In this document: positions 1-64,000 of the stretch, piece after piece | Numbering within the stretch: the stretch's first letter is position 1 | Layout of the letters: the number at the start of each line of letters is the position of its first letter | Source of the DNA: Candidatus Heimdallarchaeota archaeon | GTDB taxonomy: Archaea > Asgardarchaeota > Heimdallarchaeia > Hodarchaeales > Hodarchaeaceae | Direction of reading: 5' to 3' | Length of the DNA stretch: 64,000 bases | Assembly (NCBI GenBank): GCA_020353515.1 | Contig: CP070695.1 | Span: forward strand, 1,335,637 to 1,399,636 | The notes under the pieces: model-generated | Told to the model about the DNA's origin: nothing | Database searches by the model: none | The model's input: the letters and a program-made list of their open reading frames with translations, nothing else | Translations under genes and position numbers: made by a program

Positions 1-690
1 ACAGGAGGAGCTATCCGAACAAACCTTAATGAGGATTCACTGTCTCATTTATCTGATAAAAGACGTGAACTCATTTTACAAGCAACAAAACAATCTCTTG
101 GTACAGAGATCTCAACCTATGACATGAATCCAATCTCGCAACTGGCACGGTTTGGTGTTGAAATTCTAAAAACTAAAGATGATCTAGAAAAATATATTGA
201 TGAAAGTATGAAGGAAGTTGCCCCAAACATTCAATGTCTCGTAGGAAGCCTTCTAGGCGCACGTTTAATAGCTCTTGCAGGGAGCCTTGAAAACCTAGCT
301 AAATGTTCGTCTGGAACAGTGCAAGTTTTAGGGGCGGAGAAAGCACTATTCCGACATCTAAGATCAGGTGAAGATCCACCAAAGCATGGCGTTATTTTCC
401 AATCTTCTTACATTCATTCATCTAAGAAACATCAGCGAGGAAAGATAGCACGAGCGCTAGCTGGCAAGTTATCCATTGCTGCAAGAGTAGATTTTTTTAG
501 CGGTGAATTCATGGGCACCACTCTTGTGAAAGAATTAGAGAAAAAAATAGAAGATATTAAAACAGCGTTTCCTGAACCTTCAGAAGAGCAACTCGCACAA
601 AAACGTATTAAAAAGAAGCGAAAGCGCAAATCCTCTTTTAAAAAAGGAAAAAGGGACTTTAAAGGTAAAAAAAGGCAAAAAAGAAATTAA
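1..690 (+). CDS. nop5: C/D box sRNP protein Nop5/Nop56/58 (5'-truncated by window edge)
   Basis: Frame open from base 1; Nop domain motifs APNI..LVG..LGARLI..AGSL, TVQVLGAEKALF, PPKHGVIF, RGKIARALAGK; Lys-rich tail; upstream of fibrillarin. Confidence 0.95.
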   Translation, partial: TGGAIRTNLNEDSLSHLSDKRRELILQATKQSLGTEISTYDMNPISQLARFGVEILKTKDDLEKYIDESMKEVAPNIQCLVGSLLGARLIALAGSLENLAKCSSGTVQVLGAEKALFRHLRSGEDPPKHGVIFQSSYIHSSKKHQRGKIARALAGKLSIAARVDFFSGEFMGTTLVKELEKKIEDIKTAFPEPSEEQLAQKRIKKKRKRKSSFKKGKRDFKGKKRQKRN

Positions 691-712
691 TTACCCTTAA
701 GAGTGGAAAAAG

Positions 713-1393
713 ATGGAACTAGCAAAAACCAATATTGAAGGACTTTTCCAAGTAAAAGTGAATGATAAATCTCGATTAGTAACACACAACAAAGTCCCAG
801 GTAAATCCGTATATGGAGAAATGTTACTTTCTATCAGTGGGGAAGAATATCGTGTATGGGATCCTTATCGGTCAAAATTTGCAGCTGCGTTTTTATCGGG
901 GATGAAAGAGCTCCCACAGATTCAAGATAAACGAATTTTGTATCTAGGAGTATCAACAGGAACAACTGCTTCTCATTTCTCTGATATCTTGGTTAATGGG
1001 GTAATTTTTGGAATTGAATTTTCTCCCAAGGTAATGCGACGATTCTTTCGTTTAGCAGAACAAAGAGATAATCTAATTCCGATACTTGCAGATGCAAGAA
1101 GACCAGAGGAATATTCTCCTTTTGTCTTTGAGGTAGATATGATCTATCAAGATGTTGCTCAACCAGAACAAGCTACTATATTCGGACGTAACTCTCAGGA
1201 ATTTTTGAGGTCAGGAGGATATGGCTTCTTAGCAGTCAAATCACAGAGTATTGATGTTGTTCTCAAGCCAGGTGAGGTGTTTTCCAAACAGATGGAAGTG
1301 TTAGAACAAGAATTTGGGTTAGAAATTCAAGAATTTGGGTCTATTGATGCTTTTGAGAAGAAACACGCAGTAATAATTGTGAAAAAGCCATAG
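713..1393 (+). CDS. flpA: Fibrillarin-like rRNA 2'-O-methyltransferase
   Basis: VYGE, YRVWDPYRSK, LYLGVSTGTTASH, DARRPEEY, YQDVAQP motifs. Confidence 0.97.
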   Translation: MELAKTNIEGLFQVKVNDKSRLVTHNKVPGKSVYGEMLLSISGEEYRVWDPYRSKFAAAFLSGMKELPQIQDKRILYLGVSTGTTASHFSDILVNGVIFGIEFSPKVMRRFFRLAEQRDNLIPILADARRPEEYSPFVFEVDMIYQDVAQPEQATIFGRNSQEFLRSGGYGFLAVKSQSIDVVLKPGEVFSKQMEVLEQEFGLEIQEFGSIDAFEKKHAVIIVKKP

Positions 1394-1417
1394 GAATATA
1401 AAAGAGCAATTAAGGAT

Positions 1418-1768
1418 TTATCCATAATCTCTCCAAGTGTGTCCACAGCGTTTACAGCGGTAAAATGTTGTTGAGGCTTCATCGGCACTCCGTGTTTGTA
1501 ATTGCCAGTAAAAAGCTTCATTATTATTGCATTTATCACAAAGAGTTGCTGCAGTTGGCATTGTTTCAAGGCCATGAGGTTCTTCAATAATAACAGTTTT
1601 TTCCATTTCAGAATGATGAATCTTCTGCGAAATTTCGAAAGCTTTTGAATTCGAATCTGAACTAATAGTTTTTCCACAAGCAGGGCATCTCATCTGAATT
1701 TTTCCGTTTGGTTGTCTTTCAGGAACTAGAAGAGCGCCACAATCACAAAATTGCATTATCATCATCAA
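1418..1768 (-). CDS. tfs: Transcription factor S (TFS/RpoM-like)
   Basis: Two Zn ribbons; C-terminal QTRSADEASTTFYRC..CGHTWR with acidic DE hairpin. Confidence 0.93.
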   Translation of the reverse strand: MMMIMQFCDCGALLVPERQPNGKIQMRCPACGKTISSDSNSKAFEISQKIHHSEMEKTVIIEEPHGLETMPTAATLCDKCNNNEAFYWQLQTRSADEASTTFYRCKRCGHTWRDYG

Positions 1769-2050
1769 GTCTTTGCTGAAGGAACGTATTAAGCGAAATT
1801 ATGGCTTTCTTTTAAAGTAGTTGGATGATTAACCAAGTTTATTAAAGAATAATACAATTTAATGTTTCAGAAGTAATAGGATCACTTAAAATATCCAATG
1901 AAGAAGCCCCTAATAATGCAATGATTTCAATAGGAAAGTCATGTTGCTGTTATAATTGCAGGTCGACTCAAGAAACTCAGTAGCTTGTGATTCAATCATT
2001 GATTTGATCTATTAATAGATCTTTTAAGTTTAACATCTAGTTTAATAGAA

Positions 2051-2377
2051 GTGAAAGAAGGAGATGAAATGAGAAGGAAGTCTTCAATACCTTATGGTGA
2101 AACTACTATTCTATCTCTCCAAAATATTGCAGCTGAGACAAAATTCCAGTTAATTGCCAAGGTCAAGAATATTAATCAAACCAAAATCACAATTACTGAT
2201 GATCACGAAGATTTAGAACTTAATATTGAAGGAGAAGAATTACCAGATTTAGAAACTGGAGAAGTCGTCATTGTTTTTGGTAAAAAAACAGATTCAGGAA
2301 TTCTTAAAGAACGTATCATTAGATCAAATCTTGATTGGGGGCTTTATCAAAAAACACGAGAATTAGAGTCAAAATGA
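2051..2377 (+). CDS. Small single OB-fold protein, RPA14/RPA3-like
   Basis: ~100 aa; OB-fold-like pattern (ITITDD..., GEVVIVFGK) ending in an LDWGLYQK helix as in RPA3-type subunits. Confidence 0.55.
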   Translation: MKEGDEMRRKSSIPYGETTILSLQNIAAETKFQLIAKVKNINQTKITITDDHEDLELNIEGEELPDLETGEVVIVFGKKTDSGILKERIIRSNLDWGLYQKTRELESK

Positions 2378-2555
2378 TTACCAAAGATTTGTGAGTCCTT
2401 TTTTTAAACCCAATAGGTAGATTCCAAATTGATTGTAATATGCCTAATCTTCAAAGCTTAGGCAATTAGAAGTGAATATTTTTCGAATATTCGTCAGTAA
2501 TAATGGTATTGCCAAAATTTTCTTCAATTGGGGTTTCAGTAATTATCCCAAGTAA

Positions 2556-3014
2556 TTGGAGGCATTTGAGTTGTCCATGATTGGTGCTGCTAAAAGATCA
2601 TATCAAAAGGAGATTATTTCCTTCGTTAATAAGAGAGTCGCCGTCATTTTAAAAAATCAGAAAAAATATGTGGGAGAACTTAAGGGAGTTAATCCTGAAA
2701 CTCTTACATGTGTATTGATTAAAGCAAAACGTGAAGATGAAGCAACAGAGCTACATCGAATCTGTATAAATGGTGATCAAATATCTGAAATTTATCTAGA
2801 AGAAGCCCCCTTCGATCTTCTGGGATTAAAGGATGAACTAGAACAGATTTTTCGTCGTCCTGGTGATGTAAAGGTCTACGATGAAGCTGGGCTTATAGTG
2901 GTACTTGAACGAGTTCGAGTTTCAGAGAGTGGTGTGGAAGGCACAGGACCCGTTGCTGATCGTGTTCGTGCCATATTTGACCGCTATGCATTAACTCAAA
3001 GTTCTGAGGAATAA
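2556..3014 (+). CDS. Sm/Lsm protein with C-terminal extension (SmAP3-like)
   Basis: Sm1 (NKRVAVILKNQKKYVGELKG) and Sm2 (ICINGDQISEI) motifs plus ~60 aa C-terminal domain; start may be 2571/2577. Confidence 0.85.
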   Translation: MEAFELSMIGAAKRSYQKEIISFVNKRVAVILKNQKKYVGELKGVNPETLTCVLIKAKREDEATELHRICINGDQISEIYLEEAPFDLLGLKDELEQIFRRPGDVKVYDEAGLIVVLERVRVSESGVEGTGPVADRVRAIFDRYALTQSSEE

Positions 3015-3024
3015 GGGGTTATAT

Positions 3025-3390
3025 ATGATCATAAAAGCTGAAAGGATGCGAACTGAACTTGATTCAGACAATGACCTTTGGCTTATTGATTTCCGCGATG
3101 AAGATCAAGGAGTAAGAGGAAGAATCGAGATTCCATCTAAAATAGTCTCGATGGAAGATGTGAAAAGTTTTGAAATCGAAATCCTCCCCCGTGATTCTGT
3201 AAAGAAAGACCCATTAGATTACTCTGGCGCAATGATCGTGTATAACGCAACAAATTTTCGAACTAAACCTCTAGGTACAGAAAAAGTGTACTCATTTTCC
3301 GCAGGAGGATTAATGCTTCGATTATTTTCTACAAAAGCAATAAAGGATTTCAAGACAGTCCTCAAAGGATTCATAATTATTATACGATAA
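3025..3390 (+). CDS. rpo8: RNA polymerase subunit Rpo8/RPB8 (RpoG)
   Basis: C-terminal YSFSAGGLMLRL matches the RPB8 S.GGLL..L signature; follows Lsm gene. Confidence 0.75.
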   Translation: MIIKAERMRTELDSDNDLWLIDFRDEDQGVRGRIEIPSKIVSMEDVKSFEIEILPRDSVKKDPLDYSGAMIVYNATNFRTKPLGTEKVYSFSAGGLMLRLFSTKAIKDFKTVLKGFIIIIR

Positions 3391-3470
3391 GACATGATTA
3401 TTCGAAGTAATCTCCGCAAATTAAACCGAAACACAAAATAAAAAACTATATACCAACAAAAATCAGCGAA

Positions 3471-3555
3471 GCGGGGGTTTCCCAGCCAGGTCAAAGGAGC
3501 TAGGTTGAGGTCCTAGTCGCATAGGCGTTCGTGAGTTCAAATCTCACCCCCCGCA
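3471..3555 (+). tRNA. tRNA-Leu(GAG)
   Basis: Acceptor GCGGGGG/CCCCCGC+A; anticodon stem CTAGG/CCTAG with loop TTGAGGT; long variable arm; T-arm GTGAG-TTCAAAT-CTCAC; no encoded CCA. Confidence 0.95.
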
Positions 3556-3695
3556 TTAATCCAAAACAAATCTTTTGTTTCTTACTGAAATTTCAATATT
3601 TTTTTTTATTTTATCTCATTTTCATTCATTCCCATAAGAAGGGGGGCGAAGCTTAGAGTTTCACAACAATCTTATCCTAGATTTCAATAATAGGA

Positions 3696-3732
3696 TTGAG
3701 CTAAATTGTTATGTAATGTTGAGCTAAATTGT
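3696..3732. repeat. 14-bp direct repeat TTGAGCTAAATTGT (23-bp period) upstream of uppS
   Basis: Copies at 3696-3709 and 3719-3732. Confidence 0.5.
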
Positions 3733-3889
3733 AATGTATGTAAGTCATTCCTAGTTTTGCGGAAATTTGAATCACAGTTCTTTTTAATCAGAGTTACATG
3801 TGTTTTTGATTGGACTCTAAATGGTATCTGTAGTTCTTGCAGGGATTGATCAATTGAAAATTAGGTCAGATTTGGGTTGAGGTTTGTAG

Positions 3890-4675
3890 TTGAAATTTAA
3901 TCTTGATTCAATTTTATACCGATTATATGAAAGGAGATTATGGGCAGAAATAAAGGATGGAATTGAACAAGGAGTCCATCCCCGTCATGTTGCATTGATT
4001 ATGGATGGGAATCGGCGTTATGCTCGTTCTAAAAATTTACCGAGTAGCTTAGGTCATCATTTGGGGCGGGAAAAACTGAAAGATATCCTTCGTTGGTTCT
4101 ATGATTTACAAATCGATTTTGTCACATTATATGCTTTTTCAACTGAGAATTTTGAACGGGATGAAGAAGAAGTAAAAGAGTTAATGCAACTCTTTGAAAA
4201 GAGCTTCCGTGAAATCGTAGATCATCCTGAAATCAAAAAGCGAAATGTGAAGATCAAAGTTATTGGCCGAACTCATCTTCTCCCACCACGTGTTCAAGAG
4301 GCTATAAAAGACGCAGAAGAAATCACAAATACTAATGCCAAGGGACCGACTTTAATCATTGCAGTTGGTTATGGGGGTCGCGCAGAGATGATAGATGCAA
4401 TTAAATCAATTGCAAAAAAAGTTGAAAGGGGAAATATGACGATAGACGATATAAATGAAGTTGTAGTTGAACGTCATCTATATACAAATGGGATTCCTGA
4501 TCCAGATCTCATTATTCGAACATCAGGGGAGGAACGTCTTTCTGGATTCTTAACTTGGCAATCAGCTTATAGTGAGTTATATTTTGCCGATGTTTATTTC
4601 CCAAGTTTTCGAAAAATTGATCTATGGCGAGCTATTCGAACATATCAATCTCGACGACGTCGATTTGGGAAATGA
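3890..4675 (+). CDS. uppS: cis-prenyltransferase (undecaprenyl/tritrans,polycis-polyprenyl diphosphate synthase)
   Basis: HVALIMDGNRRYA, YAFSTENF, PDLIIRTSGEERLSGFL, RRFGK. Confidence 0.97.
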   Translation: MKFNLDSILYRLYERRLWAEIKDGIEQGVHPRHVALIMDGNRRYARSKNLPSSLGHHLGREKLKDILRWFYDLQIDFVTLYAFSTENFERDEEEVKELMQLFEKSFREIVDHPEIKKRNVKIKVIGRTHLLPPRVQEAIKDAEEITNTNAKGPTLIIAVGYGGRAEMIDAIKSIAKKVERGNMTIDDINEVVVERHLYTNGIPDPDLIIRTSGEERLSGFLTWQSAYSELYFADVYFPSFRKIDLWRAIRTYQSRRRRFGK

Positions 4676-4680
4676 AAATT

Positions 4681-5442
4681 TTAGGTATACATACGTCTAG
4701 AGGTTAATTTGTCTTTTTCTGTTTCTTCCATTGGTGCCAATTGTCGTTTAATTTCTTCTTCGATTACTCGAGCATTTCTTATTAGTGCATTGGTTTTAAC
4801 TTCTACCTGCAGCAGGGTGTTAAGCTTTTCAACTGCAGCCACAGCTCCCAAAGGATCAGGGCGATCTCTTTCCGCATAAGCAAGAAGACCAATTGCAGGG
4901 AACATGTTCATATCGAGATACCCTAGCATGATAGCGAGAGGACCGGCCACAAATAATCCAGGATCTAGTAAATTCGTGTTAACTTCTTCTGTAAACCCAT
5001 CAGGTAAACGTGAATAAGAATTAAAGGCACGACTTGGGATGTACTGCAGATTACTGTCTGAAGTTTTCAGATGTATATCGACTCCCCCAATAAAGAAAGC
5101 CATCTCGAGGTTTTTATGGCCTAGGATCCATTCAGACAGTTTTTCGGAAAATTCGATCTGCACATGGCGATATGGTTGGAGATGAGGAATAAAAACGGCA
5201 AAATTCAGATCTTGTTTTCCATAGATTTCAAATGGTAGTCTAAGTTGATTTTCTTGAACTGAAATGAAGGGTGGTGCCCCACTTGACATTATGGTAGCAA
5301 TCCTTTCCATATTCAGTTCTTGTATGAGATGGGAAACCGTAATGTATCCGATCTCTCCTAGGCCATGCCATCCGCTTATGAAAACCTGACATTTATTTAG
5401 AATTTCAGGCTGTTCAACGAAAATTTTAAATTTCATGAACAT
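4681..5442 (-). CDS. PAC2-family proteasome assembly chaperone
   Basis: GWHGLGEIGYI...HLI, GPLAIML, PDPLGA, C-terminal hydrophobic-Tyr-X (MYT). Confidence 0.88.
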   Translation of the reverse strand: MFMKFKIFVEQPEILNKCQVFISGWHGLGEIGYITVSHLIQELNMERIATIMSSGAPPFISVQENQLRLPFEIYGKQDLNFAVFIPHLQPYRHVQIEFSEKLSEWILGHKNLEMAFFIGGVDIHLKTSDSNLQYIPSRAFNSYSRLPDGFTEEVNTNLLDPGLFVAGPLAIMLGYLDMNMFPAIGLLAYAERDRPDPLGAVAAVEKLNTLLQVEVKTNALIRNARVIEEEIKRQLAPMEETEKDKLTSRRMYT

Positions 5443-5460
5443 ATGCTCCTCGTGCTTTTG

Positions 5461-6150
5461 TTACTCTAGTCGATCTTCTCTTGCAATATATCTAGCCCTA
5501 CTTTGAATTTTTTTCATATGTTCAAAAGTTTTCCTGCCTTTCCTGTATACGCTGAAATATCCTAGCTGAAATACTTCAAATAAAGCTTTATACTCATGTG
5601 AAATTGCCTTCAAGGTACTATAAAAAGTGAGTAAATCATCAGCTTTCTTTTCTATTTCAATTGAAATTTGACCTAATCCAAAATCAATTAACCATGGTGT
5701 ACTTTTCATTCTAATTATGACATTGAAAACTGTTAAATCTCCATGGATTATATCATGTTTATGAAGAAGACCAACTTGCTGTCCAACTCCCTCAAATATC
5801 GATTTTAGTATAGTAAGAGAAGTTGAATTCATTAAAGAAAAGAGAATTTCTCCCTGGATTTCTTCAATTAGTAATGTATAATTACCTGAATCAATACCGA
5901 AAAGAACAGGTACACGAGCACCAATCTTCCATGCTTCAGTCATAATGCGAGCTTCTGCTCTTAATCGATGTAAACGGATAGTTTGATCTATTTGTGGCAA
6001 ACGGTAAGGCTTTGGAAGCCGATGTTTTAGAATAATTGGAGTTTCGAGGAATAATCCACGATAAATTACAGCTTCAGCCCCTTTAGCTAAGACTTTTTTT
6101 TGTACAATCTTCAATGAATCCAATTCACTTCCACTTGGTCGGTTCGCCAA
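5461..6150 (-). CDS. bud32: KEOPS kinase Bud32
   Basis: KGAEA, K.RLPKPYR, HGDLT..N, IDFGL, RARY; downstream of kae1. Confidence 0.93.
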   Translation of the reverse strand: MANRPSGSELDSLKIVQKKVLAKGAEAVIYRGLFLETPIILKHRLPKPYRLPQIDQTIRLHRLRAEARIMTEAWKIGARVPVLFGIDSGNYTLLIEEIQGEILFSLMNSTSLTILKSIFEGVGQQVGLLHKHDIIHGDLTVFNVIIRMKSTPWLIDFGLGQISIEIEKKADDLLTFYSTLKAISHEYKALFEVFQLGYFSVYRKGRKTFEHMKKIQSRARYIAREDRLE

Positions 6151-7103
6151 CGTGGCTTCACGTGGCTGTGATTAACGGAAATAAAGTTGTTTTTTTTGTA
6201 CATATTCACTCCAGCTAAAGCAATCATGGCACCGTTATCTCCTGCAAGATTTTTTGGGACTACATAGTATTTGGTAGATTGTTCAGAGGCCACTCCTTGA
6301 ACCATTTCTTGGAGTCTCGTGTTTGCTGCAACCCCGCCAGTCAACAAAACAGATGGTTTTTTGGTACATGATAAAGCTCGTTCCGTTGCCTCTGTAAGAG
6401 CAGCAAAGGTATATTCCTGAAAAGAATAACAAATATCCGCGACCTCATGCTTCGAAATAAGCTTTTGAGCAGCTGTTACCACACCCGAAAAAGAAAAAGA
6501 CATTCCTTTAATTGCATAAGGAAGAGGAAGGACATTCTTTCCATTCTTTGCCTCTTGTTCAATGTGTGGTCCTCCAGGATGTGGGAGGCCTAAACTCCTC
6601 CCAAGCGTATCTAGTGCATTCCCAATAGCGATATCCAGTGTTTCTCCAAGGATACGATATCGTCCGTTTAAGAAAGCAATAAGTTGGGTATTTCCTCCAC
6701 TAACATATAGAACCATTGGATCATAAGCTGGTGTGACCATTCGTCCAAGTTCCACATGAGCAATACAGTGGTTTACACCAATTAAAGGCTTTTTAAGTAA
6801 TAAAGAAATAGCTCGGGCAATAGTAGCAGTCATTCTGAGACAGGGACCAAGTCCTGGGCCTTGAGAAAAAGCAACTGCATCAATTTTTTTCATTCCAAAT
6901 GGGGTTTCATAAACCATCTGTTCTAACAATATTGGAAAGTTCTTAGAGAGAAATTCAGATGCTTCCCTAGGGTGAATGCCCCCATGTTCAGGAAGGTAAG
7001 TGGCTGTTTTATTAAAAATGATTTTTTTACCCTGGGTTACAGCTACACCTGCTGTATGAGCTGTTCCTTCAAAACCCAAAATTATAGGTTCATGAATTAC
7101 CAT
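6111..7103 (-). CDS. kae1: KEOPS t6A synthase Kae1
   Basis: GFEGTAHT, GPGLGPCL, VNHCIAHVE, SGGNTQ, GETLDIAIGN, DNGAMIA. Confidence 0.97.
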   Translation of the reverse strand: MVIHEPIILGFEGTAHTAGVAVTQGKKIIFNKTATYLPEHGGIHPREASEFLSKNFPILLEQMVYETPFGMKKIDAVAFSQGPGLGPCLRMTATIARAISLLLKKPLIGVNHCIAHVELGRMVTPAYDPMVLYVSGGNTQLIAFLNGRYRILGETLDIAIGNALDTLGRSLGLPHPGGPHIEQEAKNGKNVLPLPYAIKGMSFSFSGVVTAAQKLISKHEVADICYSFQEYTFAALTEATERALSCTKKPSVLLTGGVAANTRLQEMVQGVASEQSTKYYVVPKNLAGDNGAMIALAGVNMYKKNNFISVNHSHVKPRWRTDQVEVNWIH

Positions 7104-7131
7104 ACTAATATCAAAGAGGTTTCAATTAGAA

Positions 7132-7293
7132 TCAGAACTCTGTATAACCACATAACCCACAAGAGATCCGATCTTTATGTTTTGCCATAAATGAACCTTT
7201 ACATCTAGGACAAAATGTATTCTTTCTTTTTAATGTCCCTTTTTTATAGTCCACATCATAATGGGAATGAACGGGTTTTCTTCTGGGGGTCAT
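7132..7293 (-). CDS. rps27ae: 30S ribosomal protein S27ae (eS31), 53 aa, not in ORF track
   Basis: Manual translation [53 protein letters not shown]; canonical position between S24e and kae1. Confidence 0.93.
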
Positions 7294-7298
7294 GGTTC

Positions 7299-7604
7299 TC
7301 AACTTTTATTTGTGTTTTCTCCCTCTATAATCTTATTTCTTTTCAAGCGATATTTTGGTTCAAAAATCATAACATCATCGGCATTATCATAACAATGAAC
7401 AATCACACGTGACCTAGGTTCACCAAAGTGCCCCTGGATGCTCTGAATGACAACATTTTCAAGATCCAGGTTTAATAGTGCTGCAATTTTGGCTCTAACA
7501 GATTCTCGAGATGGAGTTATCTCACCCAAGTGAGTAAGGAGAACATCAACTTCCTTTCGACCGATTAACGGGTTATACTTTTCTTGAATAATGGTTGTCT
7601 CCAT
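7299..7604 (-). CDS. rps24e: 30S ribosomal protein S24e
   Basis: [30 protein letters not shown]; start taken at METT. Confidence 0.93.
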
Positions 7605-8163
7605 TAATGAATTCCTCATGAATTTCAAACTTACTTAGTAGTTCTTCTGCTAATTTCTTTAGGGAAGGAGTGATTAAAGCACAAACTATTCCTTCATCAG
7701 TAGTTATAGGAGGTTGTCCATATACTACTATACTTCTAAGAGGTAGTAAGATAATGGCAGCAATTACTAATAGATCCTCTTCGCCATCAATCCTGACAGC
7801 AACACGGCATTTACCTGAAGTATATGATTGTATTTGTTTAATCGTGTTCTCAAGAATCCTCCATGCTTTATATGAGATCCATTCAGGCGGATTGAAAGCT
7901 TTCAGATCTTGATATAAATCCAGATTGAGATTAATTTTCTTTTTTCTGAGTGTTTTCCCATCATAAATTACAATATTAGGGAGGAAACCGACATCAAACA
8001 ATGTTTTGGTGCAATAATCTCCTATAGATACTGTGATGATAGGTTTATTTGTATTAATATATTTTTTGGCGCTTCTTGCAGCAATTTGGGCTGGCCCAGT
8101 AAAAAGTTTCCCAATCGGATCACGTAATGATGCTCTGAGAGTTTTTGGAAGTTTATAGCCCAA
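7573..8163 (-). CDS. GTP-dependent dephospho-CoA kinase (DUF359)
   Basis: LR.PIG, SIGD, DGKTLR, NPP, DGEEDLL, YGQP..G; conserved rpoE-spt4-DUF359-S24e context. Confidence 0.9.
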   Translation of the reverse strand: MGYKLPKTLRASLRDPIGKLFTGPAQIAARSAKKYINTNKPIITVSIGDYCTKTLFDVGFLPNIVIYDGKTLRKKKINLNLDLYQDLKAFNPPEWISYKAWRILENTIKQIQSYTSGKCRVAVRIDGEEDLLVIAAIILLPLRSIVVYGQPPITTDEGIVCALITPSLKKLAEELLSKFEIHEEFINGDNHYSRKV

Positions 8164-8173
8164 AAAAAAGCCC

Positions 8174-8368
8174 CTAGCGCACCTTTATAGCATATTTCCC
8201 TGGTCGAGTCACGTTAAGTTTGTGAGCTATTTTGCTCTCATCTACATTTCTGATAATAACCATCCCAACAAATGACCTAGAAAGATGGTTATGAGTCTTA
8301 CAAATGGGACAGACTTCCTCTCCATGTACAATACTATTACACTTTTTACATGCTTTCAGCTTTACCAT
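8174..8368 (-). CDS. spt4: Transcription elongation factor Spt4 (RpoE'')
   Basis: ACKKC...CPIC, SKIAHKLNV..PGKYAIKVR. Confidence 0.95.
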   Translation of the reverse strand: MVKLKACKKCNSIVHGEEVCPICKTHNHLSRSFVGMVIIRNVDESKIAHKLNVTRPGKYAIKVR

Positions 8369-8920
8369 CTAAGTATTCTCCTTCACTGTAGAATCTTCCA
8401 ACCAGCTTTTCAAGCCCAGTCCTTCCCCTTTCATTGTAACTGCTATTTTCATACTCACATGATCAACAGTAGCCGTGATAATTTTCCCACGAACAAGATC
8501 CCCAGGTCTGATTGTACGACCAGATTCTCTTCCAACCAAAACACCTGAAGATCGGGAAGACATTTGGAAATATTCATCAGCAATTTGACTAATATGAGCC
8601 AAAGCGTCAGTGCAGCCTATTCTCATGAAAAATCCAAATTTTGTTGTTTCAACTACTTCTCCTTCGGATACTTCATCATCTAAAGGTCTAAAGGTAATAG
8701 CTTCATATTCAACGTCATGAAAAGTTGCTCCGTCACCTGGCACGATCCGACCTGGTGAAACTTCGATGATAGATAAAATTGCGACAATCATTCCGACATC
8801 AGCACCAATAGTGGTCTCATTTTTTGCCCGAGAAATGTCAAGTATGACCTCTGCTATTGATTCCCCAAAGCGATTTGGGGGGACACGAATTGTTTCACGG
8901 ATTCGAGTTAAGTAATACAT
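8369..8920 (-). CDS. rpo7: RNA polymerase subunit Rpo7 (E')
   Basis: IRVPP..FG, GRIVPGDG, S1 domain FGFF..IG..DALAHISQI, GLG..SW. Confidence 0.95.
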   Translation of the reverse strand: MYYLTRIRETIRVPPNRFGESIAEVILDISRAKNETTIGADVGMIVAILSIIEVSPGRIVPGDGATFHDVEYEAITFRPLDDEVSEGEVVETTKFGFFMRIGCTDALAHISQIADEYFQMSSRSSGVLVGRESGRTIRPGDLVRGKIITATVDHVSMKIAVTMKGEGLGLKSWLEDSTVKENT

Positions 8921-9198
8921 TGTTCTGGTGCCTCAGTACGTTTCCCTAGTACTGCAACTACTAAAAAATAGGTCATCCTCGGGTTTATTCGTTAGACTAT
9001 TGAGTCTTTCCACAGAAAAAAATTGAGAAAAAATGTGAGAATTAAAGATAAGAAAATCATCAACGTTGTATTAGGAGAACTAAGCATCAGAGAGAGCCAT
9101 TAGAATTAAGCCAAAAGAGTTTACCATTAATAGACTCAGAAATATAATGTTAGATTGAAACTAAAGTTCAATAAATGAGTGGGGAACTTAAATCAAAT

Positions 9199-9229
9199 AA
9201 AAAAAGAAAGAGGAACTAAGCTCCTCTTT
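9199..9229 (-). terminator. Hairpin plus U-tract downstream of hppA
   Basis: Minus strand AAAGAGGAG-CTTAG-TTCCTCTTT then CTTTTTTT, ~10 nt after the stop codon. Confidence 0.55.
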
Positions 9230-9239
9230 ATCGTGGAGA

Positions 9240-11726
9240 TTAGCTCGTAATAGTTGTCATCTTTCTGTTACTCTTCCTATAAGCCCATATGAACAGAATG
9301 AAGAGTACACCAGCAACTATCATCATAATAAAGCTAAGGTCATTTTTTACTGTCGCTTCTACTAGAAGTGGAGCTAGAATTAAACTGACTAGATTGACAA
9401 CCTTAATCATAGGATTGATCGCTGGGCCTGCAGTATCTTTCAATGGGTCTCCAACCGTATCGCCAACCACTCCAGCTTTATGACGTTCAGAACCTTTGCC
9501 TGTATTCTTCTCAAGGTCTCGGGGCTCATCTTCGACAGCTTTCTTAGCATTATCCCATGCACCACCTGCATTGGCCATAAAAACTGCTAATAACTGTCCA
9601 GAGGCAATAATTCCAGCTTGAAACCCACCTAAAACTTCAACCCCTGATCCAATAGTTGCTCTTGTCGCTGGAGAAAGCCCAGTTACATCTGCTCCCGTTG
9701 TTATTAATACACCGAAGAAGATTGCCACCATGATTGGAACAGAAACGGCAATTACCGCCAAACTCACCAATTCCTTCTGTGCTGCTGATGTAGAAATAGA
9801 AACGGCTCGTTCGTAATCAGGTTTTTTAGTTCCTTCCATTACACCTGGAATTTTGAACTGTCGTCGAACTTCTTCGATAATATCCCCTGCTGCTCGACTA
9901 ACAGCTCGAATGTTAAAAGCACCGAATATCCAAGGTAGAGCTGCACCAAGTAATAAACCAACAAAAACAGCAGGAATATTAACACGTAGCCCATATTGAA
10001 GTGGATTGACAAGATCAGTATATCCAGCAGCTACTAAATTATCCACAACAACTTGGATATCTGTAACAAAAGATGCAAATAAGCTAACTGCAGCAATAAC
10101 AGCTGAAGCAATTGCAATTCCTTTTGTAATTGCCTTTGTAGTATTTCCTACAGCATCCAATTCTTCCAGTACACTTGTAGATTCTTTATCCATTGAAGTC
10201 AATTCAGCTATGCCTTGAGCGTTGTCGCTAATTGGCCCAAACGAGTCCATTGCTACATTATTGCCCGTATGAGAGAGCATTCCAATTCCAATAAGTGATA
10301 TTCCATAAAGCATGTATTGGAGAATGTCTGGTTTGCTTACATGTAAAACAGGGATTCCTATATTTAGAGATTCAAAAATCGTATTCCCAGGAAGAATAAG
10401 GAATGTCCCAACAGCGATTACAAATGAAATACAGATTGTTACAACAGCCCAAACACTAGATTCGTAACCGAGAGCTAATCCTGATAGGATAGTGGTTGCA
10501 GGACCGCCATGCATTGAATCAACTACTTCTTGGACAGGTCCTCGTTCCTTTGATGTGAATCTTGCCGTAATAGGATTGAATGATACAGCTAGCATAACTC
10601 CTGTTGCTGTAAGGAATGCTAACCTCCAATCACCTACATAGAATATCGCAAAAATGAACGATGTTATTATTGTTATTGCACTAGAAAGTTCATATGATTG
10701 AAACATGGCTTTTTCTGCATCAGGTGTCTTCCAGAGGGCAACAGCGAAGGTACCAACAATTGAGCTGATTACGCCAATTCCTCTTACAATGAGGGGGTAC
10801 ATAATCCATACGATAGCTTCAGAAAGAGATAAATCTGCATCTAGGGCTATTCCGTAAAGAAATAAACCGAGAATGAGTGATGAGACAATTGTTACCTCAT
10901 AGGACTCAAAAATATCTGCTGCCATTCCAGCACAGTCTCCAACATTGTCACCTACAAGATCAGCAATCACAGCAGCGTTTCTTGGATCATCTTCAGGTAT
11001 ATCCTTTTCGACCTTACCAACTAAATCAGCACCTACATCAGCAGCCTTAGTATAGATACCACCACCTACTCTCATGAAAAGAGCAAGAATTGTACCCCCA
11101 AATCCAAATCCAAGAAGTGCGTCAGGAGCAGCAGTTCCAAGAATTATAAAGATCAAAGTTCCTCCTAAAAGGCCAAAACCATCAGTTAGCATTCCTGTAA
11201 CAGTTCCAGCATGATAAGCGATCGAAAGTGATTTGTTATATCGTCTATCAACATCTAATAATTTTCCATTCTCATCCTTGGCTCCTTGAGCAGCTGCAGC
11301 AACCCGTAGATTGCCATGAACAGCAATTCGCATTCCAAATTGGCCAACCATCAGAGAGAAACTTGCTCCCATGAGGAAAGCTATTGTCCGTCCAATGGCC
11401 AATATTAACGTCCTTGTTGTCTCATCATATGCGGCTAATTCATAATTAGCAGCTTCGGATGTGTGTATTAAGTAAACACTCAAAAATAGCGCACCTGTTA
11501 GTAAAACTACAATCGGTAGAATGGTCTTTAATTGTTTACTAAGGTATGCATCAGCACCTTCCTTGATGGCACTCCAAACTTCTTTCATTTCCTCTGTTCC
11601 AGTGTCTTGCTTCATTACATCTTGTCGTAACAACCAAGAATAGATGAAGCTCACAATGGCTACAATGACGACACCAATGAGGATAGATTTTTCAAATAGG
11701 CCTAACTCCATGAATGTAGTAAACAT
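9240..11726 (-). CDS. hppA: Membrane-bound pyrophosphatase, probably K+-independent H+-pumping
   Basis: GGIYTKAADVGADLVGKVE, DNVGDCAG, GNTTKA (Lys variant), GGAWDNAKK, GDTVGDPLKDTAGP. Confidence 0.95.
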   Translation of the reverse strand: MFTTFMELGLFEKSILIGVVIVAIVSFIYSWLLRQDVMKQDTGTEEMKEVWSAIKEGADAYLSKQLKTILPIVVLLTGALFLSVYLIHTSEAANYELAAYDETTRTLILAIGRTIAFLMGASFSLMVGQFGMRIAVHGNLRVAAAAQGAKDENGKLLDVDRRYNKSLSIAYHAGTVTGMLTDGFGLLGGTLIFIILGTAAPDALLGFGFGGTILALFMRVGGGIYTKAADVGADLVGKVEKDIPEDDPRNAAVIADLVGDNVGDCAGMAADIFESYEVTIVSSLILGLFLYGIALDADLSLSEAIVWIMYPLIVRGIGVISSIVGTFAVALWKTPDAEKAMFQSYELSSAITIITSFIFAIFYVGDWRLAFLTATGVMLAVSFNPITARFTSKERGPVQEVVDSMHGGPATTILSGLALGYESSVWAVVTICISFVIAVGTFLILPGNTIFESLNIGIPVLHVSKPDILQYMLYGISLIGIGMLSHTGNNVAMDSFGPISDNAQGIAELTSMDKESTSVLEELDAVGNTTKAITKGIAIASAVIAAVSLFASFVTDIQVVVDNLVAAGYTDLVNPLQYGLRVNIPAVFVGLLLGAALPWIFGAFNIRAVSRAAGDIIEEVRRQFKIPGVMEGTKKPDYERAVSISTSAAQKELVSLAVIAVSVPIMVAIFFGVLITTGADVTGLSPATRATIGSGVEVLGGFQAGIIASGQLLAVFMANAGGAWDNAKKAVEDEPRDLEKNTGKGSERHKAGVVGDTVGDPLKDTAGPAINPMIKVVNLVSLILAPLLVEATVKNDLSFIMMIVAGVLFILFIWAYRKSNRKMTTITS

Positions 11727-12135
11727 GTTCCTGCAAATCCTTTATAGAAATCTATTCAAAACCAAAATTTTAACAGTAAATTGTATAAATTTTTATGTTG
11801 ATGAACTATTGGTTCCTAATAGATATCTAATCATTTTTTAAGTAAATAGTTGTTTGTGAACAGGAAGATACGTGGTGTTCTGATCAAACAACTTGATGTG
11901 AAATTCATTTTTAAAAATTTTAAATAATTTTTTCCTTCTTTTGGATTCAAAAATCTCAGACTACGCTTTTTGGAACCAATTTTAACATGTCTATATTGTA
12001 ATTGCAAATCAGACATTACTAGTACTGTAGAAGTAGTTTCAAAAGATATGTTCTTAGGAATGTTATTATTGAATTCAATTTTTTTTCTATTTAAAGATTA
12101 GAAAAAACATCTATGTTTCAAATCAAATATTTTGG

Positions 12136-12594
12136 GTGAAAATTATGACAGAAAAGACACTTTTGATGATTAAACCTGATGCTGTCCAAAGATCCTTAAT
12201 TGGCCGAATTATTTCACGAATCGAGGAGAAAGGCCTCAAGATAATCGGCCTAAAAATGGTTCAATTAACAGAACCTAGTATAGACCAACTCTATGACATT
12301 CATGTTAGTAAAAGTTTTTATCCGATCTTAAAATCCTTTATCAACTCTGGACCTGTTATTGCAGTTGCAATTCAAGGGAATAATGCTGTCAAGGTTGTAC
12401 GTAAACTGGCTGGAATAACAAACTCCCCTGACGCGGATCCAGGTACAATCCGCGGAGATTTTGGACTTGATTTAACTAAAAACATTGTTCATGCTTCTGA
12501 CGCAGTCGATCGGGCCCAATACGAATTAAATGTCTTTTTTGAAATTAATGAACTTGTGGAATATGAGCTTATTAATGAAACCTGGATAAAATAA
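12136..12594 (+). CDS. ndk: Nucleoside diphosphate kinase
   Basis: IKPDAVQR, PGTIRGDF, NIVHASD. Confidence 0.97.
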   Translation: MKIMTEKTLLMIKPDAVQRSLIGRIISRIEEKGLKIIGLKMVQLTEPSIDQLYDIHVSKSFYPILKSFINSGPVIAVAIQGNNAVKVVRKLAGITNSPDADPGTIRGDFGLDLTKNIVHASDAVDRAQYELNVFFEINELVEYELINETWIK

Positions 12595-12683
12595 ATATAT
12601 GAAACATAGAAATAATTTAAAAGTACGTTGAATATTTTTAAAAGGAGGAATTTCTTATTCAGCGACGTAATCCCTATAAAAGA

Positions 12684-13313
12684 ATGCGAATAGCAAGTAT
12701 AACCCGTTCACAGCTTATAAAAGATGATGAAGAACGTTGGAGGTTGGTCACCCCAAACGGGGAAAATATCTTTCGATTATGGATTGCAGGAATAATTACT
12801 GAGATATTTACTGGAGACAACAACTATGTGGGATTACAAGTAGAGGATGGAACAGGAGCAATAGTTGTAAAAACGTGGGATGAACGACTTGATCAATTTC
12901 AAAAATGGGATAATATCGAAGTTTTAGGTCAAATACAGATTTCTGAGAGAGATGAAAATATTGATGTCTTTATATCGCCTGATATATTTCAATCTATTTC
13001 CGATGATAACTGGTTCTTAGTACATCGTTTAAAAATCATTCAACAGCTTCAACGCGGTGCCTCGATTGAAGTCGAGTCTGCAAAGATAGGAGGTTTAGAA
13101 CTCGGTATCGCCTCTGTTGAAGATCTAAAAACTAAATTGAGGAAGGCTGTGAAAAACCTTGACAAGGGGAATGGTGTTACATATGATCAACTGGTTAAGA
13201 TATTTCCTAATGTTGATGAGATTCAGATTGATGAAGCTATAACAGAGCTTTTAGAATCAGGAGAATTTTTCGAACCGAAAGCAGGGGTATATTCTTCAGC
13301 TATTGATTCCTAA
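12684..13313 (+). CDS. RPA32/RPA2-like OB-fold plus C-terminal winged-helix protein
   Basis: OB motif VEDGTGAI; C-terminal IDEAITELLESGEFFEPKAG wH; start may be ATT at 12657. Confidence 0.75.
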   Translation: MRIASITRSQLIKDDEERWRLVTPNGENIFRLWIAGIITEIFTGDNNYVGLQVEDGTGAIVVKTWDERLDQFQKWDNIEVLGQIQISERDENIDVFISPDIFQSISDDNWFLVHRLKIIQQLQRGASIEVESAKIGGLELGIASVEDLKTKLRKAVKNLDKGNGVTYDQLVKIFPNVDEIQIDEAITELLESGEFFEPKAGVYSSAIDS

Positions 13314-13362
13314 TAGTAGAAATGTCATTAGTTGCGTTATTTTCCAACCTAGAAACAAGTCT

Positions 13363-13914
13363 TTAAGGTCTATTCCACTGAAATACATAGTATCTTATTT
13401 GTTGGTCTGATAAAACTGTTGCAATGACATACCTTTTTCTAACAGAGGTTGCTAATCGCCCAGCACGAACTAAGTGAATAGGTTCAATACGAGATGCCTT
13501 TGGAACTACTGAAATTAAAAATGGGGAATGGTCAATTCCTGGTCCGCGACGATAAACTGCAAAATCGGTTCCAAATTTCAATCCAGGTCGTACAATATAA
13601 CGTTTATTACGAAGATCCAGAAAAACTGCATAGAGATCCTCAAACTTCGGAAAACGTTTTTTACAAATATCTATAAACTTCTCTTTTGATAAAACTGATC
13701 CGTCTCCATGATGAATAACAATTTTGTCTTTTTCTTGAAGAAAGGCGGCTTCTAAGAGTGAAAGTTCTAAAGGGCGATCGAATCTTGGAGATTTTGGTTT
13801 CCTAATTCCAACTGGTTTTCCAAAATAACCCAATTGATAGATGTAACTCCCTTGTTCGGGATCCCAAATGATGACATGTTTGTCAATTATTTGAGCGGGA
13901 ATAGGAGTTTCCAT
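13363..13914 (-). CDS. endA: tRNA-intron endonuclease catalytic subunit
   Basis: LSLLEAAFL, DLRNKRYIVRPGLKFGTDFAVY, HS, RLATSVRK (Tyr-His-Lys triad). Confidence 0.95.
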   Translation of the reverse strand: METPIPAQIIDKHVIIWDPEQGSYIYQLGYFGKPVGIRKPKSPRFDRPLELSLLEAAFLQEKDKIVIHHGDGSVLSKEKFIDICKKRFPKFEDLYAVFLDLRNKRYIVRPGLKFGTDFAVYRRGPGIDHSPFLISVVPKASRIEPIHLVRAGRLATSVRKRYVIATVLSDQQIRYYVFQWNRP

Positions 13915-13944
13915 GTGATATTGCTTCCAAGGGAAAATCAGGTC

Positions 13945-14562
13945 TTATATTTGGTTATCTTTTCGTCTTTGATTCATTTTCGGAGCAATTAGTCTGGCAG
14001 CTAAGATTAAGTCAAGAATGACAAAAATAATAAGTAGCGTGATGGCAGCGTTGAAATTAGTTAATGAAAAATCTTCTGGAGGTTCTTTAACCACAATCTC
14101 AACTCGATTACTGATGGTAGTGAATTTAGTAGGATTAATTTCCGAGTCATAGTATTCAATCTGCGCCGAATAAAGGTAGTATGTGCCTAATGCTTTTGTA
14201 GTAACCAAGTAACTAAACTGACGGGTTTCATTAACCCCAATTTGACCATAAGAAAGTCCTGTCAATCCTCTTATTTCAAAAATCCATGGTTGATTAAGCT
14301 TGTCAATGAAGGTAACATTATAAGCTGTTTTGTTTCCAATGTTTTCTATAGTTACAGTGACAACAATACTATCACCAATGGCAACTTCGCTGCGATCAGA
14401 TAGCTTTGTGACAAATAATTTAGGATATGATGCTTCTTTTGCCTTTAAATCTAATATTGGCGTGTTTATGGGTTTAATTGATTGACTGAAGGTTAATAAA
14501 ACTGCATTCAAGCTTATAACTGTTAGAAGAAAGAACCAAACCCATTTTGTCTTATGGTACAT
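13945..14562 (-). CDS. TRAP-beta (SSR2)-like Ig-fold single-pass membrane protein
   Basis: Signal peptide; LFVTK...GDSIVVTVTIENIG...AYNVTFID; GTYYLYSAQIEY; C-terminal TM and short basic tail. Confidence 0.6.
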   Translation of the reverse strand: MYHKTKWVWFFLLTVISLNAVLLTFSQSIKPINTPILDLKAKEASYPKLFVTKLSDRSEVAIGDSIVVTVTIENIGNKTAYNVTFIDKLNQPWIFEIRGLTGLSYGQIGVNETRQFSYLVTTKALGTYYLYSAQIEYYDSEINPTKFTTISNRVEIVVKEPPEDFSLTNFNAAITLLIIFVILDLILAARLIAPKMNQRRKDNQI

Positions 14563-14714
14563 CAGTAAACTTCCAGCAGACTGTTAATTCACCCCTGTAA
14601 ATTGTCTTGTTAAAGATTCTTGTTTCAGTTCTCCTTTTGTCCTAGTTGCGAATGGAAATTTGTGTTCACCCACACACACAACATTCTTGTTTTATTTTTT
14701 TTCCTCACTTTTAC

Positions 14715-15668
14715 ATGTCGCTTTCCTTATTTGAAAAACGATTTTTATTCTTTGGGGGAAAAGGAGGAGTTGGAAAGACCACCATGGCAGCAGCTACCGC
14801 CATACGAGCAGCTGACCTAGGGCTCCGCACATTATTAGTTTCTACAGACCCTGCTCATTCTGTTTCAGATAGTTTAGACCAACAAATCGGAGGGGAGACC
14901 TATACTCAAGTACAAAATGTAAATAATTTATGGGCGATTGAGCTGAATACTGAAGAAGCCATGCGCACATATTCTGACATGATTAGTCACCAAGATCCAT
15001 CAGGAACTATTTCGGAATTTATTGGAGGAGATGATCCTGCTTCCTTATCACCCCCAGGAGCAGATGAAACAGTTGCTTTTATACAGCTCCTAGAGTTCAT
15101 TCAAAATCCTGAGTATGATATAGTTGTTTTCGATACCGCACCAACTGGACACACACTTAAGTTACTTCAATTACCAGAAATGACCCAAAGTTGGCTGTAT
15201 CGGTTAATTAAGATGCGCCGTCGTCTAGGAGGAATGTTGACTGGTTTTAAGACTTTATTTGGGGGTAGCTCTGGCCCAGATGAACAAGAAGCTTTTGAAA
15301 AACTCGAGGAGTTACGAGATCAAGTGGAGATCGCACGAGTCCATTTAGCTAATGCAAAAGAAACAGAATTTGTTGCTGTTACGATCCCCACAATTATGGC
15401 AATTTGGGAAACAGAACGGTTAATTCGGGCATTATTCGAAGTGGCGTTCCCAATCTCCCAGATTTATATTAATCAGGTTCAACCAGAGAATCCTGACTGT
15501 ACATATTGTAGAGCAAGATATGAAAGTCAACGGGAGAATTTAGTGAAAATTAAAGACCTGTATTCAGAATTTGATCTTGTTGAAATTCAGATGTTTGAAT
15601 ACGAAATCAGAGGCACAGAACGACTTCGTGAACTAAGTCATATATTGTACCGAGAAGAAAATAGGTGA
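14715..15668 (+). CDS. Get3/TRC40-type ArsA-family ATPase
   Basis: GGKGGVGKTT, STDPAH, DTAPTGH; single ATPase domain; C-terminal CTYC; start taken at MSLSLF. Confidence 0.9.
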   Translation: MSLSLFEKRFLFFGGKGGVGKTTMAAATAIRAADLGLRTLLVSTDPAHSVSDSLDQQIGGETYTQVQNVNNLWAIELNTEEAMRTYSDMISHQDPSGTISEFIGGDDPASLSPPGADETVAFIQLLEFIQNPEYDIVVFDTAPTGHTLKLLQLPEMTQSWLYRLIKMRRRLGGMLTGFKTLFGGSSGPDEQEAFEKLEELRDQVEIARVHLANAKETEFVAVTIPTIMAIWETERLIRALFEVAFPISQIYINQVQPENPDCTYCRARYESQRENLVKIKDLYSEFDLVEIQMFEYEIRGTERLRELSHILYREENR

Positions 15669-15687
15669 AAGGGGGAAATTTGAGAAT

Positions 15688-16287
15688 TTATTGGTCTTCT
15701 TCAGCCCAACCTTTCTTAATTCTAGCGAAAGCTTCTTTGAGTTCCATGTTCATTTGAGCTTTTAAGCTCATAGGAGAAGCTCGGGGAGCAGGGGCACCAG
15801 GTCCTGGCCCAGGTGGTTGGCCGAAGCCAGGCTGTGGAGCAGGTGGTTGGCTGAAACCAGGTTGTGGAGATACTCCAGGAAGAGGAGGAAGTCCTGATGG
15901 TACAGAAGGAGGAGCTGTTAGGGACGGTGAACTGGTTTGGGGAGCTGCTGCTGTTACTGGCGCTGGAGGCGCTGGGAGGCCCGAGGGAACTCCGTGAACA
16001 GCTGGCGTTGGAGGAGGTGTACTCTGTGATGTAGGAACTGGAGGACTAACACTTGGTGTTGAGAGCGTTGGAGGTGGGCTGGAGGCTATTCCTCCTCCTC
16101 CTCCCCTTTGAAGCTGATCTACTTTATTCGATAATTCAGTAAAACTATTCGCTAATTCATCAACGATCTCTGCGAGCTGTGAAACAAATCCAAAGAATCT
16201 TTTTGTTACTTCAATCAATGTTGTTACATTCTGGGACTCATCATCACCAAAAAAATCGTCTATGTTTTTCATGGACACTAAAAGCAC
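15688..16287 (-). CDS. Coiled-coil plus polyproline protein with C-terminal amphipathic helix and acidic Trp tail
   Basis: N-terminal heptads, ~100 aa Pro-rich linker, C-terminus MSLKAQMNMELKEAFARIKKGWAEEDQ. Confidence 0.8.
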   Translation of the reverse strand: MLLVSMKNIDDFFGDDESQNVTTLIEVTKRFFGFVSQLAEIVDELANSFTELSNKVDQLQRGGGGGIASSPPPTLSTPSVSPPVPTSQSTPPPTPAVHGVPSGLPAPPAPVTAAAPQTSSPSLTAPPSVPSGLPPLPGVSPQPGFSQPPAPQPGFGQPPGPGPGAPAPRASPMSLKAQMNMELKEAFARIKKGWAEEDQ

Positions 16288-16531
16288 CTAATAATTGAAT
16301 AAATCATATATCAAATCTTATAGGGGGAGTTTAGATTACTTGGTAAATTGATATTTTCATTCATATTTTAGGATTTTGATGTTATAAATAGTTCCGTTCA
16401 GTCTCTAAATCAAATTTATATTCTCTTCCAAATTTTAAAACCTAAAACTAATTTCGACTAATTCAATGGATAACGATTGCAATAAGAAGATTTTAAATAG
16501 AAATGAGTTGAAAAACAGAATTTTTTGTCCA

Positions 16532-17419
16532 CTACTCATCTGAGTTTTTTGAATATAATTTTCTAATATAATCAGTAATTACACAAACATCTTTTGTAGG
16601 CTTCACATCATGAGTTCTAATGATATGTGTACCATTCAATATTGCTATTGTTGTCGCTGCTAATGACCCCCATAATCTTTCCTCGGGAGTAGCGTTTAAA
16701 ATTTTTCCAATGAAGGATTTCCGAGATATTCCAACAAGAATACAGTGCCTTAGTTCACGAAGCTTGGATAATTCTTTAATCAGGCGGTAATCATCTTCTA
16801 TCTGCCTCTGAGGAACCCATCCCCCTAAACCTGGGTCTATAGTTATCCTTGATTCTTCTATACCTGCATTAACACCTAGATGAATACTTTTTTTGAGTTC
16901 ATCGATTACTTCAGTGATAAAAAAAACATCTCCAGGAGCTTGATGACAAGCCATGACTATTGCTGAAGCAGAGTGCTCATAAATAATATCTACGAGCTTG
17001 GGGTCAGATTTAAATCCTGAGATATCATTGATGATCATAGCGCCTTGAGAGAGAGCATACTCGGCTGTTTGTGCTGATTGTGTATCAACTGAGACAGGAA
17101 TTTCAGCCCCCATATCCTTGTAAATGTTAAAAAAGGAAGATAGACGTTCAATTTCAGTTAGTGTGGAGATAAATTCTCTCTTGTCGTACAAGAAGGTTGG
17201 TGCGCTGGATATAGCGCCCACATCTATAAAATCCGCGCCTGTATCAATTACTCTTTCAATATGGGATTGAATCTCTTCTTCAGACTTTTTGACGCTCCCC
17301 TTAAAAAACGAAGTAGGTGAAAGATTCATAACAGCCATGATACGGGTTCCAACATTATCACCAACTTCAATTGAACCTAATTTACCCACAATTCGCATAT
17401 TATTAACCCACAATTTCAC
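16532..17419 (-). CDS. folP: Dihydropteroate synthase
   Basis: MAVMNLSPTSF, DFIDVGA, VSVDT, INDISG, DPGLG, GISRKSFIG, RTHDV. Confidence 0.92.
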   Translation of the reverse strand: MKLWVNNMRIVGKLGSIEVGDNVGTRIMAVMNLSPTSFFKGSVKKSEEEIQSHIERVIDTGADFIDVGAISSAPTFLYDKREFISTLTEIERLSSFFNIYKDMGAEIPVSVDTQSAQTAEYALSQGAMIINDISGFKSDPKLVDIIYEHSASAIVMACHQAPGDVFFITEVIDELKKSIHLGVNAGIEESRITIDPGLGGWVPQRQIEDDYRLIKELSKLRELRHCILVGISRKSFIGKILNATPEERLWGSLAATTIAILNGTHIIRTHDVKPTKDVCVITDYIRKLYSKNSDE

Positions 17420-17420
17420 A

Positions 17421-18260
17421 TTATTTTTGTCCTTGTTGACCCATTTTAGATTTCCGATTGTGCCAAAGCGGTCCTATATATATACAGAGTTGTGGGGAAA
17501 TTTTCATCAGGTCATTACTTTCTTTGATCGCTTCAGGTTCTTCAAAAGTAATTTCTTCACATCCTCGTGCTATCACAATTGGAACTCGTTGGTCTGTTTC
17601 CCCCATTAGAATCTCTGCGCCACAAACGAGATTATCCGCGATTGCCCGTGTAGTGATATGCATCGGACGGCCATATAGATCTAAGGTACCAATATCATCG
17701 ATTAAAGGTCTAAATCCAGATACTGCAAGAGCAAAACCAGATGTTCCTCGTCTTAAGGGGTGGGTCTTTGAATCAGCAATGATAACACCAATTTGCTTAG
17801 CAGTTCTCCTAGTAATATCTCTACGTACTTTTTCCGCAGTCTTAATAGGATCTCTTGGTAATACAATCAGGAAATCCTCTCCTCCTGCATTACTTTGATC
17901 AACACCAGCATTAGCCTGGAGAATGTTGTCTCGTAGAGTAAGAACAGCACCTGGTACAGCGCCAAGAACTTCATCAGCTTCTTGGAAAATAATTTCAACA
18001 AATCGTGGATCGAGTCCTGCTATTTCGGCAGTTTCTTTTGCTTCTTGTCGAATGTGAGGAATATTATCAAAAGAAATTTGACACCTTTCAATGATTGAAA
18101 CAACTTTGCTTGCTATGATAATGATGTCTTTATCTAGTAATTTGATCTCATTAGAATTCAGAGCCTCAAGTATGATATCAACGATGTTTTTATCTGCTGC
18201 ATTGATAAGTGGGGTTTTTACTCCATGGAATTCGATTTTCATGCCATTCAATTCCAACAT
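17421..18260 (-). CDS. cofE: CofE-family glutamate ligase (F420-0:L-glutamate ligase-like)
   Basis: IIASKVVS, ANAGVDQSN, VIIADS, DLYGRPM, ADNL...AEILMGE. Confidence 0.85.
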   Translation of the reverse strand: MLELNGMKIEFHGVKTPLINAADKNIVDIILEALNSNEIKLLDKDIIIIASKVVSIIERCQISFDNIPHIRQEAKETAEIAGLDPRFVEIIFQEADEVLGAVPGAVLTLRDNILQANAGVDQSNAGGEDFLIVLPRDPIKTAEKVRRDITRRTAKQIGVIIADSKTHPLRRGTSGFALAVSGFRPLIDDIGTLDLYGRPMHITTRAIADNLVCGAEILMGETDQRVPIVIARGCEEITFEEPEAIKESNDLMKISPQLCIYIGPLWHNRKSKMGQQGQK

Positions 18261-18502
18261 CTGTCGTTTAGGATAATTTCTAATTCTTTTTTTCGATTTG
18301 ATATACTTGACTTAGGAAGCAGAACAGGCAATCTTTTAAGTTTAGGTTTGATGTGTTTCAAACAATCAAAATTCGGAACTTCGGAATTAGAAATTTCCTA
18401 CAACTTTTAAACACGAATTATCAAACGAATGTTAATACTATTTAGTCAAATGAAAAAAACTCAACACGTTCAAATCAAATTTATATCAAGGAGAAATCGA
18501 AA

Positions 18503-19258
18503 GTGGTAATGGAAGATCGAGCAAAATTTGGCATTCCTTTGCTGGATGACGCTTTAGGTGGTGGCGTGCCTCGTGGATCTGTCATATTAGTCGAAGATGA
18601 AGTAGGTATCAACACTGAACATATCTTAGTTCAATTTCTATCTGAGGGTTTAAGAACTGGTGAATATGGTTATGTTTTGTCAACTGAACATCTTTTTTCA
18701 CATTATTCTCCACTGTTTGTTCCTTATAACATCTCAGAAGTAACTTTTGAAACTAAACGATTAGTTTTTTTGGATGCTTTTACTAATCCTTTCGGATACG
18801 CGGAAGGAAGACCTGGTGCAACAGGAGAAAATGTCATCCGAGATATTACTCAACCACGTCTTGTAACAGATCAGATCCGCCGTTCATTACTACACGTTCG
18901 CTCCCAACCGATTCGAGGTGTTCTTGACTCTTTAACCACTATTTTGTTGGTTTCTGACACATTAAAAGCACCCATGGCTTTCTTACAACATAAAATTGCT
19001 ACTGATAAAGAAATGGGAGTAGTCAGTATCCTAACCTTACATCGTGATGTTCATAAGGCAAGAATAATTCAAGCAGTTGAACATTATTGTGATGGAGTTA
19101 TTAGGTTAGAAAAAAGGGCACTAGATGAGAAGGAGGCAGCTCAAGATGAAATTCTGCAGATTTTAAAAGTTCCAGGAATGTCTCTAGCAGAATTGGAAAA
19201 TACTGAATTCATTTTCCACCCCACACCCGGTCATATCGAATTGACCCCCTCAAAATAA
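18503..19258 (+). CDS. KaiC/RAD55-like RecA-fold protein with degenerate Walker A
   Basis: FGIPLLDDALGGGVPRGSVIL; Walker A replaced by EDEVGINTE; LDSL; EHYCDGVIRL. Confidence 0.8.
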   Translation: MVMEDRAKFGIPLLDDALGGGVPRGSVILVEDEVGINTEHILVQFLSEGLRTGEYGYVLSTEHLFSHYSPLFVPYNISEVTFETKRLVFLDAFTNPFGYAEGRPGATGENVIRDITQPRLVTDQIRRSLLHVRSQPIRGVLDSLTTILLVSDTLKAPMAFLQHKIATDKEMGVVSILTLHRDVHKARIIQAVEHYCDGVIRLEKRALDEKEAAQDEILQILKVPGMSLAELENTEFIFHPTPGHIELTPSK

Positions 19259-19280
19259 ACTAATTTTTGAAAGGGATTTC

Positions 19281-19499
19281 ATGTCTGCCAAAAAAAAGCT
19301 TTGTGATGTCGAAGGATGCTCAAGCGTTACTAAGAAGACCGTTTCAAGGGAAAAATCAGGAGCCGCGCTCAAAAAAGCTGGTCTTACTCTTAGTATTCGA
19401 GACAAAGTAACAAAAGTACATCTCTGTGCTGATCATTACCGTAAAATCAAAAAACAATTGAAAAAGGATCGTGAGATTGAAAGATTACGATGGGGTTAA
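19281..19499 (+). CDS. Small basic Zn-binding hypothetical protein
   Basis: CDVEGC ... LCADHY; 72 aa. Confidence 0.7.
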   Translation: MSAKKKLCDVEGCSSVTKKTVSREKSGAALKKAGLTLSIRDKVTKVHLCADHYRKIKKQLKKDREIERLRWG

Positions 19500-19560
19500 C
19501 TCCTTTCTTAAAACGAGAACTGAAGCTGCGTTAGGTATATCCTTTTTCGCTCCAAGAAAA

Positions 19561-20484
19561 TTACAGGAATTTTATTTCCATAGCGTCTTCAGGGCAAGCT
19601 GCAATACAATCCAAACAATTTGTACAAAGTGGATTTCTCACTTTTTCTGGTGGATCTGCAAGGATCCTGACACCCATTGGACAAACGTCCTCACAAATTC
19701 CACAGTGGGTACATTTTGATATATTTCGTCCAATTCCTACTAAAGAATATTTTCCAAGATGCCCCATAATGATTCCCACAGGACAAAACCAGCGACACCA
19801 ACCTCGTGGGACATAGATAACAAGAATGAAGGCAAAAATAAAAATAAAGAGTCGTAACCAAAAAATGACGTTAATTAACACAAATTTTTCCCAAATTATG
19901 AAGTTTTCAATTCCACCCCACCAAAATAACAATGGAATAGCTGTGAATAAGAATACTGAAGGACTTAATACGGCCCACGGCTGCTCTACAAATACATCAA
20001 AAGAGGCTTCGATGGTTGCCCTTTCTCCTAACGCAACATTAACTCCTATAAAGGTCGAAAGAAGTAAGGTAGCTCCAGTAATAAATTCACCGATTTGTCT
20101 GAGATTAAGGTTTGTATCCTGTGTGGGTTCGTATTTTCTGACCCATGAGGTTAGGTACCCTAAAAGATCTTGAAACATTCCAAATGGACAGCCCCAAGCA
20201 CAAAAAAGTCTCCCAAAAATGGAACCTATAAGAAAAAAGGCTGCAAGGGGGACTAAAGGTACAATAGCCGTTGTCAACATACGCTGTAAGAGAAAGAAAG
20301 CGCCTTCAGAACTTGAAAATATCGATCGCGGCATATTTATTGGTAAAACCAACCAAGTTGCACCAAAAAGGAAAAAAGTAAGATTCATCAAAATAAACAT
20401 GACAAATTGGACAAAAGTACGAAATATTCGGAGTTTTGTTAGATTTGTCTTTTTCTTCTTGTGCCAAGCCATTAAATAATGCAC
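19561..20484 (-). CDS. Membrane 4Fe-4S protein (NapH/MauN-like polyferredoxin)
   Basis: GRLFCAWGCPFG, RGWCRWFCPVG, two CxxCxxCxxxCP motifs, multiple TM segments. Confidence 0.9.
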   Translation of the reverse strand: MHYLMAWHKKKKTNLTKLRIFRTFVQFVMFILMNLTFFLFGATWLVLPINMPRSIFSSSEGAFFLLQRMLTTAIVPLVPLAAFFLIGSIFGRLFCAWGCPFGMFQDLLGYLTSWVRKYEPTQDTNLNLRQIGEFITGATLLLSTFIGVNVALGERATIEASFDVFVEQPWAVLSPSVFLFTAIPLLFWWGGIENFIIWEKFVLINVIFWLRLFIFIFAFILVIYVPRGWCRWFCPVGIIMGHLGKYSLVGIGRNISKCTHCGICEDVCPMGVRILADPPEKVRNPLCTNCLDCIAACPEDAMEIKFL

Positions 20485-20489
20485 CTCAC

Positions 20490-20636
20490 TTAAGGAATAG
20501 GAATTCCAGCTTTTGCGCTTTCAGTAATTTCTTTGATTATATCTTGAATTAGTTCAAATTGATTGGTTGAAATGGCAATGGTTAATAAGATTATACCGAC
20601 ACTTAGAGCAATTAGAGCTTTGGCATTGCTTTTCAT
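20490..20636 (-). CDS. Small single-TM hypothetical protein (48 aa)
   Basis: MKSNAKALIALSVGIILLTIAIS...; stop 5 nt before the 4Fe-4S gene. Confidence 0.5.
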   Translation of the reverse strand: MKSNAKALIALSVGIILLTIAISTNQFELIQDIIKEITESAKAGIPIP

Positions 20637-20776
20637 AACGAAAATTCCTTTGTATTTATAGCTAATAGGAAGCAGAATTAAGTTTAGACGTAAAGCTGTG
20701 CACTTATGTTCTCTTCTTAAATCTTCAGCAAAAAATGAGAGAAGGTCAATGAAAAAAAAAGATAACGAAAATCTTC

Positions 20777-22000
20777 TTAAAAGCCCCAATCTCTACTTTT
20801 GCTGAAACCATGAGCGATGATTCGGGCATCACCAAATTTCTTCAACATGGAGGGACTTCGGAGAGCTTTTAAAAATAATCGAAACTTTTGAAAGCTATTT
20901 AAAGTTGTAATATCCCAACCATCAACCCAAGAACCAAATGTTTCGATATCTTTAGCTGAAAATTTATTGTACAATATTTCATGTGCATGTTGAATGATTG
21001 GATCCATATAAGGGAATATTCGAAGCTTCTCCTGATATTCACTCATTTTTTGATCATCAAATTGATCATTTTCAAGAGCTTCGACTGCAGTTTGGCCAGC
21101 AAGCATACCTGAATGTATTCCGATAGCAATCCCTCCATAAAAGATTGTATTTGTAAGCCCAGCCGCATCTCCAGCAGCCATATAATGTTCACAATAATTC
21201 TTTCGTATCGGACCACTTGCTGGAATGATTCCAGCTATTTTAGCAAGTATATCTTTCTCATGATAATTATTAAACCCTAAGTGTCTAAGAAATTGATTCA
21301 AGACTTTTATAGGTTTCGACGCTAGATTTACTACAACTCCAATATTAGTATGGTTTTTCTTTGGGAATACCCAGCCATAATGCATATCTTTAAACTGTTG
21401 AAAATCAAAATAGAAATCTAGAGCGTCTGTTAACACTCCAGGAATTTTATATTCCACACCTTGTACATATTCAGTAGGAGGTTGCAATCCCATCATTTTA
21501 ACACTATGAGCAGAGGGCCCGTCACACCCAATAACAATTTTCGCCTCATGACTCCCATTTGTAGTATTAACTGTCAATCCCCCCTCTTTTCGGTTGATAG
21601 AGATAACTTGAGTTCCTAAATGCACTTCTACTCCTAAATCTTGAGCTTGCTTCGCCATAAGTTGATCAAAAAGAGGACGATTAATTGTTACAGTTTGGAG
21701 TTTTGCTGTAGCAACACCTTGCTTTCCAAAGAAGAAGCGCTGAGCATTAATCACCCTTTCGATAAAGGATTCACGCTGTTGAAGACGTAAAATTTCATCA
21801 TCAAGCTGGGTATCTATTTTTGGCATATTTTTTAGGGAAAGAAGTTTATTAGCTGAAATACCTTCTCCACAAGCTAGTGGGTGACCTATTATGGGATGTT
21901 CTTCGATTATGAGCGTTGTTAAGCCCTTTTTTGCTATTGTAGTTGCTGCTGATAAGCCTGTAGGGCCTCCACCAATAATAAGAACATCATAAACAATCAT
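20777..22000 (-). CDS. Geranylgeranyl reductase-family flavoprotein
   Basis: YDVLIIGGGPTG, ACGEG, R..FDQ, GCDG, YGWVFPK, AGDAAG; start taken at MIVYD. Confidence 0.9.
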   Translation of the reverse strand: MIVYDVLIIGGGPTGLSAATTIAKKGLTTLIIEEHPIIGHPLACGEGISANKLLSLKNMPKIDTQLDDEILRLQQRESFIERVINAQRFFFGKQGVATAKLQTVTINRPLFDQLMAKQAQDLGVEVHLGTQVISINRKEGGLTVNTTNGSHEAKIVIGCDGPSAHSVKMMGLQPPTEYVQGVEYKIPGVLTDALDFYFDFQQFKDMHYGWVFPKKNHTNIGVVVNLASKPIKVLNQFLRHLGFNNYHEKDILAKIAGIIPASGPIRKNYCEHYMAAGDAAGLTNTIFYGGIAIGIHSGMLAGQTAVEALENDQFDDQKMSEYQEKLRIFPYMDPIIQHAHEILYNKFSAKDIETFGSWVDGWDITTLNSFQKFRLFLKALRSPSMLKKFGDARIIAHGFSKSRDWGF

Positions 22001-22148
22001 ATTTCTCAGACTCCTACTTCTTATAAAGTTGAGACCATACAACACTAACCTAATCAGAACATTATAATCTAGCACTTGCATATTGAGTTATTTTAATTAA
22101 TAAAAAATCAATTAATAAAAATAGAATTATTGGACTCTGGGTTTATTT

Positions 22149-22463
22149 TTGCCACAAACACCTATTAGAATTGGAAAATGTTCAATTAAGATTCAGGGGA
22201 AGATTCTTGTTCAATTAGAGAATGAAAAACTTCCAAAAATCAGATCCCTTGCAAAAGTGAAAAGAAATAGCCAATTCAAGAAGATTGGAGAAGTTATCGA
22301 GGTTATTGGGTCAACTCGAAAGCCTTGGATTGTTATTTCGGCCCCCCAAAGCTCGTACAAGATGGTTCAGCTTGAAGAATATATTTTTACACAGGAAAGA
22401 TCGCAGAAAAAGAAAGGGAAAGAAAAGAAGAAAGCTAGAAAATCAAAAAAAAAAAGAAGCTGA
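22149..22463 (+). CDS. gar1: H/ACA RNP protein Gar1/Naf1-like
   Basis: KIGEVIEVIGSTRKPW core; Lys-rich tail; next to rps8e. Confidence 0.75.
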   Translation: MPQTPIRIGKCSIKIQGKILVQLENEKLPKIRSLAKVKRNSQFKKIGEVIEVIGSTRKPWIVISAPQSSYKMVQLEEYIFTQERSQKKKGKEKKKARKSKKKRS

Positions 22464-22562
22464 TATATAAAATTAATCATAATTATCCTTAAAATAATAG
22501 AGATTCGTGAAAGTGACGGTTTAATCGTCCTTCTTGAGACACCATTTAAGGAGAGCTATTCA

Positions 22563-22943
22563 TTGGCAAGATCACAAAAAAAATCCGTAAGGAAACCTAG
22601 TGGTGGGCGTTATCATGTTGCAGTTAAAAAGAAAAAACGTGACTTAGCACGACCCGCAGCCCAAACGATACTAGGTGAACCCCGTAAGAAAATTGTACGT
22701 ACACGGGGTGGGAACCGTAAAATTAGGCTTCAAAGTTGCCTTTATGCAAATATATCCTCTCTTAAAAAAAGAACTACAGAAAAAGTAGAAATTGAGGATG
22801 TCCTTGAGAATCCAGCCAATCGTGATTTTGCCCGGAGAAAGATTATTACAAAAGGTGCGATAATCAAGACAAAAAAGGGAAATGCAAGAGTAACGAGTCG
22901 TCCAGGACAAAATGGGACTGTTGACGCAGTTTTAATCACTTGA
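22563..22943 (+). CDS. rps8e: 30S ribosomal protein S8e
   Basis: [30 protein letters not shown]. Confidence 0.97.
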
Positions 22944-23006
22944 TAGACAAGAATACATCTCTGTTTTCTTCCTACCAGCTCTAGAAACTATCTCAACTCA
23001 TTTTTA

Positions 23007-23903
23007 TTGCTTAGAGGAATTGTTTGCAATATGAATCATAAAGACTCAAATGAGTCAAGTAGAAAGAAAATAGAATCAAAGAATGTAAAAAAAGCTATTG
23101 CTTGGTTATTAGAAGCAACTAAACGAACTTTTAAAGGTCATACAAAATCCACATGGGTTTGGATAACCTTTTTTATAATAATATTCATTATTAGTGTTGT
23201 TATTTTGTTTCTTCAATATCAAGATGACACTTGGTTATTTGATAAAGTTGTACGCTGGTTTTTAATACCCATTATTGAGTTGGAAGCTTGGGGTTGGTTA
23301 TTTTTCCTTATTTTTATGGGTATTCAAGGAATATTAGTACCAATTCCATCAGAACTAGTTCTTCTATCCAGTGGACTTGTCTGGGGATTAGAAGGGGGTT
23401 CTATCCTAGGGATCATTGGTTCTTTGATTGCTGGTGTATTGACTTATTACATTGCAGTTCTCGGTGGACGACCAATGATGGAACGATTTCTAGGTCAAGA
23501 AAATCTTGATGTCCTTGACTTTTATATCGAGAAATACGGAGCAGTAACTATTCTTATAGCGAGGGCATTTCCTTTTATGGCTTTTGATCCAATTTCTTAT
23601 GCTTCTGGATTTTTGAAGATCAAGTTTAGAACTTACTTCATTGCTACATTAATTGGATCAATTATCAGATGCGTTTTCTATGCTTGGTTGGGATCGACTT
23701 TGTATGAAGGTAACCCAAGAGATTTAATAAATGATCCTAAAGCGGTACAAAGCTTCATTGATGTTGGATCAGCTCGATTTAATTTGATGCTTATAATTAT
23801 AGTTATCGTCTTGGGTTTTGCTTACCTATTTTACCAATTTCTTTTAATGCCTTACCTTAAAAAGAAGCGCTTTGAAGAAAAAAACCTGAATTCTCCCCTA
23901 TAA
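23007..23903 (+). CDS. VTT/DedA (TVP38/TMEM64) family membrane protein
   Basis: PIPSELVLLSSG..WG, LIARAFPFMAFDPISYASG, YFIATLIG. Confidence 0.9.
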   Translation: MLRGIVCNMNHKDSNESSRKKIESKNVKKAIAWLLEATKRTFKGHTKSTWVWITFFIIIFIISVVILFLQYQDDTWLFDKVVRWFLIPIIELEAWGWLFFLIFMGIQGILVPIPSELVLLSSGLVWGLEGGSILGIIGSLIAGVLTYYIAVLGGRPMMERFLGQENLDVLDFYIEKYGAVTILIARAFPFMAFDPISYASGFLKIKFRTYFIATLIGSIIRCVFYAWLGSTLYEGNPRDLINDPKAVQSFIDVGSARFNLMLIIIVIVLGFAYLFYQFLLMPYLKKKRFEEKNLNSPL

Positions 23904-24151
23904 TAGAAAGTTGTATGAATTTCAACATTTAACAGAGCTTAAATATCCTTAACAAGGTTCCTTTATTAGTCAAAGAATGAATAAACCAGTATGTATATAC
24001 CATATTTCTCAACAAGACAAACTTCAATAGGAAAGGTTCATGAATAAGCAATAAGAAATTATAAGTGTGGATTAGATATTTTCATACACGGTAATTTAAT
24101 GGGTAAATTAATAGGTTAAATGATAAATAAAGAGTCTGCTGCGGAGATTAC

Positions 24152-25855
24152 GTGATGGAAAAAAGCGATATACATGAATCTATACGTCAAAGTTCTCTTA
24201 AAAGACTCGAAGTAGATGATCACGAATTAGAAGAATGGTTAACATTAGCTGATTTTCCTGAAGATACACGAGTGAACCTGACCCCTCGTGGTCGTAGGTT
24301 TATATTTCAAAAAGATATTGTTTTAAAGAGTCTTGAACCAGTAGTTAGTCGTGCACAATGGTCACGCTATCGTTCTAATCCCGAAATGTCAATTCCTCTT
24401 TCTACAATACGGCTTTTAGTCGAAAATAAACGCGAATTATTCATGACATCGTTTACAGTAACAACGATTGGCACTAAGAAAAATCTCCTTCCTATTAAGT
24501 TGCCTATTAAAACTAAGAGTAATTCTCTTACTAAACTCTTAGCATTACTTGCTTTATCAAAAAACGTTTTTCTAACTGGTACTTATCAAACAAAAGATAA
24601 AAAACAGGTGGAAAGACTTATAGAGACCTTTGATTCAATATTTGATGTTCATCTCTGTCCTGAAGGTGAGATTACTCAGAATCAAAGAGGATTTTATGTT
24701 AAAATCCCGGTGCAAATATGTTCTGCTATAGTTAAAGCATTCACTGGAGATTTTCAAGCGAGTAACCAAGATATAATTCGTTCTATTATAAAATGTCAAG
24801 ATGAAAAAGATATAGTTGATTTTGTTATCACCTGGCTTAAATTTTCAAGAAATTATAGCGATCAAGAACATATCTATAAATTTCGGGTTAATGACGAGAC
24901 TCGAGAGTTAATCAAACTTATTGAAAAGATTGGCGTCAAATATAATGATGGGATGATCAGAGGGAAGATCAAAGATAGTAGCAATATTCAGAGTAATATT
25001 CCTGTTTATCTAATCCCTAATAATGAAGATAATAGAGTTATTTTAAGTGCTCATTCTTCTCGAGGGGAACGACTTCAAGCGAAAATTCAAAACCAAGAAG
25101 CGTGGATTGAAGAGCTAAAAGTTATCAAAGAAGATCTTGAGAACAAACTAGAACGAGTAACAGCAAGTAGTAATGAAAGTTTAACTTGGTCCCGTGCTGT
25201 AGACGAGCGAGACAGAGAGAATCTTACAGAAAAATTAGAGGAATTCGATCGGATTCTTCAAAAGACTCGTCGTGAAACTGCGGAATTAAAACGGATTTTA
25301 AATGAAAGTGATATGATTACTTCTGATGAATCAATAACCATTGACGATATGACAGATCCAAACGTAATTGATGGTCTTGATCGTTTACGAAAGGAAGTTG
25401 ATCGGTTAAAAGAACAATTATCTGAAATCAGTCGTTCACCAGGTCCTACTAAGGAATTAAGCTATAAGGTAACCCAAGAAATTACTATGAAATCTGAGCC
25501 CAGATCTCTCCTATCCATCGATTCTGAGCCTCAAGCATTATTAAAAACCTTTTTAGCTCATCCTGATAATTGGATTTTATTCATATTGAGTACTAAACAG
25601 GCTCTTTCTCATGAACAGATCCGAAATATCTTGGGAATTCCTTTAGAAAAACGAATGGATCTACATAAGCGACTCAATGATTTTGTAGACAGGAAAATTC
25701 TGAAAGTTGAAATTTCACCTGATGGAGAAGAACTCTATAGAATAGATAGATGGCAACAATCTGATCTCATAAGTGGTTATATTACAACACTTTTAGGGAA
25801 TAAGGAGATTGTCCCCTTAGAAATACGGCAACTAATTCGGAATGTTTTACGTTAA
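24152..25855 (+). CDS. Hypothetical multidomain protein: putative degenerate LAGLIDADG-like region, coiled coil, C-terminal winged helix
   Basis: 567 aa ORF; heptad-rich 300-430; C-terminal wHTH-like segment; N-half resembles intein-type endonuclease spacing (low certainty). Confidence 0.6.
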   Translation: MMEKSDIHESIRQSSLKRLEVDDHELEEWLTLADFPEDTRVNLTPRGRRFIFQKDIVLKSLEPVVSRAQWSRYRSNPEMSIPLSTIRLLVENKRELFMTSFTVTTIGTKKNLLPIKLPIKTKSNSLTKLLALLALSKNVFLTGTYQTKDKKQVERLIETFDSIFDVHLCPEGEITQNQRGFYVKIPVQICSAIVKAFTGDFQASNQDIIRSIIKCQDEKDIVDFVITWLKFSRNYSDQEHIYKFRVNDETRELIKLIEKIGVKYNDGMIRGKIKDSSNIQSNIPVYLIPNNEDNRVILSAHSSRGERLQAKIQNQEAWIEELKVIKEDLENKLERVTASSNESLTWSRAVDERDRENLTEKLEEFDRILQKTRRETAELKRILNESDMITSDESITIDDMTDPNVIDGLDRLRKEVDRLKEQLSEISRSPGPTKELSYKVTQEITMKSEPRSLLSIDSEPQALLKTFLAHPDNWILFILSTKQALSHEQIRNILGIPLEKRMDLHKRLNDFVDRKILKVEISPDGEELYRIDRWQQSDLISGYITTLLGNKEIVPLEIRQLIRNVLR

Positions 25856-25861
25856 TCTGGT

Positions 25862-26230
25862 TTAAAGTTCGTCAATGACTTTCAAAGCTTTTAGTAGTTG
25901 TTCTTTGTCATCTTTACTTTTTTCGGTTAAGCCAATAGCTGGTGATCTTTCTTGGAACTTTTCAATTTCTGGGATTTGTACTTCTTTTTGGAAAGGTTGA
26001 GGTTGTATAGAAGGTTTAATAACTGAGCTAGTGCTTTCTTCAGATTGAGGAAAAGGAGAAGTACTTAACGGGGGAATTCTTTCAAGTTTTTCTTTAATAT
26101 TAAGAATTTCCAATTGTAAGCTTTCGATTTTCTTATTTTGTTCTTGGATTTGGTCTCTAAGCAGTTTTGCAACCTTGGTAAGAGTCTGTATCTTTTTAGC
26201 ATTTGTTTCAATAGATAATTCTGTAGCCAT
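25862..26230 (-). CDS. Hypothetical coiled-coil protein
   Basis: N-terminal heptads, Pro/Ser linker, short C-terminal helix. Confidence 0.7.
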   Translation of the reverse strand: MATELSIETNAKKIQTLTKVAKLLRDQIQEQNKKIESLQLEILNIKEKLERIPPLSTSPFPQSEESTSSVIKPSIQPQPFQKEVQIPEIEKFQERSPAIGLTEKSKDDKEQLLKALKVIDEL

Positions 26231-26386
26231 TTTGAATCACATACAAAAAAAACTTAATTGAATTGATTCGATATAATAATTGACATCAAAGTTATAAGGA
26301 TTTAACTAAATATTTTTTTTGATTTAATGAAGAATAATTTGAAGTTAATCATTTAAGAGCTCATTATACGGTTTACGTGATAAGAC

Positions 26387-28918
26387 ATGACTCATTATCC
26401 ACATAATTCACTGTTTCCAGAAACAGATTATTTTGTTCTGAGTACAGTATATGATGCGGAAACAAATGGTGCTGGAATCAAATTATTTGATGTTGAAAGG
26501 AAAAAAGTGATATATACCACCGATACATACGGTCATGAGCCGTATTGCTATAGCTATGAACCTCTCGAAAAGATACAAGCCTTAAATTTTCCTCCTGAAA
26601 CGGTAAAAAGAATTGAGACTATAAAAAAGAGAAATCTACTAAAAGAAAGTGAAGATCCTCTCACTAAAATTATTACTCCCACTCCAAGTGAGGTTCCTAA
26701 AGTTAGAGACATTGTTGGGGAAACTTGGGAATCTAGAATCAAGTATCATCGGAATTGGATTTATGATATTCAAATTGTCCCTGGACGAAGGTACTGGTGG
26801 GATCCTGATCAAAATAAATTTATCCCTTCTCAAAGCAAAAGCCATGGTTTAGATATTCCAAAATCAGTGAATAACCAATTATCAAAATATTCTGGTCTCC
26901 TTGAGGTTTTCCGTGATGATTTTATCCAAGAAATTCCTGATATGCCAATAGTTGCTTGTGACATCGAAACAGAGTCAATAGAGGGACAAATTCCTCAAGC
27001 AGCTGATCCAAAATATCCAATAATTTGTATTTGTTTCGCTGATAATCAAGGAAAAGAAATTGCTTTAGTATTAAATCGGAAAGAGAGAAATAAAGGGATT
27101 AAACCCATCGACACATCACCTCATCTCCAAGTTGAGAGGTTTGATGCTGAGGAGGATCTCTTAAAACGAAGTTTCGAAATTTTAAAGCAATATACGATTA
27201 TCACAACCTTTAATGGAGATAATTTTGATTTTCCATACCTTCATGAACGCGCAAAAAAGCTGGCAAAAGATCTAAAAATTAGGATCTACAGCCCTATTAA
27301 ATGGAATCGTCGAGATAAAAGCTGTGATTTCAAGTTTGGTTTGCATCTAGATCTCTACAGATTCTATCATAATGTTGCTATTCGGACATATGCGTTTGGA
27401 AATCGATATCAAGAAGAAACTTTGGATGCTATCGCTCAAGGAATATTAGGGATTGGAAAAGTAGCACTTGAAAAAGCAATTTTTGATTTATCTGAATGGG
27501 ATCTGGTTTATTACTGCTCGAGAGACGCAAAAATTACTTTAGATCTACTCTTATTTGAAAATAAAACCCCATTAAATCTGATATTCATTTTATCCAGAAT
27601 CTCTAGAACACCAATTGATAATCTAGTCCGCACCAGTGTATCAAACTGGGTAAAAAGCCTATTTTTCTATGAACATAGGCGACGCGGTTGTCTCATTCCA
27701 AATCAAGAGGATATTCAAATAATAAAAGGCACACAGGCTAGTTCCAAAGCAATAATTAAAGGAAAGAAATACAAAGGTGCAACAGTGATTGATCCCGTCC
27801 CTGGTATTCATTTTAATGTAGCTGTTCTCGATTTCGCCTCCTTATACCCATCCATAATATCAACCTTTAATCTGAGTTATGAGACGCTTCTATGTAGTCA
27901 CGAAGAATGTCAAAAGAATAAGGTCCCTCAAACGGGATACTGGGTATGTGAACATAATCGCGGGATAGTAGCGGATGTTATCGGTTTTATAAAGGATGTC
28001 AGGGTTCAATGGTTAAAACCAGAAGCAAAAAAAGAGAGTTCGCAAAAAGAGTTTTATCAAATCTTAGAGAGAAGTCTGAAAGTCCTCATTAATGCCTCCT
28101 ATGGAGTTCTTGGGAGCGATAGATTTCAATTTTATTGTCTCCCTGTTGCTGATGCTACAACCGCATATGGTCGTGATGCTATCGAAAAAGCTATCCAAAA
28201 ATCCCAAGCTCTAGACATCAGTGTATTATATGGAGATACTGACAGTCTCTTTCTTCATAATCCTACTAAAGAACAGATAAATGAGATTATCAAATGGAGT
28301 AAGGAAGAACTTGGCGTAGGGTTAGAAATGGAGAAAATTTATCGCTATTTAGTATTTTCAGAGCGAAAAAAGAATTATTTTGGAGTATACCCTGACTCTA
28401 GTGTTGAAGTAAAGGGATTAATGGGAAAAAAGAGAAATACCCCTTCTTTTTTACAAAAAGGATTCAGGGAGGTTTTAGCTATTCTAGCTCAAGTTACAAC
28501 TAAAGAAGAGTTTGATGAAGCGAAAAAACAAGTCATTAATCTGATCCGTGGTATCTATCAGAAATTAGAGAAAAAACAGTATTCAGCAGCAGAATTAGCA
28601 ATTACTACCCAACTTACCCAGCCCTTACATCGTTATAAAGTCCAAGCTCAGCATGTTAAGGCAGCAAATCAATTAAATGAATATTACAAAAAAAAGAACA
28701 TCGATCTAGTGAAAGCTGGTCAATTGATTCGCTTTATTAAAACCAGGACAACGGATCGTGTCACTCCTCTTCTTTTGATGACGGATATTTCCAAAGTCGA
28801 CGTGAAAGCATACAAATCAATGATAGACTCGACCTTTGATCAATTATTTGGGGCACTAGATATTGAAGTAGAGGAGATTGCGACAGGTCAGGTAAATCTA
28901 ATGGAATTCTTTAGCTAG
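26387..28918 (+). CDS. polB: Family B DNA polymerase (PolB1-like)
   Basis: Exo DIET, FNGDNFD, YCSRD; pol YKGA, DFASLYPS, KVLINASYG, YGDTDS, KKNY. Confidence 0.96.
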   Translation: MTHYPHNSLFPETDYFVLSTVYDAETNGAGIKLFDVERKKVIYTTDTYGHEPYCYSYEPLEKIQALNFPPETVKRIETIKKRNLLKESEDPLTKIITPTPSEVPKVRDIVGETWESRIKYHRNWIYDIQIVPGRRYWWDPDQNKFIPSQSKSHGLDIPKSVNNQLSKYSGLLEVFRDDFIQEIPDMPIVACDIETESIEGQIPQAADPKYPIICICFADNQGKEIALVLNRKERNKGIKPIDTSPHLQVERFDAEEDLLKRSFEILKQYTIITTFNGDNFDFPYLHERAKKLAKDLKIRIYSPIKWNRRDKSCDFKFGLHLDLYRFYHNVAIRTYAFGNRYQEETLDAIAQGILGIGKVALEKAIFDLSEWDLVYYCSRDAKITLDLLLFENKTPLNLIFILSRISRTPIDNLVRTSVSNWVKSLFFYEHRRRGCLIPNQEDIQIIKGTQASSKAIIKGKKYKGATVIDPVPGIHFNVAVLDFASLYPSIISTFNLSYETLLCSHEECQKNKVPQTGYWVCEHNRGIVADVIGFIKDVRVQWLKPEAKKESSQKEFYQILERSLKVLINASYGVLGSDRFQFYCLPVADATTAYGRDAIEKAIQKSQALDISVLYGDTDSLFLHNPTKEQINEIIKWSKEELGVGLEMEKIYRYLVFSERKKNYFGVYPDSSVEVKGLMGKKRNTPSFLQKGFREVLAILAQVTTKEEFDEAKKQVINLIRGIYQKLEKKQYSAAELAITTQLTQPLHRYKVQAQHVKAANQLNEYYKKKNIDLVKAGQLIRFIKTRTTDRVTPLLLMTDISKVDVKAYKSMIDSTFDQLFGALDIEVEEIATGQVNLMEFFS

Positions 28919-30294
28919 TCGTAATACTTTCCAAGTTTAAAGATAGAGAATCCTTCAGTTTGATTCAAGTGGGGAAAAAGACGCTGAGCAAGAGGGAACT
29001 CGGGGCTAGGCGTACCAATGAAGATTTTCTGTTTTTGTAAGTAAAATTCAGGATGATCTCTTAAGAATCGTTGAATAACTGATTCATTTTCAATAGGATG
29101 AAGAGAGCAGGTAGCATATACCAAGGAAGCACTTGGGCTATTTTTGAGCTTGATAGAAATGTTTGATAGTAGAGAGTACTGTAAATTGCTCAACCATTTG
29201 GTTTGGTGACGATCTACACGCCATTTGGCGTCGGGTCGGGATGCAAAGGTTCCTGATCCAGAACAGGGAGCATCAACAAGGATTTTATCAAATTTAAGTT
29301 GTAAATTCAATCTCAATCGTAGATCATAGAGTAATGGTGAGATACTGTTTAGCATAAAGAGTTTAACCTTAGTTACTAATTCAGATAACCTTCTAAAGTG
29401 ATTATCGATAGCAATAATTCTTCCAGAATCCTCTTGTAACGCTGCAATGTGAAAAGTTTTTCCACCAGGAGCAGCACAAGCATCCAACACTGTTTCTCCT
29501 TTTTGTGGATCCAATATGTGAGATACTAATGCTGATCCTTTGTTTTGCATGTAATAATATCCTTTGGCGAAGGAACTAAGTCGTGGAATTGGTATCTTCC
29601 AAGAAGTGACTTTCACAACATCAAAGAGATGCGAATCTTGTTCGATTTCTACTTCTTCTTCTCTTAATTTGTCGATAATTTCTACTTTCTCATAATTCAA
29701 TAAATTCAGTCTTAAATAAACAGGTTGGATAATGTTATTTGACTTTAAGAGTTTTAGAGTGGTTTCTAATCCATAGTAGGAGATCCAGTCACGCACAAGC
29801 CATGTCGGGTGAGAATATTCTACTGATATCCTTTCTTCTGGATCTTCTATTGTCAAGAGGAATGAATCAAAATTCCAATTTTTTAGATTCTCAAAGTAAT
29901 TTTCAAGCAAAGACAATAATTTTGAGTCTTGAATTGAACTAAGAGTGAATTCTTGGATTTCTTCCTGAAAATGAGGACTTTTAAAATCCGATGATATAGT
30001 TAAACAATATGTAACAACACGTAAAAGGTTTCTTAGGTTTAATGAGATTTTATTTGAGAGAAAGCGCTGAAAGTGGATGTGGATGACTCGGTTGAGTACG
30101 TTTTGATATCGTACGGTTTCAAACACCAATGCGTGGATAAGAGAATAAATATCTGGAGTAATATTGTCAAAGAATTCCGGGAGAATTTTCATAGCATTTC
30201 TTAGGGATACTTGCTTTTCTTCATAATACGAAATTATGGTAGCTGCTGCATCTATAATGGTTAGACGATTTTTTGGATCACTTGAAAGGATCAA
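28915..30294 (-). CDS. RsmB/NOP2-family RNA m5C methyltransferase
   Basis: YSHPTW, DACAAPGGKT, DAPCSGSG, YATCS. Confidence 0.93.
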   Translation of the reverse strand: MILSSDPKNRLTIIDAAATIISYYEEKQVSLRNAMKILPEFFDNITPDIYSLIHALVFETVRYQNVLNRVIHIHFQRFLSNKISLNLRNLLRVVTYCLTISSDFKSPHFQEEIQEFTLSSIQDSKLLSLLENYFENLKNWNFDSFLLTIEDPEERISVEYSHPTWLVRDWISYYGLETTLKLLKSNNIIQPVYLRLNLLNYEKVEIIDKLREEEVEIEQDSHLFDVVKVTSWKIPIPRLSSFAKGYYYMQNKGSALVSHILDPQKGETVLDACAAPGGKTFHIAALQEDSGRIIAIDNHFRRLSELVTKVKLFMLNSISPLLYDLRLRLNLQLKFDKILVDAPCSGSGTFASRPDAKWRVDRHQTKWLSNLQYSLLSNISIKLKNSPSASLVYATCSLHPIENESVIQRFLRDHPEFYLQKQKIFIGTPSPEFPLAQRLFPHLNQTEGFSIFKLGKYYD

Positions 30295-30304
30295 CTAATC
30301 TCAT

Positions 30305-31411
30305 CTATCCTCTACAATTATTTTTCCTTCTGAGCAATTTTCCGTCATGTAGTATTCCCTCAAAGGTTGTCCCCTCAGAAAAATCGACAACTTCTGAAGA
30401 ATCGATGAATGTGATTTCGAAAGTCTTTGTATTCATGATTTGAGCCAACGTTCCTTCCTCTTCGAAATTCACTAATTGATATTGTTGAGCTTCTTTTTCC
30501 AAATCTTTCAGATCAGCAGTCAAAAACGATTTTACTGGAATTCTTTCTTTGTCTTTTTTGCTGAAATCCCAATATTCCACCTTTGAGTTATATTTTATAA
30601 TTTGAATCGGTTGGTGGTTATATAATAGTATATCTCCTGAATCGAATCGCGGCATAGTAATTAGTACAACTGGTTTACGAGGATATTCTTTGGATTTAGA
30701 TTTATCAAACCCCGCAAATTCTGTGGTCACACTAATGATCCCGCCGTGTTTTTTAGCAAATTCTCGACCTATTGAATTTGCAGCTGGTTTTGATTGAAAA
30801 AGGGCATCAATCCCGGATTTTAAGAAATTAATCTTAGAAAGCGGATTTTTTCTATGAATTTGGGGATGAGATTGACTTATACTTTCAATTTCATCACTCC
30901 ACGATTCAAGTTGGTGAGTGGTTACTTCTTTTGAAGAACGAATTTGAATTTTTGACATATAGGATCCTGTAAGGCGAGTACGACACTCTGTGCATTCTCC
31001 CCATTCAATAAGTATTGTAAAATCTTCTGAAATTGTCATCAGAGGGACAAAAACGTCAGGACTTGCACTAATGTCCACTAAACCAGTAATTATAGACTTA
31101 TAGCTCACTTCATCTAAATGAATGTTCAATTCTCGAATAGAAAATTCTTTTGGTCGGTAATAAAAGCTCCATTCTTGGGAAAAAAGGATAGAAAGTCTAG
31201 CATTTGCATCAGGTTTTCCTAAATCGGCCAAATAGAAATTAGACCAGTTTCCTTTTATAGATAGTAATTCACATCTCTCACAGACGGTAATGTACATCTC
31301 TCTCTTTTGTTGTAAAATAGGATGACTTTCTAAATAGCACTTTTGACATAAATGACCAAAGAAAATTTCAGATGAACCGCATGAAATGCAAATAGATGCC
31401 AACTTACCCAA
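30305..31411 (-). CDS. nmd3: NMD3-family large-subunit maturation protein
   Basis: Zn knuckles CISCG/CQKC/CERC/CTEC, KIQIR, eIF5A-like C-terminal region (AQIMNTKTFE). Confidence 0.85.
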   Translation of the reverse strand: MGKLASICISCGSSEIFFGHLCQKCYLESHPILQQKREMYITVCERCELLSIKGNWSNFYLADLGKPDANARLSILFSQEWSFYYRPKEFSIRELNIHLDEVSYKSIITGLVDISASPDVFVPLMTISEDFTILIEWGECTECRTRLTGSYMSKIQIRSSKEVTTHQLESWSDEIESISQSHPQIHRKNPLSKINFLKSGIDALFQSKPAANSIGREFAKKHGGIISVTTEFAGFDKSKSKEYPRKPVVLITMPRFDSGDILLYNHQPIQIIKYNSKVEYWDFSKKDKERIPVKSFLTADLKDLEKEAQQYQLVNFEEEGTLAQIMNTKTFEITFIDSSEVVDFSEGTTFEGILHDGKLLRRKNNCRG

Positions 31412-31429
31412 TGAAGAGTCCTCTAATGC

Positions 31430-31741
31430 TTAAATAGGGGGGATAGAGAATATTAACAAATGTGGGATTTTCTTACCTTCCGATGTAGTAAACCAGATGA
31501 TGGCATCTTCATTAATGAGATTTTCCTTGATACCAAGTTCGAGTACTGAACCTACAGCATTGACATTCGCATAATTTCGTAATAAACGTAGAGCATCATC
31601 TGCTGAAATCTCCTGTCCACGGTAAAAATCAATTGGAATTCTCATTCGTGCCTTTTCGTTAAATAATTCTTGACCTAACAGGGATTCATCACATAAAGCG
31701 AGAATTTCGGTTCTATTTTTCCGATGAATCTTGAAAAACAC
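31430..31741 (-). CDS. DUF424 family protein
   Basis: ILALCDESLLG, FYRG, NAVG; usual position between aIF2-beta and NMD3; start taken at GTG (ORF track extends to 31807). Confidence 0.85.
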   Translation of the reverse strand: MFFKIHRKNRTEILALCDESLLGQELFNEKARMRIPIDFYRGQEISADDALRLLRNYANVNAVGSVLELGIKENLINEDAIIWFTTSEGKKIPHLLIFSIPPI

Positions 31742-31772
31742 TCGAGTAGATGATGAAGTGTACTGAGAAGAG

Positions 31773-32189
31773 TTATTTAACCGCGACACGGGCACCACAT
31801 GCTTCACAGACTTTTATTAATATACGTCCCTCTTTAATAAGCTTTGTATCTGGTTTTCCACATTCTTCACATAGAACAAAATCTTTCACATAAGCTTCTA
31901 ACTCTCGATTTATCAATGCACTAGAGAACTTACCCTGTAAGCATAATCGGCCTCTCTCTTCAGTTGAAGATGTAGCAAATTCTCTTGCTAAGTGTTTAGA
32001 TAGATGATCAGATTCATTTTCTCTATTTAAGACCTTTAAAATCCGATTCCAATCAGTTATCCACGTTTTATTTCCTTCTTTAAATACATCAGCTTTGGGA
32101 ATTTGAAATCGTGATTTCTCAAACACATGAGCTGGAAGATTTTTTCGGGCACGTTTAAGCGCTGCGATGTAATCCTTTTCTGCTGTCAT
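31773..32189 (-). CDS. eif2b: Translation initiation factor aIF2 beta
   Basis: RFQIP, EGNKT, VLCEECGKPDT, CEACGA. Confidence 0.95.
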   Translation of the reverse strand: MTAEKDYIAALKRARKNLPAHVFEKSRFQIPKADVFKEGNKTWITDWNRILKVLNRENESDHLSKHLAREFATSSTEERGRLCLQGKFSSALINRELEAYVKDFVLCEECGKPDTKLIKEGRILIKVCEACGARVAVK

Positions 32190-32323
32190 AAAGTTTCAGA
32201 TTCCTTGGAGATTAAATTGTTAGAGTCACTCAGAGATGAATTTCCATACATTTTCTCTTGACAGGAGCGGATCCAACTACCTTTTTAATCCTCTCCCTAT
32301 GAAGTCTTAATACGCTGGTTGAC

Positions 32324-33127
32324 ATGAAACGCCGAAAAGAACACCGGAAAGTGTTTGAATTAATTAAAAATTGTGATTTAGTCCTAGAAGTAGTTGATGG
32401 TAGGTTTCCTTTGCTTAGTCGGGTGTCAGTACTTGAAAAAAATCTTCAAAAAACAGGTATTCCTCTTATTATTGTTCTAAATAAGTGCGACTTAGTTCCT
32501 CATCATATTTGTGAATATACAAAAAAGATTTTTAGCCAAGAGTATCCAACGGTTTACATCTCTGCTCGAAAGCGTCAGGGTACAAAAATTCTGCGACAAG
32601 AGATAGCGAAACACGCTTTGAAGAAGAAAGAAATCCTTATTTCAGCTGTAGGAATCCCTAATACAGGAAAAAGTAGTCTTTTGAATATTCTAAGGGGTAA
32701 ACACGTTGCTCCTACAGGACTGAAACCTGGTGTTACAAGACATCTACAAATCATACGCATCTCACAGAAAATCCTGATGTATGACACTCCAGGAGTTATC
32801 CCTTTTGATCACCCCAACGAAGAACTCCAAGTCTTTATGGGAGCTGTTTCTATTGATAATTTAGAAGATCCAGTAAAAACATCATTTTATTTTCTTGATC
32901 GAATTCGAAACCATTATACAGAGGGTTTTATTCAACGATTTAATATTCCCTCTCTTACAATGGACAATGAAGCAATACTCACTCATATTGCACAGGAGCG
33001 GCGAATGATTCTAAAAGGCGCTCAACCAAATATTACAGAAGCAGCAAAGGTTTTAATGCGTGAGCTAACTGGGGGGATTTTTCCATATTGGGAAGAATTA
33101 AGCGAGAGTATTAAACAGGACAACTAA
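32324..33127 (+). CDS. Circularly permuted YlqF/RbgA-family ribosome biogenesis GTPase
   Basis: G4 NKCD precedes G1 GIPNTGKSS, G2 PGVT, G3 DTPG. Confidence 0.92.
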   Translation: MKRRKEHRKVFELIKNCDLVLEVVDGRFPLLSRVSVLEKNLQKTGIPLIIVLNKCDLVPHHICEYTKKIFSQEYPTVYISARKRQGTKILRQEIAKHALKKKEILISAVGIPNTGKSSLLNILRGKHVAPTGLKPGVTRHLQIIRISQKILMYDTPGVIPFDHPNEELQVFMGAVSIDNLEDPVKTSFYFLDRIRNHYTEGFIQRFNIPSLTMDNEAILTHIAQERRMILKGAQPNITEAAKVLMRELTGGIFPYWEELSESIKQDN

Positions 33128-33224
33128 AGAACTCTGAACTTTTCTTACGTAAGAACGAAACAATTTTGAGAAAATTGTATTAAACGTTTTAAATAATTAA
33201 AAGGTGCCTTTTCGGTGTGAAATC

Positions 33225-34658
33225 ATGACAGACGAATCCTATTCTTCGATAATAACATATTCCACTGTTTCAGCAATCGCAGGGCCGTTGGTTTTTGTCA
33301 GAGACATTAAAGGAATTTCTTACGGTGAAATCGTTAATGTCATTGCTCCCAATGAGGAGAAACGTACGGGCCAGGTTTTAGAAGTCTCTGAAGATATCGC
33401 AGTGGTTCAAGTTTTTGAAGGAACCCAGGGACTCGATACCACGAAAACATCCGTTAGGTTTCTTGGTGAAACTATTAAGATTGCAGTATCCCAAGACATG
33501 CTTGGCCGAATCTTTTCTGGAAGTGGAAAAATTATCGATGCTGGTCCTCAAATTTTCGCTGAAGAACATCTAGATATAACAGGAGCACCCATTAATCCTT
33601 ACGCGCGAGAATTCCCACGGGAATTCATCCAGACGGGGATTTCATCTATTGATGGATTAAATACACTTATTCGGGGGCAAAAATTGCCTATTTTTTCTGG
33701 GAGTGGTCTGCCCCATAACAATATTGCTGCCCAAATAGCCAGGCAAGCAAAAGTGTTAGGTAAAGAAGAAGAATTTGCTGTAATCTTTGCTGCAATGGGA
33801 ATAACAACAGAAGAGGCGCGTTTCTTTCGCTCTGATTTCGAAACTACTGGTGCCTTGGAACGAGTTATATTATTCTTGAATCTTGCAGATTCCCCAGCAG
33901 CTGAAAGGTTGATAACACCTCGTATTGCTCTTTCCGTTGCTGAGTATTTAGCTTTTGAATATGATTATCATTGTTTAGTTATTCTTACAGATATGACCAA
34001 TTATGCAGAGGCTCTTCGAGAAATTTCAGCAGCACGAGAAGAAGTTCCTGGACGTCGAGGATATCCAGGATACCTTTATACAGATCTAGCTACCATCTAT
34101 GAGCGTGCTGGCAGAATAAAAGGTAAAAAAGGGACGATTACTCAACTTCCAATTTTATCTATGCCATCTGATGACATCACTCACCCTATTCCTGATCTTT
34201 CTGGTTATATTACAGAGGGACAGTTGATTATTGATAGGGATCTGAATCGTAGGGGTATTTATCCACCTATTGATCCAATGCCTAGTCTTAGTCGCTTGAT
34301 GCGTGAGGGAATAGGTCGAAATAGAACACATGTTACCCATAAACCTGTAGCAGATCAGATGTTTGCTGGATATTCCATGGGAAGGAATTTACGTGATCTT
34401 GTGGCTGTAGTGGGTGAAGAAAGTTTAACTAGTGTTGATAAGAAATATCTAGATTTTGCTGATCGGTTTGAAAAGGAATTTTTACAACAAGGATACTATG
34501 AAGCAAGAGAGATTTTTTACACACTAGAATTAGCATGGGAACTATTATCGGATCTCCCAGAAGATGAATTGAAGCGTATTCCTCCAAAAATGTTACAAAA
34601 GTATCATCCACAGTACCGTGGAGATAAAAAGCTCTCTATTGATGATCCAGAGCCATGA
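33225..34658 (+). CDS. atpB: A/V-type ATP synthase subunit B
   Basis: [52 protein letters not shown]. Confidence 0.97.
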
Positions 34659-34877
34659 GATACACATTTGATGTTTCTTTCAGTTACATTGTTAATATTA
34701 AAAGGGATAATAACGTTGAATGGAAAATACCAAAATTAAATCTTTGCTTGATCTCATTATATTAACCAAAATGAATTAAACGATAAAGCTAGAATATGAA
34801 TTGGTATATTTTTTAGAAAAAAGAGAAAAATATTTGGCATAATTTAATAATTAACTAATAAAGTTTATACATGTCTC

Positions 34878-36155
34878 TTGTTAGATAAAAGGATGACATC
34901 GGTTATGGTTAGTTGGAAGGTTAACTTTGCTTTAGGCGGAGTTGACGAGCAAATCGATCTGTTTGACACTGAAACACTCGTTGACTGGGATCCTGAATTC
35001 AAGGGTGAATTGATCGCTGGGTTTTTCAAGACAGATTATACTTGGATCCAAGGACTTAAAGGAGTAACCCGGGATAGTCTGACCGTTCAGCCTATAAATT
35101 GTTTTGTAGTTGTTGGCCGTAAGTGGAGAGATGCTAGAACGAAAAGTATCCCGTTAGGAGTACTTTTTGAGTTTACAGAAGGTGATTTAAGGCTCCGAGG
35201 TGTAGGGCCCAAAAGTCTGTCTGATAAAGCAGGTGGGGATAGTAATATTTTATTGAATCTTGTCTCTGATCTGTTTGATAAACCTGATTTATGGAAAAGC
35301 AAAATAATAATTTCAGCTAAACCTAAAAGCGAATGGAAAATTATTAGTGACATCATTGGAGAAGAACCATGGCTTTTAATTGAACAAGGCCGAAAAGTAA
35401 TGAAAACAGATCCAAGGAAAGCCATGGAGAATTTCACAAAAGCTTACAAGATATTCGACATTTTAGCAGATATAAATGGAAAATTTCATGCCGTATTCGC
35501 TCAAGCTGAGCTTTCACTTGATTCCATGAACTTTGATCTCACTAAAAATCGTTTGGAGGCACTCTGGGAATTTACTAGTCAATTAGGGGATCCAATGCTA
35601 GAAGAAAATATCCTATCATCTGAAGGGATTCTTCTATACGAAAATAGTCTTTTTGAACAAGCCATTACGAAATTTGAACAAGCACTTGAACGTGCTAAAC
35701 GAGCTAATATTCACAGAGCTGTTGTTAACGCATATTGTAATATCGGAGAGTGTTACTTCCGCGTGGGGAAATTTGATGAAGCAATGAAGAATTTCGATAA
35801 ATCTCGCTCATTAGCTGAATCAAGACAGGATCGAAATTCTCTTGCAATTTCACAGGTTAATATGGCTAAGGTATTAGGCCAATACATAAGACAGGGAGAT
35901 AGCTCAAGTGTTGCTCAAGCGGCGTATTATCTCGAAGAAGCGATCCAACATTTTGAGGGACTTGAGGATATGAAAGGACTAGTAATTGCAAATGGTATGT
36001 TTGGTGAGATTGAAGCTTTACAGGGAGGATTTGAAAAAGCGCTAATGCATTTTGAATTTGCTGCTGAAAAAGCTCAAGCGATAAATGAACATCAATTTCA
36101 TGAATTTTACCGACAGAAAGCACAAGAAATGAAAGATCGACTTTATGAGCTTTAA
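34878..36155 (+). CDS. TPR-repeat protein with uncharacterised N-terminal domain
   Basis: Tandem TPR helices (AYCNIGECYFRVGKFDEAMKNF, GEIEALQGGFEKALMHFE). Confidence 0.85.
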   Translation: MLDKRMTSVMVSWKVNFALGGVDEQIDLFDTETLVDWDPEFKGELIAGFFKTDYTWIQGLKGVTRDSLTVQPINCFVVVGRKWRDARTKSIPLGVLFEFTEGDLRLRGVGPKSLSDKAGGDSNILLNLVSDLFDKPDLWKSKIIISAKPKSEWKIISDIIGEEPWLLIEQGRKVMKTDPRKAMENFTKAYKIFDILADINGKFHAVFAQAELSLDSMNFDLTKNRLEALWEFTSQLGDPMLEENILSSEGILLYENSLFEQAITKFEQALERAKRANIHRAVVNAYCNIGECYFRVGKFDEAMKNFDKSRSLAESRQDRNSLAISQVNMAKVLGQYIRQGDSSSVAQAAYYLEEAIQHFEGLEDMKGLVIANGMFGEIEALQGGFEKALMHFEFAAEKAQAINEHQFHEFYRQKAQEMKDRLYEL

Positions 36156-36202
36156 ACATCTATTATTGCCACTTCTCTCCCCAGTTTTAGCAAAATCTGT
36201 TT

Positions 36203-36607
36203 TTATCCGAGAATTTCAGCAATTTTTTTGGCAGATTGTTTCATATCGAGAAATATCAATCCCAGTTTAACTGACCGACTTGCTGAAGTTGTCAATACAG
36301 CTTTAGAACCAGCTTGTACAGAAATCAAGTATCCACTATCCCCCTCCACTAAAATACGAGTCATTTCACCCTTTCCTATCTCCATCACAGCTCTTTCACC
36401 TAAGCTTAAAATTGCAGCAGTCATAGCTGCAACTCGTACGTCATCTAGCCCTGATGGTAATGCTGGTGGCCAGGATGAAATTGGTAATCCCTCCAATGAC
36501 ACCACTGCAGCAAAATCTATGGCTGGTAACTTACTCACGAAAGCTTCGAGTACTTCCGCTATTTCTTTATGCACCTGGGTATCTGTTTCACTATCGGGAA
36601 TGTACAT
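36203..36607 (-). CDS. Roadblock/LC7 protein
   Basis: AAVVSLEGLPI, VAAMTAAILSLGER, VKLGLIFLDM. Confidence 0.93.
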   Translation of the reverse strand: MYIPDSETDTQVHKEIAEVLEAFVSKLPAIDFAAVVSLEGLPISSWPPALPSGLDDVRVAAMTAAILSLGERAVMEIGKGEMTRILVEGDSGYLISVQAGSKAVLTTSASRSVKLGLIFLDMKQSAKKIAEILG

Positions 36608-37126
36608 TTGGTATACTCCTGTTACTTGTCATTCCTGTACCGTTTCTTTTAAATTTTGTCTTGATGGAAAGATAATTGTGGTTTTACGTAGTTTCTGTAA
36701 AGAATTTATCTATTTTAATCCTTACTTTTAACGACTTATGTGAACTTATGTGATTTTTATTGTTATTATATATAAGAATATCTTATTCCCTAAATTTTAA
36801 CTTGATCCAATATTTGACATTCACTTATTATGAAAGTAGATCAAAGTTAAAAAAAACATGAAGAAAAAAATAGGTTCCTAACACGTAGATAATATGTCAT
36901 ACACATCAAAATTACATTTTAGATAGAGTTGGTATTAATAAAGCTTAGATTCTCTATGCTGTGACTTTGTGATAACATGTTGGAAATAGTAAGTGTTTTC
37001 GTCGGGAAATAATCTAGAAACTGGATAAGAAATACACACACACAAAGTTCAAGTCTATAAACAAAGATCGTTTGTAGCAGAATATGAGTTTATGAGTTTC
37101 TTAGTATTGTAAGAAGTGATCTTATA

Positions 37127-37753
37127 TTAAATCCTAGCTATTTGAGATTCTTTCGTTCCATAAAGCTGAATCATGATGATTTCACGAGCTAATGATTGAA
37201 ATGCTCTCTTCACGCCGAGACCCGTGGTTGCTACAGTTTCATATATAGGGTAAGCTTGGATTTGTAATTTCTGGATTAATTCTGATCTGGGTAATGCGTC
37301 TTCGACATCACGTTTGTTTAGGGTAATCACAAGAGGTATTGATGTTCCTATCTGATCACCTAAATGCGTTTTCAATTCATTAAACGATTCCACATTCTCT
37401 TGATATTGAGATGCACTAGAATCAACAACAAAAATAAGACCATCTACTCCTTGAAGCACAATTTTTCGCTGGTGTTTGTGACGCTCTTGCCCTGCAGTGG
37501 TGTAAACATCAAACACAACTCCAGTAGTAGCTTGCATTGGAACAAAATCAAAAAATAATGTTCGTCCTGTTGGATCAGCTAATTGCGTGAACTTACCTTT
37601 CTCTAGGCCCTCTACTTTGTTATATAACCAAGCTAATGTTGATGTTTTTCCGCCTAAAGATGGTCCGTAGAAAACAATTTTAAATCGGTGACGACCTTCT
37701 GCGTCCTTTCTCAAGTAGTACGTCTCCTCCTTAGGAGGATTAGAATTTTTCAA
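37127..37753 (-). CDS. mglA: MglA-like small GTPase
   Basis: KIVFYGPSLGGKT, RTLFFDF, TTAGQ, GVDGLIFVVDS, NKRD, ETVA. Confidence 0.88.
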   Translation of the reverse strand: MKNSNPPKEETYYLRKDAEGRHRFKIVFYGPSLGGKTSTLAWLYNKVEGLEKGKFTQLADPTGRTLFFDFVPMQATTGVVFDVYTTAGQERHKHQRKIVLQGVDGLIFVVDSSASQYQENVESFNELKTHLGDQIGTSIPLVITLNKRDVEDALPRSELIQKLQIQAYPIYETVATTGLGVKRAFQSLAREIIMIQLYGTKESQIARI

Positions 37754-38234
37754 GTTCTCGTAGTGCTGCTTCTAATTCATCTTTCTCAAGACTAGTACGT
37801 ACCTCAGGAGCCGCAGATGCCACCCCTCCTATCGGCCGTGTTGGTTTTCCTGCTAAAAATTCGTCCAGAATGCTACTGAGCTCTTCATTAGCTTTTCTCA
37901 TGAGTAGACGAATCATTCCAATATTGACTTCAGCATCAGAAATAATTGTCAGAATCCCACGACCACAAGTACTTGCAAAGATTTTACCAGTATCAAATTC
38001 AGAGGTAACGATATCTAATCCACCAATTGTCAGATTTAGTCCCTGTTCAGCTGAAGCCATGAACACAGCTGAAGCAATAGCCCCTATCCCATCCACATCA
38101 ACACTGACATAGCTGAATTTTGAAACATGCGCAATAGTGAGACCAGTTCTATCAACAAGAATCACTTTTTTGATACCTGGTTCGCTTTTAATGATTTTAC
38201 TGAGTACAGTGTCAAATCTTCTGGGGTCTATCAT
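37740..38234 (-). CDS. mglB: MglB-like Roadblock protein with C-terminal acidic helix
   Basis: LVDRTGLTI, GAIASA, NIGMIRL; linker then LEKDELEAALRELEKF; overlaps GTPase start. Confidence 0.82.
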   Translation of the reverse strand: MIDPRRFDTVLSKIIKSEPGIKKVILVDRTGLTIAHVSKFSYVSVDVDGIGAIASAVFMASAEQGLNLTIGGLDIVTSEFDTGKIFASTCGRGILTIISDAEVNIGMIRLLMRKANEELSSILDEFLAGKPTRPIGGVASAAPEVRTSLEKDELEAALRELEKF

Positions 38235-38372
38235 TTAATGTCACCCTAGTTGTCCACAATTCAAAATCATTATTGATTATTAATAAATTTAGCTCATTGC
38301 ATAAAGAGGATCAGATCATGAAAAGGTAACATCTCGAGAAGCAAATGATCATTTTTTTCTGTTTATTGATAA

Positions 38373-39200
38373 TTAGAACAGAATCATCATGAGTAATAAT
38401 AGAAGATTTCCTATAAGAACATCGGTAACGAATCCTAGCAACAAAATAAATACAAATGGAAGGGAAGGTTGAACCCAGATAGAGGTTTTATTTTTGGATT
38501 GAATTGAAGAAATAATTTCCTGTTTTCTCGTAAAATCCGCCTCTGGAGTATCAAGACGTGCTCGAAACTCTACACACCAACCAGTTTCCTCACTGTATTT
38601 TTCTAAAAAATCAAAATGCCACGGTTTCTCTGCAAGTTTTTTTTCAAGATTTAGAGTTTGGTGGGGATAACCAATAAAGCGAATGAAAATTCTTGTCCAA
38701 ACAGATTCGTTTGAAAGAGCATATAGAGTTGGATGCAAACGCTGATAAACAAGATTATAGCAAAATATCAATATTGGGGCAGGGAAAGCAATTAAATAGG
38801 CATTGAAGAATACATTAAGGATTTTTGGAGTAATCTTTACAAGAATTTCGTATGATGGATTTTGGAAAATAAAAAATGGGGGAGAGATTGGAGAAGCTAC
38901 CCCAATTGCAATATAAGCTATCCTATCAGCCTCCCCTCCTAAACCTGAGAAAGTTAGAAACATGGCCAAAGTGATTGCAAAAATGATATTAAAAAATACG
39001 GGTACAAAGTAATTAATGGGTGGTTCATTTTCCAAAATTCGTAAGATTATTTGTATTATGTGGATTATAATTCCTCCTCCTATCATAGTCAACCAAATCC
39101 AATCAGCTACTTCACGAGTCTTGAGATCTTGCCAAGATCCAATTATCAACAAAAAAAAGGTAAGAATAAGAAGAATCAAATTTAACTCTGATCCAATCAT
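38373..39200 (-). CDS. A24-family prepilin/preflagellin peptidase (FlaK/PibD-like)
   Basis: SWQDLKTREVAD and GLGGEAD aspartate motifs; C-terminal IWVQPSLPFV; multiple TM. Confidence 0.85.
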   Translation of the reverse strand: MIGSELNLILLILTFFLLIIGSWQDLKTREVADWIWLTMIGGGIIIHIIQIILRILENEPPINYFVPVFFNIIFAITLAMFLTFSGLGGEADRIAYIAIGVASPISPPFFIFQNPSYEILVKITPKILNVFFNAYLIAFPAPILIFCYNLVYQRLHPTLYALSNESVWTRIFIRFIGYPHQTLNLEKKLAEKPWHFDFLEKYSEETGWCVEFRARLDTPEADFTRKQEIISSIQSKNKTSIWVQPSLPFVFILLLGFVTDVLIGNLLLLLMMILF

Positions 39201-39383
39201 TCCAAGTCAAACCTTTTCCTAATTATTTTGAAGTTATTATTTATATTGATCCTTTCTAATAGAATTATTGGACTACTTTAGGATTTTATCACTTACTACT
39301 AAAGAAGTAATCCTCTAGGAATGGCATAATTTTATTAATCTAAACTCTTTTGAGCGCCTTATTGTAAAGCGCCTTTTTCAATA

Positions 39384-39537
39384 GCCACTGTGGCTTAGTT
39401 TTTGGTTAGATGGCATAATTAAATAGCGTCTACCAGATAGAGTAGCCGGGTTATAGCGCCTCCTTGGTATTTTTCGTTCCAATTTCAGGAGAAAAACGGA
39501 TAGGAGGATGTCGTGGGTTCAAATCCCACCAGTGGCT
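39384..39537 (+). tRNA. tRNA-Thr(GGT) with two introns (D-arm ~39399-39445; anticodon loop 37/38 at 39470-39501)
   Basis: Acceptor GCCACTG/CAGTGGC; anticodon stem CCTCC/GGAGG around TT-GGT-A; T-arm GTGGG-TTCAAAT-CCCAC; removing both insertions restores a cloverleaf. Confidence 0.85.
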
Positions 39538-39610
39538 TTTTTACTTATTAGATAGAATATCCACATAATAACTTAACAGTTTCGATCGTAACTGTAGAAG
39601 GGACAATTAT

Positions 39611-40225
39611 TTGGATTATAGGAGTCTTTACGAATTATGGCAAGCGGAAAAAGCCAGCTTATCGCTTCTAGAAATACCAGCTGATTTTTATATCTCTATG
39701 GACGGGAAGTTAACCAAGCTCTATCAAAAAACACAAGATCTTGAGTGGGAAGAGCTAGCAGATGAAATAATCGAACGGATGGAGTTTCTTAGAAAAGATA
39801 TCGCACAATTAAGATTAACTAAAATACTGAATTCGGTCATTTACAATATACCCATTGAATTAGATCATACAACGTGGGGAGAACGACGATTAATCAAAGA
39901 ATTAAGAAATTCTATCGAAATGCTTGGCATGGAGAAACCAAACATTTTAGATACTCAGGAAAATCATGCAATCACGAATCTTCAGAACGATTCAGATGAA
40001 GAATCTAGTCAAATTGAGGAGAATAGAGATGCTATTCCCCTATCCCCAAGTAATCTGACAATAAGGATTCTCGATAATGTTGAAGCCTTTATTGGGCTGG
40101 ATATGAAGCGATATGGCCCCTTAGTAAGGCATGATGTCGTACATCTGCCCGTAGAGAACGCTAAAGCGCTAATAAGCAAAGGAATGGCAAGATTGATAGA
40201 AACAGAGATAGAAGAAAATAGGTGA
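39611..40225 (+). CDS. GINS subunit (Gins51/Psf1-like)
   Basis: LLEIPADFY, RLTKI, TWGE; C-terminal B-domain FIGLDMKRYGPL...DVVHLP..NA..LI..G. Confidence 0.85.
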   Translation: MDYRSLYELWQAEKASLSLLEIPADFYISMDGKLTKLYQKTQDLEWEELADEIIERMEFLRKDIAQLRLTKILNSVIYNIPIELDHTTWGERRLIKELRNSIEMLGMEKPNILDTQENHAITNLQNDSDEESSQIEENRDAIPLSPSNLTIRILDNVEAFIGLDMKRYGPLVRHDVVHLPVENAKALISKGMARLIETEIEENR

Positions 40226-40231
40226 GAATTA

Positions 40232-40420
40232 GTGAGAAGACGTTATATACCCCAACCTCGTTCAAAATTCTTGAAAATTACCTGTGAATGTGGTAATGTT
40301 CAAGAGGTCTTTTCTCATGCCACATCTCGTGTTACTTGTCGTGTATGTGGAAAAACACTAGCAGAACCTAGTGGTGGAATATCAAAATTATATGGGGAAG
40401 TAATAGAAGTATTAGACTGA
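40232..40420 (+). CDS. rps27e: 30S ribosomal protein S27e
   Basis: PRSKFLKITCECGN..VFSHA...CRVCG..LAEPSGG. Confidence 0.95.
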   Translation: MRRRYIPQPRSKFLKITCECGNVQEVFSHATSRVTCRVCGKTLAEPSGGISKLYGEVIEVLD

Positions 40421-40434
40421 AAAGGCGATAGTAA

Positions 40435-41220
40435 ATGGAAACTGGCTTCCCAAGTGTTGGAGAATTGGTAATTGGTACATGTACCAAGCTTACTCCCCAT
40501 GGTGCTTATTTTGAGATTTTTGATTACGAAAAGCTTGGATTAGAAGCTGGATTCGTACATATCTCAGAATTGAGCCGAACTTGGGTAAGAAATATTCGTA
40601 GTCACATTCGGGAAGGCCAAAGAGCAGTAGCGAAAATTCTTCGTGTTGATACCAGTCGGGGGGAGATAGATATGTCCATTCGTCGCGTATCGGAGCCGCA
40701 GCGAAGAACAAAACTCACTGAATTCAAACAGGAAAATCGAGCAAGAGGATTAGTTTCAGTTGCCTGCGAGAAAGTTGAAGGTTCTCTAGATGGTGTTGAA
40801 GAATCCATCTTAGGAAAATTTGGATCTATCTATGAAGGTTTAATACAAGCAAGAGAAAAAGGAGAGAGTATTCTCATAGAAATTGGAATTCCTGAAGTAG
40901 TTGCTCAAGAAATTTATCAACTTGCAATGAAAGAATTACAACCTCCAACTGTACGATTAACTGGCCTATTAAACATAACATGTTATGAACCTGAAGGTGT
41001 GATTATTTTAAAGAATTTTTTCAAATCTTTTAATAAAAGCTTCAATAAGAAGTATAAAGGTTCAGAACTTAATATAAAAGTCATATCTCCACCAGATTAT
41101 CGGTTTGTAGTCGAAAGTGGGGATTGGAGAACTGCAGAAGGTATTTGGAAGGATGTGCAAAAGGAAGCCGAAAAATTTTTTGCTTCTTATGATGCTGAGT
41201 ATTCATTTGAAAGACAATAA
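40435..41220 (+). CDS. eif2a: Translation initiation factor aIF2 alpha
   Basis: FPSVGELV, GFVHISELS..WVRNIR, IDMSIRRV, PPDYR. Confidence 0.95.
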   Translation: METGFPSVGELVIGTCTKLTPHGAYFEIFDYEKLGLEAGFVHISELSRTWVRNIRSHIREGQRAVAKILRVDTSRGEIDMSIRRVSEPQRRTKLTEFKQENRARGLVSVACEKVEGSLDGVEESILGKFGSIYEGLIQAREKGESILIEIGIPEVVAQEIYQLAMKELQPPTVRLTGLLNITCYEPEGVIILKNFFKSFNKSFNKKYKGSELNIKVISPPDYRFVVESGDWRTAEGIWKDVQKEAEKFFASYDAEYSFERQ

Positions 41221-41237
41221 TACTGTCGGAGATACGA

Positions 41238-41414
41238 ATGCGCCTGTTGAGAAAATGTACATGTAGCTATACTATTGACGAATCAAAGGAAATATGTGAT
41301 AAATGCGGGGAAAGATTTCATAGTGCGTATCCACCAAAATTTTCTCCTTATGATAAATATGCTGATTATAGACGAAAAATGAAAGAACTTGCTAAACAGC
41401 GGGGATCATTTTGA
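41238..41414 (+). CDS. nop10: Nop10 (58 aa), not in ORF track
   Basis: Manual translation MRLLRKCTCSYT...CDKCG...AYPPKFSPYDKYADYRR; canonical position after aIF2-alpha. Confidence 0.92.
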   Translation: MRLLRKCTCSYTIDESKEICDKCGERFHSAYPPKFSPYDKYADYRRKMKELAKQRGSF

Positions 41415-41917
41415 CTGAACAATCATCTGTAATCATCCGAAAATTCGAATTAAAAGATTTAGATCAAGTAATGGAGATTAATAAACAGACATTACCAGAA
41501 AATTATCCAGAAAGTTTTTTTCGGACAATCTATGCAGAATTGCCCTCTGCATTTTTAATTGCAGAATTAAACGGAGAGTTGATTGGCTATACAATGGCTC
41601 GGATTGAGAGAGGATTAAGTCATTATTCTATTTTTCATCGCTCAAAAAAGGGACATACTGTAAGTATCGCAATAAAGCCAGAATATAGAAGAAAAGGGTT
41701 TGCGTCGGAATTATTGAAGAAATCTATGGAAGCCATGATCAAACAAGGCGCAAATGAACTTTATTTAGAAGTTCGGGTCTCAAATACTGCAGCTGTATGT
41801 CTCTATAAATCACTAGGTTATGAAATCTTAAAGGAAATTCGTCATTATTATCGGGACTTTGAATCTGCATATTTAATGGTTCAAAAAGTTCCTAAAACCT
41901 CATTAAATACTTCGTGA
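41411..41917 (+). CDS. N-terminal acetyltransferase Ard1/RimI-like
   Basis: LPENY, GHTVSIAI...YRRKG, LEVRVSN..A..LY, YYRD.E.AYLM. Confidence 0.92.
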   Translation: MTEQSSVIIRKFELKDLDQVMEINKQTLPENYPESFFRTIYAELPSAFLIAELNGELIGYTMARIERGLSHYSIFHRSKKGHTVSIAIKPEYRRKGFASELLKKSMEAMIKQGANELYLEVRVSNTAAVCLYKSLGYEILKEIRHYYRDFESAYLMVQKVPKTSLNTS

Positions 41918-41930
41918 GATTTTTATCTTT

Positions 41931-42262
41931 TAGAGATGGGTTATTATAGAATAATAGCCTACCTCGTTAGGGTGAGGTATAGTAGAGCCAAAAAAATAAT
42001 CTATCTCCTTCAGTTAAGAAGTAATCTTAGGAATAGTGAAGATTAAGCGCGGGGTAAACCAACTAATCGTAAAGAAGATTCTACTCTCTATAACAACATC
42101 AGTGCCAAGGATTTCACAGTCAGAAAACCTTGAATAGCCAAGTTACATGTCAGAAAACGCCCTAACATAAAGCTTTAAAAAGATTGAAAACGTGACTAAT
42201 GCAAATACAAGTGGAATATCTGATTCAGAGTGCCTGTTATGGTTGAGCTGAAAGCTCCTTTT
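41931..42262 (+). ncRNA. Candidate large structured, pseudoknotted non-coding RNA (unclassified)
   Basis: No long ORF; nine or more complementary segments with G-U pairs favouring + strand, two of them pseudoknots; ends in hairpin plus T-run. Confidence 0.5.
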
Positions 42263-42300
42263 TGAAATCAGCAATATATCAAAATATGGTGATTTAATTC

Positions 42301-43287
42301 ATGAAAGAAAACTTTATTAAAGCTAGTAACGCCCTTACACGATTAAATACTAGCGTATCAACCAATGCTCGAAGTGCTGCTGATATTACGATTAAAATTT
42401 ATACAAGATTCGAAGAAATCCGATATGTAAGTGAAACCATACCTGATTTTATTCTTCATCCTGACCAATCAATGTCCAATCTCAAATCGAGCGGTGAAAT
42501 TAGGGTTGCACAGCTACTTGCATCCATTCTCTGTGAACGAATAGCAGAGCAATCAATACGATTAGCAGAGGATCTTGATTTTGGTGAAGAGGGCCTAGAC
42601 ATTCGTGAAGAGATTCGTGAAATTAGAGAACAAATAACCAGATTGAATGAAGTTATCCAAGTTCAGAAGAAATTAGCTGATGGAGCTCCTGTTTCAACAG
42701 AAAACATTAAGAACTTGCAGAAAAAGTACGACGTACGAATTAAACAACTAGAACAAGAATTACTTAGAAAAGAAGGTCGTGCGTTGACTGTAACAGCTTT
42801 AGATGCTACAAAGAAACCCAAACTATTTGGAAAGGGAAAATTTGAGCAAACACTTGATGATTTAATTCTTGAATATGGAAAAAATCTTCGTGCAAGTTCT
42901 GGTGGTTATATTTCACTCGCAAACCTCTATACAGCATTAAAAAATCAAGTTCCTGATGTAAAATTTTCTACAAAAGACCTCGAAAAATCCTGTAAACGGT
43001 TAAAAAAACAGGCACTTATAGAAGGAGTCTCGAAAAGAGCAGGAGTAAAAATCATAGAATTTGTCCCTGTTGCTCTAGGGAGTGACGCGAGAAAAGTTTT
43101 CGATTTAGCAGTTAATAAGGGATATGTAACCTTGGAGGATGTTATATTGGGAACAAAATGGGATCAACAGCGTGTTGTTAGAGTTCTTGAGAGTCTAGTT
43201 GAGCAAAAAATAGCACGAAAAGTCTCGTCTCTTGATACAGGGGATCAATATTATTTTCCTGGATTATATGGAGATAATGATTGGTAG
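42301..43287 (+). CDS. ESCRT-II EAP30 (Vps22/Vps36)-like protein with N-terminal coiled coil
   Basis: Tandem winged helices GGYISLANLY...STKDLEKSCKRL and GYVTLEDV...WDQQRVVRVLESLV, ending YYFPGL. Confidence 0.8.
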   Translation: MKENFIKASNALTRLNTSVSTNARSAADITIKIYTRFEEIRYVSETIPDFILHPDQSMSNLKSSGEIRVAQLLASILCERIAEQSIRLAEDLDFGEEGLDIREEIREIREQITRLNEVIQVQKKLADGAPVSTENIKNLQKKYDVRIKQLEQELLRKEGRALTVTALDATKKPKLFGKGKFEQTLDDLILEYGKNLRASSGGYISLANLYTALKNQVPDVKFSTKDLEKSCKRLKKQALIEGVSKRAGVKIIEFVPVALGSDARKVFDLAVNKGYVTLEDVILGTKWDQQRVVRVLESLVEQKIARKVSSLDTGDQYYFPGLYGDNDW

Positions 43288-43297
43288 GTGAAAACTG

Positions 43298-44188
43298 ATG
43301 GCAGAAGTAGAGAAGTATGGTGGACTATTCCGCAGAATAGGCGATGCAGTGCATATTGGCACAAAAAAATTTAAAGGAAAAGCAATCTTGAGTTCAGATT
43401 TTGGATCAGAAATAGAAAGTTCTTTGATAAGTCGAATAAAATCAGAAGATTATGACAGTTTTAGGAAACATGATGGATTTATTGTGAAAGATCCGGAGAA
43501 CGCAATATTATTACAGTCAGGATCACTAGTGGGGGTTGCAGGAAGTGGCATCTATCAACTCGAGAAGAGTGCTAAACGACCTGGAAGCGAAATTATCTGG
43601 GTAACAAAGCGTGAGTTCATCGTCAAATGGGGATCACCTGGGGTATATACTTCTGATAATATTATAATAGGCTGTTATGGAATATCTCGTATGAGAGTTG
43701 TTAATCCCCGTAATTTTATTATGAATGTAGTTTCACATAAACAGTATTATTCAGGGAACGAACTAAAAAATTGGGTTAAACAAACAATTATTGCTGCAGT
43801 AAAACATGTTATGTCTCGCTATACCGTACCCGAATTACTTAAGGAACGTCGAAGCTTAGAAATCCAAACCAGATCAGAACTTGGACCTGAAACCTCTCGA
43901 TGGGGGCTAGAACTAGTTGGATTGGACATTGGGGGTTTTAAAGTTCCTGATGAATATCAGGCTCTATTATCTTATGAAATCGAAAAGCAAGTTCTGGAAC
44001 AACAACAGGAGTTAGCAGAGCAAAGAAAAGAGCTTGATGTTGTTGCGGAGAAAGTGAAGAAATACGAACAAATGCTTGAACAAGCAGATGAAATGTTTCT
44101 AAATGGGAAAATATCAGAGGAAAAGTATAAAGAACTAACAGATAAATACTCCAAGAAATTAGCTCAAATCAAAGCTCAAATGCAATAA
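43298..44188 (+). CDS. SPFH/band-7 domain protein with C-terminal coiled coil and short helical domain
   Basis: GIYQL, VKWG, YG...RVVNPRNF, WGLELVGLDI...VP.EY; tail FLNGKISEEKYKEL. Confidence 0.8.
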   Translation: MAEVEKYGGLFRRIGDAVHIGTKKFKGKAILSSDFGSEIESSLISRIKSEDYDSFRKHDGFIVKDPENAILLQSGSLVGVAGSGIYQLEKSAKRPGSEIIWVTKREFIVKWGSPGVYTSDNIIIGCYGISRMRVVNPRNFIMNVVSHKQYYSGNELKNWVKQTIIAAVKHVMSRYTVPELLKERRSLEIQTRSELGPETSRWGLELVGLDIGGFKVPDEYQALLSYEIEKQVLEQQQELAEQRKELDVVAEKVKKYEQMLEQADEMFLNGKISEEKYKELTDKYSKKLAQIKAQMQ

Positions 44189-44212
44189 TTTCAGAAACGA
44201 GTTAAATCTTTT

Positions 44213-45970
44213 TTATTGATGTTCTTCCAGATCTCCACCACATTCGGGGCAGAATACCATACCTACAGAGATCATTTCTTTGAAACAGTCTACACAGACG
44301 TTTACATCACATGATGGACACAAATATTTTGTTGTTTCTTCATGTGTGACTTCGCAGACACCACAGAGAAATTCTTCTTTCTGTTTAGCTATATGTAAAG
44401 TCATTTTTTGAATATTAATCCAGCCCTGAATCTTTCCATGAAGGATATGATTCTCCAATAAGGCTACAGTCTCTCTATCAGACCGATTTAATTTTTGAAT
44501 GATTTCTTGTAAGGGAATTTCTGCTTTAGGGGTCTGTTCAAGGTATTCAAGGAGAGTAGAGTCCAAATCAGGTTTTTTTGAATTGAAAATCTCGTATTCA
44601 GTCCATCCTAGTTTCAATGGACCTTTTTTACAGAAATGACACTCTTCTGTATCAAGTAAATTAAACGAATGAGTATAATTAACCATACAGTCAGGACAAT
44701 GCCTCGGGAGGTCAATAATAAAGGCAGAAATGTTTCCACAAAAAGGACATACATGTGTACTTCCTGTAGAACGGCAATTTGAGCACATAATTCGTCTACA
44801 GTTTTGACATTCGAAATAAAGATTAGGATCTGTATAAGAAGAAGTATCTACCTGACAAAAAATGTCAAAATGTTTCATTCCTTTAACTAAAAAAGGATCA
44901 GCAGTTTCTCCAGCTGTAAGTCGAAGTCCAAAAAGTCTTCCCAACTTGTGAAGACGATTTAAGAGCTTCAATGGGTCTAGATTCAGTGATGAAGCGAGGT
45001 TCTCAACCGCAATTCCTGTTTCAAACCAGTCTTTTAATGAGGGAGCTTGGAACTCCACTTCATTCAAAGTTCCCTTTAAGCTTCGATTTAAAAGCTGTAG
45101 TATATTTAAAAACTCAATCCTGTCTACATCAAGTCGATGAAGCCAGAATTCAATAGGAATATCTCGAAAGACGAATATATCTTTCAATACTTGGCTTATT
45201 ATGTCCATAGTGGGATATAAGTACTCATAATTGGCAGAAAAAATAATTTTCAGGTCTTCACGATTATTTTCTAGTAACTGAAGACAATTTTCTTTTGTTA
45301 GTCGTGTTAATTTGCTAATGTGCTTAAGTGAAACTTCTGATTCCAACAGAAAACTTGTATCTATATAGCGATTAAGTCTTTTGATATTTCTTTGTAAACC
45401 TGATGAAGAAGAGAAGTCTAAACTTGTAAAGTTGTGCAATCGCTGAGTTATGGGATCTATGTATCCAACAAAATGACCATCTTGGGCTAGAACCTCTAAG
45501 ATACCTTCAAAGTGATCCTCGGTCCAATACAATTTGTTTAAGAGAAATTTTAAGTTTAATGAGGTGACTGTACTTAGAATCTGTTTTAATTCAGCTTTGG
45601 CTCCTTGGAGTGTGTAGAATTTACGATGAATCTGATCAAAAAAACCATCAGTATTTTGAACATTGACTTTGATCAGGGTTTCTAGTAACTCACCAGGTAA
45701 GTTTGTTCTATCAATGACATCACAGATGTCTACATAACCCTTTGCTAATTTACGAGTAATATATTGCTGAATAAATATTAGAGGAATGAATTCCTTGTCA
45801 TCAAAACTAACAAAGCCATTTAATTCCTTTGAACCGATTTTTTTTCGCAGGAATGAAGCAACTTCACTTGGATTTTCTTTTGGAGCCATTTCACGCAATT
45901 TAATAGGAGTTTGTGCCATTTGAGCTTCTGTTAACCATTTTTGTCTCTTTCTCCCAAACATTAGTCTCAC
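44213..45970 (-). CDS. Winged-helix/PCI-repeat protein with RING-like Zn fingers (E3 ligase candidate)
   Basis: Repeated WH-like units; CxxC clusters at ~370-450; PCI-like HGKIQGWIN; terminal CGVC-CPSC-CVDC-CPEC. Confidence 0.7.
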   Translation of the reverse strand: MRLMFGRKRQKWLTEAQMAQTPIKLREMAPKENPSEVASFLRKKIGSKELNGFVSFDDKEFIPLIFIQQYITRKLAKGYVDICDVIDRTNLPGELLETLIKVNVQNTDGFFDQIHRKFYTLQGAKAELKQILSTVTSLNLKFLLNKLYWTEDHFEGILEVLAQDGHFVGYIDPITQRLHNFTSLDFSSSSGLQRNIKRLNRYIDTSFLLESEVSLKHISKLTRLTKENCLQLLENNREDLKIIFSANYEYLYPTMDIISQVLKDIFVFRDIPIEFWLHRLDVDRIEFLNILQLLNRSLKGTLNEVEFQAPSLKDWFETGIAVENLASSLNLDPLKLLNRLHKLGRLFGLRLTAGETADPFLVKGMKHFDIFCQVDTSSYTDPNLYFECQNCRRIMCSNCRSTGSTHVCPFCGNISAFIIDLPRHCPDCMVNYTHSFNLLDTEECHFCKKGPLKLGWTEYEIFNSKKPDLDSTLLEYLEQTPKAEIPLQEIIQKLNRSDRETVALLENHILHGKIQGWINIQKMTLHIAKQKEEFLCGVCEVTHEETTKYLCPSCDVNVCVDCFKEMISVGMVFCPECGGDLEEHQ

Positions 45971-46105
45971 TCAAATCTCTTGCTGGAAGAATACAATAGC
46001 AAGGAATATTAGTCCTCTTATTGAAAATTAGAAATATATTTTTATAAAATCTTTACTCTCTTACAGGATAGAAAAAAAGTGAGAATAACTTAAGGAATCA
46101 TTACA

Positions 46106-46420
46106 TTGGCTCTGAATAAGATTAAGTGTTCAAACTGCGGATATATTCCACGAGATCTCCCCGTTTCTGGGAGTTGGTATTGCCCTAAGTGTGGAAAACG
46201 CACGGTTATTCCCCAACACCGTCCACGACCTACTCGGAAATATTACAAAAAACCTACAACCACTCCCAAATCACGAGACCGAATAAGCACAAGCCTTTAT
46301 GATAAATTGACTTATGATAAACCCACAGATCATGGTTTCAAAGAACCTTATATTAACCCGAAAATCAATCCAATAATCCCGAAAAGGAGAGACAAAATCC
46401 GACTGTTCTTCAAAAAGTAA
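46106..46420 (+). CDS. Small Zn-ribbon protein with basic tail
   Basis: CSNCG ... WYCPKCG. Confidence 0.6.
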   Translation: MALNKIKCSNCGYIPRDLPVSGSWYCPKCGKRTVIPQHRPRPTRKYYKKPTTTPKSRDRISTSLYDKLTYDKPTDHGFKEPYINPKINPIIPKRRDKIRLFFKK

Positions 46421-46434
46421 TTTGTTTTCTTCTT

Positions 46435-47661
46435 TCAATCTCGAAATTTTATTTCTAGCCTGATTTCCTCATCATCAGCTATAGAACTTAGAGTGATCCT
46501 ATCACCATCAGAAATGATCTTTTGGACAGATTCATCTTCAGGTAGAAGGAAATTTCCTCGGAACCCAATATATTCTTTTTTATATTCTTGGCGAATGATA
46601 TCAATAACAGATTTAAAAAGTAACTCACGATCTACAGTTATAGTTCGTTCAACGTGCTTTACGGTATTGGATTGACCACATACCAAGCAATTTGGATCAG
46701 GAACCAGATCAAACGTATTTAAAGTTCCTGTTAAAGCTGAATAAACTGTAAAATGCGGGATACGAAATCTATGAGCTTCAATTAAATTATTCAGTGTGAC
46801 TGTTTCTTTGAGGAATTCTTTTTTCTCTAAAAAGAGAGCTTTCACGATTTCTTGTGATTGTATACCACTTGTCACCGCATTGACAGTGATTAAACTAGGT
46901 ACATGAAAAAGAATCAATTGTAAAAGCTCTTTCTTTTTAAAATCTCCAAAATTATGTTTTTTGGCACAAGTATTGGCTAATTTTGTGAGCTCAACAATAT
47001 CTTCAGGTGAGGTTTCGACAGGCTCCCTTTCATACTTTGCGTTAAATTCATAAAGAGCTTTCCAAGCACAGTGTTCTCTCACACGAGGAACTCCTACTAA
47101 AGTACAAGGAGCTGTTAAAACTCGAGTCTCATCTGGTGGTGGAGGTGTTTCGCATGCTAAACATGCTGTTTTGCTTGTTTTTATGTATTGGATTTGACCA
47201 AAATACCCATCAGTTGCTGAATCAATCAATGGAATCTTCAATTCTATTGCCATTGCGTTGAGATATTGTCGTGCCAGAAAGTTATCGACACAGCCAGCAA
47301 TTATGTCTACTTCTTGGAAAATTTTCTGGGGAATATTTTGTAATTTATCTGCGTATTCTTTAATCATGATGTCAGGATTAAATTGTTCTTTTATCCTTTT
47401 TTTGGCAATTTTTGCCTTTTTCTGACCAACATCTTCCTCCCTGAATAACATCTGCCGATTTAAATTTGAAAATTCAACAGTGTCATCATCGACTAGAATC
47501 AGACTACCAATACCTAAAAGAGCTAGATTTTTGGCTAGTTCACTGCCTGTTCCTCCCACGCCTGCAATTAAAATTGTACTTTTTTCAATGATATGTTGAT
47601 CCCAAAGAGCTAGTCGTTCCTGCCGATCATATTTAGAAGAAGAAGGAAGATCTCGTGTCAT
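46435..47661 (-). CDS. Ubiquitin-like activating enzyme E1 (eukaryote-like, UBA3/UBA2-type architecture)
   Basis: YDRQ, GVGGTG, DDDTVEFSNLNRQ, CVDN, CLAC, catalytic PCT...PR..EHC, CLVC, probable C-terminal ubiquitin-fold domain. Confidence 0.92.
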   Translation of the reverse strand: MTRDLPSSSKYDRQERLALWDQHIIEKSTILIAGVGGTGSELAKNLALLGIGSLILVDDDTVEFSNLNRQMLFREEDVGQKKAKIAKKRIKEQFNPDIMIKEYADKLQNIPQKIFQEVDIIAGCVDNFLARQYLNAMAIELKIPLIDSATDGYFGQIQYIKTSKTACLACETPPPPDETRVLTAPCTLVGVPRVREHCAWKALYEFNAKYEREPVETSPEDIVELTKLANTCAKKHNFGDFKKKELLQLILFHVPSLITVNAVTSGIQSQEIVKALFLEKKEFLKETVTLNNLIEAHRFRIPHFTVYSALTGTLNTFDLVPDPNCLVCGQSNTVKHVERTITVDRELLFKSVIDIIRQEYKKEYIGFRGNFLLPEDESVQKIISDGDRITLSSIADDEEIRLEIKFRD

Positions 47662-47699
47662 AGCATGAAATTTTCCTTTGAAATTAATGGGGGAGGGTA

Positions 47700-48020
47700 T
47701 TATCCTCCTTTAATTTGATCTGGAACTATCATAAGAATTGCATTTTGTTCTATTCCATAGGAAGCGAGGTTATTTGAAGGATTCATTCTTCTTCCTTTGA
47801 ATAATAAAGCGATTGGGACAACCTCTGGGATATTAAAGGCATCACGAGCCGCTGTGATAGCCTGGAAAACAGTTCCATTAATATTAATATATTTCTCCCG
47901 AATATTCTGATCTGGAGGAAGCTGTGGATCTTTAAAACGAACCTTAATCATTTTCTCAATGCCATCGTCAGGACCTTTACCTGTAGAACTAGAATCCCAA
48001 ACAACATCCTTTTTACTCAT
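47700..48020 (-). CDS. Ubiquitin-like modifier ending in GG, UFM1-like sequence features
   Basis: Beta-grasp pattern (LLFKGRRM..., LASYGI), terminal GG, directly upstream of E1. Confidence 0.88.
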   Translation of the reverse strand: MSKKDVVWDSSSTGKGPDDGIEKMIKVRFKDPQLPPDQNIREKYININGTVFQAITAARDAFNIPEVVPIALLFKGRRMNPSNNLASYGIEQNAILMIVPDQIKGG

Positions 48021-48040
48021 TTTTTCACCTTCTGTTTGAC

Positions 48041-48829
48041 TTAAGTATAAAACTTTCGTTCAATTTCTGAGAGTGTAGTAAGAATATCAATTCTTCCTTT
48101 AGCATAATCTTCTAAAGATCCTCGAATAAGCGGATATTTTGTAAGAATTTCATTTTCAAGACCTATGGGGAGATTCTTCTTTCTTTTAATAGTAAAGATT
48201 ATTACTTCGCCATCTTGGGCATAAAACCTTACAGTAATCTCTTTCTTCGACGCTGATGCGTCATAATTAGAAAGAATTTGACGTATGAGAGGATCACGTT
48301 CTTCTTGAGTAGCAGGAACCTCTGCTATGGAAACGGGCTCTCCCATAACTTGGGGCATTCTTTCAGCAGTTTTTTGATGAATCTCTTCTAAAACATCTAA
48401 AATTGTACTAGAACCAGGTGACCAGTTTCTCATATTATCTAAATCATTGATTTCACAATCTAAAACTTCTCGGAGCTTAGCAGGGCCATCAATATAGGGT
48501 CGGTCAGGTAAATCATCTAACACAATTAAAAGAGGGAATGCATATTCATTGACTTGCATCTTGATTCGTATTTTCCCTACTTCATCCCCAATAAATTCCC
48601 CTGGAAAGTTTTCAAGTAATTTTTGTGATTCTTGATAGATGAGATAGTAACTCTCCGCTTCTTCCGCTTCATCCAGTGCTTTAGCTTCTGTTGGTGTAAT
48701 AGCTGTTCGTTTTAAGTAATTTGAAAGATCACAGTATTCACACTTTACAGGATGTTGGAATGTTGGGCGTACTTGAAGTGGAGCTCCACAACCGCTACAT
48801 TGGGAAACATCGGTTTGGGTATCAGCCAT
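48041..48829 (-). CDS. Zn-ribbon plus probable catalytically inactive UBC/RWD-like domain protein
   Basis: CSGCG...CEYC; LIVLDDLPDRPYI and NWSPGSSTILDVLEEI resemble the UBC-fold YP..PP and W.P...I..VL..I elements; first gene of Ubl-E1 operon. Confidence 0.55.
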   Translation of the reverse strand: MADTQTDVSQCSGCGAPLQVRPTFQHPVKCEYCDLSNYLKRTAITPTEAKALDEAEEAESYYLIYQESQKLLENFPGEFIGDEVGKIRIKMQVNEYAFPLLIVLDDLPDRPYIDGPAKLREVLDCEINDLDNMRNWSPGSSTILDVLEEIHQKTAERMPQVMGEPVSIAEVPATQEERDPLIRQILSNYDASASKKEITVRFYAQDGEVIIFTIKRKKNLPIGLENEILTKYPLIRGSLEDYAKGRIDILTTLSEIERKFYT

Positions 48830-48860
48830 TTTTTTTCGATCACCCTTATTAGAAGAATAT

Positions 48861-49152
48861 GTGTGCAGGATAAGTCAGTCTCTTGACCTTAAAAAGGTAA
48901 CGATTCGTCGCCCACAATATCCCTTAAGTGGGTTCTACTGGGCGAGAGGAGGGTTCCAGAAAATATTCGTAACAATCTGGACAATGTTACACCTTCTAAT
49001 CCATTTTCTTCCGTCGCTCTCGCTCTCATTGGTGATTAGGAGCCTCTCTGATTGATAGATGGTGGCCCCGTTGTCAACAAAAAGGCGCTTCCATTACTTA
49101 AAGCAAAGGATTTCGACAAGTGCAAAGAGTTGAGAGTTCATCAGACATTGCA
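48861..49152. ncRNA. Candidate structured RNA between divergent Ubl-E1 and E2-JAMM operons
   Basis: ~44% GC by hand count, clearly above the AT-rich flank; ends pair with each other; several internal stems. Confidence 0.4.
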
Positions 49153-49467
49153 TAATACTTATTAAAATAGTTTGCATTGGATCCACAAGAACAACATCTG
49201 AGTGAGAGAGAGGAATTCACTTCACTACAGTCTAGACAGATTTTAACAAATAGAGATTTCCAACCCACGTATGTAGATGTAGTAATTATATGAAAAAGGG
49301 GTAATGTTAAACTCCAAATCTATACCTAAAGTTATAATTCAAGTTAAGAATATTGGAAATGTAGATAACGAGGGAAATAAGTATTAATTGCTGTTTTCAA
49401 ATTTCGTATTTTTAAATGTAAATTATTATATTGATATGTATTTCATGAGTATAAAGGTGAGAAAACC

Positions 49468-50019
49468 TTGCAGGATCTTCACTCAAGACGATTACGAGAA
49501 GAATTTAAGAGAATGCTAAAGACATATCCTCCGAAAACAAGTCATATCAAGTGGGTTATTGTTAACAATGATCTACATCATTATAAAGCTACAATTAAGG
49601 GAAAAAAAGACACTCCTTATGACGGGGGTGAGTTCGAGATCACTATCGATCTCCCTCCTGAATATCCCTTTAAACCACCGATTTGCAACTTTATAACCCC
49701 TATCTATCACCCCAATATTGCAATTGGTAAAACACAATGGAAATGGGGCTCCAATGTCTGTTTAAGTCTTGTTAATTGGAATAATCTAGGAAAACCTGGT
49801 GGATGGAAGGAAACAATCACCTTACCTAGTGTATTTGAACATATTGAAATGATGCTGGATGTGTATCAGGCAACTGGAGATGTTGATTTTCCAGAATATC
49901 TTGTTGATCCCAATGATCCTTTTAATCCTGAAGCTGGAGAGGCTATGAGACAAAATTTTGATAATTTCTGGGACACAGCTGAAGAATGGACTAAAAAGCA
50001 CGCACTTCTTATCGAATAG
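49468..50019 (+). CDS. Ubiquitin-conjugating enzyme E2
   Basis: RRLREE, G..DTPYDGGEF, YPFKPP, IYHPNI, catalytic VCLSL, W..TI. Confidence 0.95.
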   Translation: MQDLHSRRLREEFKRMLKTYPPKTSHIKWVIVNNDLHHYKATIKGKKDTPYDGGEFEITIDLPPEYPFKPPICNFITPIYHPNIAIGKTQWKWGSNVCLSLVNWNNLGKPGGWKETITLPSVFEHIEMMLDVYQATGDVDFPEYLVDPNDPFNPEAGEAMRQNFDNFWDTAEEWTKKHALLIE

Positions 50020-50035
50020 GCATTGTGAGTGCACT

Positions 50036-50536
50036 ATGTCTGAAATTGAAGATCTATCTATCCCTTCATCCCCTAAAGTCAAATCAGTTACTCTTATGGG
50101 AGCACTACTTGATGAAATGACCAAATATTCGAAGGAGGCTATGCCTAAGGAAGCCATTGGCCTTCTAGGCGGAAAAGAACTCCGGACTGATGAACTAATA
50201 TTATCTAGTATTCTCTTTGTTACGGAGGGTGACGAAGTTTCTGTTTCCTTTTCTGATGAGGATTTTAAAGCTTTTGAAGACATCTTAGAGAATGATTGTT
50301 ATTGTTTGGGATGGTGGCATTCTCACCCTGGATACGGCTTGTTTTTATCTCAAACGGATATTAAGACTCATATATACTCTTTTCAGCTACATAATGAACT
50401 TTCTGTTGCGTTAGTAGTTGAACCTACAAAGATCGATATGAATGGCCGCGCATCTTTCCAATTTTATCAAGTTATTCGTGAAAAAGGGAGTAATTCCTTC
50501 AAATATCAGGAAATTGCAAGTTATATTCAACCTTAA
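50036..50536 (+). CDS. JAMM/MPN+ isopeptidase (Rpn11/AMSH-like)
   Basis: EAIGLLGG and GWWHSHPGYGLFLSQTD (complete E-HxH-S-D motif); start taken at MSEIE. Confidence 0.93.
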   Translation: MSEIEDLSIPSSPKVKSVTLMGALLDEMTKYSKEAMPKEAIGLLGGKELRTDELILSSILFVTEGDEVSVSFSDEDFKAFEDILENDCYCLGWWHSHPGYGLFLSQTDIKTHIYSFQLHNELSVALVVEPTKIDMNGRASFQFYQVIREKGSNSFKYQEIASYIQP

Positions 50537-50706
50537 AGAAAAATGTATAGTTTAAACCATTTTGGGGGGGGGAAAATAGGTTTATTTCCAAATTAATTTG
50601 AATTGATGTTTCATACATTTTTGAAAAGGCCACTATAATGAATAGGAATTAATAACAATAAATATCCGAAGAAAAACAATTTAAATTGCTTAGCAAATTG
50701 TAAAAT

Positions 50707-51507
50707 ATGAGTTCGATGATGTCAGCCTTGGATCTTTTCAGACTTCCTCTCAAATATTCCACTCGTATTTTTCTCCAAAATGGATATGGGATAATAGATT
50801 ATATCGTGTTGTTTTTGGGTCCAGGGACTGTTTTATTCTTTACTTTCTACCTATTATGGTCTGGACGACGAAAAAATCAAAAAATTATGGATTTAGCGAG
50901 AGAGGCTTTACTCGAAGTCTTTGCAGAGGAATTTGATGATCTCGTTATGGAAGAGAAGAGTTCAAATGGAGGTTTACTCATTCCAAAGTATAAGAAATCA
51001 CAAACCTTATCATTCAAGGATTTTCGAGTGGTTTTTGCTTTGGAAGAAAGACATCTTATGCTTTCAGTCATCATTTCTTGGTTTGCAGGGGTAAATGATT
51101 ACATTGCCTTGGAAGCTAACGCTAAGAAAGGAAAAATCCCTACAAAAATTCAGATTATTCCGAAAAATGAAGAAGGCCAAATCAAGAAACATCAAGAACT
51201 CTTATTTAAACTCGAGGAAATTGAACTCGGTATAAAACAATTAGATGAGTTTTTCTTATTGAAAGCAACTTCTCAACGAGCGGGGACATATTTTCTCGGG
51301 GATAAGAATCTATTGAGATTGCTTCACAATATACGAAAAGTTGTCGTCCGAATATCAATCAATTCTGCTGAAGATCCCTCCATTCGTATCTATGCAAGGA
51401 TCAACGAAGATCTAAGTCTTGAAAAGGTGCAAGAATTCTTCCTTGCATTATGTGAGCGCGTAAATGAGGTCTCTGAGAAAGTAGTCATGAAGAAGAAACG
51501 GCCTTAG
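50707..51507 (+). CDS. CCDC47/DUF1682-like (PAT complex) single-pass membrane protein
   Basis: TM followed by SGRRKNQKI; later ALEERHLMLSVIISWF; same layout as CCDC47 G..KN..IA and L..RQD segments. Confidence 0.6.
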   Translation: MSSMMSALDLFRLPLKYSTRIFLQNGYGIIDYIVLFLGPGTVLFFTFYLLWSGRRKNQKIMDLAREALLEVFAEEFDDLVMEEKSSNGGLLIPKYKKSQTLSFKDFRVVFALEERHLMLSVIISWFAGVNDYIALEANAKKGKIPTKIQIIPKNEEGQIKKHQELLFKLEEIELGIKQLDEFFLLKATSQRAGTYFLGDKNLLRLLHNIRKVVVRISINSAEDPSIRIYARINEDLSLEKVQEFFLALCERVNEVSEKVVMKKKRP

Positions 51508-51528
51508 AACGTTCTATTCTTGAACCTG

Positions 51529-52092
51529 TTACAAGAGCTCGATTTTCTCAGTCACTCTCTGACGAAGCCACTCAAGTCCTTCCTCTACATTGAACCCAGT
51601 TTTAGCAGATGTTGGTACAATGGCATATGAATGCGTGGTGACTTTGTGGAGGTTTAGTCCTCGGGCAACTTCCCCCGCAGATGCTGCGGAAGGTAAATCT
51701 TGTTTATTTGCAAGAACTAGAATAGGAATGTTTTCAACTTTGTCATTGTCAAGAACATATTTCCATAATTCTATCTTTGCTTCATCTATTCGTGATCTAT
51801 CAGCACTATCGACTACATATACGATTCCCATACTACCTGACATGTAACTTTCCCATAAAGACTCACGAAATGCTTCTTGGCCTCCAATGTCCCACGAAAT
51901 AAAACGAACGTTTCCTGAACTAAATTCATCAACATTCATGCCCAATGTTCGAAAAGTACTACTATCAAATTCCCCAGAAGTAATTCTTTTGACAAGAGTA
52001 GTTTTTCCAGCTTGGTCAAGACCAAGCCAAGCAATCTTGACAGTCAATTTTTCTTTAGCAAATTTTGCTCGTAACTTTGAAAGGAAACTCAT
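51529..52092 (-). CDS. Arf/Arl-like small GTPase with N-terminal amphipathic helix
   Basis: GLDQAGKTT, TLGMN, WDIGGQ..FR..W..Y, NKQD, SAKTG. Confidence 0.93.
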   Translation of the reverse strand: MSFLSKLRAKFAKEKLTVKIAWLGLDQAGKTTLVKRITSGEFDSSTFRTLGMNVDEFSSGNVRFISWDIGGQEAFRESLWESYMSGSMGIVYVVDSADRSRIDEAKIELWKYVLDNDKVENIPILVLANKQDLPSAASAGEVARGLNLHKVTTHSYAIVPTSAKTGFNVEEGLEWLRQRVTEKIELL

Positions 52093-52107
52093 TTAGGGCA
52101 CCTATCT

Positions 52108-52653
52108 TTATTTCCGCATCATTTTACTCCGGAATCTATCACTCATCCACTGCCATGGTTCATCAACACCATCACCAGTTAAAGCTGAGCAAGGGTAAAC
52201 TGCAAAGGTTCTGGGTCTTGTAGCCATTTCTGTTTCGAGCTTTAGTGTATGGATAATATTCTCTAAGGACATTGCTTCTGTTAAATCTTGTTTATTTGCC
52301 AAAAAAAGAAATGCAGAGTCTTCTGGTGCCCATTGGATAACGTTTTTTAACCATACTCCCGCATTCTCCACTTTAGACCTGTCTGCAGAGTCAAAAACGA
52401 AAACAATGCCAGATGCCTCTGAAACGAATGGCTCCCACAAGCTTGTAGGATATGTGGGTTGTCCTCCGAGATCTACTGCCATTACTTCAATATCTCCAAT
52501 TTTTAGAGTCTCAATATTCATTCCCATGGTGGGAACGGTCTCTAGATTGTCGTCGCCCTTAAGACGCTTAACTAATGTAGTTTTTCCTGCATTGGCTAAG
52601 CCTACAAATGCGATTTGATTCTCAATTTCACGACCAAACAATTTCGTCGGCAT
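52108..52653 (-). CDS. Arf/Arl-like small GTPase
   Basis: GLANAGKTT, PTMGMN, DLGGQ, NKQD, CSALTG. Confidence 0.92.
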   Translation of the reverse strand: MPTKLFGREIENQIAFVGLANAGKTTLVKRLKGDDNLETVPTMGMNIETLKIGDIEVMAVDLGGQPTYPTSLWEPFVSEASGIVFVFDSADRSKVENAGVWLKNVIQWAPEDSAFLFLANKQDLTEAMSLENIIHTLKLETEMATRPRTFAVYPCSALTGDGVDEPWQWMSDRFRSKMMRK

Positions 52654-52850
52654 TCTATTTCCCTTTCAAATGTTATATGGATTTAAAGCACTTAGAAGGC
52701 AAAATTCAAACTTTTCCAGACTAAATAATCGTCTTGAAAGTCTATCTAATATATTCTCCTCTGTAGGTTTTCTAACAATCACTTTTTAGAACAGATTATA
52801 TGATAATACATTTTCTATGATATTTTATATGGGTTTTTAATTACTGTTTC

Positions 52851-54749
52851 TTAAACCTCACGTGTGAAAATTGGTTGCATAGACACCAACCTTGGAATAG
52901 CTCTTAAAAAAGTTGGTTTTTTCGCAGTATGCTTTTTGATATATGTTATAACTTCTTCTAAAGTTTGAAATTGTTGTATTTTCTCTTTTCTATAACGAAT
53001 AGTAATTTTTTCTTGATTTATTTCCTTTTCACCAATTACGAAAATCAATGGAGTCCAAAGTTTTTCTGCAGCACGAATTTTCTTAGCTAGCGAGAGATCA
53101 CGGTCATCAATTTCTACTCGAATGTTAATTTGTTCCAGTTTGTCAGCTATCTCTTCAGAATAGGGAACGAATTCCCCAGTGACTGGTAAAATCCTGACTT
53201 GAGTGGGGGATAACCATAGTGGTATTTGAGGTTTGAGTCCTTTTTTCATTTGTCTGAGTTGTTCCTCCAGGATACCATAAATTACACGTTCAGTAGATCC
53301 TGATAAAGAGCAATGTAATAAAAGAGGATAGACTACTTCTCCTTTGTCATTAGTAAATTTTATGTCAAATCGCTCGGAGTTTTCTACATCTATTTGGACT
53401 GTAGATAAGGCTGCAGCTTTTTTCTGAGAATCTACAATATTAAATTCAAATTTTAATATGAAATAAGCATATCTTGAATCGAATAACTCAATTAAAATCG
53501 GTTTTTCTATCTTATTTATCATTGATACGATCCAATCTTTGTTCTCCTCATAGAAACTGGTTGTCATTCGAAATGCCGTTTCAAAATTAACCTCAATATC
53601 ATTCATGTATTGAAGAGCAAGTAGAAATTGAGATTCAAATTCTCTCTTAGCCATTGGCATATCTATAGCTACAGTGTGCAAATCAGGCATTGTGAAAGCA
53701 CGGAGACGACGGATACCAGCTAATTCACCTCGTTGTTCACGTCTGAAAGAGGCCGATAATTCAAATATTTTCAAAGGAAGCTGACGATAGCTAATTATTG
53801 AGTCAGATAATGCGAGAAATTGGCCAAAACAGGCTGAAAATCTAAGGAAATAATCTTTCTGACCAGATTTTACAATATATTGGCGAGCTGGAAAACGTGC
53901 TAAATATTTCTTCAGCGAGGGATGCTCATATGAATACATAAGTGGAGTTTGAACAACCATTGCGCCATATTTAATTGCCATCTCAAGAACATGACTTTCA
54001 ATTAAACGTTTGACAATATATCCTCTGGGAAGAATGCGAAAATTGCCAGCATCACTACCTTCTTCGTAATCAACTAATTCTAATTGCTTCATGAGCTCAA
54101 CATGCTTTGGAGGAGAACTTACACTCCTGTCCTTAGCTGTTTCATAATTAACAAATATTTGAAGGTCTTTCAAATCTCCATAGTTATAGTTCTCAAACGG
54201 AATTAAATCACCAGTTTGAGTGAGAATATAGAATTGGGATTTTACTTCATCTTCGGCTGTAATCGCAGCTGTTACTTCAATTGATTCTGAAATCCTGTCT
54301 CCACTGATAATCTCTTTAGAGCGTTCTGCAAGAGCATGGCCCTTACACTTTAGAGAAAATCCCTTATAATAACCAAAAGGAGCACGGAGGATGTAAAAAT
54401 TAGGAGAATCATCCTTCAATTGGCTATGTAATGCCTGGAGAATGTTTAAGGCATCAGTTGGTTTGGCTGGTGCCATTTTTACTAAATGTACCCAAGGATA
54501 AAGTATAATATTCGTTTCTTTGACATCATGGAGGGCTCGTTGAAGTTCTAATACAGTTTTTTCAATTAAAAACGATGTATTTTCGATATCGCTGATCTCC
54601 ACACCAATAAAAACTATCATTACAGATTCTTTTGTAGTATACTCGCCTAAAATCTGATCTGATATCGGTTCTGGATTACTCACAGCTTTTTCATTAATTT
54701 TCCAACTAAAACCATCTGAGTGGATTAATAATAACTGCATCCTATTCAC
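52851..54749 (-). CDS. thrS: Threonine-tRNA ligase, archaeal type with N-terminal editing domain
   Basis: LLLIHSD, YPWVHL, RAPFGYYK; LRFSACFG, FRREQRGE, RLRAFTMPDLH; anticodon-binding domain. Confidence 0.96.
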   Translation of the reverse strand: MNRMQLLLIHSDGFSWKINEKAVSNPEPISDQILGEYTTKESVMIVFIGVEISDIENTSFLIEKTVLELQRALHDVKETNIILYPWVHLVKMAPAKPTDALNILQALHSQLKDDSPNFYILRAPFGYYKGFSLKCKGHALAERSKEIISGDRISESIEVTAAITAEDEVKSQFYILTQTGDLIPFENYNYGDLKDLQIFVNYETAKDRSVSSPPKHVELMKQLELVDYEEGSDAGNFRILPRGYIVKRLIESHVLEMAIKYGAMVVQTPLMYSYEHPSLKKYLARFPARQYIVKSGQKDYFLRFSACFGQFLALSDSIISYRQLPLKIFELSASFRREQRGELAGIRRLRAFTMPDLHTVAIDMPMAKREFESQFLLALQYMNDIEVNFETAFRMTTSFYEENKDWIVSMINKIEKPILIELFDSRYAYFILKFEFNIVDSQKKAAALSTVQIDVENSERFDIKFTNDKGEVVYPLLLHCSLSGSTERVIYGILEEQLRQMKKGLKPQIPLWLSPTQVRILPVTGEFVPYSEEIADKLEQINIRVEIDDRDLSLAKKIRAAEKLWTPLIFVIGEKEINQEKITIRYRKEKIQQFQTLEEVITYIKKHTAKKPTFLRAIPRLVSMQPIFTREV

Positions 54750-54839
54750 GGGGTTTAATTCAACGTTTTTTAAGACATTGGAATCAAAATTTTCAACAAC
54801 AAAAGTACTTTTTCTATGAGAAAAGATTTTGTTAATTGA

Positions 54840-55442
54840 TTAAGATAGAAAATTCTCAACAAAGAAAGAGACGGATGAGTCAGGGATACCTAATTTCAGA
54901 AAGGTTGCCCATGCTTCTGCTTTATCATATCCTTCTGAAATGGTTCGTTCGGTCATGAATTCATAATATTCATGGGGAAATACTACCCATTCCGTCGCTT
55001 CTTCAACGTAGTAATCTGGAGTGACCTTGGACCAAGGTTTATGGAGAAGAGCAGCAATTTTTATTTCTTTAGGATTTTTTAAATTGAGATAATCTAGGGC
55101 GCATTGAATACTTTCCCCACTATCTACTAGATCATCTACCAATAAAATTTTCTTTTGTTGGATTTCAACCGTTACATCTTGCGCTACTACTGGTCGTGTA
55201 TGAGTTTCTGCTATTGCTGTATAGAATTTAATCTGCATACTAGCTAATATTGATGTGTTTCCTCCCTCTTTGAATGGTATTACTGCTTCAAACATATCGC
55301 TCAATAATCTAGCTGGAATTGTCCCTCCTCTACTTATACCTAGTATAATATCAGGCTCAAATTCATCTTTTTTAATTAGATGAAAAAGTTTACGTGCTAA
55401 AAGGTCTATTTCTTGCCAGCTGACTATTTTAAATTTAACCAT
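54840..55442 (-). CDS. Phosphoribosyltransferase (purine PRT-like)
   Basis: GISRGG, LLVDDLVDSGES, WVVFPHE. Confidence 0.9.
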   Translation of the reverse strand: MVKFKIVSWQEIDLLARKLFHLIKKDEFEPDIILGISRGGTIPARLLSDMFEAVIPFKEGGNTSILASMQIKFYTAIAETHTRPVVAQDVTVEIQQKKILLVDDLVDSGESIQCALDYLNLKNPKEIKIAALLHKPWSKVTPDYYVEEATEWVVFPHEYYEFMTERTISEGYDKAEAWATFLKLGIPDSSVSFFVENFLS

Positions 55443-55608
55443 CTCGCCATATCAACACTTTAAACTTTACTACAGTAATATTACTACTAAATAGGAACAC
55501 AATAAATAAAGACCTACTTATGTAAACCTTCCCTATTATAGATGGAGAGTCATTTAAATCCCCCAAGATAAACCATATATCATCAAAAATCTTAATGGAT
55601 TCTTATTA

Positions 55609-56127
55609 TTGGTATTTACTGGATCTATTGAGTCTAAAATAACACATTTGGACATAGGAATGATTTTAAGTAGAAATAGAATCAAATACGACATAAAAGC
55701 CTCACAAATATTTGATAATCTGTATATATGGGGTTATCGTCATCTATACTCTGCTGTTTGGCATGCAATAAAGGCAAAAAAGAATAATCGGATGATATCA
55801 AAAACTCTCTCTATTGAAGTTCTTCTTTATGCAGCTGCCCAAAGACAGATAAAAAAAGCATTTGCTCTCTTGGGAGTAAAAGAAACCACAAAAGATATTG
55901 CAGGAATAGTATTAGGTGAAACATCTCAACAATTAATTGATGCCAGCTATCAACTTCAAGAGGAACTAAATTTGAAAGCAAACATCAAACTTTTGGGTGA
56001 TTTTACATCTAAAAACGAACTTTTTATCAAACTGTTAAGAAATGATGGATACAAAACAACTGATTTTACGTTTAGTGATATTGAAAAAGCCGTTCTTCAA
56101 AAAATAGCACTTTTAGCGTTAGAGTAA
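55609..56127 (+). CDS. cgi121: KEOPS subunit Cgi121
   Basis: HLYSAVWHA, SKTLSIEVLLYAAAQRQIKKAF..LG. Confidence 0.9.
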   Translation: MVFTGSIESKITHLDIGMILSRNRIKYDIKASQIFDNLYIWGYRHLYSAVWHAIKAKKNNRMISKTLSIEVLLYAAAQRQIKKAFALLGVKETTKDIAGIVLGETSQQLIDASYQLQEELNLKANIKLLGDFTSKNELFIKLLRNDGYKTTDFTFSDIEKAVLQKIALLALE

Positions 56128-56133
56128 TTTTGA

Positions 56134-56673
56134 TCAATAGCCTCTTGACTCTTCTTTCATCAAATACGCTAAACTAAATTCTAAATTTGGTTCCATAACA
56201 GAAACTCCTGTTAGATCTCTTATGATTTCAATTCGAATCTCAAAATCTGGTGAAGTTAAGTTCACTACTCCCCAATTAATCTCTTCAGCAATTTTTTCGA
56301 TAACTTGAAGCGTCCTAAGGGTAGTTTGTCGTTTTCGAACATGAATCTTCCATGTATTAGTCGGAGTGATTCTTAATTTTGCGAGGGACACTGCATTTTC
56401 GACAATCTTAGGGAGATTAGTCTTTATTAATCGTTCCAAAGGTACTATTTTTAAACAGGCTACTAAGGGGCCTTTTTCTTGAGTATATTGCTTTATTTCT
56501 TTGATGACGCGAAATGGGTCGGTTTCATCAATTAATCGCAAAATTGCTAATCCAGGAACCCGAGATTTTAAAGGGCGAGTTTTATATCCAAGAACATCAG
56601 AAATTACATAATAGGCTTCAGAAAGAGCGTCACGTTCAAAAGACCGCTGTGAGCTGATCAAGAAGCTCATCAC
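56134..56673 (-). CDS. THUMP-domain RNA-binding protein
   Basis: KIVPLE, TWKIHVRKR, VNLTSPDFEIRIEI. Confidence 0.88.
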   Translation of the reverse strand: MMSFLISSQRSFERDALSEAYYVISDVLGYKTRPLKSRVPGLAILRLIDETDPFRVIKEIKQYTQEKGPLVACLKIVPLERLIKTNLPKIVENAVSLAKLRITPTNTWKIHVRKRQTTLRTLQVIEKIAEEINWGVVNLTSPDFEIRIEIIRDLTGVSVMEPNLEFSLAYLMKEESRGY

Positions 56674-56697
56674 AAGGTGACCTCGCTAGTAGCAGTA

Positions 56698-56883
56698 CTA
56701 TTCTTCTTTTAACAACCAAGCAGAAGAGATTATATCTGTTGTACCACACTTCGGACAACTGGGTTTTGTTAAATAGATTCCATCTTCGTCTTCAACAGTT
56801 ATAAATTTCGCTTTTTGAAAACGATGTTCACATTCTTTATTTTGACAAATATAGACATCAGGTTTTTCAACCAAATATGTCAA
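56698..56883 (-). CDS. Small Zn-ribbon protein
   Basis: CQNKEC ... CPKCGT. Confidence 0.65.
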   Translation of the reverse strand: MTYLVEKPDVYICQNKECEHRFQKAKFITVEDEDGIYLTKPSCPKCGTTDIISSAWLLKEE

Positions 56884-56915
56884 CTCCTTTCTTCAATGAA
56901 ATATTGGTTAATTGC

Positions 56916-57620
56916 TTAAATTTGTTTGTGCCCAAATTCGAGAATGTCGGTGATCTGTCTAACACCTTTTGTTAATGTGAATCGCTGAGTATCCCAATCA
57001 GCGATTATAAGACGTCTCCAAGAAGCAAATTGAAGTTGAGAAAAAACAATTTCTTCGGATTCGTTCATGTTTTTTGCAATCTGTGCAAGTTCACCATTCG
57101 ATTTCTTTACAGCGATAAGAATTTCATAATATTGTTTGATTGCATTAAGCACAATAAGACCTAAAACATGCTCAAGTTTTTCTCCAGTCTTAGCTGAAGT
57201 TCCTATGACGGATATATTTCTTTTATCCTTTCCTAGGACTGCATCTGCTACTTCTTGGGGGCTTTTTGCCCCCTTAATATCTTGCTTATTTGCGCAGAGT
57301 ACAATAGGAACACCAGGTAGAATGTCATAAACCTCTGTTAGGAGTTTTTTAGCTTCATCAAACGAGGCGACGTTCACTGAATCAACAATGAAAAGTATGC
57401 CATCTGCTCCTTTGCTTAATATCTTTCGAATTATCTCGAATCGTTGAAGCCCAGGAGTTCCAAATAAGAAGATTTCAACCCCATAGATTTGTGTTCGACA
57501 ATGATCCAAAGCCACAGTAGTTCCACCATAATCAATAGAAATCGCAGAACCACTACATATCTTTTGGACAGTTGTTGATTTTCCACTATTATAAGGGCCT
57601 AACAGGACTATCTTCAACAC
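56916..57620 (-). CDS. Small GTPase (MglA/ATP_bind_1-like) fused to C-terminal winged helix
   Basis: GPYNSGKST, TTVALD, GTPG (G3 variant), NKQD, SAK; C-terminal ~60 aa wHTH-like segment. Confidence 0.85.
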   Translation of the reverse strand: MLKIVLLGPYNSGKSTTVQKICSGSAISIDYGGTTVALDHCRTQIYGVEIFLFGTPGLQRFEIIRKILSKGADGILFIVDSVNVASFDEAKKLLTEVYDILPGVPIVLCANKQDIKGAKSPQEVADAVLGKDKRNISVIGTSAKTGEKLEHVLGLIVLNAIKQYYEILIAVKKSNGELAQIAKNMNESEEIVFSQLQFASWRRLIIADWDTQRFTLTKGVRQITDILEFGHKQI

Positions 57621-58158
57621 TCTGACCTCTTTGATCGAACAAACCTTTTGTTCTCAAGAGTAATAGTTTTGATTATAACATTATCCTAGCTGAAACTGGC
57701 ATTTATTAGGCTCACAATCCTATTTGAACAGTCTAATCATCGTAAAGCGCTGATTTTAAAGATAGGATAAGCCTTCTTCAATACCTTCATTATCTTCCTC
57801 CTATTTCCTTAGCTTATAAATATTAGCTTTTATTTCCACTTTTGCTTCCCTAAATCAGTAAGTATTTTATTAGTCGGAATTATCAAAGATTTACTTCTTA
57901 ATAGGTTGGTTAGATTAAAAAAAACCAATTTTAAGGTTAGCATTTCAATTAACTGAATTTGTTATGGCTTCTAAATTATTCGTATGCACTAATATTCAGT
58001 TTGAATGTGTGATTTTACAATCATCGTCATGGAAATACTGATCTTCCTTTTTAAACAATTGAGGATTCATTTTGAGAACCCTGTAAAAAAAACAAAAAAA
58101 TAAAAACTGAACTTAAAGTGGCAACCTCTTGAGAACTCTGAAAGGAGTTGGAAGAGTT

Positions 58159-58584
58159 ATGGCTCAAACGCTTTATCGAAATCTGTGGGTCTCAAAAGAA
58201 GTACGAACATTAATTCTAGGAACATTAATATTTTCTATATGCGCCTTATTAGAGCTCCTATTTCTCTTCTTCCCAGTTGTATTGGAGGAATCATTTCTAG
58301 AATTCTTATTCTGGGAGTTTGAATTATTTGGAGGAACTTTTACACCTCTTCTAACAGTCTTTCATTTGATAGTGTGGGGCATAATGTTTTTTTCCACTCT
58401 CATGGTTTATACAATGATTCGTGAATACGCAGGAGGAAGAACAGGGCTACTTGAAATTGCTGGGATCATTGTGATTTTTGCATTTTCAAGTTTGATAATA
58501 TACGAAGTATGGTTCGCCTTGTTTCTTGTAGGAGTCTCAGGATTAATCTTAGGGTATCTATATCTTAGTTTAGCTGAACAATAG
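58159..58584 (+). CDS. Hypothetical 4-TM membrane protein
   Basis: Four hydrophobic segments. Confidence 0.7.
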   Translation: MAQTLYRNLWVSKEVRTLILGTLIFSICALLELLFLFFPVVLEESFLEFLFWEFELFGGTFTPLLTVFHLIVWGIMFFSTLMVYTMIREYAGGRTGLLEIAGIIVIFAFSSLIIYEVWFALFLVGVSGLILGYLYLSLAEQ

Positions 58585-58881
58585 CTAAATATCTCCGCTG
58601 ACTTAGCTGTTGTTTAATAACAATTGATGTTGAAGTTTCAAATTCTTGATAAATGGTTAATCGGAAAGAAGACATTTGAACCTCACTTTTCTATGAATAA
58701 GTGAAAAATTCGAGTTTCAAATAGTTGATAAATGCTAGGAAAAAGTTTCAAAAAGATGATAAATGAGTGGGATGGTTTCAATTAAGCAAAATTTTTGAGA
58801 AGCAGGCAAAATAAAAAAATTAGCAATTTGACACTTTTTCTCTATTGAAAATATTCAGATCAAAAAAAAGGGATTTTAATA

Positions 58882-59727
58882 ATGATTGAACGCAAAGTTA
58901 GTTACCAAGGGAATTTTTATAATCCTAAGCAAGAAACAGCTATTGCATTAGGTCTTGCAGCATAGGTAAGCCTAGTCTTTGGTTTGATCTTTTTTATTGG
59001 AAATACTAATCCAACTCCTATTGAGACATGGACTATTGATATAGTCATCAATTATCTTCTTATCTATGGCTCAATTCTTATTTTACCAGTTCTAATTCTA
59101 TTATTTGTTAGAAAACATGGCTTTAAAACCATCAGCGTACAATTGAAGGGACTTGATTCAAATTTAGTAGCTACATCATTTTTAATCCTTTTATACCTCT
59201 TCTTTCCTAGATTTTCTCTTTGTTTATTCGTGCTAACGCCAGCCATTTTAGGTGTCTGGTATTTTAAAGAAAGATTAGTTAATTCCACTAAGACGAGAAG
59301 GATCTTGAATCTTTTTATGAGTTATCAAGTAAAGTCGATAATATTTCTCATCTCAATTTTTGGTATTACTGCTTATTTCATCTTTGGTGGGACTATTGAC
59401 ACTGGTGAAACAGCCCTAAGTATAAGCGCTTTTATTGGTATTTGTGCAACAATCATTCAAGCTGGATCAGAGGAAGTTGTTTTTCATGGGTATTTTCAAT
59501 TTAGAGCCATTGATTGGTTAAATGAGAAAAAAGGGATTCTATTAACATCAGCAATTTTCTCTGTCATTCATTTTCCAATGTTACTTGCTGTTGGCATGGA
59601 CATTCCAAGTATATTGTTTTTCTTTGTAATGGTGTTCATTACAGATATTCCTGTTGGATACTTAACTCATAAAACACATAATCTGACTGGTGCAATTCTT
59701 TTACATACTGTGGCAAACGTTTTTTAG
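58882..59727 (+). pseudogene. CPBP/CAAX (Rce1-like) intramembrane protease with in-frame TAG at 58963-58965
   Basis: EEVVFHG, FSVIH, HTVAN motifs; ATG 58882 is in frame and the TAG interrupts a hydrophobic segment; downstream ORF 58984-59727 intact. Confidence 0.6.
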
Positions 59728-59967
59728 ATTCATTTTACTGTGAAAATTGTCGACATCCCAGATGGTAAATCAGACGTTGGTACCAGATGGTTGCTACCAT
59801 AAAAACGATTTTTATTCTTAATGGAATTATTTCGACATTTTCTGTATTTTGAAACTCATTCATCATTTATTCAAAACTTCCACAATTGAATCTAGAGGGA
59901 AAGTGGGTTCATTTTCCATTGGATATTCAATAAAACCTCTCAGACTGGGACGGTTTCCACATTAAAT

Positions 59968-60369
59968 TCAGCTTAGTATTTTATCATCATCGAGGTTTTG
60001 ATCCCAGCTACTATAAAGCAATTCTCGGAGGGAATGATAACGATCTATATGCTTTTTAATATTTAAAAGTTTTTTCGCTTTTTTCAAAGAACCACTGATA
60101 TTTTCTGAAAAGATAAGAAGAGGAACATTGTATCTCGAGTGAATAAAACAGATAGCAGCCCTAACACGGTAAACATAATTGTGTGCAGCTCTGAAAATTC
60201 CTCCCTGATTGCTTTGGTCAAAATAGGAGAGAAATAACCCAACTTCAGCAGCACCTTGTATTCCAAAAAGTCGCTTAACTTCAGAGGAAATCGTAAACCA
60301 AGCATCTTTTTCTTGGAGTTTTATAGGACTAATGAATCGAATATTGATATATCGAATACGTTCATCCAT
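59968..60369 (-). CDS. rnp2: RNase P protein Pop5/Rpp14
   Basis: RIRYI, LFGIQG, ISGSLKKAK; in L15e-Rpp30-Pop5 cluster. Confidence 0.88.
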   Translation of the reverse strand: MDERIRYINIRFISPIKLQEKDAWFTISSEVKRLFGIQGAAEVGLFLSYFDQSNQGGIFRAAHNYVYRVRAAICFIHSRYNVPLLIFSENISGSLKKAKKLLNIKKHIDRYHSLRELLYSSWDQNLDDDKILS

Positions 60370-60374
60370 TTGTT

Positions 60375-61130
60375 TTATTCCTCCTCGTCAAATCTATTCA
60401 ATTCGGATGTAAGTCTTGAAGAAATCCTAAATACACCTGGAGCGATATAATCAGGACTAGTTTTTAGTAAATTTCTTTCAAGAAGAAGTCTGGGAATAGT
60501 ACTAATAGAATTAAGAGATAATATTGAATTCTTTAATAGCATTTCACCCAACGATGCAAGTTCTCGCGGAGATCGCATTTGATCTGGTCTCGTACTTCCA
60601 GATGAGAAGAGAATCGGAACATTCTTACGAATGGCAATTTTCACTGCGGAACGAATCTGTCTTAAAGCAGGTATCTGTTGTCGTTCAGGAAGAGAGTATA
60701 ATTCACAGAGTTGAATCTCTAAACATTTTTCAAATTTAACCATAAGCTTTGCAATGGATCGGGTCATCAGTTTTCCAGTCTGGAATACTGGGAATTTTAA
60801 AATATCAACACGGTTATCCTGTGCCGCCCATGCAGTAAGATCAGGGCTTAAACATGTTACTGCAATTATCGGGATTTCTCGTCTTTTGTGGCTAAGTAAT
60901 GAAGTCATTTGTGTTTTAGATTCGTTGTTTAATCCAATATCCAACCGTTCGTGGATATTTATTAGAGAAGCAAAGGTAGATTGGGTCATTTGTACCTTTT
61001 TTTCTTTTGTTGGGTTGCTAATCCATATTTCTGTGAAACCCAGCTGGAAAGCAGTGCGGAGAAATGTCGAAAATTGGGATTCTTGGCTAGGAAGAAGCGA
61101 ATCCACGAAATTCCGAGGCATTATCTTCAC
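60375..61130 (-). CDS. rnp3: RNase P protein Rpp30
   Basis: AFQLGF, RVDIL, ILFSSG...MRSPREL. Confidence 0.88.
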   Translation of the reverse strand: MKIMPRNFVDSLLPSQESQFSTFLRTAFQLGFTEIWISNPTKEKKVQMTQSTFASLINIHERLDIGLNNESKTQMTSLLSHKRREIPIIAVTCLSPDLTAWAAQDNRVDILKFPVFQTGKLMTRSIAKLMVKFEKCLEIQLCELYSLPERQQIPALRQIRSAVKIAIRKNVPILFSSGSTRPDQMRSPRELASLGEMLLKNSILSLNSISTIPRLLLERNLLKTSPDYIAPGVFRISSRLTSELNRFDEEE

Positions 61131-61236
61131 TTCTAGAAATTTCTACAGCACTTTTTGCTTTCTACTTTAAAATGTAATTTGTCGTTTACTGAAAGGAGGG
61201 GAAATGTTTTCAAAGGAAAAAAGTAGGAAAAATTGA

Positions 61237-61803
61237 TCAACGATCATATGAAGGCCTGATGTGTTCTGCTCCCTTTCCTCGTCGGCGTAATCCCCGACTT
61301 TTCTGACCAGCTGAAGTTTTTCCACGAGTTACTCGAGCACGATTACTTCTATTACAAATCCAATTGATTTTCGGATCTGTTATGATTTCTGGGGCATGAG
61401 GATCAACTAAGATCACTTCAAACCATCGATGTCGTCCATCATTTAATACAGGGTAGCTATTCAACACCTCAAGATTTGGAAAACGACGCCAACACCGTTC
61501 TTCTGCAATCCATTGTCTAGATTTCTTGGGAGTGATACGCTTAACGCCCATTCGTTTTGAACGTCTTCCACTTTTGGGCCGTGATTTCCTACGTCCCCCT
61601 CGGGGAACACGAACTCTCGCCACAATATAACCCTTTTTACGACGATATCCGAGCGAACGAGCTCTGTCAATCCTTGTGGGGTTTTCAATTCGAATGATAG
61701 CTGGTTCTCGCCTCCATCTAACCAAACGTGAGATACGCAACTGTTTAAAATCTTGATTTCTTTCTTTCCAGAATTTAGACATATATTTATAAGCACTCGT
61801 CAA
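61237..61803 (-). CDS. rpl15e: 50S ribosomal protein L15e
   Basis: SAYKY, PTRIDRARSLGY, LEVLNSY, FEVILVDP, RGKTSAG; TTG start after GGAGG. Confidence 0.97.
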   Translation of the reverse strand: MTSAYKYMSKFWKERNQDFKQLRISRLVRWRREPAIIRIENPTRIDRARSLGYRRKKGYIVARVRVPRGGRRKSRPKSGRRSKRMGVKRITPKKSRQWIAEERCWRRFPNLEVLNSYPVLNDGRHRWFEVILVDPHAPEIITDPKINWICNRSNRARVTRGKTSAGQKSRGLRRRGKGAEHIRPSYDR

Positions 61804-61980
61804 GATTACCTCCTTTAGGTTCTGCGGATATGAGTTTATCACTCACTCAGCAACATTCCAGCACGGAGATACTTGAGGAAGATGTTTTCAACTAGGTATA
61901 AAATGATTGTCAAAAGCTGTTTAATTCCTATTCTTGAAAAAAAAGATAAAGGAAACGTGTACAATCCTTTTGATTCGTGA

Positions 61981-62931
61981 TTAATTCCTAAAATAGGATT
62001 TTTCCACGATGAAATCAGGCGTGTGACCTTTTAAAGCCTTTTTAATCTGGTCAACAATAACGTGCCCAACTCGTTTTTGGGCTTCAGTAGTAGAGGCTCC
62101 AATGTGAGGGGAAACATAGATATTTTCAAGCTCAAACAGCTTGTTATTTCGTACAGGTTCGTCAGTAAACACATCGAGTGCTGCTCCTGCGATTTTGTTA
62201 TCCTTTAGGGCAACATAAAGGGCGTTTTCATCAACAATACCTCCTCGAGCACAGTTAATCAGGTAAGCTGTAGATTTCATGAGTTCCAATTCTCGTCGAC
62301 TAATCAAACCTTGAGTCTCTGCTTTTAATTTAGTATGAATTGTGACAAAATCCGATACTTGAAGTAGATAATCGAGATCATCAGTTCTTTCGACTCCCAT
62401 TCTTTCTGTGACTTCAGAAGGAGTGTTTGGGGAGTAAATCAGACATTTCATACCAAATACTTTTGCTCTTGTGATTACTTCAGAACCAATTTTACCACAT
62501 CCAATGCATCCAAGAATTTTGTCATGTAATTCTGTCCGCCTTAACCATTTTTTCGGATTCATATTGGACTTGGTTTCATTTGTTACATTGACTAGACGAC
62601 AACTAAGTGCAAGCATGTATGTTAACGTTAGTTCTGCAACCGAAATTACAGAAGATCGTGGCGCGTTCACAACTAAGATGCCTCGTTCTGTAGCTGCTTG
62701 GACATCAATGTTATCGACACCAATTCCTGCACGGCCAATTACTTTTAACTGGGTTCCTTTCTCGATGACCTCCCGAGGCAGCTTTGTGGCACTACGGACA
62801 ATAACCGCATGGTATTTCCCTATTTCTGTTAACAATTCCGCGGGGGAGTAGTGCTGGTTCGTTACCTCAAACTCTTTTTGTAATTCTGCTAAAGCAGCAG
62901 GGTCTAATGGATCATTTACTAAAACTTTCAA
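61981..62931 (-). CDS. D-isomer 2-hydroxyacid dehydrogenase (SerA-like, no ACT domain)
   Basis: VRSATK, RAGIGVDNID, GCGKIG, INCARGG, ALDVF..EP, PHIGAST.EAQ. Confidence 0.92.
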   Translation of the reverse strand: MKVLVNDPLDPAALAELQKEFEVTNQHYSPAELLTEIGKYHAVIVRSATKLPREVIEKGTQLKVIGRAGIGVDNIDVQAATERGILVVNAPRSSVISVAELTLTYMLALSCRLVNVTNETKSNMNPKKWLRRTELHDKILGCIGCGKIGSEVITRAKVFGMKCLIYSPNTPSEVTERMGVERTDDLDYLLQVSDFVTIHTKLKAETQGLISRRELELMKSTAYLINCARGGIVDENALYVALKDNKIAGAALDVFTDEPVRNNKLFELENIYVSPHIGASTTEAQKRVGHVIVDQIKKALKGHTPDFIVEKSYFRN

Positions 62932-63152
62932 GTTTTGTTCAGAATCAAAAATTGTAGTTCACCTCAATCTCTAATAATAATACTGTTCTAGCTCGCTTGA
63001 ACTAGAAATCTCACGCAATTAATCTGGAGGTGAAATCGTTATTAAGAACAGATTATCCTACGAATTCTCGAAATAGTTTTTGAGAACAAAAAGTTCAAAA
63101 AATAATAGAGGTTAATTAGTTTGCTGAATCAACAGATAATGACCAATTAGGT

Positions 63153-64000
63153 TTAAACGAACTTCTCTTTTTCTTTAGCGCGTCGTATTGAAAGTTCTAA
63201 CGCGCTTTTCAAGATTTTTAAAAAGGAAATTCCTTTAGCTGTAATTATGTAGTGTCGATACCGCCCATCATGAAGAACTTGTGGGGTTACATGGAAATCA
63301 AGGTAGTTAAGTTTTATCAGTTTTTTTAATTCATCAGAGAGAGTTGAGGTAGGGATATCTAGGGCTCGAGCCAGCGTAGTAAGGTTTGTATCCTCTGAAT
63401 ACTGGAAGGCGATTTCTATCAATGTTAGGATAGTTCTTCCTTTTAATTTTGTTTTTAATTCTCTACGATAATCATCTGGAAACCATGTAACCAAACTTGT
63501 GGGCATCGTTGGCTCTTCTAAAAGTGAAGTTACGACTGTTTCAGACATAATCGCGGTTTGTATGCTTTCCAGCCCAATAATCAGCTTATGATATATTGGT
63601 TTTAGAAATTCAATTTTATCTGATTGGAAAAATTCGATGAAACTTGGAGTTCTAAACTTTGTATTAATAAGGTAGTATCCTGCAGCTATGGCGCACAAAG
63701 AAAATATAAAAGCAAATATTATTTGAGTTGGAAAAAAATTTGGATCTTCTACCTTATTTTCAGTATTAACAATACTAAACATTCCATCGGAGATGTCTTC
63801 AGTTGTTAAAATTCCATAACAACTAGCAATGATTTTGAGTAGGCAAGTAGATTCATTAATTACATTACTACTTGTATTCCACATGAAATTGTTTTCAATA
63901 AGGTTAAAAGCTATTTGATTCCATAAATTACCACCATCAAATGAATAATACACTGAATAAGTAATTGAATGGTTGAATGAATCGAAAGACTGTAACCATT
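63153..64000 (-). CDS. Membrane-anchored protein: extracellular Ig/FN3-like domain, one TM, cytoplasmic winged-helix (5'-truncated)
   Basis: Frame open to window end; ITYSVYYSFDGG..W beta-rich domain; TM IIFAFIFSLCAIAAGYYL; wHTH NLTTLARALDIPTSTLS...YIITAKG. Confidence 0.8.
   Translation of the reverse strand, partial: WLQSFDSFNHSITYSVYYSFDGGNLWNQIAFNLIENNFMWNTSSNVINESTCLLKIIASCYGILTTEDISDGMFSIVNTENKVEDPNFFPTQIIFAFIFSLCAIAAGYYLINTKFRTPSFIEFFQSDKIEFLKPIYHKLIIGLESIQTAIMSETVVTSLLEEPTMPTSLVTWFPDDYRRELKTKLKGRTILTLIEIAFQYSEDTNLTTLARALDIPTSTLSDELKKLIKLNYLDFHVTPQVLHDGRYRHYIITAKGISFLKILKSALELSIRRAKEKEKFV

What the first reader, a model, noticed from the sequence alone, without database searches (positions are those of the whole stretch)
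42301..52653. Self-contained ubiquitin-like conjugation locus with UFMylation-like features, embedded among membrane/translocon genes
Seen in sequence, within ~10 kb: a GG-terminated modifier, an E1 with a eukaryote-type catalytic Cys domain, an HPN/Cys E2, an intact JAMM protease, a UBC/RWD-like accessory protein and a WH-repeat/RING-like protein. These are flanked by ESCRT-II-like plus SPFH genes on one side and CCDC47-like plus two Arf-like GTPases on the other. Established: Asgard archaea encode ubiquitin and ESCRT genes; in eukaryotes UFM1/UFL1 modify uL24 on ER-bound 60S subunits, and CCDC47 belongs to the multipass translocon. Inference: this is a distinct Ubl pathway pairing a UFM1-like tag and UFL1-like scaffold with canonical E1/E2/RING/JAMM chemistry instead of UBA5/UFC1/UFSP. 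It may be a proto-UFMylation or membrane quality-control system.
Basis: partly seen in the sequence, partly recalled or inferred. Interest (0 to 1): 0.88.

Follow-up and report, generated by a model that had tools for sequence, protein, structure and literature searches.

The report
Hodarchaeal ubiquitin-type cassette, UFL1-like RING ligase
An Asgard (Hodarchaeales) archaeon carries a complete extra ubiquitin-type tagging gene set whose likely ligase joins the winged-helix scaffold of the eukaryotic UFM1 ligase UFL1 to RING fingers, but its tag and enzymes are of the ubiquitin kind, so it hints at what UFL1 did before UFM1 existed and is not a proto-UFM1 pathway.

Summary
All twelve genes are at the stated coordinates. 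Pfam, PDB profile searches and conserved motifs confirm a GG-ended modifier, a UBA1/UBA3-type E1, an HPN-Cys E2, a JAMM protease, an EAP30 (ESCRT-II-like) protein, an SPFH protein and two Arf-family GTPases.

The UFM1-like tag is not supported. Pfam Ufm1 gives no hit and ubiquitins rank first. The genome has no UFC1 or DDRGK match.

This closed genome has three ubiquitin-type systems, and the canonical ubiquitin/ESCRT-I cluster lies elsewhere. Only the 262-aa protein, Ubl, E1 and WH-array protein stay linked in divergent lineages. In a distant class, Ubl-E1-E2-JAMM form one operon.

The 266-aa protein belongs to an Asgard-wide CCDC47-like family. That family pairs with an Arf-like gene without any Ubl genes in other Heimdallarchaeia, so it is a separate module.

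Verdict: a new variant of the known Asgard ubiquitin systems. Proto-UFMylation or translocon quality control is not shown. This scan found the same cassette earlier on other Hodarchaeales genomes.

The parts
48041..48829 (-). 262-aa accessory protein: N-terminal CxxC...CxxC Zn ribbon plus a domain of unresolved fold (RWD-like by eye). It is the first gene of the 262-Ubl-E1 unit.
   Evidence: It is conserved next to the Ubl in every lineage that has the Ubl, at 30-87% identity, including the divergent loci L012, L010 and L066. It has no Cys that is conserved across lineages. It has no PDB or Pfam match apart from the Zn ribbon.
47700..48020 (-). 106-aa ubiquitin-like modifier. It has a roughly 20-aa N-terminal extension, the invariant motifs FKDPQLP and IVPDQIKGG, and a free GG end.
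   Evidence: Pfam gives Rad60-SLD 28 bits and ubiquitin 22.7 bits. Some orthologues carry 1-3 extra residues after GG, which implies C-terminal processing. The family is 57-96% identical across Hodarchaeales.
46435..47661 (-). 408-aa E1 with a ThiF adenylation domain. It has a Cys in the motif PCTLVGVP and two CxxC Zn motifs. The C-terminal roughly 70 aa may be a ubiquitin-fold domain (inferred).
   Evidence: ThiF scores 188 bits. The best PDB relatives are the UBA1 active adenylation domain at 2.8e-38, SAE2 at 5e-34 and UBA3 at 3e-29. UBA5 reaches only 6e-17. The Cys motif is kept in 23/23 orthologues.
46106..46420 (+). 104-aa Zn-ribbon protein with a basic, Pro-rich tail. It lies on the opposite strand between the E1 and the 585-aa gene. 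Its role is unknown.
   Evidence: It gives weak Zn-ribbon Pfam hits only. It is present at this position in all Hodarchaeales loci at 40-83% identity.
44213..45970 (-). 585-aa candidate E3. Its layout is:
- a six-winged-helix array homologous to UFL1 (about 20-355);
- a RING-like finger C372-x2-D375...C388-x2-C391-x4-C396-x2-C399-x8-C408-x2-C411;
- a Zn ribbon C425/C428...C444/C447;
- a PCI-type winged helix (471-527);
- a C4C4 RING-like finger (536-577).
49468..50019 (+). 183-aa E2 of the UBC fold with HPN and a catalytic Cys98. It has long loops on either side of the Cys.
   Evidence: UQ_con gives 9e-25. H81, N83 and C98 are invariant. It is 56% identical to the E2 that sits inside the Ubl-E1-E2-JAMM operon of a genome from another class.
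50036..50536 (+). JAMM/MPN+ metalloprotease. The likely start is the ATG at 50036. The longest ORF starts at 49958 and overlaps the E2.
   Evidence: JAB gives 8.3e-11 and Prok-JAB 3.3e-9. HSHP...S..D is kept in 17/17 orthologues.
42301..43287 (+). 328-aa EAP30 (Vps22/36-like) paralogue with a long N-terminal coiled coil. It is a neighbouring module and is not shown to be part of the cascade.
   Evidence: EAP30 scores 37.5 bits. The genome's canonical Vps22 (56.9 bits) lies in the other ubiquitin-ESCRT cluster. Full-length orthologues are found only in Hodarchaeales.
43298..44188 (+). 296-aa SPFH/Band-7 protein, 10 nt downstream of the EAP30 gene. It is a neighbouring module.
   Evidence: Band_7 gives 4.2e-17. 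It is paired with EAP30 in all Hodarchaeales loci.
50707..51507 (+). 266-aa single-pass membrane protein, a divergent member of an Asgard CCDC47/DUF1682-like family. It is a neighbouring module.
   Evidence: 8 of 14 orthologues hit PF07946, best E 3.4e-4. The family HMM hits exactly the Asgard ORFs that score over the Pfam CCDC47 cut-off. There is also a protein-language-model lead at 0.83. The fold was not confirmed: AF2 gave pLDDT 53.
51529..52653 (-). Two tandem Arf-family small GTPases, of 187 and 181 aa.
   Evidence: Arf gives 6.8e-48 and 5.5e-39, with SRPRB as a secondary hit. An Arf-like gene also sits next to the CCDC47-like gene in other Heimdallarchaeia families.

Best explanation
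This is one of three paralogous ubiquitin-type conjugation systems of a Hodarchaeales (Heimdallarchaeia, Asgard) archaeon.

Proposed cascade:
- The 106-aa Ubl has a free GG end here and a 1-3-residue extension in some relatives. The JAMM protease trims such extensions and removes the tag from targets (inferred).
- The UBA1/UBA3-type E1 adenylates the Ubl and takes it as a thioester on the Cys of PCTLVGVP. This is inferred from motif conservation and homology.
- The Ubl then passes to Cys98 of the HPN-type E2 (inferred).
- The 585-aa protein is the E3. One or both of its RING-like fingers dock E2~Ubl. Its UFL1-homologous array of winged helices holds the substrate or a scaffold (inferred).
- The 262-aa Zn-ribbon protein has no conserved Cys. 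It is an obligatory non-catalytic cofactor of unknown fold, because it never leaves the Ubl-E1 pair.

The tag, E1 and E2 are of the ubiquitin kind, not the UFM1/UBA5/UFC1 kind. EAP30-SPFH and CCDC47-like/Arf/Arf are separate modules that sit beside the cascade only in this order.
For: Identity of the parts:
- Catalytic motifs are conserved in 17-23 orthologues.
- The Ubl end is invariant, with occasional post-GG residues.

The 585-aa protein:
- UFL1 homology is shown by profile (E 1.5e-6; the only significant PDB family).
- Both fingers have eight-ligand cross-brace spacing with invariant Cys.
- RING E3s (BRE1, UHRF1, MAT1, NOT4, TRIM56) are the recurring hits to residues 528-582.

Linkage:
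- 262-Ubl-E1-WH-array stay together at 27-59% identity in L012, L010 and L066.
- Ubl-E1-E2-JAMM form a single operon in a genome of another class, at 55/43/56/37% identity.

Distinctness:
- The canonical Ub (PF00240, 56 bits) with its own E1/E2/UEV/Vps28 is elsewhere, and a third system is elsewhere again.

Precedent:
- An Asgard E1-E2-RING cascade has been reconstituted in vitro (bioRxiv 10.1101/2023.07.25.550441).
Against: - No biochemical or expression data exist for this cassette.
- The C-terminal C4C4 finger is degenerate in the two most divergent lineages, so it may not be the working RING.
- The RING profile hits are individually weak (E 0.017-0.2).
- The finger region has the lowest model confidence (pLDDT 57-90).
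- E2 and JAMM are not adjacent to the core in L012, L010 and L066.
- The fold and role of the 262-aa protein are unknown.
- Within Hodarchaeales, synteny also covers housekeeping genes. It therefore does not prove function there.
Confidence: 0.7

Rival explanations
1. Proto-UFMylation or translocon quality control. The Ubl is the ancestor or sister of UFM1. The UFL1-like E3 docks on the large ribosomal subunit at the membrane and tags a ribosomal protein. It acts together with the CCDC47-like protein and the Arf/SR-beta-like GTPases.
For: - The E3 is a true UFL1 relative.
- A probable CCDC47 relative and two Arf/SRPRB-like GTPases lie within 2 kb of E2-JAMM.
- The literature places the origin of UFL1, and structure-defined Ufm1 homologues, in Asgard archaea (PMC10183829; PMC12962969).
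- Mouse UFM1 (1j0g) aligns end to end with the Ubl, but at E 0.53.
Against: - The Ufm1 Pfam model does not hit the Ubl or any of 301 Asgard genomes above its cut-off.
- The family profile favours ubiquitins, with UFM1 outside the best 60.
- The N-terminal half alone finds no UFM1.
- The tag ends in GG, the E1 is UBA1/UBA3-like rather than UBA5-like, and the E2 is HPN-type.
- No UFC1 or DDRGK match exists in this 96%-complete closed genome.
- CCDC47-like/Arf is a module of its own in other families, without Ubl genes nearby.
- No ribosome link was tested.
Confidence: 0.12
2. Membrane-sorting tag. The cascade marks membrane cargo, which is read by the adjacent coiled-coil EAP30 (ESCRT-II-like) paralogue within SPFH microdomains. 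This would be a second, ESCRT-II-centred ubiquitin-sorting route.
For: - The EAP30-SPFH pair ends 25 nt from the E3 gene's stop and is kept there in all Hodarchaeales loci.
- Asgard ubiquitin and ESCRT genes are known to be syntenic and to interact (PMC9192718).
Against: - EAP30-SPFH is absent from the neighbourhood of the core in L012, L010, L065 and L066.
- No Vps25, ESCRT-III or Vps4 lies in the block.
- The genome's canonical Vps22 sits with the other ubiquitin system.
- No ubiquitin-binding domain was identified in this EAP30 protein.
Confidence: 0.12
3. Not a protein tag at all. The Ubl-E1 pair would be a sulfur-carrier system of the SAMP/Urm1/MoaD type.
For: - ThiF-family E1s with GG-ended beta-grasp partners also serve in sulfur transfer.
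- ThiF and MoeB are among the PDB hits (1.7e-26 and 4.4e-20).
Against: - The E1 is much closer to UBA1/SAE2/UBA3 and keeps their catalytic Cys motif.
- A cognate HPN-Cys E2, RING-like fingers and a JAMM protease travel with it.
- Pfam found only ThiF and a weak E1_4HB hit in the E1, with no rhodanese domain.
Confidence: 0.02

Closest known systems
Asgard/archaeal ubiquitin operons (Caldiarchaeum Ub-E1-E2-RING-Rpn11; Asgard Ub-ESCRT clusters: PMC9192718, bioRxiv 10.1101/2023.07.25.550441)
   Same: It has a GG-ended beta-grasp tag, a UBA1/UBA3-type single-chain E1, a UBC E2 with HPN-Cys, a RING-type E3 candidate and a JAMM protease. These are clustered, and an ESCRT-related gene is nearby.
   Different: - It is an additional system beside the canonical one. 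The published Hodarchaeia cluster with Yip1 and a Rab-like GTPase is the one at 3.97 Mb in this genome.
- The tag is far from ubiquitin: 22.7 bits against 56 bits on PF00240.
- The E3 is a 585-aa UFL1-like WH array rather than a small RING protein.
- A 262-aa Zn-ribbon cofactor heads the operon.
- The ESCRT neighbour is a lone coiled-coil EAP30 paralogue paired with SPFH.
Eukaryotic UFL1 (E3 UFM1-protein ligase 1; PF09743; PDB 8ohd, 8qfc, 8b9x, 8c0d)
   Same: The tandem winged-helix array is homologous in sequence (E about 1e-6) and co-linear in fold over about 240-290 residues. An N-terminal helix precedes the array.
   Different: - UFL1 has no RING. It acts as a scaffold with DDRGK1, CDK5RAP3 and UFC1 on UFM1.
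- This protein has two RING-like fingers, a Zn ribbon and a PCI-type WH.
- It lacks UFL1's coiled coil and C-terminal domain.
- It sits with ubiquitin-type enzymes.
- UFC1 and DDRGK are not detected in the genome.
- The Pfam score (16.1) is below the cut-off (23.2).
Asgard 'E3 UFM1-protein ligase 1 homologues' already in the literature (Zaremba-Niedzwiedzka 2017, cited in PMC10183829; bioRxiv 10.1101/2020.10.19.343400)
   Same: They share UFL1-type winged helices and are Asgard proteins. PF09743 hits 107 of 301 Asgard genomes.
   Different: - The strong hits are about 800-aa proteins with N-terminal Zn fingers and a long C-terminal region that was not scanned here. The preprint describes adaptin/COPI C-terminal-domain and Vps28/Vps23 fusions. 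They were not seen next to a Ubl-E1.
- The Hodarchaeales 585-aa family is a different architecture and mostly falls below the Pfam cut-off.
CNOT4/NOT4-type C4C4 RING fingers
   Same: The spacing C-x2-C-x11-C-x2-C-x4-C-x2-C-x11-C-x2-C has eight Cys ligands. NOT4, MAT1 and p44 fingers are among the profile hits.
   Different: - The hits are weak (E 0.02-1).
- E2 binding is untested.
- The finger is degenerate in two divergent lineages.
Eukaryotic CCDC47 (PAT complex subunit; PF07946)
   Same: The 266-aa neighbour has one TM helix followed by a cytosolic domain. Its orthologues hit PF07946, and its family HMM links to Asgard proteins that score over the Pfam cut-off.
   Different: - It is much shorter.
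- No CCDC47 chain was hit by the family profile in the PDB.
- The fold is unconfirmed.
- Its conserved partner is an Arf-like GTPase, not a Ubl system.

Membership tests
UFL1 / E3_UFM1_ligase (PF09743) | N-terminal tandem winged-helix array homologous to that of UFL1 | tested here: met
UFL1 / E3_UFM1_ligase (PF09743) | Score at or above Pfam's gathering cut-off (23.2 bits) | tested here: not met
   The window protein scores 16.1 bits, E 0.0089. Only one orthologue (P0075) has a precomputed PF09743 hit. The own-genome six-frame search found no match at E<=1.
UFL1 / E3_UFM1_ligase (PF09743) | RING-less scaffold E3 acting with UFC1, DDRGK1 and UFM1 | tested here: not met
   The protein has two RING-like fingers. 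No UFC1 (PF08694) match and no credible DDRGK (PF09756) match exist in the genome. There is no Ufm1 match.
UFM1 (PF03671) | Sequence membership of the modifier | tested here: not met
   - The window Ubl has no PF03671 hit at E<=10; only one distant relative scores 12.6 bits.
- 0 of 301 Asgard genomes score over the cut-off.
- The profile search against the PDB ranks ubiquitins first, with UFM1 outside the best 60.
- The single sequence against mouse UFM1 gives E 0.53.
UFM1 (PF03671) | UFM1-type fold details, and a mature C-terminus with a single Gly made by a UFSP Cys protease | not tested
   The Ubl ends in GG and the linked protease is a JAMM metalloprotease.
Ubiquitin-type E1 (canonical UBA1/UBA3/SAE2 group) | ThiF adenylation domain plus a catalytic Cys in the conserved motif after the crossover region | tested here: met
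   ThiF scores 188 bits. UBA1 gives 2.8e-38, with PCTL aligned to UBA1's P-I-C-T-L motif. The motif is kept in 23/23 orthologues.
UBC E2 (PF00179) | UBC fold with an HPN triad and a catalytic Cys | tested here: met
   UQ_con scores 87.4 bits. H81, N83 and C98 are invariant and P82 is nearly so. HPN...C is found in 17/18 orthologues.
JAMM/MPN+ deubiquitinase (PF01398) | H-x-H-x(7)-S-x2-D metal site | tested here: met
   JAB scores 42.2 bits. HSHP..S..D is found in 17/17 orthologues.
RING finger E3 | Eight-ligand cross-brace Zn site | tested here: inconclusive
   - Both fingers have the right spacing, with invariant ligands.
- RING E3s are the recurring hits to residues 528-582, but only at E 0.017-0.2.
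- The C-terminal finger is degenerate in 2 of 23 orthologues, and the middle finger is intact in 23/23.
- The cross-brace topology was not checked in coordinates.
RING finger E3 | Binds E2~Ubl and stimulates transfer | not testable with these tools
   This needs in vitro reconstitution.
CCDC47 (PF07946) | Sequence membership of the 266-aa protein | tested here: inconclusive
   - The window protein itself has no hit.
- 8 of 14 orthologues hit PF07946, best E 3.4e-4.
- The family HMM hits (22-41 bits) exactly the Asgard ORFs found with PF07946, 13 of them over the cut-off.
- The family profile against the PDB finds no CCDC47 chain at E<=10.
CCDC47 (PF07946) | CCDC47 cytosolic-domain fold | tested here: inconclusive
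   The AF2 model reached only pLDDT 53.3. Its Foldseek list is therefore meaningless.
ESCRT-II Vps22/Vps36 (EAP30, PF04157) | Tandem-WH EAP30 domain over the Pfam cut-off | tested here: met
   It scores 37.5 bits against a cut-off of 26.8, over residues 160-302. It is a paralogue: the canonical copy scores 56.9 bits at 3.968 Mb.
RWD/UEV/UBC-like fold (262-aa protein) | UBC-superfamily fold | tested here: inconclusive
   - There is a protein-language-model lead to an archaeal UFC1-domain cluster, at only 0.75.
- hhalign against an E2 alignment gives probability 0.2.
- There is no PDB or Pfam hit.
- RWD-like motifs were seen by eye only.
- An earlier scan report calls the orthologue a FANCL-like double RWD. 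This was not tested here.

The most novel reading that the evidence does not exclude
UFL1 began as the substrate-holding arm of a RING E3 in a ubiquitin-type cascade. This Hodarchaeales cassette would be a living relative of that pre-UFM1 state. Its winged-helix array would already dock on the large ribosomal subunit at the membrane, working beside the CCDC47-like/Arf-like module. Eukaryotes would later have lost the RING and swapped in UFM1, UBA5 and UFC1.
Probability: 0.12. Interest if true: 0.85.

Novelty: new variant of a known kind. Interest (0 to 1): 0.55.

Why it matters
Picchianti et al. 2023 (PMC10183829) proposed that UFL1 arose in Asgard archaea before UFM1 and had a UFM1-independent function, but they named no function. 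This cassette gives a concrete, testable candidate: a UFL1-type scaffold fused to RING fingers and genetically tied to a ubiquitin-type tag, E1, E2 and protease. All parts are small, soluble and conserved, so the cascade could be reconstituted in vitro and its targets sought.

The work also shows that the closest archaeal relatives of eukaryotes already run several parallel ubiquitin-like systems. In addition, it points to an Asgard-wide CCDC47-like/Arf-like gene pair. No paper in the searched library holds both 'CCDC47' and 'Asgard'.

Tried and rejected
- Complex prediction of the 262-aa protein (residues 50-262) with the Ubl (20-106) gave no verdict: score 0.18 against a mark of 0.32. This is no evidence either way.
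- The AF2 model of the 266-aa protein, from a 14-row alignment, reached pLDDT 53. The Foldseek search with it found nothing usable.
- Family profiles of the 262-aa and 266-aa proteins against the PDB gave nothing beyond Zn-ribbon noise.
- hhalign of the 262-aa family against an E2 alignment gave probability 0.2.
- The 'UFM1-like' reading of the Ubl was considered and rejected.
- The transitive route through Asgard proteins that hit Pfam Ufm1 failed, because none reaches the cut-off.
- The look-up of sequencing runs listed no RNA holder.
- Rfam found no RNA family anywhere in the window, including the two gaps that other notes flagged as structured RNAs.
- I rejected the idea that the whole 10-kb stretch is one functional module. 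Synteny within Hodarchaeales extends equally to ThrRS, PRT, eIF2-alpha, GNAT and GINS, and the flanking modules separate from the core in other lineages.

Full report
**What is there.**
The window comes from a closed 4.94-Mb genome, 96% complete. Close homologues carry the names Hodarchaeales/Hodarchaeota, within Heimdallarchaeia.

Pfam identifies these:
- EAP30, 37.5 bits
- SPFH, 63 bits
- a ThiF E1, 188 bits
- a Ubl (Rad60-SLD 28 bits, ubiquitin 22.7 bits)
- a UQ_con E2, 87 bits
- a JAB protease, 42 bits
- two Arf-family GTPases, 163 and 134 bits

The 585-aa protein gives only weak hits: PCI at 3.4e-5 and E3_UFM1_ligase at 0.0089, which is below the cut-off. The 262-aa and 266-aa proteins have no family hit.

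**The enzymes are ubiquitin-type.**
The E1 is closest to the active adenylation domain of UBA1 (2.8e-38), SAE2 (5e-34) and UBA3 (3e-29). UBA5 is far weaker, at 6e-17. The E1 Cys in PCTLVGVP aligns with the motif that holds the catalytic Cys of human UBA1 (the residue's role is from established knowledge). That motif is kept in 23/23 orthologues.

The E2 keeps HPN and Cys98. The protease keeps HSHP..S..D in 17/17 orthologues. The Ubl family is 57-96% identical, with invariant FKDPQLP and IVPDQIKGG. Some members carry 1-3 residues after GG, as expected for a processed, conjugated tag.

**The 585-aa protein.**
An AF2 model from 38 orthologues is confident: pLDDT 87.3, pTM 0.75. It shows six winged helices, a Zn-finger region (about 360-460), a seventh PCI-type winged helix (471-527) and a C-terminal finger.

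Three lines of evidence tie it to UFL1:
- Foldseek against the PDB ranks five UFL1 entries first (9.7e-9 to 1.5e-7). The next family, SelB, is at 2.2e-5.
- A sequence profile of the family finds UFL1 chains as its only significant PDB hits (1.5e-6 to 9.4e-6). A run of RING E3s (BRE1, UHRF1, MAT1, NOT4, TRIM56, RNF31) hits residues 528-582 at E 0.017-0.2.

The sequence shows two eight-ligand patterns:
- C372-x2-D375-x12-C-x2-C-x4-C-x2-C-x8-C-x2-C, invariant in 23/23 orthologues
- C536-x2-C-x11-C-x2-C-x4-C-x2-C-x11-C-x2-C, a NOT4-like C4C4 spacing (from my own knowledge), intact in 21/23

So the 'UFL1-like scaffold plus RING' part of the finding holds. Membership in the Pfam family does not formally hold, since 16.1 bits is below the 23.2 cut-off. 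The functional definition of UFL1 (RING-less, acting with UFC1, DDRGK1 and UFM1) is not met. The genome has no UFC1 or credible DDRGK match.

**The tag is not UFM1-like by any test I could run.**
- Pfam Ufm1 does not hit it. Among distant relatives, only one gives 12.6 bits.
- No Asgard genome of 301 reaches the Ufm1 cut-off.
- The family profile against the PDB raises ubiquitins (an archaeal ubiquitin at 0.008). UFM1 is not among the best 60.
- The end-to-end phmmer match to mouse UFM1 has E 0.53.
- The N-terminal half alone finds no UFM1.

A recent paper reports structure-defined Ufm1 homologues in nine Asgard clades (PMC12962969). I could not map those onto this protein and did not fold the Ubl, so a structural resemblance is not excluded.

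**It is nevertheless a distinct pathway.**
The genome has:
- A canonical ubiquitin (PF00240, 56 bits) with its own E1, E2, UEV, Vps28, Yip1 and Ras-like GTPase at 3.97 Mb. This is the Hodarchaeia cluster described in bioRxiv 10.1101/2023.07.25.550441.
- A third set at 3.885 Mb, with two Ubls ending in a single Gly, an E1, an E2, a JAMM and a weak RING-like protein.
- A fourth, prokaryote-style JAB-ThiF-E2-like set at 4.40 Mb.

The window's E1 and E2 are nearest to those of the third set, at 37% and 30% identity.

**Linkage.**
In about 20 Hodarchaeales genomes the whole 20-kb order is identical: PRT, ThrRS, Arf, Arf, 266, JAMM, E2, 262, Ubl, E1, Zn104, 585, SPFH, EAP30, GNAT, eIF2-alpha, GINS. 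This holds down to 35% identity of the 585-aa protein. Housekeeping genes share this synteny, so it cannot by itself show function.

Divergent lineages are more informative:
- In L012, L010 and L066, only 262-Ubl-E1-(WH-array protein) remain together.
- In a genome of another class (G070), Ubl-E1-E2-JAMM form one operon with 55/43/56/37% identity to the window proteins.
- That genome also has a 666-aa protein with PF09743 over the cut-off and a C-terminal finger matched by the family HMM.

So the cascade genes belong together. EAP30-SPFH and 266-Arf-Arf do not travel with them.

The Ubl family is found in 19/20 genomes of the window's own family, 1/2 of the sister family, 1/6 of one distant family, and nowhere else among the 301 Asgard genomes searched.

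**The CCDC47-like neighbour.**
The window protein itself has no Pfam hit, but 8 of 14 orthologues hit PF07946, best 3.4e-4. PF07946 finds ORFs of 226-330 aa in 38/301 Asgard genomes, 13 of them over the cut-off, and none in 14 control genomes. An HMM of the window family hits exactly those ORFs at 22-41 bits. A protein-language-model search lists CCDC47 as the best named family, at 0.83, which is only a lead. The structure test failed, with pLDDT 53.

In four loci of another Heimdallarchaeia family, the CCDC47-like gene lies directly beside an Arf-like gene. In the three of those loci fetched with about 8-kb flanks, there is no E2, JAMM or Ubl within 8 kb. I read this as a separate CCDC47-like/Arf-like module.

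**What remains open.**
The 262-aa protein is the least understood obligatory part. It has a Zn ribbon plus about 210 residues with no detectable relative. There is a weak lead to an archaeal UFC1-domain cluster (0.75). It has no Cys conserved across lineages, so it is not a catalytic E2.

**Prior knowledge and novelty.**
Already published:
- Asgard ubiquitin systems and ubiquitin-ESCRT synteny (PMC9192718)
- an in vitro Asgard E1-E2-RING cascade (bioRxiv 10.1101/2023.07.25.550441)
- Asgard 'E3 UFM1 ligase 1 homologues' and their fusions (bioRxiv 10.1101/2020.10.19.343400)
- the Asgard origin of UFL1 and DDRGK1 (PMC10183829)
- Asgard Ufm1 homologues (PMC12962969)

I found no paper describing this cassette, its UFL1-WH/RING fusion or an Asgard CCDC47 relative.

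The scan itself has met the same cassette on several other Hodarchaeales genomes. Earlier follow-ups reached the same core reading. My tests agree with them.

I rate it a new variant of a known kind. It has moderate interest as a testable lead on the pre-UFM1 role of UFL1. I do not rate it a proto-UFMylation system.

Noticed in passing
L006 (G000 3966000-3985999), L007 (G000 3878000-3893999), L008 (G000 4396000-4411999): The genome holds three further E1/E2 sets.
- L006: the canonical Ub-ESCRT-I cluster, with Vps28, UEV, a Ras-like GTPase, PAP2, Yip1, E1, Ub and E2.
- L007: two Ubls ending in ...TAG and ...TAGIYY (a single Gly), an E1, an E2, a 302-aa JAMM and a 385-aa weak RING-like protein.
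- L008: a prokaryote-style JAB-ThiF-x-E2-like set next to a TPR protein and a C25 peptidase.
   Followed up: partly
window 50707-52653; loci L048, L049/L051, L052, L054: A CCDC47-like gene lies directly beside an Arf-like GTPase gene in a second Heimdallarchaeia family, with no Ubl genes nearby. This looks like a conserved two-gene module. PF07946 hits 38/301 Asgard genomes and 0/14 controls. No paper in the library holds both 'CCDC47' and 'Asgard'.
   Followed up: partly
L065 3578-6418; L067 507-2897 and 2935-4935: In a genome of another Asgard class, the Ubl-E1-E2-JAMM operon is followed by a 946-aa protein with TRAP_beta (52 bits), CARDB and a Zn ribbon. Elsewhere in that genome, a 666-aa UFL1-like (PF09743, 30.9 bits) plus RING-like protein sits next to a 796-aa CARDB/TRAP_beta/adaptin-C-like protein.
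   Followed up: no
window 46106-46420 (+): A 104-aa protein has an N-terminal Zn ribbon and a basic, Pro-rich tail. It is conserved at this exact position, on the opposite strand between the E1 and the E3 candidate, in all Hodarchaeales loci. It has no family assignment.
   Followed up: partly
window 48830-49467 and 41918-42300: These are two long ORF-free gaps. One is 638 nt, between the divergent 262-Ubl-E1 and E2-JAMM units. The other is 383 nt, upstream of EAP30. Other first-stage notes flagged them as structured RNAs. Rfam at gathering threshold finds nothing in the whole window.
   Followed up: partly
window 37127-38234 (-): A Roadblock/LC7 (MAPKK1_Int-like) gene overlaps a small Arf/Ras-like GTPase gene. 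The pair is conserved at 71-98% identity across Hodarchaeales. It resembles the published Asgard Roadblock/LAMTOR-GTPase neighbourhood.
   Followed up: no
L066 8389-9990: In the sister family of the same order, the gene after 262-Ubl-E1 encodes a 533-aa protein made of many HTH/winged-helix units with an N-terminal DUF6011 finger. The 585-aa family HMM does not match it, so the WH-array partner is kept but highly diverged.
   Followed up: no
L035 433-2799: The strongest PF09743 hits in Asgard (62/68 genomes of one family) are about 790-800-aa proteins. They have N-terminal Zn fingers, UFL1-like winged helices and a long C-terminal region that was not scanned here. The preprint 10.1101/2020.10.19.343400 describes adaptin/COPI C-terminal-domain fusions. 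Their architecture differs from that of the window protein.
   Followed up: partly

Follow-up and report, generated by a model that had tools for sequence, protein, structure and literature searches.

Does the ubiquitin-like conjugation cluster of a Hodarchaeales archaeon carry its own E3, and if so, of what type? The question is raised by an ORF at positions 44,213–45,970 (minus strand; stop codon 44,215–44,213) of the window, the 64,000-nucleotide stretch of Candidatus Heimdallarchaeota contig CP070695.1 analyzed here, in which an initial annotation had seen UFL1-like winged-helix (WH) repeats fused to RING-like fingers. The ORF is a real gene. It has 585 codons from a GTG at 45,970, and the probable true start is the ATG at 45,961, three codons in, giving a protein of 582 amino acids; homologues begin at MFGRK, and a 100%-identical database record has the same length. 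The 66 homologues are mostly full-length and show 34–82% identity. The gene is single-copy, and all 20 of the 20 genomes of its Hodarchaeales family carry it. Family members are labelled only as ‘hypothetical’ or ‘DC1 domain-containing’ in the databases, an annotation that the reading given below corrects.

The protein is composed of six WHs followed by a first zinc finger, a C4 zinc ribbon, a PCI/DDRGK1-like WH and a second zinc finger, and this domain order, read from the sequence in the initial annotation, is borne out by Pfam matches, invariant cysteines and the AlphaFold2 full-length model (pLDDT 86.7). An N-terminal helix and six tandem PCI-like WHs make up residues 4–366 (44,873–45,961, minus strand). 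In the model, the six WHs follow one another at residues 1–63, 64–120, 121–180, 192–253, 254–310 and 311–366, and a seventh lies at 466–529. The units are barely alike in sequence, with only WH3 and WH7 pairing (hhalign 85%, E 6.5e-6), so that the repetition proposed for the N-terminal unit holds for the structure and barely for the sequence.

The WH array is homologous to that of UFL1 (Pfam PF09743/IPR018611; reference structures PDB 8ohd, 8qfc, 8c0d and 8b9x; partner DDRGK1/UFBP1). HMMER aligns exactly the segment originally quoted as UFL1-like to human UFL1 residues ~35–118 and 123–233, and UFL1 is the only PDB match of the family profile at E<0.01 (2e-6 to 2e-5). The best Foldseek matches are also UFL1 (5e-10 to 1e-7), with Vps25 reaching only 0.064, and the VIA fold search returned collinear multi-WH alignments to UFL1 only; the N-terminal helix with a collinear PCI-like WH array, a UFL1 feature, is present in the 582-residue protein. 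Its own PF09743 score is 16.1–18.3 bits, below the 23.2-bit cut-off, and 14 of 24 relatives match the family at E<0.1 (best 1.9e-6). A six-frame PF09743 search of its own genome gave no match at E≤1 because the protein is too divergent at that search scale, and a search of 1.84 billion proteins returned no eukaryotic UFL1 at E≤1e-3. A further link is provided by an Asgard protein with DDRGK, E3_UFM1_ligase, PCI and VPS28 modules, which itself passes PF09743 (4e-14) and is connected to the family by hhalign at 92% (E 6.6e-7). The adjoining EAP30 protein shows no similarity to the WH array, and membership of the array in ESCRT-II was rejected.

As the initial annotation had stated, UFL1 of eukaryotes acts as a scaffold E3 that has no RING; its WH array is made up of a composite pWH and five WHs (PMC9627666). 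The archaeal protein has in common with it the N-terminal helix, six PCI-like WHs, homology in both sequence and fold, and a presumed scaffold role beside E1, E2 and a ubiquitin-like modifier (Ubl). In UFL1, however, the first WH is partial and is completed in trans by DDRGK1/UFBP1, whereas here it is complete in cis (fold match 1j5y). The additional WH at residues 466–529 (44,384–44,575, minus strand) is of the PCI type, matching PF01399 over residues 473–527 with 24.4 bits (Pfam cut-off 22), and it resembles the WH of DDRGK1 in a wide VIA search of the C-terminal-half model, where WHs filled the list of matches. UFL1 continues into a helical, ribosome-binding C-terminal region, while residues 366–585 of the archaeal protein form a finger, the zinc ribbon, a WH and a finger; the helical region and the trans partner DDRGK1 are thus replaced, in one chain, by two fingers, a zinc ribbon and a PCI/DDRGK1-like WH.

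By analogy with UFL1, the array might sit on the large ribosomal subunit and target the Ubl to a protein of the ribosome as part of translation or membrane quality control. In structure, it is specifically related only to UFL1 chains determined on 60S ribosomes (8qfc, 8ohd and 9gy4), and the cluster is bounded by the genes for ThrRS and for S27e-eIF2alpha-Nop10. Against such a ribosome-associated role, the part of UFL1 that binds the ribosome is the part that is absent here, with fingers in its place, and the flanking translation genes belong to a widespread archaeal gene group with no functional tie to the cluster seen. We regard this role as very unlikely.

Finger 1 (residues 369–415; 44,726–44,866, minus strand) has the pattern C-x2-D-x12-C-x2-C-x4-C-x2-C-x8-C-P-x-C, with C372, D375, C388, C391, C396, C399, C408 and C411 as its eight ligands, the second being Asp. 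It is almost invariant, and no other part of the protein is as well conserved. The zinc ribbon (residues 421–450; 44,621–44,710, minus strand), which shows no similarity to the fingers, contributes the invariant Cys pairs C425/C428 and C444/C447. Finger 2 (residues 533–581; 44,228–44,374, minus strand) has the pattern C-x2-C-x11-C-x2-C-x4-C-x2-C-x11-C-P-x-C with a β-β-α fold, and its ligands are C536, C539, C551, C554, C559, C562, C574 and C577. The ligands of both fingers and of the ribbon are invariant across 24 sequences, except that C539 is Asp in two, which upholds the Cys clusters first proposed. Finger 2 is modeled with a pLDDT of ~84–90 in the full-length structure and ~90 in the C-terminal model; the central zinc region (finger 1 and ribbon) folds poorly when the C-terminal half is modeled in isolation (pLDDT ~50). 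The two fingers are paralogous by sequence: hhalign aligns them at 84% (E 7.4e-6) with eight of eight ligand positions in register, and MAFFT gives the same register. An RBR-like arrangement (RING1-IBR-RING2), suggested by sub-threshold HOIP/HOIL and IBR matches, was rejected for now, the fingers being paralogous cross-brace-type units in which no candidate catalytic Cys was identified.

Both fingers have the eight ligands in the cross-brace spacing of a RING-type E3 finger, and the DSSP assignment of the model gives the β-β-α core of that type. Zinc binding is predicted, and the cross-brace rather than sequential pairing of the ligands is probable by analogy, from spacing and topology. The C4C4 RING-type fingers (CNOT4, TFIIH p44/Ssl1 and cellulose synthase) and the ZZ and KKT2 fingers share the eight ligands, the x2-x11-x2-x4-x2-x11-x2 spacing, the β-β-α fold and the C-P-x-C; the archaeal fingers differ from them in giving no significant match, in the Asp at ligand 2 of finger 1, and in the absence of the linchpin residue after ligand 8. 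Neither finger reaches a Pfam RING threshold, the best matches being scattered over DC1, B-box, ZZ, zf-UDP and RING_4/5. Sub-threshold RING-type matches to BRE1, UHRF1, MAT1, NOT4 and TRIM (best E 0.007–0.07), and also to CesA and p44, are mixed with ZZ, KKT2 and DC1. Pfam ZZ is matched in 3 of 24 members (best E 0.0047), and Foldseek gives a match to the p62 ZZ domain (TM 0.72 by target). The fingers are of the RING/ZZ/p44 cross-brace type, within which the sequence and fold data do not separate a true RING; the RING-like label of the initial annotation stands for spacing and topology, and not as a distinction from ZZ-, p44- or KKT2-type fingers.

This breadth of finger types bears on a second account of the protein, in which it would be a non-catalytic adaptor or receptor that reads or routes Ubl-modified cargo, its fingers serving as ZZ/KKT2/NZF-type modules that bind peptides, N-termini or the Ubl, and its WH array docking on the ESCRT-II-like/SPFH pair encoded next to it. 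Searched against the PDB, the finger profile scores highest with the KKT2 finger (E 0.002), which is not a RING and which is reported in a 2026 preprint to bind the free H3 N-terminus; RINGs have no score advantage over the ZZ domains of dystrobrevin, PRT1, HERC2 and CBP (E 0.009–0.2). The subunits of ESCRT-II are built of tandem WHs too (PMC9192718), but the array is far closer to UFL1 than to Vps25 in the Foldseek comparison and has no similarity to its EAP30 neighbor. In both fingers, a hydrophobic residue precedes ligand 2 and a C-P-x-C spans ligands 7–8. These are E2-contact positions in RING-E2 structures, which suits a RING better than an adaptor module. Many active RINGs carry an Arg, Lys or Asn ‘linchpin’ after ligand 8; both fingers have Gly there. 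Together with the cluster and E2 data below, which fall on both sides, we consider the adaptor account doubtful.

The neighborhood proposed in the initial annotation is confirmed, with E1, Ubl and E2 genes adjacent and supported by Pfam. The E1 (46,435–47,661, minus strand) is a ThiF-fold protein of 408 residues (Pfam ThiF 2e-55) whose nearest relatives are the adenylation domains of UBA1, SAE2 and UBA3; in the PDB it matches UBA1 at 2.8e-38 versus UBA5 at 6e-17. The 106-residue Ubl (47,700–48,020, minus strand) ends in GG with no extension and is 73–92% identical across the family. The E2 (49,468–50,019, plus strand) has the canonical UBC fold with an HPN motif and the catalytic Cys C98 (Pfam UQ_con 9e-25; PDB UBE2K/UBE2D 6e-24). 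A JAB/MPN protease gene (49,958–50,536, plus strand; Pfam JAB 8e-11) has a listed TTG start that overlaps the E2 gene, and its true start is probably later. The E1 and E2 are of the ubiquitin type, not the UFM1 type, and no match over the family cut-off was found for UFM1 (PF03671), UFC1 (PF08694) or DDRGK (PF09756) in the 96%-complete genome. Identification of the Ubl as a UFM1 orthologue was rejected, though kept as a lead: the match to mouse Ufm1 (1j0g) is no better than E 0.53, PF03671 stays below its cut-off, and the C-terminal half, which is ubiquitin-like, scores better with ubiquitin. UFL1 works with UBA5, UFC1 and UFM1, whereas the archaeal protein is found with a ubiquitin-type E1, an HPN-UBC E2 and a GG-ended modifier nearer to ubiquitin than to Ufm1. 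A neighboring 262-residue zinc-ribbon protein was considered as UBC/UEV-like and found no support (hhalign probability 0.2% against the E2 profile; Pfam; PDB).

The gene order ThrRS-Arf-Arf-unknown-JAB-E2-unknown-Ubl-E1-(small zinc-ribbon ORF)-E3-SPFH-EAP30 is kept in four loci, with E3s 35–62% identical; in three of them the small zinc-ribbon ORF is called. On the other side of the E3 gene and convergent on it lie genes for an ESCRT-II-like EAP30 (Vps22/36) protein and an SPFH/Band 7 protein (42,301–44,188, plus strand). This pair is the most persistently linked to the E3 gene, being adjacent in loci L001–L003 and in the distant locus L006, which has an E3-type gene with no E1 or E2 nearby; retention of the triad where the conjugation enzymes are not adjacent would suit an adaptor. 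Against an adaptor, the cluster contains no other E3 candidate. JAB and UBC E2 genes also adjoin a 618-residue relative with the full architecture (hhalign 100%, E 6e-60) and a paralogue in a distant lineage that carries the label Thorarchaeota.

The WHs and zinc fingers could also be taken for those of a nucleic-acid-binding regulator of the cluster with no part in conjugation, and the zinc-ribbon matches are generic enough to allow it. The WHs, however, are of the protein-binding PCI type and the array is collinear with UFL1 only, seven WHs and two cross-brace fingers in 580 residues are not a known regulator layout, and linkage to E2 and JAB in two distant lineages points to a role in the pathway. 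A regulator is extremely unlikely.

The initial annotation had also called for a structure prediction with the neighboring E2 (49,468–50,019). The scaffold-E2 complex scored 0.37 versus 0.01 for the best of three controls, at least 70% of contacts were common to the runs, and the pLDDT of the partner was at least 77; the prediction is weak and no interface was obtained. Of 80 solved complexes, 58 came up to the mark used, as did 2 of 110 mismatched pairs; at scores ≤0.60, just 7 of the 80 did so, along with both of the passing mismatches. These counts hold only roughly for the scaffold-E2 score because custom alignments were used. RING-E2 complexes have already been solved, so that resemblance to them, and not binding, may account for the pass. 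The prediction argues weakly against an adaptor and gives weak support to a scaffold that may bind its cognate E2.

The protein is likely a ligase or adaptor of the cluster, and we favor, at slightly better than even odds (roughly 55%), the reading that the gene encodes the E3-type scaffold of this Hodarchaeales ubiquitin-like conjugation cluster, with ligase activity and substrates that we infer. The ubiquitin-type E1 would load the Ubl, by its GG end, on the UBC E2 with its HPN motif and Cys, and the scaffold would then hold the loaded E2 by one finger, by the N-terminal helix or by the two together. The WH array would hold the substrate or partners, possibly the ESCRT-II-like/SPFH pair, while the E2 would hand the Ubl straight to a lysine, in the manner of RING and UFL1 scaffold E3s, and the JAB protease would remove it. 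We count against this E3 reading the Gly after ligand 8, the KKT2 finger as best match, the PF09743 score below cut-off, the L006 locus and the weak complex prediction.

A UFL1-like E3 beside E1, ubiquitin and E2 genes is not new for Asgard archaea, contrary to what the initial annotation implied; such genes in Asgard ubiquitin-ESCRT clusters had been described by 2022 at the latest (Hatano 2022; Picchianti 2023). The Asgard E3 was defined as IPR018611 by Hatano 2022 (PMC9192718), UFL1 and DDRGK1 were traced to Asgard archaea by Picchianti 2023, and Asgard ubiquitin-ESCRT clusters have another account in the Liu 2020 preprint (10.1101/2020.10.19.343400). The Asgard E3 UFM1 ligase-like proteins (DDRGK+E3_UFM1+PCI+VPS28 and HEAT+E3_UFM1 fusions) share with this family the UFL1-like WH module, the phylum and the association with ubiquitin and ESCRT, but they lack fingers, their additional modules being Vps28, DDRGK or HEAT/adaptin. 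The initial annotation had called the fusion possibly ancestral; among Asgard archaea, UFL1-like arrays turn up in several shuffled domain arrangements. What is new here is the finger-bearing UFL1-like architecture; our literature search found no description of it, although one may exist elsewhere.

No E3 for UFM1 other than UFL1 is known. According to a proposal by Picchianti et al. 2023, UFL1 and DDRGK1 are older than UFM1 and at first served a different purpose in Asgard archaea, and for that purpose this family offers a concrete candidate. A more speculative and quite unlikely extension is that the UFL1/DDRGK1 scaffold began in a finger-bearing, RING-like E3 of an ordinary ubiquitin-type system linked to ESCRT-II/SPFH, in the Asgard lineage nearest eukaryotes, and that eukaryotic UFL1 later lost the fingers and split off DDRGK1 on reassignment to UFC1/UFM1. 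If so, the 582-residue protein would be a working model of pre-UFM1 UFL1 function and a natural hybrid of two scaffold-E3 mechanisms (WH/N-terminal helix and RING) in one chain. The family bears on three questions: can a UFL1-type scaffold serve an E2 of the canonical UBC type, do the fingers function as RINGs, and which proteins are modified by the ubiquitin system in the closest relatives of eukaryotes? The protein is universal in the Hodarchaeales family sampled and is encoded within a compact and complete cassette of the ubiquitin type, whose E1, E2, Ubl, JAB protease and E3 are small enough for in vitro reconstitution.

Nse1, the SMC5/6 kite subunit with tandem WHs and a variant RING, likewise joins a WH domain to a RING-like finger behind it within a single polypeptide. 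Foldseek aligns Nse1 (5hvq_C and 7dg2_A) over 135–150 columns with weak scores (E 0.015–0.03), and the SMC/kleisin context of Nse1 is absent here; its RING has been reported to be a eukaryotic addition (10.1101/2024.01.07.573240).

The UFL1-like protein is encoded by a minus-strand ORF (44213–45970) with a stop-free translation of 585 residues, present in single copy in a genome represented by one 4.94-Mb contig (completeness 96%). The ATG at 45961 is probably the real start, because homologues start with the Met three codons further in and an identical record in the database is 582 residues long. Searching 5.8 billion proteins by word index gave 66 relatives, almost all of them 575–591 residues long and 34–82% identical, labelled Hodarchaeales, Heimdallarchaeota or Promethearchaeota and all annotated as "hypothetical" or "DC1 domain-containing". 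The gene was found in all 20 genomes of its own family and in one of two from the sister family, and 300 further genomes of the phylum gave only weak matches, to other UFL1-like architectures.

An AlphaFold2 model built on a 24-sequence alignment is confident (pLDDT 86.7, pTM 0.74). It places winged helix (WH) 1 at residues 1–63, with the N-terminal helix (2–18) belonging to it, WHs 2–6 at 64–120, 121–180, 192–253, 254–310 and 311–366, a Cys-rich region at 369–460, WH7 at 466–529 and a terminal finger (finger 2) at 533–581; Pfam PCI matches above threshold at 473–527. The Cys-rich region is composed of an eight-ligand finger (finger 1; C372, D375, C388, C391, C396, C399, C408 and C411) followed by a C4 zinc ribbon (C425, C428, C444 and C447), and the ligands of finger 2 are C536, C539, C551, C554, C559, C562, C574 and C577. 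The Cys-rich cluster, ribbon, PCI-type WH and terminal eight-Cys finger described in the initial annotation are thus present as claimed, and its repeated WH units are borne out as structural repeats in the model, with likeness at the sequence level clear only for WH3 versus WH7 (hhalign 85%, E 6.5e-6).

Homology of the WH array to that of UFL1 is well supported but distant. Pfam E3_UFM1_ligase (PF09743) scores below threshold on the protein itself (16–18 bits versus a cut-off of 23.2), and 14 of 24 family members match it at E<0.1 (best 1.9e-6). The four best matches of the family profile among all PDB sequences are human UFL1 (E 2e-6 to 2e-5), with none besides UFL1 below E 0.01, and the segment aligned is the same N-terminal unit that had been likened to UFL1 from the sequence alone. 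UFL1 chains also take the top Foldseek ranks (5e-10 to 1e-7), followed by SelB (2e-5). By hhalign, the family matches one PF09743-passing Asgard fusion at 92% (E 6.6e-7, 165 columns). When 1.84 billion representatives were searched exhaustively with the profile, only 21 proteins came up at E≤1e-3, comprising proteins of the same architecture (548–596 residues) and Asgard fusions of the types DDRGK+E3_UFM1+PCI+VPS28 and HEAT+E3_UFM1, both of which pass PF09743; eukaryotic UFL1 was not found at this threshold.

In human UFL1, an N-terminal helix is followed by a partial WH, which UFBP1/DDRGK1 completes in trans, then by five WHs and a C-terminal region that is helical. The protein lacks a RING and works with UFC1, an E2 without HPN (Peter et al. 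2022, PMC9627666). In contrast, the first WH of the archaeal protein is modelled as complete in cis, and fingers take the place of the helical C-terminal region. The DDRGK, UFC1 and Ufm1 families have no above-cut-off match in this 96% complete genome. The E1 of the cluster (46435–47661, minus strand) is closest to UBA1/SAE2/UBA3 (2.8e-38) and less close to UBA5 (6e-17). The E2 (49468–50019, plus strand), unlike UFC1, is a canonical UBC that has HPN together with Cys98, and its nearest matches are UBE2K/UBE2D. The modifier (Ubl, 47700–48020, minus strand) ends in GG with neither extension nor propeptide; it is weakly like ubiquitin in its C-terminal half and weakly like mouse Ufm1 over its full length (1j0g, E 0.53).

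A UFL1-like E3 beside E1, ubiquitin and E2 genes is already known in Asgards. The E3 of Asgard ubiquitin-ESCRT clusters was defined by IPR018611, the E3 UFM1 ligase entry (Hatano et al. 2022, PMC9192718), shuffled Asgard fusions with E3-UFM1-ligase modules were described by Liu et al. (10.1101/2020.10.19.343400), UFL1 and DDRGK1 were traced back to Asgards by Picchianti et al. 2023, and Ufm1 homologues in Asgards were reported by Köstlbacher et al. 2026. The novelty claimed for this E3 architecture therefore narrows to its finger-bearing form, of which no published description was found in the literature searched.

The two fingers are paralogues. They align by hhalign at 84% (E 7.4e-6) with eight of eight ligand positions in register, and an independent MAFFT alignment gives the same register. 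Finger 1 has an Asp at ligand 2, and two divergent members have one at this position of finger 2 as well; no part of the protein is better conserved than finger 1 together with its ribbon. Both fingers are modelled as strand-strand-helix, the helix beginning at ligands 5/6. The spacing of finger 2 (C-x2-C-x11-C-x2-C-x4-C-x2-C-x11-C-P-x-C) fits C4C4 RING-type fingers such as those of CNOT4 and cellulose synthase, which serves as a lead. In each finger, ligand 2 is preceded by a hydrophobic residue and ligand 7 is followed by a Pro, both positions that contact the E2 in RINGs, and the linchpin site, an Arg in many RINGs, holds a Gly.

In line with the RING-type spacing of finger 2, the finger profile gives weak RING-type matches (BRE1, UHRF1, MAT1, RNF31, NOT4, TRIM32/56, p44 and CesA; E 0.007–0.2) along with ZZ domains and the KKT2 finger, the latter being the best match overall (E 0.002). 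Pfam matches are scattered over DC1, B-box, ZZ, zf-UDP and RING_4/5, all sub-threshold, and Foldseek with the C-terminal model finds the TRIM37 RING, the p62 ZZ and Nse1 (E 0.015–0.06). Because these matches are weak and mixed, we call both putative RING/ZZ/p44-type cross-brace fingers, and put forward a RING identity as a hypothesis. The RING-like fingers of the initial annotation are thus retained as paralogous cross-brace-type fingers whose matches do not single out RING over ZZ, p44 or KKT2 types. The ZZ matches bear on the main rival to an E3 function, an adaptor without catalytic activity whose fingers would act as ZZ-like readers, which we consider less likely than the role of scaffold E3 of the cluster, the most likely one (probability roughly 0.55).

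Complex prediction using the full-length alignment and an E2 alignment scored 0.37 for the UFL1-like protein with the E2, versus 0.01 for the best of three controls. This passes a mark that 58 of 80 solved complexes reached, as did 2 of 110 mismatched pairs, counts that are approximate since own alignments were used; passes at 0.60 or under comprise just 7 of the 80 solved complexes and both passing mismatches. Contact agreement across runs was at least 70% and partner pLDDT at least 77, with no interface in the output. The prediction lends weak support to E2 binding, though E2-RING complexes are among the solved structures, so that mere resemblance to them, and not binding, may account for the pass. 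Overall, the initial observation is confirmed and its interpretation partly supported.

The gene order in the window is EAP30/Vps22-36-like and SPFH (42301–44188, plus strand), the UFL1-like gene, a small Zn-ribbon ORF, E1, Ubl, a 262-aa Zn-ribbon protein, E2, JAB, a 266-aa protein, two Arf-like GTPases and ThrRS. This order is conserved in four loci, whose E3 is 35–62% identical to that of the window. In a more distant relative (L006, 5124–8767), EAP30 and SPFH stay beside the E3 even though it has no E1, Ubl or E2 next to it, which suggests that EAP30 (Vps22/36-like), SPFH/Band 7 and E3 form a functional triad. On a contig labelled Thorarchaeota (L007, 1653–5242), two divergent paralogues lie head to head, adjoining JAB and UBC E2 genes; one (618 aa; hhalign 100%, E 6e-60) has the full architecture with both fingers, and the other (548 aa) is without finger 2.

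Several neighbouring products have features of their own. The 104-aa ORF at 46106–46420 (plus strand) lies on the opposite strand to the E1 and E3 genes that flank it; it carries a double CxxC zinc ribbon at the N terminus, and its tail is basic and rich in Pro and Lys. Three of the four loci have a counterpart among their called ORFs (105–110 aa in L001 and L002), and L003 does not. The 262-aa protein (48041–48829, minus strand), immediately upstream of Ubl in the window and present in every related locus, has an N-terminal C4 zinc ribbon, with no match in Pfam, NCBIfam or PDB and none to the E2 profile. The 266-aa ORF (50707–51507, plus strand), between JAB and the GTPase genes, has no Pfam match, and an ORF of similar size (253–286 aa) takes its place in four of four related loci. 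The JAB ORF as listed (49958–50536, plus strand, TTG start) shares its first 62 nt (49958–50019) with the end of the E2 ORF; its true start is probably further downstream, because the two genes are separate in related loci. Between loci that share only 35–62% identity in the E3, Ubl is 73–92% identical, and it carries an N-terminal extension of ~20 residues with a conserved D-V-x-W-D-S motif. The E2, better conserved than the E3 (50–81% identity within the family), has its HPN separated from the catalytic Cys by approximately seven additional residues, with a W-K-W-G-S-N motif that is nearly invariant among 17 orthologues.

Follow-up and report, generated by a model that had tools for sequence, protein, structure and literature searches.

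Does a small gene in the genome of a Hodarchaeales archaeon encode a modifier that is specifically related to UFM1, or a divergent member of the ubiquitin family? The question arises because the original prediction, made from the sequence of this locus, described its product as a hybrid of UFM1 and ubiquitin and possibly as an intermediate between the two. It bears on the wider issue of how the ubiquitin-like tags of eukaryotes diversified, and Hodarchaeales have been reported to count among the nearest relatives of eukaryotes known in the archaea. The source assembly is a single contig of 4.94 Mb with a completeness of 96%, and the window, by which we mean the whole stretch of 64,000 nucleotides that was analysed, corresponds to G000:C1:1335637-1399636.

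The Ubl gene and its product

The gene for the ubiquitin-like protein, hereafter Ubl, has the following features (positions in the window):

47700..48020, minus strand: Ubl gene, an open reading frame of 106 codons (106 residues) with a beta-grasp core at residues 23-100 and GG followed by TAA at its end
47703..47708, minus strand: C-terminal Gly105-Gly106, the presumed conjugation end, abutting the stop codon and part of an invariant IVPDQIKGG
47916..47930, minus strand: DPQLP, residues 31-35, invariant in 22 family members, at the start of an extended beta1-beta2 loop and paired with DPRLP of UFM1 by BLASTP and hhalign
47955..48020, minus strand: N-terminal extension, residues 1-22, a tail modelled at low confidence with a variable S/T/K/P linker
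47994..48014, minus strand: tail motif KKDVVWD, residues 3-9, with G[IV][DN][FY]G at the same place in distant members of the family alignment
48025..48030, minus strand: Shine-Dalgarno-like AGGTGA, a few bases before the ATG and inside the 20-nucleotide gap that follows the stop codon of the upstream gene

The Ubl gene is real, and nearly all of 20 orthologous loci have AGGTGA or a one-base variant of it a few bases ahead of the start codon. Across the genus the Ubl is 85-94% identical, which is above the values for the E1 encoded beside it (58-77%) and for a neighbouring 585-residue protein that is a candidate E3 (44-67%), and this indicates strong purifying selection on the Ubl. The family was found in 22 of 301 Asgard genomes including the source genome, and in 3 of 70 genera. 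Besides the source, 19 of the 20 further genomes of its genus carry it, and outside the genus it occurs in one sister family and in a single distant genome. A word-indexed search returned 38 homologues, the named ones being labelled Hodarchaeales or Hodarchaeota apart from a few MAG labels of Heimdall-, Thor-, Odin- or Promethearchaeota. When 1.84 billion representatives were searched exhaustively with the profile, only about six single-domain clusters of the Ubl family came up, the remaining matches being polyubiquitin-like repeats; the search reaches the polyubiquitins as well as a bridging single-domain protein (P0230, Pfam ubiquitin 6e-12). The columns that are invariant in the alignment of 22 members include D31-P35 (DPQLP), N80-P81 and I98-G106, and the UFM1-like motifs of the Ubl fall among them.

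At its C terminus the Ubl reads IVPDQIKGG with the stop codon TAA immediately after GG. In 7 of the 22 homologues in the family alignment one to three extra residues follow the GG, which is itself invariant, and the existence of such residues points to the Gly-Gly as the processed, functional end. We presume, from the sequence, that it is also the end at which the Ubl would be activated.

At the other end of the protein, where the original prediction had a disordered extension of about 20 residues carrying a VVWD motif, the N-terminal 22 or so residues are modelled at low confidence, residues 8-18 of the AlphaFold2 model having a pLDDT under 50, and KKDV[VI]WD is kept in 20 of 20 loci of the genus. 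Synonymous changes have occurred at five of its seven codons (GAT/GAC, GTN, AAA/AAG), while the ten or so residues after the motif vary freely across the 20 loci. KKDV[VI]WD has the look of a short linear motif carried by a flexible arm, and probably it would serve as a docking motif. It resembles the IDWG/D shuffled ATG8/UFM1-interacting motif (sAIM) of C53 (PMC10183829), but this is a matter of resemblance only.

Affinities to ubiquitin and to UFM1

The AlphaFold2 model obtained with the family alignment is a beta-grasp fold with a core pLDDT of 76-87, in which the extended loop with DPQLP sits between strands 23-30 and 40-47. Among the matches listed by Foldseek and VIA, ISG15, ubiquitin, NEDD8 and SUMO are closest of the solved structures; Foldseek ranks NEDD8, ubiquitin and SUMO first, and the top fold matches include both SUMO1 and SUMO2. 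The best Pfam match of the window Ubl is Rad60-SLD (28.0 bits against a cut-off of 23.8, E 2e-6), the ubiquitin profile (PF00240) scores 22.7 bits (E 8e-5) and so stays under its curated cut-off of 25.4, and both profiles match 22 of the 22 members scanned. Aligned by hhalign, the Ubl family and ubiquitin reach 90.6% probability (E 1.3e-6) with their GG ends in register. Furthermore, LLFKG and LASYGI, which had been singled out as ubiquitin-like, are both present and form with the GG end a block that pairs with ubiquitin residues 43-76 at a pairwise E of 3e-5. With filters off, the window Ubl is given 14.7 bits by the ubiquitin HMM and 2.3 bits by the UFM1 HMM, and in the opposite direction the HMM of the Ubl family gives ubiquitin 14-30 bits and UFM1 5.5-6.8 bits. 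We therefore consider it likely that the Ubl is a lineage-restricted, divergent and conjugatable modifier of the ubiquitin family, that is a beta-grasp protein like ubiquitin, NEDD8 and SUMO, and that it is encoded by its gene in mature form.

With ubiquitin, NEDD8 and ISG15 the Ubl has in common the fold and the pattern of the C-terminal half (LLFKG..L.SYGI..L.IV...GG, compared with LIFAGKQL..L.DYNI..L.LV.RLRGG in ubiquitin), and the partner enzymes encoded in the Ubl cluster are likewise of the canonical E1 and UBC-type E2 kind. It is however only this C-terminal half that aligns to ubiquitin by sequence; the N-terminal half is without a sequence match there and aligns better with UFM1. The Ubl further differs from ubiquitin in a tail that is one residue longer, in a Pfam score under the cut-off and, as read from the pairwise alignment, in having no lysine at the positions of K48 and K63. 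The likeness to SUMO and Rad60-SLD consists of the best Pfam match, which is over its cut-off, of the flexible N-terminal tail and GG end, and of an E1 whose Cys segment is best aligned to SAE2, whereas the single E1 gene of 408 residues, with no SAE1-like partner seen in the cluster, and an E2 nearest to UBC4/5 are unlike the SUMO system.

The UFM1 sequences for the comparison were fetched with a 78-residue fragment that is 100% identical to records named ubiquitin-fold modifier 1; alignments were built for UFM1, from the records found by this fragment, and for ubiquitin. The by-eye alignment to UFM1 from which the original prediction started is reproduced by BLASTP and Smith-Waterman in the same register (DPQLP/DPRLP, FQAIT..FNIP/F.AVL..FKV, GRRMNP/GIGINP, LMIVP/LRIIP), with all the motifs quoted in it present. 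BLASTP of the window Ubl against UFM1 gives 25% identity over 84 columns (single-comparison E 0.006), and taking BLASTP and hhalign together the likeness is collinear and full-length, with 25-28% identity over 76-84 columns. It is also above chance, the Smith-Waterman shuffle test yielding a z of 5.9 with a score that was reached by none of 1000 shuffles. Against ubiquitin the corresponding z is 7.0, and between UFM1 and ubiquitin it is 1.0, so that in pairwise comparison the Ubl scores about equally against two proteins that miss each other. Over 41 family members z has a median of 7.0 against ubiquitin and of 5.6-6.2 against UFM1; for 7 of the 41 the score against UFM1 is the higher one, and the highest value against UFM1 is 9.0 (P0032 and P0034); the mixed likeness is therefore a reproducible property of the family.

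These observations speak for a reading in which eukaryotic UFM1 has its nearest extant prokaryotic relative in the Ubl family, which would already work with a UFL1-like ligase but still with a canonical E1 and E2, and in which eukaryotes later recruited UBA5, UFC1 and UFSP and lost one terminal glycine. Such a relation is in agreement with the DPxLP, NP and [IV]P positions, which are common to the Ubl family and UFM1 and invariant in both, and with the UFM1 HMM, which with filters off gives family members -1 to 12.3 bits and ubiquitin 0.4 bits. In a maximum-likelihood tree (LG+C20+F+G4) UFM1 moreover joins the Ubl family with a support of 89/95. The branch leading to UFM1 is however very long (3.86), and the alternative, which places UFM1 beside ubiquitin, is not rejected by the AU test (delta lnL 1.9, p 0.367), so that the tree joining UFM1 to the family is not significantly better; the status of the family as an evolutionary intermediate is unproven.

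Profile comparisons likewise argue against a UFM1 relation. The hhalign probability of the Ubl family against UFM1 is 2.4% (E 0.019), compared with 1.5% for UFM1 against ubiquitin. Pfam Ufm1 (PF03671) has no match up to E 10 in the 22 members that Rad60-SLD and ubiquitin match without exception, and its best score, in the distant family member P0159, is 12.6 bits (E 0.13) against a cut-off of 27 bits. Nothing reaches that cut-off in the six frames of the source genome, in which there is only noise (E 0.6 inside an open reading frame of 748 residues), or in the 301 Asgard genomes, in which there are eight weak sub-threshold matches, five of them inside open reading frames of 270-920 residues. 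Compared with PDB sequences, Ubl residues 19-69 alone match neither UFM1 nor ubiquitin, the whole Ubl matches UFM1 chains at E 0.5-1.5 only, and the profile search with the Ubl has no UFM1 chain in its top 60. Nor are UFM1 chains found among the matches listed in the structural searches (the best 50 of Foldseek, VIA on Foldseek's 1000 best, and VIA against 48,161 representatives), in which the solved structures closest to the Ubl are those of the ubiquitin type named above. The likeness to UFM1, then, is collinear and of the twilight-zone kind, made up of DPxLP after strand 1, G..[IM]NP and L.I[IV]P; a UFL1 homologue is encoded near the Ubl. The likeness is offset by a GG end where UFM1 orthologues have a single glycine, in an invariant ..RDRVG that is followed by 1-8 extra residues in the UFM1 alignment, and by a beta1-beta2 loop that is 5-6 residues longer in the Ubl. 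Likeness to UFM1 is furthermore not unique to the 106-residue Ubl family, since one of the other Ubl proteins of the source genome, with 115 residues (locus L011), has a z of 5.7 against UFM1.

Membership of the UFM1 family was rejected on the absence of a Pfam Ufm1 match, the hhalign probability, the GG end and the non-UFM1-type enzymes. Nonetheless we can conclude that the UFM1 likeness of the Ubl, with its DPxLP loop, xNP and [IV]P, is real, that it lies in the twilight zone, and that it marks a divergent lineage of the ubiquitin family. Of the hybrid originally envisaged, the mixed pairwise likeness is thus measurable and stands, but profiles, the structures listed as nearest and partner enzymes side with ubiquitin. 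Twilight-zone homologues of Ufm1 have been described in nine Asgard clades from structure-guided searches in 2026 (PMC12962969). They are likewise beta-grasp proteins of twilight-zone similarity to UFM1, and Hodarchaeales-related lineages were within the scope of that study; the set however spans nine major Asgard clades, whereas the Ubl family was found in 3 of the 70 genera searched.

The putative conjugation enzymes and the UFL1-like neighbour

The following genes surround that of the Ubl:

44213..45970, minus strand: 585-residue protein with a UFL1-like winged-helix array, then a Cys-rich cluster, a PCI/DDRGK-like winged helix and a C-terminal RING-like finger; candidate E3
46106..46420, plus strand: 104-residue Zn-ribbon protein, between the E3 candidate and the E1, with synteny kept
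46435..47661, minus strand: E1 of 408 residues and canonical type (ThiF E 2e-55), directly downstream of the Ubl in the same operon
48041..48829, minus strand: 262-residue protein with a Zn ribbon (CxxC...CxxC) at its N terminus; the Ubl-E1 operon begins with its gene
49468..50019, plus strand: E2 of 183 residues with HPN and Cys (UQ_con E 9e-25), divergently transcribed
50036..50536, plus strand: JAMM/MPN+ protease with an intact HSHP...S..D (JAB E 8e-11), the likely start being an internal Met of the open reading frame 49958-50536

As judged from sequence comparison, the enzymes of this cluster are of the ubiquitin/SUMO/NEDD8 type and not of the UBA5/UFC1/UFSP type. Against the PDB the E1 matches UBA1, SAE2 and UBA3 at 3e-38 to 3e-29 and UBA5 at 6e-17, and its segment APCTLVGVPRVREHC pairs with GCTIRNTPSEPIHC of SAE2, which places Cys186 on the Cys of the GCTIRN motif (C173, chain numbering) that we take to be the catalytic Cys of SAE2. 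The best PDB matches of the E2 are UBC4/UbcH5 at about 4e-20. As to the JAMM protease, the listed open reading frame (49958-50536) begins at TTG and overlaps the E2 gene by 62 nucleotides, and since alignments of orthologues cover only the last 145-176 of its 192 residues, translation more likely starts at the internal Met at 50036. The cluster thus differs from the UFM1 system in having an E1 nearer to UBA1/SAE2/UBA3 than to UBA5, an E2 that is not UFC1 and a protease of the JAMM type instead of UFSP. In the one-contig source assembly there is, in addition, no match to the UFC1 family and nothing over the cut-off for Peptidase_C78 (UFSP) or for the DDRGK profile.

Archaeal beta-grasp proteins that end in GG and are encoded beside ThiF-family enzymes are often sulfur carriers of the SAMP/Urm1 kind, and it may be asked whether the Ubl is a protein tag at all. 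It could instead be a sulfur carrier of the MoaD/ThiS/SAMP/Urm1 type or a non-covalent ubiquitin-like binding module, its GG serving for thiocarboxylation or for nothing. The E1 however has a Cys segment of the SAE2/UBA3 type and ThiF as the sole Pfam domain that reaches its cut-off, the best fold matches of the Ubl are modifiers of the ubiquitin type, and MoaD/ThiS/SAMP/Urm1 carriers have an E1 without an E2 and often a rhodanese domain, whereas the conserved Ubl cluster has a UBC-type E2 with HPN and Cys as well as a JAMM enzyme. On account of these two partners the sulfur-carrier reading was rejected, and that the Ubl is anything other than a protein tag is altogether very improbable.

All five genomes that were checked in the genus have one and the same gene order, which runs EAP30/Vps36-like, SPFH, 585-residue protein, Zn ribbon, E1, Ubl, 262-residue protein, E2, JAMM, 266-residue membrane protein and two Arf-like GTPases. 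The sister family retains the order 262-Ubl-E1, and the distant Asgard genome retains Ubl-E1-E2-JAMM. The 262-residue protein has no Pfam match and no PDB match, including by profile search against the PDB, and its predicted complex with the Ubl scored 0.25 against a mark of 0.32, a result that counts neither way on binding. The 266-residue protein (50707-51507, plus strand), which is syntenic and follows the E2 and JAMM genes, has an N-terminal hydrophobic stretch that is likely a membrane anchor. A profile search of the PDB gave nothing significant for it, and four of six orthologues have weak matches to Pfam CCDC47 (PAT complex), the best at E 0.0013. The ESCRT-II-like EAP30/Vps36 gene and the SPFH gene (42301-44188, plus strand) flank the cluster on one side and the two tandem Arf-family GTPase genes (51529-52653, minus strand) on the other, both pairs being syntenic across the genus.

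The 585-residue protein is a homologue of UFL1 by sequence profile and by its predicted fold. Searched against the PDB, its family profile has UFL1 as all of its best four matches (E 4.5e-6 to 7.6e-5), and Foldseek with the AlphaFold2 model (pLDDT 87.7) again has UFL1 in each of its first five places, at E 8e-10 to 4e-8 and with alignments of about 365 columns, the first other fold being SelB at 3.5e-4. Pfam PF09743 matches three of six orthologues at the protein level, although the scan of the source genome with this profile gave nothing up to E 1. The last 55 residues have weak matches to RING fingers (BRE1, MAT1, UHRF1). Homology to UFL1 fits a report of an Asgard origin for UFL1 and DDRGK1 (PMC10183829) and another of UFL1 domains in proteins of Asgard archaea (bioRxiv 10.1101/2020.10.19.343400).

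The presence of a UFL1 homologue by profile and fold, about 1.7 kb from the Ubl gene and in the same conserved cluster, counts again in favour of the reading that makes the Ubl family the closest prokaryotic relative of UFM1, as do the published Asgard origin of UFL1 and DDRGK1, the Ufm1 homologues of nine Asgard clades and the weak CCDC47 matches of the downstream membrane protein. The linkage of the two genes is however confined to one genus. In the sister family the UFL1-like gene lies with EAP30 and SPFH on one contig and 262-Ubl-E1 on another, and around the UFL1-like open reading frames of six other Asgard genomes neither a Ubl nor an E1 or E2 is encoded within 8-10 kb. With an E1, E2 and protease that are not of the UFM1 type, no UFC1, UFSP or DDRGK over cut-off in the genome, and a family as narrow as this one, we regard such an origin of UFM1 as unlikely. 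A further-reaching version, according to which the family is the nearest living relative of the UFM1 ancestor, forms together with the UFL1-like/RING and CCDC47-like membrane proteins a 'proto-UFMylation' on a canonical E1 and E2, and has in its sAIM-like KKDV[VI]WD an early UFM1/ATG8 docking code, appears to us quite unlikely. Together with the tree and the UFL1-like neighbour, the pairwise likeness leaves a small chance of a specific relation between the Ubl family and the UFM1 lineage.

The Ubl system is instead a variant of the known archaeal ubiquitin-type systems and not a UFM1 system. The closest known systems are the archaeal ubiquitin operons, exemplified by the Ub/E1/E2/RING/Rpn11 operon of Caldiarchaeum subterraneum (PMC6043591), and the Asgard ubiquitin-ESCRT clusters (PMC9192718). 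In the source genome, unlike these, the GG already lies exposed before the stop codon, the Ubl has a tail of about 22 residues with KKDV[VI]WD and a nine-residue beta1-beta2 loop (DPQLPPDQN), a winged-helix array of the UFL1 kind with a RING-like end takes the place of a small RING protein as E3 candidate, and the Ubl family is confined to a few Hodarchaeales-related genera.

UFL1-like winged-helix arrays also occur at the N terminus of open reading frames of 800-950 residues in other Asgard families (loci L078-L083), which is the length class of eukaryotic UFL1, while the RING-bearing form of 585 residues was found only in the genus with the Ubl cluster and in one sister genome. The C-terminal winged helix and RING-like finger (profile positions of about 460-582) have many paralogues across the genus, in open reading frames of about 120 to 920 residues, many of them of about 550-590. 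Loci of such paralogues are found in the source genome at G000:C1:620994-621365, 3823395-3823562 and 1932249-1932407, and many others in sister genomes; their number suggests an expanded family of RING-like proteins.

A possible pathway and other Ubl genes of the genome

If the Ubl is a modifier of the ubiquitin type, we infer that the adjacent canonical E1 would adenylate Gly106 and take the Ubl onto Cys186, from which the UBC-type E2, encoded divergently, would receive it on its own Cys before it is ligated to lysines of substrates, with the 585-residue UFL1-like/RING-like protein probably acting as the E3. The JAMM enzyme would take the Ubl off again and, in those lineages that have residues after the GG, would also expose the GG end. 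Read conservatively, the locus means that in Asgard archaea several distinct tags of the ubiquitin type have evolved within a single genome and that a scaffold of the UFL1 type has been paired with a RING-like finger. It would in any case offer a compact and expressible set of tag, E1, E2, protease and UFL1-like ligase candidate, in which a ubiquitin-type tag has UFM1-like sequence features. Were the Ubl family after all the closest prokaryotic relative of UFM1, the origin of UFMylation would become directly testable in vitro.

The source genome contains further Ubl genes outside the window. One of these (G000:C1:3976756-3976953, minus strand; locus L010 1480-1764) encodes a protein of 94 residues that is more ubiquitin-like (Pfam ubiquitin 3e-15), and it follows that the 106-residue Ubl is not simply the ubiquitin of the organism. 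The tail of the 94-residue protein, ..TGGFPN, would need processing. Its gene adjoins one for a 335-residue ThiF-type E1-like protein, one for what is possibly a KaiC/RecA-like ATPase, to go by its sequence, and one for a small GTPase, and no E2 is found nearby. Two tandem genes at G000:C1:3886476-3887440 (minus strand; locus L011 671-1824) encode the 115-residue Ubl mentioned above and one of 158 residues, both with acidic N-terminal tails. Their ends read ..IPHSTAG and ..IPVSTAGIYY, the protein of 115 residues thus ending in a single glycine.
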